Shown: in pieces, positions 1 through 22,448 of the stretch
Layout of the letters: each line of letters opens with the position of its first letter
Numbering within the stretch: the first letter of the stretch is position 1
Source of the DNA: a virus
Taxonomy: Duplodnaviria; Heunggongvirae; Uroviricota; Caudoviricetes
Direction: 5' to 3' (one strand)
IMG/VR virus record: IMGVR_UViG_2562617113_000013
Length of the DNA: 22,448 nucleotides
The notes under the pieces: generated by a model
Databases searched by the model: none
The model's input: only the letters and a program-made list of their open reading frames with translations
Told to the model about the DNA's origin: nothing
Translations under genes and position numbers: made by a program

Positions 1-1047
1 GTATGCGAGAAGACCAGCTACATCCTTTCCACTCAAATTGGTAAGCGTATTGTCCAGCGGTTGTTTACCTGCCAGCGCATTAAGCATTGTCGTGGCAAAG
101 TTCGGATCATTCCCCAGTGCCGCCGCCAGTTCGTTCAGTGTATCCAGTGCCGCAGGTGCAGAACCCACCATTGCTGCAATCGCTGATTTCACAAAAGCTG
201 TAGTGGCAATCTGTGTATTGTTGACCGACTGTGCCGCAGTAGGTGCTGTTGGCGTTCCGGTGAGTGCCGGACTCGACAGCGGTGCTTTTAGTGCCAGCGC
301 ATTGTTAATGGTGGTACTGAATTTCGGGTCATTGTTAATGGCTGCGGCAATTTCTTTCAGTGTGTCCAGCGTGGCTGGCGCACCGTTAATCAGAGCAGTA
401 ATAGCGGCCTGAACAAACTCAGTGGTCGCAATCCGCGTGGTGTTATTTCCTGCTGCAGGCGTCGGCGCTTTTGGTTCTCCGGTAAATGTCGGATTATGTT
501 TCTGCGCATACTGGGTATGAGGATCTTGTGCGGCAATGTGGTTTCTCATCTGGTCATCCACATACAGCTTTAATTCCAGGACTTCATCATCCACGTATTT
601 ACGGGTTGCCAGCACTACAGCAGGGTCAATTTTCAGGATGATATTGTCCGTGCTGCTGGTAATCAGCACCATGCGCACGGTCTGGGTACGCCCGCTGCCT
701 TCAGCCAGTTGCGGCTTATAGCTTTCCGGGCAGTTTCCCACGGCAATCAATGCCCCGGACTCATCAAACAGACCCACTTCACGTATCCACCAACCACCCT
801 CATTTTCAGGGATCACCTGTTCAGCAATAATCTGGCTGCTGTTCTGCGGGTCGATATAGAGCATATTCAGCGCAGCCCGGCGTTTCTCATTTACCAGTGC
901 CGTCTGCTTTGCGTCCGGCGTCGGCAATGCTCCGCCGCCATCGCCCACCGCCATATGGGTAATTTTTAGCGGCACACCGAGCGCGGCGGCGCTGGCAAGT
1001 TTCGCCGCGCCAATATCCGTCAGCAGGGTATAAAATTTTGTGCTCAT
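1..1047 (-). CDS. H: Tail fibre protein gpH, N-terminal part only (gene runs off the left edge of the window)
   Basis: Hand translation of minus strand from ATG at 1047 gives MSTKFYTLLTDIGAAKLASAAALGVPLKITHMAVGDGGGALPTPDAKQT, matching the conserved P2-family tail fibre N-terminus (MAVGDGGG motif). Start overlaps the stop of I in an ATGA arrangement. Not in the ORF track because it has no stop inside the window; frame openness to position 1 was not checked codon by codon. Confidence 0.8.
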   Translation of the reverse strand, partial: MSTKFYTLLTDIGAAKLASAAALGVPLKITHMAVGDGGGALPTPDAKQTALVNEKRRAALNMLYIDPQNSSQIIAEQVIPENEGGWWIREVGLFDESGALIAVGNCPESYKPQLAEGSGRTQTVRMVLITSSTDNIILKIDPAVVLATRKYVDDEVLELKLYVDDQMRNHIAAQDPHTQYAQKHNPTFTGEPKAPTPAAGNNTTRIATTEFVQAAITALINGAPATLDTLKEIAAAINNDPKFSTTINNALALKAPLSSPALTGTPTAPTAAQSVNNTQIATTAFVKSAIAAMVGSAPAALDTLNELAAALGNDPNFATTMLNALAGKQPLDNTLTNLSGKDVAGLLAY

Positions 1048-1649
1048 GGATTCACTCTCATTGTGTCAATAACATGGACCGCCCCGCCTTCATGCGCGGT
1101 GCCGCCAGAAATAATTGTTTCGTTGATATACGGATAGATCGTGATTTCTTCGCCAAGATAGCTGGCGGCCCCCACCCAATGCGGACCGCTGGTCTGCAGA
1201 TTGATGGACATGCCGATCATGTGACGGCTACATGGTTTGGCATCGCTTATCAGCCGCTCAAGTTCCAGATAGGTATCTTCAGTGATGCCCTGGTCCTGCA
1301 CGCCGATATCCAGGCGAAACGTGCCCGGTGTTTCTCCGGTCTGCCACCACTCAATAATGCGGATCAGGAATCCGAACGGTTCCACCACCCGCCGCACGGC
1401 ACTGGTGGTTCCTTTATGCTGATGAATATAAAAAGCATCCTTCACTACCTGGCGTTTGACGCTTTCTGTCCAGCCCTCGTCCCAGCGATCCACAGAGAAC
1501 GCCCAGGCGAGATAAGGCAGGAAGCTGACCGGACAGGTAGCCGGATTCCACAAGTCACGCAGCGGCACCTGCAGATCAGAAATCCCGCTACAGGTTTGCG
1601 CCAGTCGGCGCTCCAGTGGTGTTGAACCCGGTGGCAGCAGACTATTCAT
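1044..1649 (-). CDS. I: Baseplate/tail fibre assembly protein gpI
   Basis: 201 aa ORF starting MNSLLPPGSTPLERRLAQ, typical gpI family; position between J and H as in the P2 late operon. Confidence 0.85.
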   Translation of the reverse strand: MNSLLPPGSTPLERRLAQTCSGISDLQVPLRDLWNPATCPVSFLPYLAWAFSVDRWDEGWTESVKRQVVKDAFYIHQHKGTTSAVRRVVEPFGFLIRIIEWWQTGETPGTFRLDIGVQDQGITEDTYLELERLISDAKPCSRHMIGMSINLQTSGPHWVGAASYLGEEITIYPYINETIISGGTAHEGGAVHVIDTMRVNP

Positions 1650-2550
1650 CCGTTCCTCCGTTGGTTACGCTCCACTGCGTACATGATGCCGCCTGTGTTT
1701 TGTTCAGGACCACATCCGCCAGCGGCGAAGCCAGCTCCACACGCTGCACACCCTCAACATGCAGGGCGGCAAAGATGGCGCTACGGCGAATATCCCGACC
1801 AAGACGCGTCTGACTGGCGATGTACTTCTGCAGGCTGGCTTTTGCCGCTGCCATTACCGGCTCTGCTTCCGGTCCCGGATAGAGAAAAATGGTGGCTTCC
1901 ACGCGATACGGGATGATTTCTGCGCTGCGAACCGTCAGACGGTCAGCCACCGGGCGGACGTTCTCACTGTTCAGGGCTTTCTCCACCACATCCAGCAAGT
2001 CTTTTTCTGCTGTTCCATCGCCTTCGCGGCTCAGGACAGTCAGCACCACCTCTGCAGGTGCCGGACTGGTTGCACTGGCATCCGCCACCCGACCGTCGGC
2101 GCTTTGGGCATGAAATTCATAAGCTGCAGTTGGCCCCGCAACTGAAAGTCCTTCAAATGCTGCAGGCACACGCAGGCGTAACGCTTCATCGCTTTCCATC
2201 ACAGCCGCAACGGGCGGCACAGCGTCATTATCAGCAGGCGTCACCGTCAGGCGTGTCACGTTGTAGTTGGCAGCGAGCTGGTCCAGATCGCCGCCCATCG
2301 CGTAAGCCACCATCACCGCCTGCGCGGCTTCGTTAATGCGCTGGCGCAGAAGCAACTCACGGTAAGTATTCTCCTGCAGCAATTTGGTGACGGGTTCAGA
2401 TTCCAGTTCCAGGGTACGCATCACAGCCTCCTGTTCATCTTTCGGATGAAGCGCCACAAATTCTGCCTTGCGTGCGGCAAGCAGCGTCTCAAAGTCCGGC
2501 ACATCCACAATCTGCGGCGCAGGCAACTGCGAAAGGTCAATCACTGCCAT
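1642..2550 (-). CDS. J: Baseplate wedge protein gpJ
   Basis: ORF 1642..2589; start preferred at internal Met (MAVIDLSQLPAPQIVDVPDFETLL) at 2550, which has an AGGAG RBS 6 nt upstream and reduces the overlap with W to 14 nt. gpJ-like sequence and position. Confidence 0.85.
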   Translation of the reverse strand: MAVIDLSQLPAPQIVDVPDFETLLAARKAEFVALHPKDEQEAVMRTLELESEPVTKLLQENTYRELLLRQRINEAAQAVMVAYAMGGDLDQLAANYNVTRLTVTPADNDAVPPVAAVMESDEALRLRVPAAFEGLSVAGPTAAYEFHAQSADGRVADASATSPAPAEVVLTVLSREGDGTAEKDLLDVVEKALNSENVRPVADRLTVRSAEIIPYRVEATIFLYPGPEAEPVMAAAKASLQKYIASQTRLGRDIRRSAIFAALHVEGVQRVELASPLADVVLNKTQAASCTQWSVTNGGTDE

Positions 2551-2896
2551 TCTCTGCTCCTGTTGATACGGAAAGGGAAACAGGCACACCGTTATTCCGC
2601 CGCCCGGTCAGCGCCACCACCATTGAACCGTCAAAATGGCTGTTGATGGTGATGGAATCCAGCGTCAGCCGTGGTTCCCAGCGACTCAGCGCCACATACA
2701 CTGCCGACATGACCTGCAGACGTAACGCCGGATTTTGTGGCTGATCTATCAGTGCCGACAGCAGGGAACCATATTCCCGGCGGGCAATACGGCTACCCTG
2801 CGGTGTCAGCAGAATGTCCCGCACCGACTGGCGCAGATGATCAATATCAGTAATGACTTTGCCGCTGGTATTGTTCATCCCGCTATAAAGCGTCAT
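2537..2896 (-). CDS. W: Baseplate protein gpW (gp25/GPW family)
   Basis: 119 aa, MTLYSGMNNTSGKVITDIDHLRQSVRDILLTPQGSR, characteristic GPW/gp25 N-terminus; ATGA overlap with V stop. Confidence 0.85.
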   Translation of the reverse strand: MTLYSGMNNTSGKVITDIDHLRQSVRDILLTPQGSRIARREYGSLLSALIDQPQNPALRLQVMSAVYVALSRWEPRLTLDSITINSHFDGSMVVALTGRRNNGVPVSLSVSTGAENGSD

Positions 2897-3471
2897 ACCG
2901 GGCCTCCGGTTGTATCGCCGCCTTTCAGGACGCCAGTATGCTGATGCGCATCAACCACGATCCCGTTAGAACTCATCGCTCCGCCGCCCTGGGTAACGCC
3001 ACCATTGATCACCACTTCGCTGTTAATGCGCGTGCGGTCAGCCTCCAGTACAAACTCACTGGTTTTCATGGTGATGTTGTCAGCAGCCTCAATGACCATT
3101 GATTTGATGCCCCTGACATACCAGCGCCCGGTGGCGGGTTCGTATTCAAACCAGCCACCGTCAGGATGTTCTGTCACGCAGGCGTCCGCCGACGTCGACG
3201 GTGGTGCGAACTGATTCGAATAGACAGCGGGCAGCGCAAAGGCGGTTTCCAGATTGCCGCCCAGACTCAGCAGCACCACCTGCTCACCTTCCGATGGTCG
3301 CCACCATGTACGGGCATTCCCGGCACGCAGCGTCAGCCAGCTGATCCAGTTGGTTTCAAGCTCGCCCGTTTTCACCCGGCAAAGCCAGTTTTCCCTGTCC
3401 ACTTCGGTGACTACCCCTGTGCGGATCAGGTTGGTGATAAGGCGCATGATTTCGGTTAATTGTGCGTTCAT
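2893..3471 (-). CDS. V: Baseplate spike/assembly protein gpV
   Basis: 192 aa, order V-W-J-I conserved in P2-family; gpV-like sequence. Confidence 0.8.
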   Translation of the reverse strand: MNAQLTEIMRLITNLIRTGVVTEVDRENWLCRVKTGELETNWISWLTLRAGNARTWWRPSEGEQVVLLSLGGNLETAFALPAVYSNQFAPPSTSADACVTEHPDGGWFEYEPATGRWYVRGIKSMVIEAADNITMKTSEFVLEADRTRINSEVVINGGVTQGGGAMSSNGIVVDAHQHTGVLKGGDTTGGPV

Positions 3472-3539
3472 AGGGAAAGGTTGCCATCAGGGGAAGAAAG
3501 GCGGCAGTGCTGCAACTTGTATCAGTGCTGATACAAAGA

Positions 3540-3986
3540 TCACCCCGCCAGCCATTGCAGAATCATGTCGCGGGTCATTGCCTCAACATCATCATTTACA
3601 CCCAGAAGGCGACGCTCTGCGTAACGCACCTCCGGTCCCTTACGACTGACGCGATCTCGCAGGCCGTAATGGTGAACGCGGGCAATGCGCTGCACCTTGC
3701 CTTCAAACTGCACGCTGGCAGAGTCGGTGCTGGCGGCAGTTTTCAGGTATTTTGTGGTGCGCAGCTTTGCAAACATCTGACGTTTGATACGGCCTTTTTT
3801 ACTGCGTGCTGTTACCCGTCGCGGTTCATAGCTGCTGCCGTCAGGGTTGCGCTGCATCCTGATATTCTGCTGCTGTGTCCGGCGAAGTTCCTGCGCCAGC
3901 TGGCGCATCATGCGGCTTCTCGAGGCTGGTTCCAGATTCGCCAGCAAGGCACTCAGCCAGTCGTCCACCTTCTGCAGTTCAGCCAC
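3540..3986 (-). CDS. S: Tail completion protein gpS
   Basis: 148 aa (P2 gpS is about 150 aa); basic protein upstream of V, downstream of R. Confidence 0.75.
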   Translation of the reverse strand: MAELQKVDDWLSALLANLEPASRSRMMRQLAQELRRTQQQNIRMQRNPDGSSYEPRRVTARSKKGRIKRQMFAKLRTTKYLKTAASTDSASVQFEGKVQRIARVHHYGLRDRVSRKGPEVRYAERRLLGVNDDVEAMTRDMILQWLAG

Positions 3987-4431
3987 GTTTCACCGTCCAC
4001 ATTTCTTCAGGTGCATCAGGTTCCGCTATAGCTTCAACGCTCGACACACTGCCGTCAGTGCTGACCAGCACACGTTCCGTCAGTTGCAGGTTCAGGCTGA
4101 TATCACAGACATCGTTGCGCAGAATATCCACCTCAAAGGTGAATAGCTTTTCCCGTAACGCCGGGTTATTGATGGCATCGGGCTGGTTATCCCTCAGCCA
4201 CAGCAAAACCGGGGCCATCAGCAGATTCTGGTCGCCGCTGAAATCCTCAATCACCGCGTTCAGTGTGTAACGGTACTCCCACGACATGGAGCTGGCCCCC
4301 GTGGCAACCAGCGAACCGTTATCCACAAACAGATGCAGTTTGTCCGGGTTATTGCGGACATAAGGCACCGCTTTATTGAGGGCGTGGCGCAGGGATTGTG
4401 GTTTGTTCACTGTTTCGCTCCTGACACGCAA
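3979..4431 (-). CDS. R: Tail completion protein gpR
   Basis: 150 aa, contains HLFVDNGSL region resembling gpR; position after the lysis genes. Confidence 0.75.
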   Translation of the reverse strand: MRVRSETVNKPQSLRHALNKAVPYVRNNPDKLHLFVDNGSLVATGASSMSWEYRYTLNAVIEDFSGDQNLLMAPVLLWLRDNQPDAINNPALREKLFTFEVDILRNDVCDISLNLQLTERVLVSTDGSVSSVEAIAEPDAPEEMWTVKRG

Positions 4432-4936
4432 TAATCATGTCCACTTTGTCTGCACAGACCGCCCAGGCGGCCTCCGTTTCATCCAGCAACGCGTTCAGAT
4501 CACCGTTAGTGCGCGGCGTTGCCTGATCCAGCCGACACGGGGCGTCACTCGCGGACAACCACTGACGGTAAGCCATACCTCCGGTGAGTGCCGGACGTTT
4601 CCGCAGCCGGATAATGTCAGCAGGCAAAGGAGTATCAGCCCAGCGGCGTAAATCCTCGTTCTCACGTTTCAGTTCCTCGATCCGGTGTTGTCGTTGTCTC
4701 AGCAGCGTGCTGGTCTGTTCTGCTTCGGCATAGAGCCGCGCCTGCTCCCGGTTATTGGTTTCAGTCAGAATGGACAGGCTGATAAGCTGGCTATTGCTCT
4801 TTGCCAGTGCCTGGCTTTTGCTCTGCAGCTCGTCTGCCTGCGTGCTGATGGTCTGGCTGGCATCAGCCAGCCGCCACGTCTGCCAGCCCAGCGCCGCCAG
4901 TAATAACGTCAGCACAACCAGCAGCAACCGGTTCAT
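4373..4936 (-). CDS. lysB: Rz-like spanin / LysB-type lysis protein
   Basis: 187 aa with N-terminal transmembrane segment (LLLVVLTLLLAALGW) followed by coiled-coil-like Q/E/R-rich region, as in i-spanins; lies downstream of lysA. 3' end overlaps R by about 59 nt. Confidence 0.6.
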   Translation of the reverse strand: MNRLLLVVLTLLLAALGWQTWRLADASQTISTQADELQSKSQALAKSNSQLISLSILTETNNREQARLYAEAEQTSTLLRQRQHRIEELKRENEDLRRWADTPLPADIIRLRKRPALTGGMAYRQWLSASDAPCRLDQATPRTNGDLNALLDETEAAWAVCADKVDMIIACQERNSEQTTIPAPRPQ

Positions 4937-5310
4937 GCTGCTACCTGTTGCGCCATCTGATTACGGGTGATCCAGAAGGCAATAACGGTCAGTAGATAAA
5001 AGACCAGGGTAATAGCCCACCCCGTCCAGGCGAGACTTACAACAATCAGCAATCGCATCACCCAACTGGTAAATACGTTTTCTTTTCGGGTAATTGTCTT
5101 CAGCAAAGATGCCCTTAACTCCTGCCAGAGCGGGCCATTCTTAATTAACGCAGCCAGTGCTACCGGAATTACCGCCCATGTCAGCAAACAGGCTACCCAA
5201 ACGCCGGACGCTGCCAGTACCGGAAAAATCCCCTGCGGATACACCATTGCTGCGATTAACAGCGCCATCCATAACATCAGAAACAGTCCGCTGATTAATT
5301 TCTTTTTCAT
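4933..5310 (-). CDS. lysA: Lysis-timing membrane protein (LysA-like), multi-TM
   Basis: ORF 4933..5382; start preferred at internal Met (MKKKLISGLFLMLWMALLIAAMV) at 5310 so that it begins right after the K stop. Strongly hydrophobic, several predicted TM segments. Start uncertain. Confidence 0.5.
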   Translation of the reverse strand: MKKKLISGLFLMLWMALLIAAMVYPQGIFPVLAASGVWVACLLTWAVIPVALAALIKNGPLWQELRASLLKTITRKENVFTSWVMRLLIVVSLAWTGWAITLVFYLLTVIAFWITRNQMAQQVAA

Positions 5311-5311
5311 T

Positions 5312-5824
5312 TCAGTTTGCTCCCTGTAAACACCAGGCCATCTCCCGCGCACGGCGGTTATCCAGCCCCTGATTAAAAACACCTTTCACATAAACCCAGC
5401 GCGGCAACTGTCGGCATGCATCCGCCCAGCGCCGCTGATTGAGCAATTTCACCAGCGTGGAACTACAGGCATTGCCCGTCCCCACGTTGAAGGCAAACGA
5501 CACCGTAGCGTCATACACCTTCTGCGGCGGCTGTTGCTTCACACACCTTTCCAGCGCCCGCTCCACTCGTAGCACGTTGGAGATCAGCCCTTCAGCTGCC
5601 TGTCGTTCCGTAATAATTTTGCCGGGAATGACGCCCGACGTATTACCAATGCCGTCGGTCCAGACACCCGCGCTGCACTGATACGGCTGCAGACGACAGC
5701 CTTCATAATCGGCGATCAGTTTCAGTCCCTCCTCGGAGGTGTGAAGCTGCTGAAACCCCGGCAGCGTGGCAGCAATAGCCAGCACGGCCCCGACAAGGCA
5801 GCGTTTAACGATTGATGGATTCAT
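5312..5824 (-). CDS. K: Endolysin, lysozyme-like, with hydrophobic N-terminal signal-anchor-like segment
   Basis: 170 aa; EGLKLIADYEGCRLQPYQCSAGVWTDGIGNT is a lysozyme-type catalytic region (E...D...T); N-terminus LVGAVLAIAATL looks like a SAR/signal segment. Confidence 0.85.
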   Translation of the reverse strand: MNPSIVKRCLVGAVLAIAATLPGFQQLHTSEEGLKLIADYEGCRLQPYQCSAGVWTDGIGNTSGVIPGKIITERQAAEGLISNVLRVERALERCVKQQPPQKVYDATVSFAFNVGTGNACSSTLVKLLNQRRWADACRQLPRWVYVKGVFNQGLDNRRAREMAWCLQGAN

Positions 5825-6020
5825 AGTCCTCCCGCGAGATCTGCCCGTCGCGCAGAAGCTGGTAGGCTTTGTGTTTGTAGTACCAGTTGATAGCCAGCAT
5901 CAGCACACCGATCATCAGGCCGCCCAGCGTTGAGGCATCCTTGATGGACAAATCGCCCAGCCAGGCCAGCACGACGGCGATGCAATACGTGATAAAGGCG
6001 CTGATTCGCTCAAGCGTCAT
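5805..6020 (-). CDS. Y: Putative holin
   Basis: 71 aa, two hydrophobic helices and charged C-terminus, immediately upstream of the endolysin as in the P2 X-Y-K order. Confidence 0.55.
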   Translation of the reverse strand: MTLERISAFITYCIAVVLAWLGDLSIKDASTLGGLMIGVLMLAINWYYKHKAYQLLRDGQISREDYESINR

Positions 6021-6023
6021 AAT

Positions 6024-6227
6024 TCAGTCCCATAGCTGGACGGTCTGCACGGTGGTGGTTGTCGGAATGTCCGGCAGCTCCACCTGCAGCCCGTGAGGTA
6101 AAAAGGGGCCGTATTCGGCAAGCCCCGGATTTGCCTTCAGTACCTGCTCCGTGACACCCTGCGTGCGCCCGTAATGACGCCAGCAAAGTGCGTCCACCGT
6201 GTCATACTGATGCGCACGCACTTTCAT
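6024..6227 (-). CDS. X: Tail protein X
   Basis: 67 aa, same size as P2 gpX, conserved position between L and Y. Confidence 0.75.
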   Translation of the reverse strand: MKVRAHQYDTVDALCWRHYGRTQGVTEQVLKANPGLAEYGPFLPHGLQVELPDIPTTTTVQTVQLWD

Positions 6228-6754
6228 CAGATAAGCTCCACTGTGCAGTGCGGCGCATCCTGCACCCGGCTGATGGCCCAGCGGGCGTCACGCCATAAAT
6301 CACCGCTTGCTTCCGCCAGTTCCTCGCCTCGCTTCGCACCGGATGCCGTGGCGTCATAGTCCTGGTAACGTTCGTTGAGCATGGCGCGTGCCCAGCAGTA
6401 AACCGCGTTGAAATAGTGCTGAATGCGCTCGCTTTTGCCGTCCAGTTGTTCCGCCGGGACTTCTGCCAGCGAGGCATACCCCAGCATCTGCTGGCGTCTG
6501 CGAAACTCATACAGCTCTGCGTTGACCTCCGAAATTGCCGACAGGGCAACCTGTTTTAAACGCGGCTGCGTCACCGTGCCGTCAGTGCGCATCACACTGC
6601 GAAACTCCGACAGGTCCACATCAGGCCAGAACGGCGTATTCCTGATGATTTCCGCCTGTTCCGGTGCCTGTTCTGGCGCAACAAACTTCATGCTGCTTTC
6701 TCCTGAAATAGAGGGCGGTGGACGGGGTTTTGATGTGGCAGTGCCTTTCGCCAC
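6227..6754 (-). CDS. L: Head completion/stabilisation protein gpL
   Basis: 175 aa; NAELYEFRRRQ and FWPDVDL regions resemble gpL; position after M. Confidence 0.8.
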   Translation of the reverse strand: MAKGTATSKPRPPPSISGESSMKFVAPEQAPEQAEIIRNTPFWPDVDLSEFRSVMRTDGTVTQPRLKQVALSAISEVNAELYEFRRRQQMLGYASLAEVPAEQLDGKSERIQHYFNAVYCWARAMLNERYQDYDATASGAKRGEELAEASGDLWRDARWAISRVQDAPHCTVELI

Positions 6755-6786
6755 CCCGTGCCGCCCGTGCGCGGGGGCACGTTCTG

Positions 6787-7437
6787 TCAGCGGCTGTCAT
6801 TGCGCAGTCTGCGCTCCAGCTGCTGTTTGTCTTTTTTCACGCCACAGCGGGGATCGAGCTGTAACGCATGGTTGAGATGATTAAGGGCAGACGCCGGATT
6901 TCTTTCACTCAGGACAGCGCCAATCGCTTTATGCAGACGCGCCCGTGACTGGTCCGGCATATCCATACCGTCTGTCAGCTCCAGGGTCTGCAGCAACAGA
7001 TCAGCATCAAAGCCGGTGGCGGCAAGCATTGCGCTCTGGGCTGCATCTGCCATTTCCTCTGCCAGCACGGTCTGCACGTTGCGGTTACCTAACGGCATCA
7101 CCCAGCCATGACGCAGGGCGTGACGCCCGATCTCCAGCGCCCCGGCATAATCTCCGGCATCAATGCGCCACAGCATCACGTACATCAGCACGTCATCCTG
7201 TTGAGCGCCTCCGGCAGCCAGGACACCCTCCGCCCAGGCGGCGTACTTCGGCAGCAGCTCCACCTTGATTTCCGCTTTTTTGACCGTGGACTGAACGCCC
7301 TTGAGACGGCGGCGGTCTTCCGCCAGTTGCAGCAGCATCAGGTCATAGCCCGACGCGTGGCGAACGCTGCCGCCCTCGCGGGCGGCCTGTTCAGCCTGAA
7401 CGCGCAGGCGATGCTGCCGTGCGGGACTCAGGCTCAT
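6787..7437 (-). CDS. M: Terminase endonuclease (small) subunit gpM
   Basis: 216 aa, position between N and L; gpM-like. Confidence 0.8.
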   Translation of the reverse strand: MSLSPARQHRLRVQAEQAAREGGSVRHASGYDLMLLQLAEDRRRLKGVQSTVKKAEIKVELLPKYAAWAEGVLAAGGAQQDDVLMYVMLWRIDAGDYAGALEIGRHALRHGWVMPLGNRNVQTVLAEEMADAAQSAMLAATGFDADLLLQTLELTDGMDMPDQSRARLHKAIGAVLSERNPASALNHLNHALQLDPRCGVKKDKQQLERRLRNDSR

Positions 7438-7440
7438 GAA

Positions 7441-8499
7441 TTACGCTCCGGTTTCTGCTGCTGCGGCGCTGAAGTCGCCAATCTGGATGTTTTCCACCAG
7501 TGCGGCGCAGCGGTAGTCCTCAACCACATAGGCTTCGTTAACGGATTCAAAGTTTTCAATCCGGTCACGTTTCGGGTTGTCGATAACTGAGCGGCGGCGG
7601 GTGTCTTCCTGCCAGTAGATGGACAGGTTATCCAGACGGGTGATCAGCAGCGCATTCGGCGGGAAGAACGGCGCACGCACGGCCTGCAGGCCACCCATGC
7701 GTTTCTGACTGATGATCATATCGGCAGCCAGTTTTTCACTGTTTTCCTGCTCTTTGTTGACCAGCGGGAAATACTTGTCAGACAGCAGTTCACGACCGCA
7801 AATCACCACCAGATCGTCATCGTCCTGGTAGACCACATCGATAAGCTCATTGACGGCATCCATCACCACGGCGTCCAGGTTGGCATATTCGCCACCTTTC
7901 CCGACTTTCACCGCACCCGGTGTGGTTTCACCGCCCGTGGTGGTGCTGCCCATGACGTGATCCGGTGCATCTTCACGGATTTTCTGCAGCCAGCCTTTGT
8001 TCACATCCTGCAGCAGCGGGTTTTCGCTACGGTTGGAGGTTTTCGCACGCTTCACGCCGTTAAAGCCGATCATGATGCGGTCCAGAGCCTGACGTTTCAC
8101 GATGGCGTCACGGATGCGCACCTGGAAATCCTGAAACTTCGCCCACAGGTCCAGCTTCGCGTAGGTCAGCACCGTGTCAAAGTTGGTCTGCTCGCATTTA
8201 TATTCCACATCGACCATCAGCGTCGGATCGACAGGTTCACGCTCTTTCGCGGTGGTGTCAGTGGTTCCGGCAATGGTGCTGCCAACTCCCAGCCCCAGCA
8301 GCTGACCGGACTGCTCAGTCACTGGCGTGACGTTAATCAGCGTCAGGAAAGCGGCGGACTGCTGGATCTGGTCTTCCAGCGTCTGCTGCACAGACGGCTC
8401 CACAGTGAACTTGCTGGACAGTTCTTCAACTGCCACACCGTTCAGACGTGCCAGTTGCTGCAGGTAAGCGTTAAAAGCAAAGCGGGTATTCTTCTTCAT
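7441..8499 (-). CDS. N: Major capsid protein gpN
   Basis: 352 aa (P2 gpN about 357 aa), downstream of scaffold gene. Confidence 0.85.
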   Translation of the reverse strand: MKKNTRFAFNAYLQQLARLNGVAVEELSSKFTVEPSVQQTLEDQIQQSAAFLTLINVTPVTEQSGQLLGLGVGSTIAGTTDTTAKEREPVDPTLMVDVEYKCEQTNFDTVLTYAKLDLWAKFQDFQVRIRDAIVKRQALDRIMIGFNGVKRAKTSNRSENPLLQDVNKGWLQKIREDAPDHVMGSTTTGGETTPGAVKVGKGGEYANLDAVVMDAVNELIDVVYQDDDDLVVICGRELLSDKYFPLVNKEQENSEKLAADMIISQKRMGGLQAVRAPFFPPNALLITRLDNLSIYWQEDTRRRSVIDNPKRDRIENFESVNEAYVVEDYRCAALVENIQIGDFSAAAAETGA

Positions 8500-8515
8500 C
8501 AGGTTTTGTGCTCCA

Positions 8516-9349
8516 TCAGCAATTGGTCAGAGTGTCAGCGGGGGCGTTACCGCCTGTTGCACGCTGGCGGTAGTCCTGGCGGCTGTCTTCATGACTCAGC
8601 TTATTCACCAGTTCGTTAAAGGCGGTCTGCTGTGCCTGCAGGGCAGTCTCCAGCTCAGACAGACGTTCTTCCTGCTCAGACAGGGATTTTTCGGTGCGTG
8701 CGCTCAGGTTCTGCTGCTCAGTGGCGACCAGCTCCACGGCCTTATGCACATCAGAGAACCGGGCATCGTCGGACTGCTCTTTTTTGGTAAACAGCGCCGT
8801 GACACGGGCAAACAGGGACGGCTTGTCCTCCTGGATTTCTTCCAGTTCGATCACCGTTTCCTCTGCAGCGGTAAAAAGATTGGCGGGATTCTGCTTGCGG
8901 TTTGCCAGCGGGTTATGGGCTGCACTGGCGCTGAATGTCAGCATTTCCGTACCCAGACTGGCGGGATCATCAGTGGCAGCCAGGCCGACCAGGTAGGCTT
9001 TGCCCGTATCAGCAAACTTCGGGCTGACTTCCATAGAGGTGAATAATTTCTGGCCTTTTTTCACCAGTTCCACCAGGGACTCCGTTGGCTCAACGTCGGC
9101 ATACAGTGCCATCTTGCCCGCCAGCGGACCTTCCGTGATTTCTTCAGCAAACAGCGCCGTCACCTTGCCGTAGCGGTTAAAGGTGCTGTCCGGCAGATAA
9201 GACTTGATGTGCTCAAGGTTAATCAGCGCGGTATACACCGCCGGGTTGTAGCTGGCTGCCATCTGTTCCAGCCATTCACGCTGGATTTCGCGTCCGTCGG
9301 TAGTGGCACCTTCCACCCCGATGCGAAAACGCTTTGCTTTCACTGTCAT
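8516..9349 (-). CDS. O: Capsid scaffolding protein gpO
   Basis: 277 aa, acidic coiled-coil C-terminal half typical of scaffold proteins; first gene of the minus-strand late operon, divergent from P. Confidence 0.85.
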   Translation of the reverse strand: MTVKAKRFRIGVEGATTDGREIQREWLEQMAASYNPAVYTALINLEHIKSYLPDSTFNRYGKVTALFAEEITEGPLAGKMALYADVEPTESLVELVKKGQKLFTSMEVSPKFADTGKAYLVGLAATDDPASLGTEMLTFSASAAHNPLANRKQNPANLFTAAEETVIELEEIQEDKPSLFARVTALFTKKEQSDDARFSDVHKAVELVATEQQNLSARTEKSLSEQEERLSELETALQAQQTAFNELVNKLSHEDSRQDYRQRATGGNAPADTLTNC

Positions 9350-9491
9350 GAGCCGTGCTCCGTTAGAAAAAACTTACTGGAGCCTTATGGTTGCGGTGAT
9401 GGGGGCAGTGAAACAATGCGCGGTATTTGTACCGACAACCACACAAACCGCAGGCGGGGAAAGCCTTCATTCAAGGCTGTAGGTTTGTGCC
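9350..9491. promoter_or_regulatory. Divergent late promoter region (O leftward, P rightward)
   Basis: 142-bp intergenic region between divergently oriented O and P. Contains TGT-N12-ACA at 9428..9445 (TGTaccgacaaccacACA), the dyad type bound by Ogr/B/Delta-class zinc-finger late activators. Confidence 0.5.
9428..9445. promoter_or_regulatory. Candidate late-activator (Ogr/B-type) binding site, TGT-N12-ACA
   Basis: Exact TGT-N12-ACA dyad. Centre is about 55 bp from a plausible O transcript start (leader about 30 nt) and about 55 bp upstream of the P start codon. Confidence 0.45.
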
Positions 9492-11258
9492 ATGAACACC
9501 ACACTGACACCCGCAGATCTCGATCCCCGTCGGCAGGCCATGCTGCTGTACTTTCAGGGATACCGCGTCGCCCGCATTGCTGAAATGCTGGGCGAGAAAG
9601 TTGCAACCGTTCACAGCTGGAAAAAACGCGACAAGTGGGGTGACTACGGGCCGCTGGATCAGATGCAGCTCACCACCGCCGCACGTTACTGCCAGCTCAT
9701 TATGAAGGAGCACAAAGAAGGGAAAGATTTCAAAGAAATTGATCTGCTGGCGCGCCAGTCGGAGCGCCACGCGCGGATCGGCAAGTTTAACAATGGCGGC
9801 AACGAAGCCGACTTAAACCCTAACGTCGCCAACCGTAACAAAGGCCCGCGCCGTCAGCCGGAAAAGAATGTTTTCACCGATGAGCAGATTGAGAAGCTGG
9901 AAGAAATCTTCCATTCCTCCATGTTCAACTACCAGCGCCACTGGTGGGAAGCCGGAAAAACCAACCGCATCCGCAACCTGCTGAAGTCACGCCAGATCGG
10001 CGCGACCTTTTATTTTGCCCGTGAAGCCCTGATTGACGCCCTGCTTACCGGACGTAACCAGATTTTCCTTTCCGCCAGCAAGGCACAGGCCCACGTCTTT
10101 AAGCAGTACATCATCGACTTCGCCAAAGAAGTGGAGGTGGAGTTGAAAGGCGATCCGATGGTGCTTCCTAACGGGGCCACGCTTTACTTCCTCGGCACCA
10201 ATGCCCGCACGGCCCAGAGTTATCACGGCAACCTGTATCTGGATGAATATTTCTGGATACCGAAATTCCAGGAGCTGCGCAAAGTGGCTTCCGGTATGGC
10301 TATTCACAAAAAATGGCGACAAACCTATTTTTCCACGCCATCCAGCCTGACACACAGTGCTTATCCGTTCTGGTCCGGTGCGCTGTTCAACCGTGGGCGC
10401 AACAAGGCCGACAAGGTGGACATCGACCTGTCCCACAGCAATCTGGCCCCCGGCCTGCTGTGCGCAGACGGGCAATACCGCCAGATAGTCACCGTGGAAG
10501 ATGCGGTGCGCGGCGGCTGTAACCTGTTCGACCTTGACCAGTTGCGCATGGAGTACAGCCCGGACGAATACCAGAACCTGCTGATGTGCGAGTTTGTGGA
10601 CGATCTCGCGTCCGTGTTCCCGCTCAGCGAGCTGCAGGCGTGCATGGTGGACAGCTGGGAAGTCTGGACCGACTTTCATGCACTGGCTCTGCGCCCGTTT
10701 GGCTGGCGCGAAGTGTGGATCGGTTATGATCCGGCAAAAGGTACGCAGAACGGCGACAGTGCCGGATGCGTGGTGGTGGCACCGCCAGCCGTGCCGGGTG
10801 GTAAGTTCCGCATTCTTGAGCGTCACCAGTGGCGCGGGATGGACTTCCGCGCCCAGGCTGACGCCATCAAAAAACTGACCGAGCAATACAACGTGACCTA
10901 CATCGGCATCGACTCGACAGGTGTCGGCCACGGGGTTTACGAGAACGTGAAAGCGTTTTTTCCAGCCGTCCGGGAGTTTGTCTACAACCCCAACGTTAAA
11001 AACGCCCTGGTACTCAAGGCCTACGACATTATCAGTCACCGTCGTCTGGAGTTTGACGCCGGACACACCGACATAGCGCAGTCATTTATGGCAATCCGTC
11101 GCGCCACCACCGCCAGTGGCAACCGCCCGACCTATGAAGCCAGCCGCAGCGAAGAAGCCAGCCACGCCGATCTGGCCTGGGCAACAATGCACGCACTGTT
11201 TAACGAACCGCTGCAGGGCGAATCCGCCAATACCAGCAATATTGTGGAGATTTTTTGA
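9492..11258 (+). CDS. P: Terminase ATPase (large) subunit gpP
   Basis: 588 aa; N-terminal HTH-like region, deviant Walker A KSRQIGAT, Walker-B-like LYLDEYFWIP, C-terminal nuclease-like region; P2 gpP-like size. Confidence 0.9.
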   Translation: MNTTLTPADLDPRRQAMLLYFQGYRVARIAEMLGEKVATVHSWKKRDKWGDYGPLDQMQLTTAARYCQLIMKEHKEGKDFKEIDLLARQSERHARIGKFNNGGNEADLNPNVANRNKGPRRQPEKNVFTDEQIEKLEEIFHSSMFNYQRHWWEAGKTNRIRNLLKSRQIGATFYFAREALIDALLTGRNQIFLSASKAQAHVFKQYIIDFAKEVEVELKGDPMVLPNGATLYFLGTNARTAQSYHGNLYLDEYFWIPKFQELRKVASGMAIHKKWRQTYFSTPSSLTHSAYPFWSGALFNRGRNKADKVDIDLSHSNLAPGLLCADGQYRQIVTVEDAVRGGCNLFDLDQLRMEYSPDEYQNLLMCEFVDDLASVFPLSELQACMVDSWEVWTDFHALALRPFGWREVWIGYDPAKGTQNGDSAGCVVVAPPAVPGGKFRILERHQWRGMDFRAQADAIKKLTEQYNVTYIGIDSTGVGHGVYENVKAFFPAVREFVYNPNVKNALVLKAYDIISHRRLEFDAGHTDIAQSFMAIRRATTASGNRPTYEASRSEEASHADLAWATMHALFNEPLQGESANTSNIVEIF

Positions 11259-11965
11259 TGCCCCCAATCCCAACTAACCTCATGACTATCGCGGGACTTC
11301 CGGTGGATAGCTCTTTCTTTGCTTACCAGTATGAGTGGAACACTGGCCCAAAGAGTAGAAACCGTGTACTCACAAAAATGCGCCAGGCAGGCGCGGATTT
11401 CTTTTTTTCCTATGAAGCCCTGAACGATGCACTGCATACCGGGCGTAACCAGATTTTCCTCTGCTGCAACACAGCATCTGCGCAGGTAATCAAAGCCTAT
11501 GTGTCAGCATTCTTAAGCCAGCCCGCAGCTTATACGCACACTGGGAAAATAAAATCAGGCAAAAGTCATCTGGAGCTTCCGAATGGTGCAGTAATTTATT
11601 TTACCGACCTCAGAAGTCTCTCCGCCGCACTCAGTGGAAATGTCTACGTGTCAGAGTATGCCTGGGCTGAATCACCGAGAAATATGATTACCCTCGCTAA
11701 AGGGATTTCTATGCACGCACACCACTACGCCACCTACTACACCACTCCCAGCCCTAACCCGGAGGCATGGCAGGAATATAAAAAGCTAAGCAGAAACAAA
11801 AGTGTAACCAGCATGGTGTTCACCGCAGATGACGCAGCAGCATCAGGAGCAATGTTGTTTACTGATAACTGGCTGAACGATATGAAAAAAGAATTATCAT
11901 CAGAGGACTGGAAAATGCTGTTTATGTGCGAATGGCCTCTCGCTAACGAGGAGCTGGCAGAATGA
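11258..11965 (+). CDS. Terminase-ATPase-domain paralog (truncated, diverged copy of the P ATPase core)
   Basis: ORF track 11255..11965 uses a TTG; the first ATG is at 11258 and overlaps the P stop. Its stop overlaps the Q start (ATGA). Aligns by eye to P residues ~150-375: FFFSYEALNDALHTGRNQIFL vs FYFAREALIDALLTGRNQIFL, LPNGAVIYF vs LPNGATLYF, VYVSEYAW vs LYLDEYFW, YYTTPS vs YFSTPS, LFMCEW vs LLMCEF. Confidence 0.6.
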   Translation: MPPIPTNLMTIAGLPVDSSFFAYQYEWNTGPKSRNRVLTKMRQAGADFFFSYEALNDALHTGRNQIFLCCNTASAQVIKAYVSAFLSQPAAYTHTGKIKSGKSHLELPNGAVIYFTDLRSLSAALSGNVYVSEYAWAESPRNMITLAKGISMHAHHYATYYTTPSPNPEAWQEYKKLSRNKSVTSMVFTADDAAASGAMLFTDNWLNDMKKELSSEDWKMLFMCEWPLANEELAE

Positions 11966-13011
11966 GCAAACGTAGAAATAATAAGCGAGCAACAACTGAT
12001 CACAATTCAAAACCAGGCAATGGCCCAACAGCAGAGGCTTTCAGCTTTGGCGATCCTGTTCCTGTTCTGGACCGCCGCGAACTGCTGGACTATGTGGAAT
12101 GCGTACAGACAGATCGCTGGTATGAGCCGCCAGTGAGTTTTGACGGCCTGGCGCGAACCTTCCGCGCCGCCGTGCATCACAGCTCCCCCATCAGTGTTAA
12201 GCGTGACATTATCAGCAGTACCTATATTCCGCATCGTCTTCTCAGTCAGCAGGCATTTACCCGTTTTGTGCAGGACTATCTGGTTTTTGGTAACGGCTAC
12301 CTGGAGAAGCGCACGAACCGGTTCGGTGAAGTTATTTCGCTGGAGCCTGCACTGGCAAAATACACCCGGCGCGGGCTTGACCTTGAAACATACTGGTTTG
12401 TGCAATACAGCCTGACGACACAGCCGTATCAGTTCACAAAAGGTAACGTCTTCCACCTGATGGAGCCGGATATCAACCAGGAGATTTATGGTCTGCCAGG
12501 TTACCTTTCTGCCATTCCATCCGCCCTGCTCAACGAGTCCGCCACGCTGTTCCGTCGAAAGTATTACATTAACGGCAGTCATGCTGGCTTCATCATGTAC
12601 ATGACCGATGCAGCGCAGAATCAGGAGGATGTGAACAATCTCCGCAACGCGATGAAAAGTGCCAAAGGTCCTGGTAACTTCCGTAACCTGTTTATGTACT
12701 CGCCTAACGGCAAAAAGGACGGGCTTCAGATCATCCCGTTGTCAGAAGTCGCAGCGAAAGATGAATTTCTGAACATCAAGAACGTGAGTCGGGACGACAT
12801 GATGGCGGCACACCGCGTACCGCCGCAAATGATGGGTATCATTCCCAACAACACTGGCGGCTTCGGTGATGTGGAAAAGGCGAGCCGTGTTTTCGTCCGC
12901 AATGAACTGATGCCACTGCAAAAGCGACTGCAGGAGCTTAACAACTGGCTTGGTGAAGAGGTGATCCGTTTTGAAGCCTATGACTTAGGACTTAAGAGCA
13001 AACGAGGCTGA
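11962..13011 (+). CDS. Q: Portal (capsid vertex) protein gpQ
   Basis: 349 aa (P2 gpQ about 344 aa); followed by a strong terminator and the candidate cos site, as expected for the cos-proximal portal gene. Confidence 0.85.
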   Translation: MSKRRNNKRATTDHNSKPGNGPTAEAFSFGDPVPVLDRRELLDYVECVQTDRWYEPPVSFDGLARTFRAAVHHSSPISVKRDIISSTYIPHRLLSQQAFTRFVQDYLVFGNGYLEKRTNRFGEVISLEPALAKYTRRGLDLETYWFVQYSLTTQPYQFTKGNVFHLMEPDINQEIYGLPGYLSAIPSALLNESATLFRRKYYINGSHAGFIMYMTDAAQNQEDVNNLRNAMKSAKGPGNFRNLFMYSPNGKKDGLQIIPLSEVAAKDEFLNIKNVSRDDMMAAHRVPPQMMGIIPNNTGGFGDVEKASRVFVRNELMPLQKRLQELNNWLGEEVIRFEAYDLGLKSKRG

Positions 13012-13048
13012 CATACTCACAACATCAATAACTGACCAATTCTCACAA

Positions 13049-13081
13049 CGCCCCAGCAGCATTCTGCGGGGCGTTTTTTTT
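13049..13081 (+). terminator. Rho-independent terminator downstream of Q
   Basis: GC stem cgcccc(a)gcag / ctgcggggcg with 4-nt loop, followed by a run of 8 T. Confidence 0.75.
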
Positions 13082-13170
13082 GTCCTGACATTTTCCCTCC
13101 TACACAAAATGAGGCCGCCAGCGGGCCAGAGGCTGCTCCGGATTTTGGCCATTTTACCCCGTTGCGCGCG

Positions 13171-13189
13171 CTCGTATCCCCGCCACGCC
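13171..13189. other. Candidate cos cohesive-end core
   Basis: Reverse complement reads GGCGTGGCGGGGATACGAG, resembling (from memory) the G/C-rich 19-nt cohesive end of P2/186-type phages (GGCG-A/T-GGCGGGGAAAGCA-). Correct position between Q and the right-arm genes. Confidence 0.45.
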
Positions 13190-13230
13190 TGCCCGCTTTA
13201 TGTAGTGGTTTTCATGCGCCTGCATGACAT

Positions 13231-13258
13231 AAGCAAAAGCCCGCCATTCCTGGCGGGC
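13231..13258 (-). terminator. Candidate minus-strand intrinsic terminator
   Basis: 7-bp GC stem gcccgcc/ggcgggc (13239..13258) with 6-nt loop; on the minus strand it is followed by TTTTGCTT. Confidence 0.35.
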
Positions 13259-13395
13259 CTCAGCTAAAACGATCCTCAAACGATCATGCGGATTCATGCG
13301 GCATAGTCATGCAGCACAATTCCTTTGCCCCACTATATCCTTTGTGGCAGAAATTGAGGAAAATGATTCATAAATACTCATATTTCGGAGGATAT

Positions 13396-14295
13396 ATGGC
13401 AGTTCTATTTTTATTTGGCGCAGGTGCGAGTTTTGGCAGCGGTCCATGTAGTCCATCCAATCCACCTCTTGGTAAAGATCTGCTTATCCGCATGCGTGAA
13501 AAAGGTGGAGTTGCTTCAACTATTGATGGCGCTCTATTGGAGAGTTTCATTGCAGATCCTGAACAAGGAATGATTAATTTTTTCAATGAACGAAATTGCG
13601 AGACAACTCACCTCCTAAAGCAGATGTGCGCCTATCTTGCACAATTTCGGGTCGAGAAAGGAAACACCTACATAAAACTGTTTAACCTATTAAAAAAAAG
13701 AAAAAACATATGTATGGCAACAACTAATTACGACCTATTAATTGAACAAGCTATATGCTCTGTTGGCTGTCTTGTTCAATATCACTCATCGAAGCGCAAT
13801 AGAAATAACATACCGGTATTAAAAATACATGGCTCAGTAAACTTCATACCAGTTGCAAATATCGTTAATATCGATTTCGAATTACCTGATTGCGAGAACT
13901 CTGCAATATTCGATGGTTCAATTGATATTTACAACGATGAGCAAGACGTGATTGCATACTGCGAAAGTGATTCTGCCCTCTCACCCGCAGTTGCATTATA
14001 TCATCCCAAAAAAAGCGTATTGCACTGCCCCTCATTTGTTAAGTATCAGCAGGAAGAGTTTCGTTCTGAGGTTGAACGTTCATCCAAGATATTCATTATT
14101 GGACTTAAAATAAATCCAAATGATGAGCATATTTGGTCTGAAATTGAAAAAACTTCAGCCGACGTCTACATAGTAGACAAGGATAAAGAATCTACTATCA
14201 CCTGGGTTAATAGCTTGAGCAAAAAGAACATTTACCACATAGCTGATACTTTTGATGAATCGATTGTGAGAATTAAAAACATTCTGCAATTATAG
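13396..14295 (+). CDS. SIR2-like (sirtuin-fold) protein; candidate NAD+-consuming anti-phage effector
   Basis: ORF track 13309..14295; start preferred at ATG 13396 (GGAGG RBS 4-5 nt upstream), giving 299 aa beginning MAVLFLFGAGASFGSG. Carries the SIR2-family motif series GAGAS ... TTNYDLLIE ... KIHGS ... KIFIIGLKINPND. Visibly A/T-rich compared with flanking phage genes. Confidence 0.65.
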   Translation: MAVLFLFGAGASFGSGPCSPSNPPLGKDLLIRMREKGGVASTIDGALLESFIADPEQGMINFFNERNCETTHLLKQMCAYLAQFRVEKGNTYIKLFNLLKKRKNICMATTNYDLLIEQAICSVGCLVQYHSSKRNRNNIPVLKIHGSVNFIPVANIVNIDFELPDCENSAIFDGSIDIYNDEQDVIAYCESDSALSPAVALYHPKKSVLHCPSFVKYQQEEFRSEVERSSKIFIIGLKINPNDEHIWSEIEKTSADVYIVDKDKESTITWVNSLSKKNIYHIADTFDESIVRIKNILQL

Positions 14296-14399
14296 ATAAC
14301 AAAACCATTATAAAGTACCAATGATGGGCTAACGCCTCGCCCCGCTCGTTGTTCAACCTTGCTGGCGTCAGTATCAAGTCCTGCCGCCAGCAACGTTCC

Positions 14400-14633
14400 T
14401 CAGTGCAGCCAGCTGTCGTCTTCCCAAACCTGCTGCATAATTTTCATCACTTGCTTCCTTTCTTCGTCCAGTTGCAGTCCGGTCAGTTCCACACCGTTAG
14501 AGCTACCTTTGCGGATACGAATTACCGTTTTGGGATACAGGGGGCGCAGATTACGGTAAAGCTCGGATTCAAGGGCGTCTAGGGTAGACTGGCTAATCTT
14601 CTGCTCTTTATCGATCATTATTTCAATGCGCAT
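14400..14633 (-). CDS. dinI: DinI-family protein (Tum C-terminal-domain equivalent)
   Basis: ORF 14400..14705; start preferred at Met 14633 (GAGGTGA RBS). 77 aa MRIEIMIDKEQ...LDALESEL...WEDDSW matches the DinI pattern (MRIE..I.K...DAL..EL...WE...W). Confidence 0.75.
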   Translation of the reverse strand: MRIEIMIDKEQKISQSTLDALESELYRNLRPLYPKTVIRIRKGSSNGVELTGLQLDEERKQVMKIMQQVWEDDSWLH

Positions 14634-14643
14634 AAAAGTCACC

Positions 14644-14832
14644 TCAACTGATGACATCCATTGAGCGGTTGTATTCGTGGGTTCTGATTTTTGCCATGAG
14701 TTCATCTGTTAGTTCAGAAACCCACTGCAAAGCCAGCCCCTTCTCTTCATCACTACACTCACTAGCCGCTACAAGCTTAAGAAAAAAATCAATGCGCTGG
14801 AGCTTCAAAGACTCCAAAAAATAGTCCTGCAT
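14644..14832 (-). CDS. Small SOS-inducible protein, possible Tum-like antirepressor N-terminal module
   Basis: ORF 14644..14934; start preferred at Met 14832 (AGGAGG RBS 4 nt upstream), 62 aa. Immediately downstream of a LexA box and upstream of dinI-like gene in same operon. Function inferred from context only. Confidence 0.5.
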   Translation of the reverse strand: MQDYFLESLKLQRIDFFLKLVAASECSDEEKGLALQWVSELTDELMAKIRTHEYNRSMDVIS

Positions 14833-14873
14833 CTTTCCTCCTATGACACCACAAGAAATACTGTATACATAAC

Positions 14874-14893
14874 CACTGTTTATATTTACAGTA
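14874..14893. promoter_or_regulatory. LexA (SOS) box
   Basis: cACTGTtTATATtTACAGTA: CTGT-N8-ACAG with A/T-rich centre, 17/20 match to the TACTGTATATATATACAGTA consensus; sits about 45 bp upstream of the small-gene start on the minus strand. Confidence 0.8.
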
Positions 14894-14985
14894 TATAATA
14901 ATCTTACTGATGTAAAACGTTTTTTTACGTTCATCAGCCTGATATGCCTGGTATTATTAAGAGCACGGATTGTTAACCCGCGTGA

Positions 14986-17400
14986 TTAATACAGGTTCCG
15001 CCACTTATCATCTTCCTGCAAACGCTGGTTCCGATAGAAGATACGCAGGCCTGCTCCTGACGGAATACTGCCACCGCGAAGGAGCAAATCGACCTCTTTC
15101 TCGCTGCCATCAAATCCTCTGGACTTCAGTTCATAGACGAGCTGCTGACGCTGATACTCTGTAATTCGCTGTTTGTAGTCTTTACGCCGTTTCGGTTTAA
15201 CTAGGCGTAATCTTGCTGCCAGTTCCCGGCGCTCTTTTTTGCTCATACTGTGCAGGTAATCGTGCAACTCCTTGTCATCCATGCTGGTGATATCCGTTCT
15301 GGTATCCCCATCAGCTGATTTGTCTTTCCCTTGTTGGTTCAAATTTTCAGCAAGGGGACAGTTATTGCCACGAGTCCAAGGGGCGCAAGCGCCCTGGTCG
15401 GCTGCCGCCTCCTGAACGTCAACGGCCTTACGAACCATTTTCCACTTCACGGCATGAGTGCAGATCTTGCCCTCTGCAATAGGTGACCAGATGCCATAAA
15501 TACGAATGCCGTGATCGCCATAGGCGGTCGGCTCTTCGTTGATTTCATAAGCAGTTCTGATGAGGTGATATTTGCGGGGAACCAGTACGCCACCCTGCTT
15601 CATGATGTAGGTGGCAAAACAACCAGCATCAGCAGCAGCCAGAATGGCATCAAGGCGCGGGTTATCCAGTACCGGCGCACCTGCTTTTTTGTCCCCCTGT
15701 TGCCTTGCCGCCTGACCAGCCAGCAATCGCAGTTCACGGTAAGCCTGACGCCCCGGAATGCCAAAGAAGCGGAATTGCTGAACACGATGCAGAGACGCCC
15801 AGGCATTAACGTATTCAGCATTATCACGCAGGGATTTCCCCGTTTCCTTGCTGATCTCGCCAGCCAGACCACGCCCGTCAATGTTCTTACTGATGTATTT
15901 CGCGATGTAGCTTGTTGGCGTACCTTTGCGCGGATTAATCAGCTCAGACTGAAAGCGCGGCCCCGTGTTATTGCCCAGCTCCTCGCGGTCTTCACGGATG
16001 GCAAAGTTACGCAGTAATGCAGTGATGGCGCGACGGTCTTTTTTGCGCATAAAACACAACAGGTGCCAGTGAACTGTACCGTCATGATGCGGCTCAGCCA
16101 CCCGCACGCCATACCACCGCAATCCGGCTTTGTGCATTGCCTTACGAAATGCAGCAAACATGCCGACCAGATAATCACTGCTTTGTCTTACCGTCGCATT
16201 TGTCCAGGTCGGGTTGGGCCTGCCGTTATTTAGCGTGGAATGGAAACGTGACGGACAGGTGATGGTGTAGAAAACGGCGCAGTCACCGCGCATTTCCGCG
16301 ATAAGCTCCAGACCTTTAACACAGGCCATCATCTCATTGCGGCGATGCGCAGGGTTGCTGCTGCTGGCGTTTACCACATCCTCCATGTCCAGCGTGTCGC
16401 CGTCTTCGTTCACCAGTTCATGAGAACGGAAAAACTCCAGCGACTTACGGCGCTGCTCACGTTTATGCATCACGGCTTCATAGCTGACATAGGGAGATGC
16501 TTTTTTGCTGACAAGGCAGACAGCACGCAACTGCTCTTCCCGCCATTCGCAACGCATCTTCCATAATTTCCGATACCACCAGTCGGCGCACAACATACGC
16601 GCCAGCGAACCCGGAATGAGTTCATAGGGCACGGGTTTACGGCGGTTTCTTTTCCGGCGGAGTTGCTCAAACGCAGGCGGGATGACATCCAGACGCAGGG
16701 TTTCCGCTGCCACCTTTTCCCATGTCTTGCGGATTTCTTCTGGCTTAACGTCATCGGTGGCATACAAATCGCCACAAGCGGCATCAAGGCACATACTCAT
16801 ATGCGCAGCTACCAGGGTGGACAGGCGTTTCACCTGATCCTGACTCATTTCAGGCAGGATCAGCAGGCCGTCCAGCCCTTCATGGCTTGCCATAAAGCGA
16901 AAAGATGCAGATAGCTGACTGTCGCGTACATGCTCCAGTCGTTCCAGACATGGCTTAATCGTCTCACGTAAATAGCGGGAATAAGCCTTTGGCCTGCCCA
17001 GGCTGCTGAAGTATTCAATACGTTGCATCAGCGGCTTGCTGATATGGGAAGGCTGGGCGTTGACGTCCGCCAGAATGACCATATCCGGATTAAAACGCTG
17101 CTGCTCATGCGCCAGCTTTGCCCGGCTAATGAGCTTATCTTGTTCCATTTCGCGCTGGACAGGATCACGGGATTCATTAAAGAAATAACGCTCCCAGACC
17201 TGATCACTCAGCGCCTCACGGCGCAGCTGTTCCTGCTCGTTATCGGCAGCGTACAGAGTGATCAGGTTTGAAAGCGTAGAAACCGGCGCAACTTCCACCG
17301 GGTCCAGATAAGGGTTAATGGCCTTTTTCGGGCTGTTCCATGAGAACGATGCGGCAGCTTCGTTAAAGCCGCAGCAGTTGTTCATATCGGCATGACTCAT
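14986..17400 (-). CDS. A: Replication initiation endonuclease gpA (rolling-circle Rep)
   Basis: 804 aa; contains [12 protein letters not shown] (Y-x-x-K-Y catalytic tyrosine motif of P2 gpA-type Rep proteins); ATGA overlap with dam stop. Confidence 0.85.
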
Positions 17401-18254
17401 GCACGTACTCCGTACACGGCAGAACTATCCACGCCACGCGAATAATCAAATCCCACCCAGCAGCGCGGCCCGGAAACAGCAATGATTTCTGTTGCTGATT
17501 TGCCCTCGCCAGCTGCCACACCGATGCTGCGTTTTGCCTTGATGTAGTGGTGAGTAAAATTGCGATACAGCGAACGGATCAGGGATGTGTCACTGTTAGA
17601 AACAATGACCGGATGTCCTTCTGATGACCGATGTTCAAGAACAGATGCCAGGTGATACTGGTCATCTTCAGTGAAGCCGTCAGTGTGATAGCCGGAAAAC
17701 GTACCGTCATACGGCGGATCGCAATACACCACATCCCCCGCCTTCAACATCGCCAGCGTTTCATCAAAGCTGGCGCAGATAAACGTTGCTCGCTGGGCCT
17801 TTTCTGCAAATGCGTGAATTTCTTTTTCAGGGAAATACGGATTTTTATAATTACCGTAGGGAATGTTGAAATGCCCGCTCTTGTTATAGCGACATAAACC
17901 ACGGTAACCGTGACGATTGAGATACAGGAAATATACCGCTTTCATGAAATCAGTAATTTCAGTTGAGTAATTAAACTCCTGCCTTATGTTGTAATAAGCC
18001 ACCTCCCTGTTTGCGATCTCAAATAAAACTCTGGCGCGAGATATAAACGATTCACAATCAGCGGCAACCTTTTTATAGAGGTTGATTAAATCAGGATTAA
18101 TATCCGCAACCAGATAGCTGGGATAATCCGTCTCCATCATCACAGCACAGGAACCCGCGAAAGGTTCAACCAGTCGCGGGCCAGCAGGAAGATGTTTTTT
18201 CAGTTCGGACATTATGGCAGTTTTATTTCCCGCCCATTTCAGGATGGTGCTCAT
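17397..18254 (-). CDS. dam: DNA adenine methyltransferase (Dam family)
   Basis: ORF 17397..18314; start preferred at Met 18254 ([11 protein letters not shown]), ATGA-coupled to the upstream zinc-finger gene. Motifs KWAGNK, PFAGS and DPPY. Confidence 0.85.
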
Positions 18255-18478
18255 ACAGCACCTCCGTTGTAATGTTTGCCTTTCAGCTCTGCGATTTCCT
18301 GACAGGTAATGCAAAGCTGCACACCCGGAATGGCACGGCGGCGTGCTGGCGGAATTGGCGCTTCACACTCAATGCAAAGCACGCGGGACACGCCCGGCGT
18401 TTTGGCACGGGCAGCACGGATATGGCGTTGGCGTTCTTCTTCAACGCGCTGCTGTACGAGATCCATTGCATCAGCCAT
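18251..18478 (-). CDS. TraR/DksA-family C4 zinc-finger protein
   Basis: 75 aa with CIECEAPIPPARRRAIPGVQLCITC (CxxC-N17-CxxC). Confidence 0.75.
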   Translation of the reverse strand: MADAMDLVQQRVEEERQRHIRAARAKTPGVSRVLCIECEAPIPPARRRAIPGVQLCITCQEIAELKGKHYNGGAV

Positions 18479-18717
18479 TAGTGGATCTCCTGCGCTTCGT
18501 TCTGGATTGCTTCAGCAGTCACACGAAGCAGTTCTGCCGCTTCGACGTGGGTTAGCTGGCGGGATGTGATATGACACGCCAGGCTATCAAGGCGAGCTGC
18601 CATTGCTTCAGCCCTTGCCCGGCGTTCTTCCAGACGAGCCTCTGTCAGTAAAATATTAAGCCCTGCGTCATCCGGTCCGGTTTTGGTCGAGAGGGTTTCA
18701 ATATTACGCATAATCAA
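18478..18717 (-). CDS. Hypothetical early protein
   Basis: 79 aa ORF, helical/Ala-Glu-rich, in the early operon; no recognisable motif. Confidence 0.5.
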   Translation of the reverse strand: MIMRNIETLSTKTGPDDAGLNILLTEARLEERRARAEAMAARLDSLACHITSRQLTHVEAAELLRVTAEAIQNEAQEIH

Positions 18718-18778
18718 TTCTCCTGAATTTAGATAAAGGGATGCCCGGCGGGTTTACGCCATTAATTTCATTGGTTGG

Positions 18779-19120
18779 TTAATTCGGCATGGTTAGCCGT
18801 CTGGGAAATAAGCTCACCACTGCACGAAAATGATTCATTGCTTTAATCAACTCCCGCTTTTCGTCAGTGGTCAGCTCATTAATGCTGATGCTATGACGTT
18901 CAGCTGGAATTTTTGCCATAAAGAATATGGCAGCCAGTGCCCGTTTATTTTGTTCGTTATTGATATCCCGTGGATCACGCATATCTTTAATAAACCGCTC
19001 AAGCTCTGACTCAATATTCAGGCCAAATACTTTCGCCCTTAATTCCGCAATGTGATTAAGTCCATTCAGGCGTTCTCCGGGGCTTAATGGAACAGTCGCC
19101 GCAGCGCCATTAATTGCCAT
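18779..19120 (-). CDS. Hypothetical early protein
   Basis: 113 aa ORF in early operon; no recognisable motif. Confidence 0.5.
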   Translation of the reverse strand: MAINGAAATVPLSPGERLNGLNHIAELRAKVFGLNIESELERFIKDMRDPRDINNEQNKRALAAIFFMAKIPAERHSISINELTTDEKRELIKAMNHFRAVVSLFPRRLTMPN

Positions 19121-19142
19121 ACTTCATATCCCCCAAACGCAC

Positions 19143-19367
19143 CTATCGTTCTTTGTTCTTACGGTAACGCTCAAGGGGAGATACATTTTTTCGTACCGTC
19201 TCTTTAACCTGCTCTCCCCGTAAAAACGTCCCATCCTTTAGCGTGAAAAAGTAACTGCCATCGCCCGACAACGACGGATAACAACAGAGCAAATCATCTT
19301 CAGGTACTGAATAACTCTCCCCTCTGTAACAAAACTGATAAACCACTTCACTTTCCACTGCATACAT
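19143..19367 (-). CDS. Hypothetical early protein (Cys-containing, 74 aa)
   Basis: 74 aa ORF with plausible RBS (GGAGAAAG); overlaps the ORF below in another frame. Confidence 0.45.
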   Translation of the reverse strand: MYAVESEVVYQFCYRGESYSVPEDDLLCCYPSLSGDGSYFFTLKDGTFLRGEQVKETVRKNVSPLERYRKNKER

Positions 19368-19534
19368 TTTGACTTTCTCCGTTTCCTCGTGGTCAATTCA
19401 GACAGCAATTCATCTTGTGAATGACATGGATGCCAGCGTTTTCCATCCTCACCCATGATCCAGCCGTGACCGTAGTGCATTGCCGGGCTTTGCTTTACCA
19501 GCAGCGATGCAAATGATGGTTCTTTCGTCAGCAT
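19238..19534 (-). CDS. Hypothetical early protein; start and extent uncertain
   Basis: ORF 19238..19564; internal Met at 19534 with GAGGTG RBS just downstream of cII stop. The 3' 130 nt overlap the 74-aa ORF, so one of the two is probably shorter or not real. Confidence 0.3.
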   Translation of the reverse strand: MLTKEPSFASLLVKQSPAMHYGHGWIMGEDGKRWHPCHSQDELLSELTTRKRRKSKCMQWKVKWFISFVTEGRVIQYLKMICSVVIRRCRAMAVTFSR

Positions 19535-19541
19535 AAGCACC

Positions 19542-20057
19542 TCACAGCAAACCGAATGAAGCACCGAGTCCGGTCACGGTATCAACTGCACTCGCCATCG
19601 CAGGGTTAGCCTGTAAACGGGCCTGCAATGAAACAGCAGCCAACGCCATCAGTCGTGTTACAGAGTTAATGCTGCTGATAGCATCACGACGACCTGCACT
19701 GGTTTTTACATCGCCAGATACCGCACCTGCAGCAACACGCCCGATCTCTGCGGTTGCACTCATGACGTAATGTGGCAGTTTCTCTTTTGCCACCTCATTA
19801 ATCGGTACACATGGCAGACAATGAATCTGTGCCAGAAAACCATCTACCAGCGTTGAATCTTCAGTCAGATCGGTAAGCAGCCAGATTTCTGGTGCGGTTA
19901 ATAGATGAGGCTGAGCTGGGTTCAGCTTGTTCCGCAGAATCTGCACATTCATGCCTGCACGTTCTGCCAGTTGCACCAGATTGTGGCGCAGTGCAAATGC
20001 ACGACAGGCTTCATCAAAATGTGGATGTTTGGAAACTTGGTAATCAAACATGGTCAA
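19542..20057 (-). CDS. cII: CII-like lysogeny establishment activator (phage 186 CII type)
   Basis: 171 aa [47 protein letters not shown]... with HTH; matches my recollection of 186 CII in size, N-terminus and position after apl. Confidence 0.75.
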
Positions 20058-20083
20058 TGCCTCTGATGTATTTCAGAATCGAA

Positions 20084-20305
20084 CTAATTAAGGTTTAGAT
20101 TGCATTCTGAAAGCGCATCAACGGTCATGGCTGCTATGTTGATCATCACTTTTTCGCGTTTTTTATCTTTGCGCAAACGGTGACGGATAAGGCGTCCGTC
20201 AGCCAACATGTCATTGATGGTATCGATGGACAGCCCTGTCAGCTCGCTATAGCGCTCAATAGTCACATGAGGCGTGGTAAGAGTGATTGAAATGTTAGGT
20301 CTCAT
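20084..20305 (-). CDS. apl: Apl/Cox-type excisionase and lytic-switch repressor
   Basis: 73 aa small HTH protein ([23 protein letters not shown]), first gene of lytic operon, divergent from cI. Confidence 0.75.
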
Positions 20306-20424
20306 GATGCAACATTCCTCGTTTAATGATGATTAATCAGGACGAATACGGATCGTTTGTATTTTGTGAACACCATAAACATACGATCGCACAATGAAAT
20401 CGTCAAGATAAAAGTTCACTTGGA
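20306..20424. promoter_or_regulatory. Immunity switch region (lytic and lysogenic promoters/operators)
   Basis: Intergenic region between apl and cI. Minus-strand candidate lytic promoter: -35 TTGACG (20401..20406), 17-bp spacer, -10 TATGTT (20378..20383). Contains two copies of ATACG(G)ATCG (about 20346 and 20381), each with a GATC. Confidence 0.55.
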
Positions 20425-21000
20425 GTGACCATGAATTTGGAGAAAGGCGGACGAGGCGCTATAGAGCGCATGGTAGAAGCTTATGGATTCAAAACTCGAC
20501 AGGCGTTGTGCGATCATTTAGGAATCTCTAAAAGTACACTCGCCACACGCTACATGCGTGACTCATTCCCAGCAGAATGGGTAATCCAGTGCGCCCTTGA
20601 AACGGGCACCTCGCTTAATTGGCTCACAACCGGACATGGTTCAAAGCAAACTTCAGGTAATACAAATACTATGGAAGTTGCTAAATATGTATTATCTGAT
20701 GGTGCCTTGCGTGAAGACGGTTTTTATATTTTTGATAAGGGATTTCTACCCTCTACGTTTAAAAAACCTTTTGTCATCACAGATAACAATTCTGAATTTA
20801 TTTGTGATAAAGAATTTGATGATATACGTGATGGTAAATGGGTAATAAGTATTGATGGCGAAGTAACGATCCGTGACATTACTCGTTTACCCGGTGGAAG
20901 AATCTTCGTCGAGGGTGGAAACAGAGCCTTCGAATGTAAGATAGAAGACATTGAAATAATTGGTAAAATTATAAGTTTAACAGTCAAATATGTTAAATAG
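20425..21000 (+). CDS. cI: CI immunity repressor (186 CI type)
   Basis: 191 aa; N-terminal HTH (RQALCDHLGISKSTLATRYMRDS), size and position as 186 CI, upstream of int on the same strand. Confidence 0.8.
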   Translation: MTMNLEKGGRGAIERMVEAYGFKTRQALCDHLGISKSTLATRYMRDSFPAEWVIQCALETGTSLNWLTTGHGSKQTSGNTNTMEVAKYVLSDGALREDGFYIFDKGFLPSTFKKPFVITDNNSEFICDKEFDDIRDGKWVISIDGEVTIRDITRLPGGRIFVEGGNRAFECKIEDIEIIGKIISLTVKYVK

Positions 21001-21015
21001 TACCGGGAGGAAACT

Positions 21016-21207
21016 ATGCTTGGTAAGGTATTTTTTGTGGTTTTGTCATGTTCTTTGTTATTAAACCCACTAACTACCTATGCTAGAAATTATCCCTGCT
21101 CAGGGAAAAAGGGAGGTGTTTCTCACTGTACCTCAGATGGCAAATTCGTTTGCAATGATGGAACTATTAGTAAATCCAAAAAAATCTGTACTAAAAACTC
21201 ACGATAA
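21016..21207 (+). CDS. Small secreted Cys-containing peptide (cargo gene in lysogenic transcript)
   Basis: 63 aa; strong RBS GGGAGGAA 6 nt upstream; N-terminal signal peptide ([23 protein letters not shown]), basic mature part of about 40 aa with 4 Cys; A/T-rich. Confidence 0.55.
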
Positions 21208-21395
21208 CTTTTGCTTTTATATCTGCGTCTAAAATAAAAATGAGCCGCAGGTTAACCGCAAAAGTTACATGCTCACATAGCAAAAAGAATAGCCAACTTC
21301 ATTATGGCTTCAGTGAGATGTATGGTCGTAGGATTTCATACATTGACACTGGTTATACATACAGTAAAAATGCTCTCTACTGGAGGGCATTTTTT

Positions 21396-22448
21396 ATGGC
21401 AGTACGAAAACTCACCACAGGGAAATGGCTTTGCGAATGTTACCCCGCCGGACGAAGTGGGCGTCGTGTGCGTAAACAATTCGCCACCAAAGGCGAAGCT
21501 CTGGCTTTTGAGCGTCACACTATGGAAGAAACCGAATCAAAGCCATGGCTGGGCGAATCAGTGGATCGTCGAACCCTGAAAGACGTGGTTGAGCTATGGT
21601 TCAAACTACATGGTAAATCTCTGACTGCTGGGCAGCATGTCTATGACAAATTGCTGCTGATGGTTGACGCTCTGGGCAATCCTCTTGCAACCGATCTCAC
21701 CTCTAAAATGTTTGCCCACTATCGAGATAAACGCCTGACAGGCGAGATCTACTTCAGCGAGAAATGGAAGAAAGGAGCAAGCCCGGTCACCATTAACCTG
21801 GAGCAAAGCTATCTAAGTAGTGTTTTTAGCGAACTATCCCGTCTGGGCGAATGGTCGTATCCGAACCCACTGGAGAACATGCGAAAATTCACCATCGCAG
21901 AAAAAGAGATGGCATGGCTTACCCATGAGCAGATTGTTGAATTACTGGCTGATTGCAAACGTCAGGACCCAATTCTAGCACTGGTAGTTAAGATATGCTT
22001 AAGCACAGGCGCACGCTGGCGAGAAGCCGTAAATCTTACTCGTTCACAGGTGACCAAATACCGAATTACCTTTGTAAGAACGAAGGGGAAGAAAAACAGA
22101 AGTATCCCTATCAGTAAAGAGCTTTACGAAGAGATCATGGCGCTTGATGGGTTCAATTTCTTCACAGACTGCTATTTTCAATTTTTATCCGTGATGGAAA
22201 AAACGTCTATCGTGCTCCCTCGCGGTCAACTCACACACGTTCTGCGCCATACGTTTGCGGCGCACTTCATGATGTCGGGTGGAAACATTCTGGCCTTACA
22301 AAAAATTCTCGGACACCACGATATAAAAATGACTATGCGTTACGCACATCTGGCACCGGATCATCTGGAAACGGCGCTCCGTTTCAATCCTCTGGCAACG
22401 CTGCCAAGTGGCGACAAAGTGGCGGCAGCGGTTGGCATTACCCCGTAA
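21396..22448 (+). CDS. int: Tyrosine integrase (P2/186 family)
   Basis: ORF track 21240..22448; start preferred at Met 21396 (MAVRKLTTGKWLCECYPAGRSGRRVRKQF, the typical P2-family integrase N-terminus, GGAGGG RBS upstream). Catalytic motifs TGARWREA, HVLRHTFA, RYAHL. Stop is the last codon of the window, so att is outside. Confidence 0.9.
   Translation: MAVRKLTTGKWLCECYPAGRSGRRVRKQFATKGEALAFERHTMEETESKPWLGESVDRRTLKDVVELWFKLHGKSLTAGQHVYDKLLLMVDALGNPLATDLTSKMFAHYRDKRLTGEIYFSEKWKKGASPVTINLEQSYLSSVFSELSRLGEWSYPNPLENMRKFTIAEKEMAWLTHEQIVELLADCKRQDPILALVVKICLSTGARWREAVNLTRSQVTKYRITFVRTKGKKNRSIPISKELYEEIMALDGFNFFTDCYFQFLSVMEKTSIVLPRGQLTHVLRHTFAAHFMMSGGNILALQKILGHHDIKMTMRYAHLAPDHLETALRFNPLATLPSGDKVAAAVGITP

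Follow-up and report, generated by a model that had tools for sequence, protein, structure and literature searches.

The window analysed here is a stretch of 22,448 nucleotides of DNA from a virus of the Caudoviricetes (IMG/VR record IMGVR_UViG_2562617113_000013). The genes for the large terminase subunit (P) and the portal protein (Q) are adjacent in phage P2, as seen in the P2 record. In the window they are separated by an extra open reading frame, here termed X, which is coupled to its neighbours on both sides, as a preliminary description of this DNA had stated. The features of the locus are listed in Table 1.

Table 1. Features of the P-X-Q locus and its flanks (positions of the window).
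Feature	Position	Strand	Basis and remarks
TGT-N12-ACA dyad	9428..9445	.	between divergent O and P; pattern search
P, terminase large (ATPase) subunit, 588 aa	9492..11258	+	RefSeq protein WP_001098431.1
P/X coupling junction	11246..11260	+	GGAG 11246-11249; P stop TGA 11256-11258; X ATG 11258-11260
X, extra ORF (186-W family), predicted stand-alone terminase ATPase domain, 235 aa	11258..11965	+	BLASTP, Pfam, phrog_3746, AF2, Foldseek
Q (adenine-binding) motif of X, Y23-Q24	11324..11329	+	common to P (Y147-Q148)
Walker A-like P-loop of X, K40-M-R-Q-A-G-A-D47	11375..11398	+	P KSRQIGAT: Thr to Asp
Walker B-like strand of X, G127-N-V-Y-V-S132-E133	11636..11656	+	P Walker B Asp to Ser; catalytic Glu retained
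Motif III / coupling motif of X, T159-Y-Y-T-T-P-S165	11732..11752	+	P counterpart TYFSTPS
Q, portal protein, 349 aa	11962..13011	+	Pfam Phage_portal; ATG overlapping X stop
Intrinsic terminator, end of P-X-Q operon	13049..13081	+	hairpin -20 kcal/mol, then T8
cos core	13178..13189	-	reverse complement of GGCGTGGCGGGG, the first 12 bases of the 186 cohesive end

The P protein displays Pfam matches to an HTH/Terminase_5 domain, the Terminase_6N ATPase and the Terminase_6C nuclease. The dyad upstream of P has the form of an Ogr/B late-activator site and may act as one here, by analogy to the equivalent annotated sites of P2 (pO/pP) and 186 (pV/p12). The program-made list of open reading frames gives X as 11255..11965 on the plus strand; translation almost certainly begins with the ATG at position 11258, which yields 235 codons. 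The stop codon of P shares one base with this ATG (TGATG, 11256-11260), with GGAG located 5' of the start, and the stop codon of X overlaps the ATG of Q (ATGA, 11962-11965). Loci in Yersinia, Buttiauxella and Pantoea likewise combine GGAG with overlapping stop and start codons (TGATG or TAATG). The position of the terminator behind Q matches that of tQ in P2 and tW in 186. The G+C content of X (0.480, GC3 0.517) is lower than that of P (0.567, GC3 0.705) and Q (0.514, GC3 0.583), in line with the earlier impression from the letters, and low G+C of this gene was found in all 11 loci compared.

BLASTP analysis of X against the P protein of the same window displays 32% identity over 237 columns (E 1e-30), restricted to P residues 142-368. 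The only Pfam match of X is Terminase_6N (PF03237; 6e-17, 62 bits against a cut-off of 22); Terminase_6C is not matched, and the protein ends about 10 residues past the ATPase lid. The similarity to gpP is hence significant, and the characterization of X as a diverged copy of the ATPase core without HTH and nuclease domains agrees with these matches. X also matches phrog_3746 at 1e-85, while NCBIfam contains no model matching it. An AF2 model of X is confident (pLDDT 80.9) and places a strand at residues 128-132. The top Foldseek matches of this model are the TerL ATPase domains of P74-26, T4, HK97, D6E and Sf6, at a probability of 1.00, and the Avs3-bound terminase of PhiV-1 is among the best PDB fold matches. 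A PDB sequence search with the family profile returned no match at E <= 0.01, and the relation to solved structures is recovered by fold comparison alone. By profile match and predicted fold, X is an ASCE P-loop ATPase domain.

The motif changes listed in the preliminary description are exact: KSRQIGAT of P reads KMRQAGAD in X, and LYLDEY reads VYVSEY. In the alignment of X homologues, K40, R42, G45, A46 and D47 of the P-loop are invariant (25 sequences, down to 35% identity), as are G127, Y130, S132 and E133 at the Walker B-like strand. T159 and S165 of motif III are likewise invariant, T162 and P164 almost so. Q24 is invariant in A1 and A2 and retained in 145 of the 147 stand-alone homologues. 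The alignment contains 33 invariant columns in total, centred on the nucleotide pocket. In comparison with gpP, a terminase of the T4 gp17 ATPase type with a homologous fold, X keeps 29 P-invariant positions, including the P-loop Lys, Arg, Gln and Gly, the catalytic Glu, motif III and the Q-motif. It differs from gpP by the absence of the N-terminal HTH/Terminase_5 region and of the RNaseH-like nuclease domain, and by the exchange of the Mg-ligand residues. The P-invariant surface motifs SASKAQAHVF and GTNxxTAQS are not conserved in X.

The Walker A Thr and the Walker B Asp are the residues that normally hold Mg2+. Canonical residues (Walker A T/S with Walker B D) are present in 71 of 71 full-length TerL proteins sampled, whereas X has D47 and S132 at these positions, and within its subfamily both changes, Thr to Asp and Asp to Ser, are invariant down to 35% identity. 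In a survey of 147 clusters of stand-alone homologues, a Walker A Asp was never combined with a Walker B Asp (0/82), while homologues without the Walker A Asp possess the Walker B Asp in 59 of 65 cases. As judged from these patterns, the pocket of X looks like a remodelled nucleotide/Mg site that is still under selection, rather than a decaying one. The preliminary description had called X probably catalytically dead. The residue changes behind this claim stand, but the conclusion does not follow from them, as the swap is invariant and co-varying and the other catalytic elements are kept; from the sequence, catalytic death is neither demonstrated nor excluded. T4 gp17 is not known to tolerate single substitutions at these Walker residues, hence X may not hydrolyse ATP. 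The family member P0109, found at the same genome position, has lost both the Lys and the Glu, which suggests that hydrolysis may be dispensable for the role of the family. Whatever its use to the phage, the residue swap constitutes a natural experiment on the re-wiring of a P-loop site.

The preliminary description, which compared the locus with the canonical P2 map, had missed that phages 186 and PSP3 carry homologues at the very same position, annotated since their genome records. The insertion is not unprecedented: X is a diverged relative of phage 186 gene W, within whose family it falls, and no new kind of gene. In 186, a CDS at 1215..1961 annotated as "W protein; similar to Orf12" lies between Orf12, the P homologue, and the portal gene (GenBank U32222), and the ORF at the same site in PSP3 is annotated as "similar to 186 W". 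The 186 gene displays stop/start overlaps on both sides (1961/1961 and 1215-1218), and PSP3 is alike. X and 186 W are 33% identical (BLASTP, E 2e-35). Both consist of the ATPase domain alone (~225-255 aa in the family, ~250 aa in 186 W), equivalent to P residues ~125-375, without HTH and nuclease domains. 186 W (AAC34147 / NP_052250), PSP3 orf2 and the corresponding proteins of Erwinia phage EtG and Salmonella phages SW9, SI22 and BIS20 belong to the same family, and the position and overlaps of X recur in loci from Yersinia, Buttiauxella, Pantoea and Hafnia and in metagenomic loci. In a neighbour-joining tree (199 columns, 300 bootstraps), 20 extra ORFs were separated from 13 P cores at 100% bootstrap, a split to which long-branch attraction may contribute; the same extra-ORF clade was recovered in a tree of 117 sequences, and one-residue deletions relative to P are common to the extra ORFs.

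186 W differs from X in its canonical motifs (KSRQIGAT and YLDEF) and in an insertion of ~25 residues. The X subfamily is characterized by KxRQxGAD, YVSEY and TGRNQ, while the 186 clade has TGDNH, TGDNQ or TGNNQ. The GAD/SE motifs set X apart as a subfamily, which leaves its common descent with 186 W unaffected. The second "GpP" of Yersinia enterocolitica phages vB_YenM_201.16 and 56.17 (P0086-P0088) shares with X the site, the Walker A Asp and the loss of the Walker B Asp. Its motifs are KSRQIGAD and YLGEY, with Gly at the Walker B position where X has Ser, and unlike X it contains the 186-type insertion (254 aa). These proteins look like an intermediate form, with a weakly supported placement in the tree (42%).

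The X subfamily was found in Escherichia, Salmonella, Citrobacter, Klebsiella, Pantoea, Yersinia and Buttiauxella. Among 5426 E. coli genomes, X is present in 21 and 186-type W in 8, compared to P-type genes in 1231 and 1642, which amounts to a carriage of X of ~1% among E. coli P2-like prophages. The ORF between P and Q, already annotated in 186 and PSP3, is hence not universal among P2/186-like genomes. One prophage (L023) encodes a P protein identical to that of the window (WP_001098431.1), while X is precisely absent and the portal gene follows directly at the same TGATG junction. A comparison of portal proteins from X-positive and X-negative phages revealed no X-specific feature. Since the same P protein works without X in other prophages, X is an accessory gene and not part of the core. 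An X gene is also carried by the isolated Yersinia phage vB_YpM_MLG42, which we count as evidence of viability.

These data bear on the idea that the terminase holoenzyme of X- or W-carrying phages needs the X/W protein as a second ATPase. The canonical Walker A and B motifs of 186-type W would fit such a role, as would the very name "W protein" in the 186 record. The head-defective phenotype points in the same direction, as work by Hocking and Egan in 1982 reportedly defined the lettered 186 genes by conditional-lethal mutants of this kind. However, about 99% of E. coli P2-like prophages, and P2 itself, do without X/W, an identical P protein occurs without X, and W of PSP3 has Asp at the position of the catalytic Glu. 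Further, amber mutations in W would exert polarity on the coupled portal gene, and the classical phenotype may be that of portal loss; the 186 record itself attaches /gene=W to both CDSs. We consider an essential role decidedly unlikely. No paper treating 186 W, Orf12 or a second terminase gene was found in the openly readable full-text literature, and to our knowledge the role of W has seemingly never been worked out even in phage 186.

Conservation across homologues indicates that X is under purifying selection, with dN/dS of 0.2-0.6 as compared to 0.01-0.10 for P, and the X protein evolves ~5 times faster than P. The earlier statement that X is not a decaying recombination scar is in agreement with its intact frame, its coupling and this selection. 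A related possibility is that X is a functionless duplicate, whose frame stays open only since translation of the portal gene needs a coupled upstream ORF. The tight stop/start overlaps at both ends, the low G+C and a selective constraint weaker than that on the neighbouring genes (dN/dS reaching 0.6 for the closest pair) could be understood in this manner. On the other hand, dN/dS is 0.2-0.3 at informative divergences, the 33 invariant residues persist down to 35% identity around the pocket, the coupled residue swap is strictly kept, and the length of X homologues is conserved over 57 clusters (225-241 aa). The junctions without X show that precise loss is possible, and a mere spacer should be gone everywhere. 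There is, in our view, only a slight chance that X is functionless.

Terminase motors are homomeric ring ATPases, and we know of no current packaging model that includes a paralogue reduced to the ATPase and produced along with motor and portal. We hypothesize, tentatively and with somewhat less than even confidence, that X is a dispensable, nucleotide-binding protein that assists the gpP motor as an auxiliary subunit or modulates it, an assignment drawn from homology, position and conservation. According to this model, an old duplication of a segment corresponding to P residues ~125-375 would have given rise to a stand-alone paralogue between P and the portal gene. X would be made late from the P operon, translationally coupled to P and Q; the anatomy is seen at the locus, the expression presumed from it. 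With a complete predicted ATPase fold, a strongly selected pocket and two Mg2+-holding residues changed together, X may still bind nucleotide, whereas hydrolysis is possibly altered or absent. It may act on gpP through contacts between the ATPase domains, for instance by adjusting how the terminase assembles, or how active it is, at the portal or before that stage, rather than as a second motor.

Several points count against a modulator of gpP. There is no sign of tight co-evolution between X and P: in the tree, X and W subtypes are paired with both major P clades, and co-evolution of the two proteins is accordingly unsupported. An ATPase-only subunit entering the ring would be expected to poison the motor, and its co-expression in stoichiometric amounts is then hard to understand. 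Rapid evolution and low G+C typify accessory or conflict genes more than components of a machine. Finally, relatives are found elsewhere in the genome, either behind gpA or in the interval from the lysis genes to gpR, and the family may accordingly have a role independent of P and Q.

Stand-alone homologues form ~150 clusters, mostly from P2-like phages of Enterobacterales. What is added here is a wide, dispensable and fast-evolving family with two forms, one canonical, the other marked by the strictly co-varying exchange of the two Mg-holding residues. Should X do no more than mildly assist packaging, it would be an ordinary accessory gene, of interest for its active site. Alternatively, the Asp/Ser subfamily may be a nucleotide-binding pseudo-ATPase with a re-wired metal site, used in conflict between phage and host or between phages and not for the own motor. 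X would then blunt Avs2, Avs3 or Upx sensors or disturb rival packaging motors, a view that we regard as unlikely. If true, an ATPase domain duplicated several times independently in Peduoviridae, at three positions in the genome, would mark a class of terminase-mimic accessory genes unrecognised so far.

EcAvs2 and Upx recognise the terminase ATPase domain alone, and the bridging ATP of Avs2 contacts the gamma-phosphate of terminase-bound ATP and the Mg hydration shell (PMC13601566). As this is exactly the type of domain and site found in X, the family is an obvious candidate for terminase look-alikes in host conflict. Specifically, X could bind host ATPase-domain sensors (Avs1-3, Upx), or shield against them, with its altered Mg site preventing productive recognition or activation. 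This notion is in accordance with the domain content of X, with a change in precisely the part of the site that Avs2 contacts, with fast evolution, patchy distribution and low G+C, and with the Avs3-bound PhiV-1 terminase among its fold matches. However, the stand-alone look-alikes T4 vs.8 and Ksap1/2 activate Avs2 instead of blocking it (PMC13601566), and an extra ATPase domain would hence more likely be a liability. [quoted passage not shown] 2026, PMC13601566). By this description it is analogous to X as a phage-encoded look-alike beside a real terminase, but it belongs to another phage family and genome context. In addition, the motifs of 186-type W are fully canonical, PADLOC-DB v2 contains no defence family matching X, P0194 or P0173 at E <= 0.01, and no anti-defence annotation was found for X. 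A counter-defence function appears quite unlikely.

A cos-proximal defence hotspot has been described (PMC9122126), and in L030 a relative of X lies right after the replication gene gpA, beside this hotspot. The location would suit a dominant-negative mimic that poisons the motors of rival P2-like phages or limits P4-type satellites, which borrow the terminase of their helper. The prophage protein TerI, which blocks the packaging of a rival via its terminase (bioRxiv 10.1101/2025.02.27.640495), provides a precedent, and many stand-alone family members have lost catalytic residues. In the window, X is part of the late P-Q operon, with coupling to the P and Q genes of the same phage, and would be made only while the phage itself packages, which argues against such a weapon. 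Moreover, phages without X have the identical P protein, such that no self-immunity is visible. The W-positive phage 186 still serves as a helper for P4, a further objection. Interference with competitors is therefore, in our estimation, very unlikely.

Two other candidate features of the locus were rejected. X lies in the -1 frame of P, and a T6 run is present at the stop codon of P (ATTTTTTGA), as for a P-X fusion by -1 frameshift; this candidate was dismissed because the run is not conserved, the relatives reading ATTTTCTGA, ATATATTGA, TTCAACTAA and ATGTATTAA. A hairpin with a T-run inside X (11379-11405) resembles a terminator and is ascribed to chance, the total of the scan being not above shuffled controls. 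This hairpin is made of P-loop codons, and synonymous changes in relatives break it.

E. coli strain A38 carries the window as a P2/186-like prophage (100% identity to NZ_CP028738). X, the stand-alone terminase-ATPase ORF between the terminase gene P and the portal gene Q, starts at an ATG that overlaps the P stop codon (TGATG), 8 nt after GGAG, and its stop codon overlaps the ATG of Q (ATGA). The TTG given as start in the ORF list is an artefact that stems from the ORF-calling rule; this ATG follows it immediately. A TGT-N12-ACA dyad, of the form of the annotated late-activator site of P2 and 186, lies upstream of P and a strong hairpin followed by T8 downstream of Q, therefore P, X and Q are presumably expressed as one late operon. 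Two further local features were rejected. X is in the -1 frame of P, and slippage on a T6 run (ATTTTTTGA) where P stops would allow a P-X fusion; the idea was discarded since the run is not conserved in relatives. A terminator-shaped GC-rich hairpin with a T-run is made by the P-loop codons (MRQAGADFFFS), and synonymous changes destroy it in relatives.

Positions of the features discussed (window coordinates unless a record or locus is named)
Feature	Position	Strand	Remarks
TGT-N12-ACA dyad	9428-9445		upstream of P
P	9492-11258	+	588 aa; Terminase_5/HTH, Terminase_6N, Terminase_6C (Pfam)
T6 run at P stop	11250-11258		rejected slippage site
X	11255-11965 as listed; ATG 11258	+	235-aa product; ORF list
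Terminator-shaped hairpin	11379-11405	+	rejected
Q	11962-13011	+	portal gene; ORF list and Pfam
Strong hairpin, then T8	13049-13081		downstream of Q
186-like cos core	13178-13189		after Q
Gene just beyond cos	13309-14295	+	328 aa
186 W	U32222, 1215..1961		248 codons
PSP3 W	L018, 3001-3747		YLDDF
P0109 and P0207	L028, 3685-4395, and L029, 1419-2237		P-portal position; key catalytic residues lost
Stand-alone paralogues at two other P2-like phage positions	L026, 4001-4669; L030, 4001-4750
X homologue and portal of phage 500465-1, first range	L003, 6003-6533		X homologue truncated in RefSeq
X homologue and portal of phage 500465-1, second range	L003, 6722-7760		portal as two CDSs in RefSeq
Internal starts of X homologue	L019, 3049; L022, 3027		PGAP

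The preliminary description took X for a diverged, probably catalytically dead copy of the gpP ATPase core, and the kinship is borne out. BLASTP aligns X to P residues 142-368 only (32% identity, 237 columns, E 1e-30), its sole Pfam domain is the ATPase domain, and PHROGs assigns it to phrog_3746. A confident AlphaFold2 model built from 25 homologues (pLDDT 80.9, pTM 0.81) finds its best PDB matches in the large-terminase ATPase domains of P74-26, T4, HK97, D6E and Sf6, and comparison with BFVD gives the same picture. X lacks the nuclease part and also the N-terminal HTH, through which a terminase would contact the small subunit or DNA. The surface motifs SASKAQAHVF and GTNxxTAQS, invariant in P, are free to vary in X, and the pocket is kept. 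The motif changes quoted earlier are exact, and the lower G+C content holds (0.480 vs 0.567 in P and 0.514 in Q) and recurs in the homologous gene at each of the 11 loci examined.

P and Q are adjacent in P2. X is nevertheless not a novel insertion, as 186 and PSP3 carry gene W at the same place, and X is a member of the 186 W family. Record U32222 of 186 has a CDS that separates the P homologue, Orf12, from the portal gene, Orf2, and overlaps both as X does; it is labelled "W protein; similar to Orf12", and the PSP3 copy is annotated "similar to 186 W". The 186 protein shares 37% identity with Orf12 and 33% with X (E 2e-35). A neighbour-joining tree (199 aligned columns) sets 20 extra ORFs apart from 13 P cores, those of HP2, Vibrio, Pseudomonas and Burkholderia phages among them, with 100% of 300 bootstrap replicates supporting the split. 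Because of this split and two one-residue deletions relative to P common to the extra ORFs, we read these as one old ATPase-domain duplication, with long-branch attraction not formally excluded; a larger tree suggests a separate origin for some short copies in Vibrio-type phages. The 186-type family (about 30 clusters; Enterobacter, Edwardsiella, Hafnia, Pectobacterium) has the canonical KSRQIGAT and Y[LVI]DEF, whereas the X subfamily is swapped at both positions; the Yersinia enterocolitica type combines KSRQIGAD with YLGEY.

A search of 5.8 billion proteins yielded 57 clusters of the X subfamily (225-241 aa) from Escherichia, Salmonella, Citrobacter, Klebsiella, Leclercia, Phytobacter, Pantoea, Yersinia and Buttiauxella. 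Every context examined (Yersinia, Buttiauxella, Pantoea, two metagenomic contigs) has the P-portal position with the same overlaps. The alignment, which reaches down to 35% identity, has 33 invariant columns centred on the nucleotide pocket, among them Q24, K40, R42, G45, A46, D47, G127, Y130, S132, E133, T159 and S165. For this reason the Walker A Thr-to-Asp and Walker B Asp-to-Ser changes count as fixed features and not as decay. The conservation pattern likewise contradicts the view of X as a spacer whose frame stays open for the sake of coupling.

About 45 further stand-alone clusters came from a profile search of 1.84 billion representatives, and a single profile served to align the whole set. 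Of 147 stand-alone clusters, 82 have Asp as the last Walker A residue, and in these 82 the Walker B Asp is always replaced (Ser 70, Gly 5, Pro 4, Ala 2, Leu 1); it is kept in 59 of the remaining 65, and all 71 full-length terminases are canonical at both motifs. The association is absolute in pattern, and its significance (Fisher p 1e-34) overstates independence, as shared ancestry is uncorrected. The simplest reading is that the two Mg-holding positions were exchanged with conservation of charge, which suggests that the site may still bind Mg-nucleotide. The P-loop Lys is lost in 8 of 147 clusters and the catalytic Glu in 8 of 147. The homologue P0109 (ASRQIGCD, VPNY), between P and portal, has lost both; P0207 has EARQIGAT and VQDF. 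W of PSP3, an isolated viable phage, has Asp for the catalytic Glu (186: YLDEF), which may reflect genuine variation or an error in sequencing. Given these losses and substitutions, selection on the family may act on something other than ATP hydrolysis.

Purifying selection acts on X, with far less constraint than on its neighbours. Pairwise Nei-Gojobori dN/dS is 0.2-0.3 at informative divergence (0.6 in the closest pair, with few changes), vs 0.01-0.10 for P and 0.05-0.14 for Q, and its protein divergence is about 5 times that of P. The six alleles checked from E. coli and phages, like three distant ones, all retain the intact frame claimed earlier, together with the junction ATG. Between the window and FORC_081, P is identical, X 89% and Q 88% identical in protein sequence; the three genes have different histories.

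Among 5426 complete E. coli genomes, the window-type P occurs in 1231 (1279 places), the P2-type P in 1642 (1928 places), X in 21 (22 places) and 186-type W in 8 (8 places). Strain 21AR0133 has a P protein identical to that of the window (WP_001098431.1), and there the portal gene comes straight after P at the same GGAGATTTTTTGATG junction; X thus behaves as a precise cassette, and P is independent of it. The name W suggests a second ATPase that is essential, a role contradicted by this identical P without X and by the presence of X or W in roughly 1% of P2-like E. coli prophages; polarity on the portal could account for the classical amber phenotypes. X-carrying phages are viable, since the Yersinia phage vB_YpM_MLG42, which carries X, was isolated.

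No account of a role for the family was found in the accessible literature. Late expression coupled with P and Q points to the packaging step, and we tentatively favour, at somewhat less than even chances, that X would bind nucleotide and serve the gpP motor as an auxiliary subunit or modulator. One rival is a counter-defence mimic of terminase directed at host sensors: EcAvs2 and Upx recognise the ATPase domain alone, and Avs2 contacts bound ATP and the Mg hydration shell, but the stand-alone look-alike T4 vs.8 activates Avs2 (PMC13601566). Another is a dominant-negative weapon against rival phages or satellites. It has a precedent in the prophage protein TerI (bioRxiv 10.1101/2025.02.27.640495) and is in line with relatives of X right after gpA: P0194 (KARQIGAD, YLSEW) overlaps the end of this replication gene in a phage with adjacent P and portal. 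Expression in the phage's own late operon fits such a weapon poorly. A further relative, P0173, lies between the lysis genes and gpR and has degenerate motifs (AARQIGVT, LLDNY). Whichever role applies, X is real and conserved, of a known kind (186 W) and a new, sharply defined variant; it merits a bench test without being a categorical novelty.

The gene just beyond cos, in the hotspot between portal and gpA, is low in GC (0.377; GC3 0.35) and probably defence cargo, with weak matches to SIR2 models (Pfam SIR2_2 6e-5, under the cut-off; PADLOC SIR2 1e-5); RefSeq annotates a shorter hypothetical protein there. This slot, downstream of the portal, holds different cargo in each of six compared prophages (L003, L006, L019, L020, L021, L023), namely a TIR-domain protein, SocA_Panacea, a DEAD/DEAH helicase, DarT with a macro domain, an AAA ATPase, and HIRAN with HipA, in agreement with the defence hotspot that Rousset et al. 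(2022; PMC9122126) described in P2. In Escherichia phage 500465-1 the truncated X homologue and a portal annotated as two CDSs suggest frameshifts from assembly errors or a degraded prophage. In some genomes PGAP chose internal starts for the X homologue despite the junction ATG and full-length frame, and annotated lengths of the family are therefore inconsistent across RefSeq.

Follow-up and report, generated by a model that had tools for sequence, protein, structure and literature searches.

A 186-like (P2/186-type) prophage of Escherichia coli A38 carries, beside its cos region, a swappable cassette with exact junctions, and the gene in this cassette encodes a 299-residue protein that has a SIR2 fold and the conserved motifs of an NAD site. 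On balance we lean towards an autonomous single-gene SIR2 ('SIRim') NADase, kept by the prophage as a cassette for defence or superinfection exclusion. Judged from fold, motifs and genomic context, the protein, whose family is uncharacterised, would most likely protect its host by destroying NAD+ during infection. All positions below refer to the window, the whole stretch of 22,448 nucleotides that was analysed, and the features discussed are collected in Table 1.

Table 1 Features of the cassette and its flanks in the window
Feature	Position	Strand	Basis or remark
Portal gene (gpQ/W type), left hotspot landmark	11962..13011	+	PGAP; Pfam Phage_portal
Intrinsic terminator after portal gene	13047..13083	+	-20 kcal/mol, z-score -5.7, U8 tail
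Conserved non-coding cos block, left cassette border	13153..13313	.	84-92% identity in P2-family phages
cos cohesive-end-like sequence GGCGTGGCGGGGATACGAG	13171..13189	-	Read from sequence
Terminator-like hairpin and U tract, for leftward transcripts	13232..13262	-	-25.2 kcal/mol, z-score -3.9, then UUUUGCUU
Cargo cassette	13314..14327	.	1,014 bp, 37.4% G+C; gene plus 82 bp upstream and 32 bp downstream
Shine-Dalgarno-like GGAGG	13387..13391	+	4 nt 5' of ATG 13396; read from sequence
SIR2-fold (SIRim-type) gene	13396..14295	+	299 aa plus stop codon; single domain, without extra sensor domain
Strong hairpin between convergent SIR2-like and DinI-like genes	14355..14397	.	Inverted repeat I3; -24.7 kcal/mol, z-score -5.0
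DinI-like gene (186 tum-type position)	14400..14633	-	PGAP 'DinI-like family protein'; Pfam DinI E 6.7e-23
62-aa hypothetical gene, first of DinI-like operon	14644..14832	-	PGAP
LexA-box-like palindrome CTGTTTATATTTACAG, upstream of DinI-like operon	14876..14891	.	CTGT-N8-ACAG pattern
Replication gene A, right hotspot landmark	14986..17400	-	Pfam Phage_GPA E 1.6e-127

A swappable cassette in the cos-proximal hotspot

Homology with related prophages and phages ends at 13312/13313 and restarts at 14328/14329. Between the same junctions phage 500465-1 has an empty slot of 7 bp, and at identical junctions the sibling prophage L064 holds a 3.3-kb SIR2-HerA module; no convincing direct repeats were found at the cassette junctions. 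An empty site, a lone SIR2 and a SIR2-HerA at one position would add an example of cassettes that replace one another between fixed borders of the cos-proximal hotspot. The cassette is the lowest-G+C 1-kb stretch of the window (37.4% versus 52.7% in the rest), which bears out an earlier sequence-only reading of this DNA that had described the gene as much more A/T-rich than the flanking phage genes.

The left border is a non-coding block that is conserved in P2-family phages of Klebsiella, Salmonella, Yersinia and Escherichia. Inside it, GGCGTGGCGGGGA is read on the minus strand at 13189-13177; these first 13 nt of GGCGTGGCGGGGATACGAG are what we take to be the start of the 186 cohesive end. 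The full P2/186 cohesive-end consensus GGCGNGGCGGGGAAAGCA was not found at up to two mismatches, and the cos assignment is based on the 13 nt, their position and the conservation of the 160-bp block. A simple terminator scan overlooked the hairpins, which were revealed by folding. The terminator-like one, beyond the cassette on the side of cos, is part of the conserved backbone, as is the strong hairpin downstream of the gene, which has a U tract on neither strand. The right-hand neighbour is the DinI-like gene, convergent with the SIR2-like gene, and the 62-aa gene of its operon is kept in all sibling prophages examined. CTGT-N8-ACAG has a single match in the window, with 0.29 expected by chance. 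The SIR2-like gene is on the plus strand and the DinI-like, 62-aa and A genes are all on the minus strand, so the opposite orientation to the right neighbours was read correctly.

The gene thus has the portal gene as its left and replication gene A as its right landmark, and sits next to cos in a slot whose content varies between otherwise near-identical phages, as is characteristic of hotspot cargo. This gpA-gpQ slot is a reservoir of anti-phage systems and holds old/tin together with validated defence systems (PMC9122126, Rousset et al. 2022). The placement at the cos-proximal cargo position, where P2 has old/tin, was therefore right, and the description of the context as unusual was overstated, given how well known this position is as a hotspot of defence genes. 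With P2 old/tin and the other gpA-gpQ cargo the gene shares the locus, the orientation with respect to cos and the principle of variable cargo for exclusion; the Old and Tin proteins themselves are unrelated to the SIR2-like product. Old is an ATPase-nuclease, and Tin targets the single-stranded DNA-binding protein of T-even phages.

Among 5,426 E. coli genomes the gene occurs in 4 and the 186-type A gene in 1,289, which corresponds to only about 0.3% of 186-type prophages. The gene is rare cargo and not a core gene; the outcome that the sequence-only reading had set against its own proposal, a conserved core gene in all 186-like phages, is not what was found. In this slot there are at least four alleles, with identities of 42-100%; those at 70%, 67%, 51% and 42% sit in prophages of E. 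coli and Klebsiella. Homologues in Vibrio and Pseudomonas adjoin the integrase of P2-like prophages, and a Pantoea homologue sits at the end of a lambdoid-type prophage. All members examined in Enterobacterales, Vibrio and Pseudomonas are prophage cargo, and P2-type prophages with the family occur in E. coli, Salmonella, Klebsiella, Enterobacter, Vibrio and Pseudomonas alike. A tblastn search of 50,697 deposited phage genomes returned no homologue.

Given that the gene is phage-borne, it might serve the phage itself, with the SIR2 fold binding or destroying NAD-derived immune signals or remodelling host metabolism during the phage's own lytic cycle. The SIR2 fold does bind ADP-ribose-containing ligands, and the promoter search revealed none of the kind usual for lysogenic-conversion genes. 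Still, we regard such a counter-defence or pro-phage role as very unlikely, because slot and orientation are those of old/tin-type exclusion genes, convergent with the early/SOS operon, because homologues also occur outside phages, beside restriction and CBASS-type genes, and because of the absence from deposited phage genomes and the rarity among 186-type prophages. We know of no SIR2-fold anti-defence protein.

Gene, fold and family

The open reading frame at 13309-14295 on the plus strand was confirmed. Read from ATG 13396 it gives the 299-aa product that had been proposed; this start is the choice of PGAP (WP_140442209.1, 'hypothetical protein') and agrees with the GGAGG ahead of it and with the N-termini of the relatives, which begin M-x-x-LFLFGAGAS. 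A 328-aa reading from ATG 13309 was rejected, as it starts in the conserved phage backbone, beyond the cassette border at 13313/13314, with an extension that is absent from homologues. The frame is not a chance one, given a probability of ~1e-10 for 328 stop-free codons at the local base composition (calculated from composition) and a dN/dS of ~0.08 versus the 70%-identity allele (pN 0.175, pS 0.721), a ratio that marks a gene under purifying selection. The low G+C, the annotation as a hypothetical protein and the sub-threshold model scores described below would also suit an ORF left over from horizontally acquired A/T-rich DNA and now decaying or without function. That reading is barely credible and is, for practical purposes, refuted by the conservation data: hundreds of contigs and ~900 clusters have the frame intact, the catalytic motifs are invariant, dN/dS is low and the predicted fold is of high confidence. 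A scan of 12950-15100 found no sigma-70 consensus promoter in the cassette or its surroundings, so the gene is only presumed to be expressed in the lysogen.

All four motifs named by the sequence-only reading are found in the 299-aa protein (GAGAS at 8-12, TTNYD at 109-113, HGS at 145-147 and IIGLK at 233-237), which thereby has the glycine-rich NAD loop after strand 1, the catalytic Asn (xxNxD) and the catalytic His (HG). In an alignment of 40 relatives, down to 33% identity, G8, G10, A11, S12, N111, Y112, D113, K143, H145, G146, S147 and G236 are invariant, and likewise D243, H245, I246 and W247 (D-HIW). GAGAS, N111/D113 and H145/G146 align with the same motifs of PsSIR2 and ThsA.

Structure prediction, which had been suggested as a check, supports a SIR2/Rossmann fold. 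The AlphaFold2 model of the 299-aa protein (pLDDT 94.2, pTM 0.91) has a predicted Rossmann-type alpha/beta/alpha fold with six parallel strands, similar to solved SIR2 structures, and a Foldseek search of the model against the PDB reached E 9e-10, with HerA-dependent SIR2 proteins as the best structural matches (for example PDB 8w9l, 8j4u and 8sub). A family profile searched against the PDB matched the SIR2 of SIR2-HerA (E 3.8e-4) as well as ThsA, through TTNYDLL and K-HGS, and hhalign aligned the family with the SIR2 of the sibling prophage's SIR2-HerA at 91% probability (E 1e-6). In the viral BFVD fold library the matches were classical viral sirtuins only, at E around 1e-6. The SIR2 fold occupies the whole 299 aa of the model, with no fused sensor domain and with a predicted helical insertion of ~75 residues (about 26-100) after the first strand.

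A SIR2 fold could also modify proteins, in this case as an ADP-ribosyltransferase (SirTM-like) or a deacylase that acts on one host or phage protein without bulk NAD+ loss, in lysogenic conversion or targeted exclusion. Several features make this unlikely. The family alignment has neither the zinc-binding Cys quartet of classical sirtuin deacylases (CobB, Sir2, SIRT1-7) nor any invariant Cys, C189 being the sole nearly invariant one, and hence no sirtuin zinc module. The loop after GAGAS lacks the GIPDFR-type cofactor loop of sirtuins, which counts against this activity too. TTNYD, K-HGS and the helical insertion are typical of the immune NADase branch, and there is no macrodomain or lipoyl-carrier neighbour, unlike in SirTM operons.

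The searches with profile models, the other check suggested, gave weak evidence for this protein: the SIR2_2 match falls just under its cut-off and the PADLOC matches are partial. Pfam SIR2_2 (PF13289) scored 23.6 bits (E 6e-5), below the 24.5-bit gathering cut-off, with the match limited to residues 136-178 of the 328-aa ORF; many close and distant relatives have a precomputed PF13289 match. By these profile scores the family is borderline for SIR2_2 (the 'SIRim' immune branch), rather than excluded. None of the PADLOC defence models gave a convincing score for the window protein or any of the 40 aligned relatives (best E ~4e-9), and the matches of the window protein are short, each covering only part of a model. 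Two weak and co-linear ones (PDC-S21, a 336-position profile, positions 249-294 versus residues 245-289 of the 328-aa ORF; PDC-S25, positions 76-187 versus residues 72-178), with E-values of only 1e-4 to 1e-9 across 40 family members, point to possible distant SIR2-like relatives, the matches being too partial for membership. ThsA models match the window protein at E 7e-3 only, over the motif region. For AbiH, neither Pfam PF14253 nor the PADLOC model matched at E <= 1 (window protein) or E <= 1e-3 (40 relatives). An NCBIfam search of the window protein gave no match, and PHROGs gave one weak match, to a family of unknown function.

The family comprises 902 clusters at 50% identity, nearly all of ~300 aa and single-domain. 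As the sequence-only reading had claimed, no sensor or partner gene is adjacent; the rest of the window and the related prophages lack a partner as well. All other window proteins were scanned with PADLOC and Pfam, which found no HerA, TIR, Argonaute or other partner, and the sole defence-model match is a Dam-type orphan methylase. When the neighbours of ~40 distant homologues were clustered, no protein family recurred overall; the only recurrent neighbour is an 81-aa zinc-ribbon-like ORF (CxxC...CxxC), which abuts or is fused at the upstream end at six distant loci and to which nothing in the window is similar. Given these six homologues, the SIR2 fold of the family may not always act alone. 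Some distant loci adjoin defence genes (a type III Res directly upstream in two and patatin/TPR-S in one), CBASS effector-model matches occur among the neighbours of distant homologues, and many distant homologues sit amid housekeeping genes.

The same six loci, the HerA-dependent best structural matches and the SIR2 plus ATPase in the same slot of the sibling prophage would all fit an orphan effector, that is, a SIR2 NADase that needs a partner encoded elsewhere (for example an ATPase of the HerA type, a small protein with a zinc ribbon, or an enzyme of the host or another element that makes a signal), leaving the cassette alone inert. We find this distinctly unlikely, since the prophage contexts examined (Escherichia, Klebsiella, Vibrio, Pseudomonas and Pantoea) contain no partner, the window has neither a zinc-ribbon ORF nor a PADLOC component, the gene is under strong purifying selection, and a gene that travels from host to host with a phage would be expected to work on its own. 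Nor is the gene a recent HerA-less derivative of SIR2-HerA, given that BLASTP identity to the L064 SIR2 is limited to the TTNYDL motif.

A candidate single-gene NADase

For the reading that we favour, an autonomous SIR2 NADase, the following course of events may be envisaged. The lysogen would make the SIR2-like protein in an inactive state, and an infecting second phage would switch it on, probably when a phage component binds directly or the oligomeric state changes, in either case through the helical insertion; the protein has no separate sensor domain. Once active, the protein would hydrolyse NAD+ via Asn111 and His145, and the loss of NAD+ in the infected cell would abort the infection. 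The gene would then be a superinfection-exclusion or abortive-infection module, to the benefit of prophage and host. Less firmly, the SOS-controlled DinI-like operon has its backbone terminator past the cassette, so that read-through from this operon on prophage induction would run antisense to the gene and could damp its expression. The favoured reading is weakened by the HerA-dependence of the nearest structural relatives, the low profile-model scores, the lack of a sigma-70 consensus promoter, the six homologues with a zinc-ribbon-like ORF, the housekeeping contexts and the lack of a homologue in phage genomes.

A bolder version, which we put forward tentatively and with more doubt than belief, is that the gene is the founding example of a widespread family of minimal, sensor-less SIR2 immune enzymes in which ~300 residues suffice for sensing infection as well as for destroying NAD+. 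The sensing would then proceed via the family-specific helical insertion or via filament or oligomer assembly induced by the trigger, the P2/186 lineage would use the enzyme as interchangeable exclusion cargo, and SOS-driven antisense might silence it on prophage induction. The sister clade with the 81-aa zinc-ribbon partner would show the gain or loss of a sensor or regulator, and the ~900 clusters at 50% identity span several bacterial phyla.

If the protein is protective alone, it would be among the smallest known SIR2 immune proteins, with 299 aa and without sensor domain or partner, and a convenient system for studying how a bare SIR2 NADase stays silent and senses infection. If the favoured reading is true, it would also add a defence family that is missed by PADLOC 2.0 and NCBIfam and borderline in Pfam. 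As SIR2 NADase defences and the hotspot are both already known, the value is incremental and not conceptual.

Comparison with known SIR2 systems

The literature searched contains no experiment on the window-protein family. Among the supplementary-table rows of PMC9122126 that were searched there are no family accessions, and the single-gene SIR2 pFR88 tested in that study, which comes from a P4 satellite, differs in its N-terminus (MPNNYHQ...GSGLTKRY) and is a member of another family.

In SIR2-HerA (Nezha), the operon has an adjacent HerA ATPase, whereas no such gene is found in the window, where the cos block and the convergent DinI-like gene flank the SIR2-like gene. The SIR2 of that system forms a dodecamer onto which HerA docks, and it needs its ATPase partner; it is also larger (about 350-400 aa versus 299 aa) and shares with the window protein an identity of 15-19%, in the motifs only. 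Thoeris ThsA has SLOG/Macro fused to SIR2 and acts with the TIR-domain protein ThsB, whereas the window protein is unfused and the window contains no TIR match. DSR1/DSR2, Avs5 (SIR2-STAND), SPARSA SIR2-APAZ and KomC have either a fused sensor (solenoid, STAND or APAZ) or an obligate partner, and the window protein is without both.

Single-gene SIR2-fold defence is already known from AbiH, sole-Sir2 and DSR1/2. For sole-Sir2, likewise a small stand-alone Sir2 protein, the purified protein turns NAD+ into ADPR, and one of its homologues makes E. coli resistant to T2 and T4 (bioRxiv 10.1101/2024.12.27.630466). Compared by description only, sole-Sir2 has ~440 aa, its extra N-terminal region is the proposed sensor and its C-terminal Sir2 domain is DSR2-like, whereas the 299 aa of the window protein enter the Rossmann fold from residue 2. 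The closest architectural precedent is AbiH of Lactococcus, which is also a single gene on a mobile element with a small predicted SIR2/SIRim fold; its anti-phage activity has been demonstrated (PMC13064643), and it is counted among the sirims (bioRxiv 10.1101/2024.09.18.613514). The window protein has no detectable match to the AbiH models of Pfam or PADLOC. AbiH is hosted by ICEs of Firmicutes and the window-protein family by proteobacterial prophages.

Cargo slot and source prophage

The window covers a 186-like (P2-family) prophage, with the tail-fibre genes at one end and the integrase at the other, and carries a complete P2/186 set by Pfam (capsid, GPO, terminase, portal, GPA, CII/CP76, CI, Fil, DinI and integrase). 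E. coli A38 (NZ_CP028738.1) matches both the SIR2-like gene and replication gene A with 100% identity, and its annotated gene order agrees with the window. Homology to relatives breaks at 13312/13313 and returns at 14328/14329, with phage backbone on both flanks. The intervening cassette of 1,014 bp has a G+C content of 37.4% compared with 52.7% elsewhere, making it the lowest-G+C 1-kb stretch of the window. Escherichia phage 500465-1 has an empty site, with 7 bp between the two junctions, and in the sibling prophage L064 (gene A 99.4% identical) identical junctions enclose a SIR2 and an ATPase gene, which together constitute SIR2-HerA. Nearer cos, the same prophage has a gene with the annotation GTP pyrophosphokinase. 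Lone SIR2 alleles of 70%, 67%, 51% and 42% identity fill the slot in further 186-like prophages of E. coli and Klebsiella, and Salmonella, Citrobacter and Enterobacter also yield cluster members. The Vibrio and Pseudomonas homologues each adjoin the integrase of a P2-like prophage, and the Pantoea homologue is located at one end of a lambdoid-type prophage.

These junctions and alleles bear out the sequence-only reading, which had placed an A/T-rich gene at a variable cos-proximal cargo position, on the strand opposite to its right neighbour; the gene is indeed convergent with a DinI-like gene. It is rare cargo rather than a core gene, being present in 4 of 5,426 complete E. coli genomes (two with the window allele) compared with 1,289 that have a 186-type gene A. 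The slot corresponds to the gpA-gpQ hotspot described by Rousset et al. 2022 (PMC9122126), which holds old and tin in P2 and several cargoes shown to be protective. A counter-defence or pro-phage role for the SIR2-like gene is highly improbable.

Phage 500465-1 also has a TIR-domain gene, which lies to the portal side of cos, so cargo is possible on both sides. In related prophages the cI-int interval holds additional cargo (an AAA_15/AAA_21 ATPase with DUF4276; a SNIPE/T5orf172 protein) and looks like a second variable slot; in the window it contains only a 63-aa ORF. Between the terminase large subunit and portal genes lies a 236-aa ORF, a diverged paralogue of the ATPase part of the neighbouring terminase (residues 142-368; 32% identity, E 1e-30); Pfam Terminase_6N matches two window proteins. 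Found in A38 and prophage L011 and missing from comparison loci L002 and L003, it may be a gene that interferes with packaging or the occupant of another small cargo site.

The minus strand of the conserved block that borders the cassette towards cos includes GGCGTGGCGGGGA, which we take to be the start of the 186 cohesive end. In 500465-1 the 7 bp separate this terminator-bearing block from a conserved stretch starting about 70 bp past the stop codon of the DinI-like gene; the window has its cassette there. The sole CTGT-N8-ACAG (LexA-box-like) site in the window (0.29 expected by chance) fits an SOS-controlled operon of the 186 tum type. Because the terminator for leftward transcripts lies beyond the cassette and the hairpin between the convergent genes lacks a U tract, we infer that SOS-induced read-through could run antisense over the SIR2-like gene.

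Features of the window and of comparison loci (L-numbers; positions without one refer to the window)
Feature	Position	Strand	Remarks
236-aa ORF	11255-11965	+	
Strong intrinsic terminator	13047-13083		End of portal gene
Conserved block	13153-13313		
Hairpin with U tract	13262-13232	-	Backbone terminator for leftward transcripts; -25.2 kcal/mol
SIR2-like ORF	13309-14295	+	Start ATG 13396
Hairpin without U tract	14355-14397		
LexA-box-like site	14876-14891		Just upstream of 62-aa/DinI-like operon
Replication gene A	14986-17400	-	
Dam-type orphan DNA adenine methylase	17397-18254	-	Early operon
63-aa ORF	21016-21207		
SIR2 (347 aa) and ATP-binding protein (619 aa)	L064:1372-4271		E. coli LR9-2, NZ_CM188245.1
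TIR-domain protein	L065:2010-2438		Escherichia phage 500465-1
cI-int cargo	L004:15718-16927; L011:14393-14981		L003/L005: after cI gene
Type III Res subunit, roughly 1,013 aa (RE_endonuc + ResIII)	L028:6946-9987; L030:6946-9984		SIR2 homologue starts 2 nt after
81-aa CxxC ORF	L036:605-850; L039:9756-10001; L041:1900-2145; L043:9746-9991; L045:9753-9998; L050:2702-2941		

Constraint and fold

The start predicted by the sequence-only reading, giving 299 aa, agrees with PGAP, with the equivalent Met in relatives and with a GGAGG 4 nt 5' of the ATG. A start at ATG 13309 lies beyond the cassette border and is rejected. Comparison with the 70%-identity allele yields pN 0.175 and pS 0.721, hence a dN/dS of ~0.08: the ORF is a real gene under constraint. 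No consensus promoter was found for it; that the gene is dead is scarcely credible.

Existing sequence models barely detect the protein. A SIR2 match had been anticipated, and PADLOC returned one, albeit short, together with short matches to PDC-S25 and PDC-S21; Pfam SIR2_2 stayed below its cut-off (23.6 versus 24.5 bits), and NCBIfam gave no match. All four motifs named from the sequence are present, with key residues invariant in 40 relatives at identities down to 33%, as is a further motif, D243-x-H245-I-W247. An AlphaFold2 model built with the 40-sequence alignment is confident (pLDDT 94.2, pTM 0.91) and has the anticipated Rossmann core, six-stranded, with a helical insertion after strand 1 (about residues 26-100) and a second at about 150-211. 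The family profile retrieves the SIR2 of SIR2-HerA and ThsA from the PDB through TTNYDLL and K-HGS, and hhalign pairs it, at 91% probability, with the SIR2 from the sibling prophage's SIR2-HerA. The family alignment has no conserved Cys quartet and therefore no sirtuin zinc module. Taken together, these results place the protein on the immune (SIR2_2, 'SIRim') side of the SIR2 fold described by Bonhomme et al. (bioRxiv 10.1101/2024.09.18.613514). Protein ADP-ribosylation or deacylation as its activity is unlikely.

Partners and distant relatives

Among the other 30 window proteins, neither PADLOC nor Pfam detects a HerA, TIR, Argonaute or STAND protein, in line with the claim that no partner gene is adjacent; the only other PADLOC match was the Dam-type orphan methylase. 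A word-indexed search gave 187 relatives, and an exhaustive one extended the family to 902 clusters (50% identity; E <= 1e-3), 601 of them with E <= 1e-10; the best 150 are almost all around 300 aa and aligned end to end. Public labels are 'hypothetical protein' or 'SIR2 family protein'.

Around ~40 full-length homologues from many phyla, BLASTP detected no P2-like prophage, and no neighbour family was shared. Many sit amid housekeeping genes and some adjoin defence genes. In two Flavobacteriales MAGs a type III Res gene lies directly upstream, which may be an operonic link to restriction-modification; elsewhere neighbours include a patatin/TPR-S protein (one locus) and matches to CBASS effector, DpdF and mad models. 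In six loci (Bacteroidota, Balneolaceae and Acidobacteriota MAGs, among others; SIR2 identity 27-33% in the five measured) a conserved ORF with two CxxC pairs and no Pfam family abuts or overlaps the SIR2 start. Such loci represent a two-gene form of the family; the window has no counterpart of the ORF. Dependence of the window protein on an unlinked partner is quite unlikely.

Proposed mechanism and known systems

The gene encodes an enzyme of the SIR2 fold that is under constraint and retains its Asn/His site, and it forms lone, exchangeable prophage cargo in a defence hotspot. The original observation is confirmed, and its interpretation as a putative defence effector is supported. Given the biology of ThsA, DSR2, SIR2-HerA, Avs5, KomC, FAM118B, AbiH and sole-Sir2, we consider, with modest confidence, that the most likely mechanism is phage-activated NAD+ hydrolysis with aborted infection: the protein would be kept inactive until a phage cue switches it on, through direct binding and/or assembly, whereupon it would hydrolyse NAD+. 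Fold and location will not surprise a specialist; the gene is a good, cheap candidate for experiment. Our literature search found no paper testing this family.

The protein falls outside every named system and lacks the hallmarks of Thoeris, DSR, Avs5, SPARSA, SIR2-HerA and classical sirtuins. Its closest relative by structure is the SIR2 of SIR2-HerA. By architecture it is closest to AbiH, a small single-gene, validated Abi with a predicted SIR2/SIRim fold (PMC13064643), although AbiH models do not match it, and to sole-Sir2, an NADase of about 440 aa (compared with 299 aa here), a homologue of which protects against T2 and T4 (bioRxiv 10.1101/2024.12.27.630466). The family is best regarded as uncharacterised, compact and partner-less, within the known SIR2 kind.
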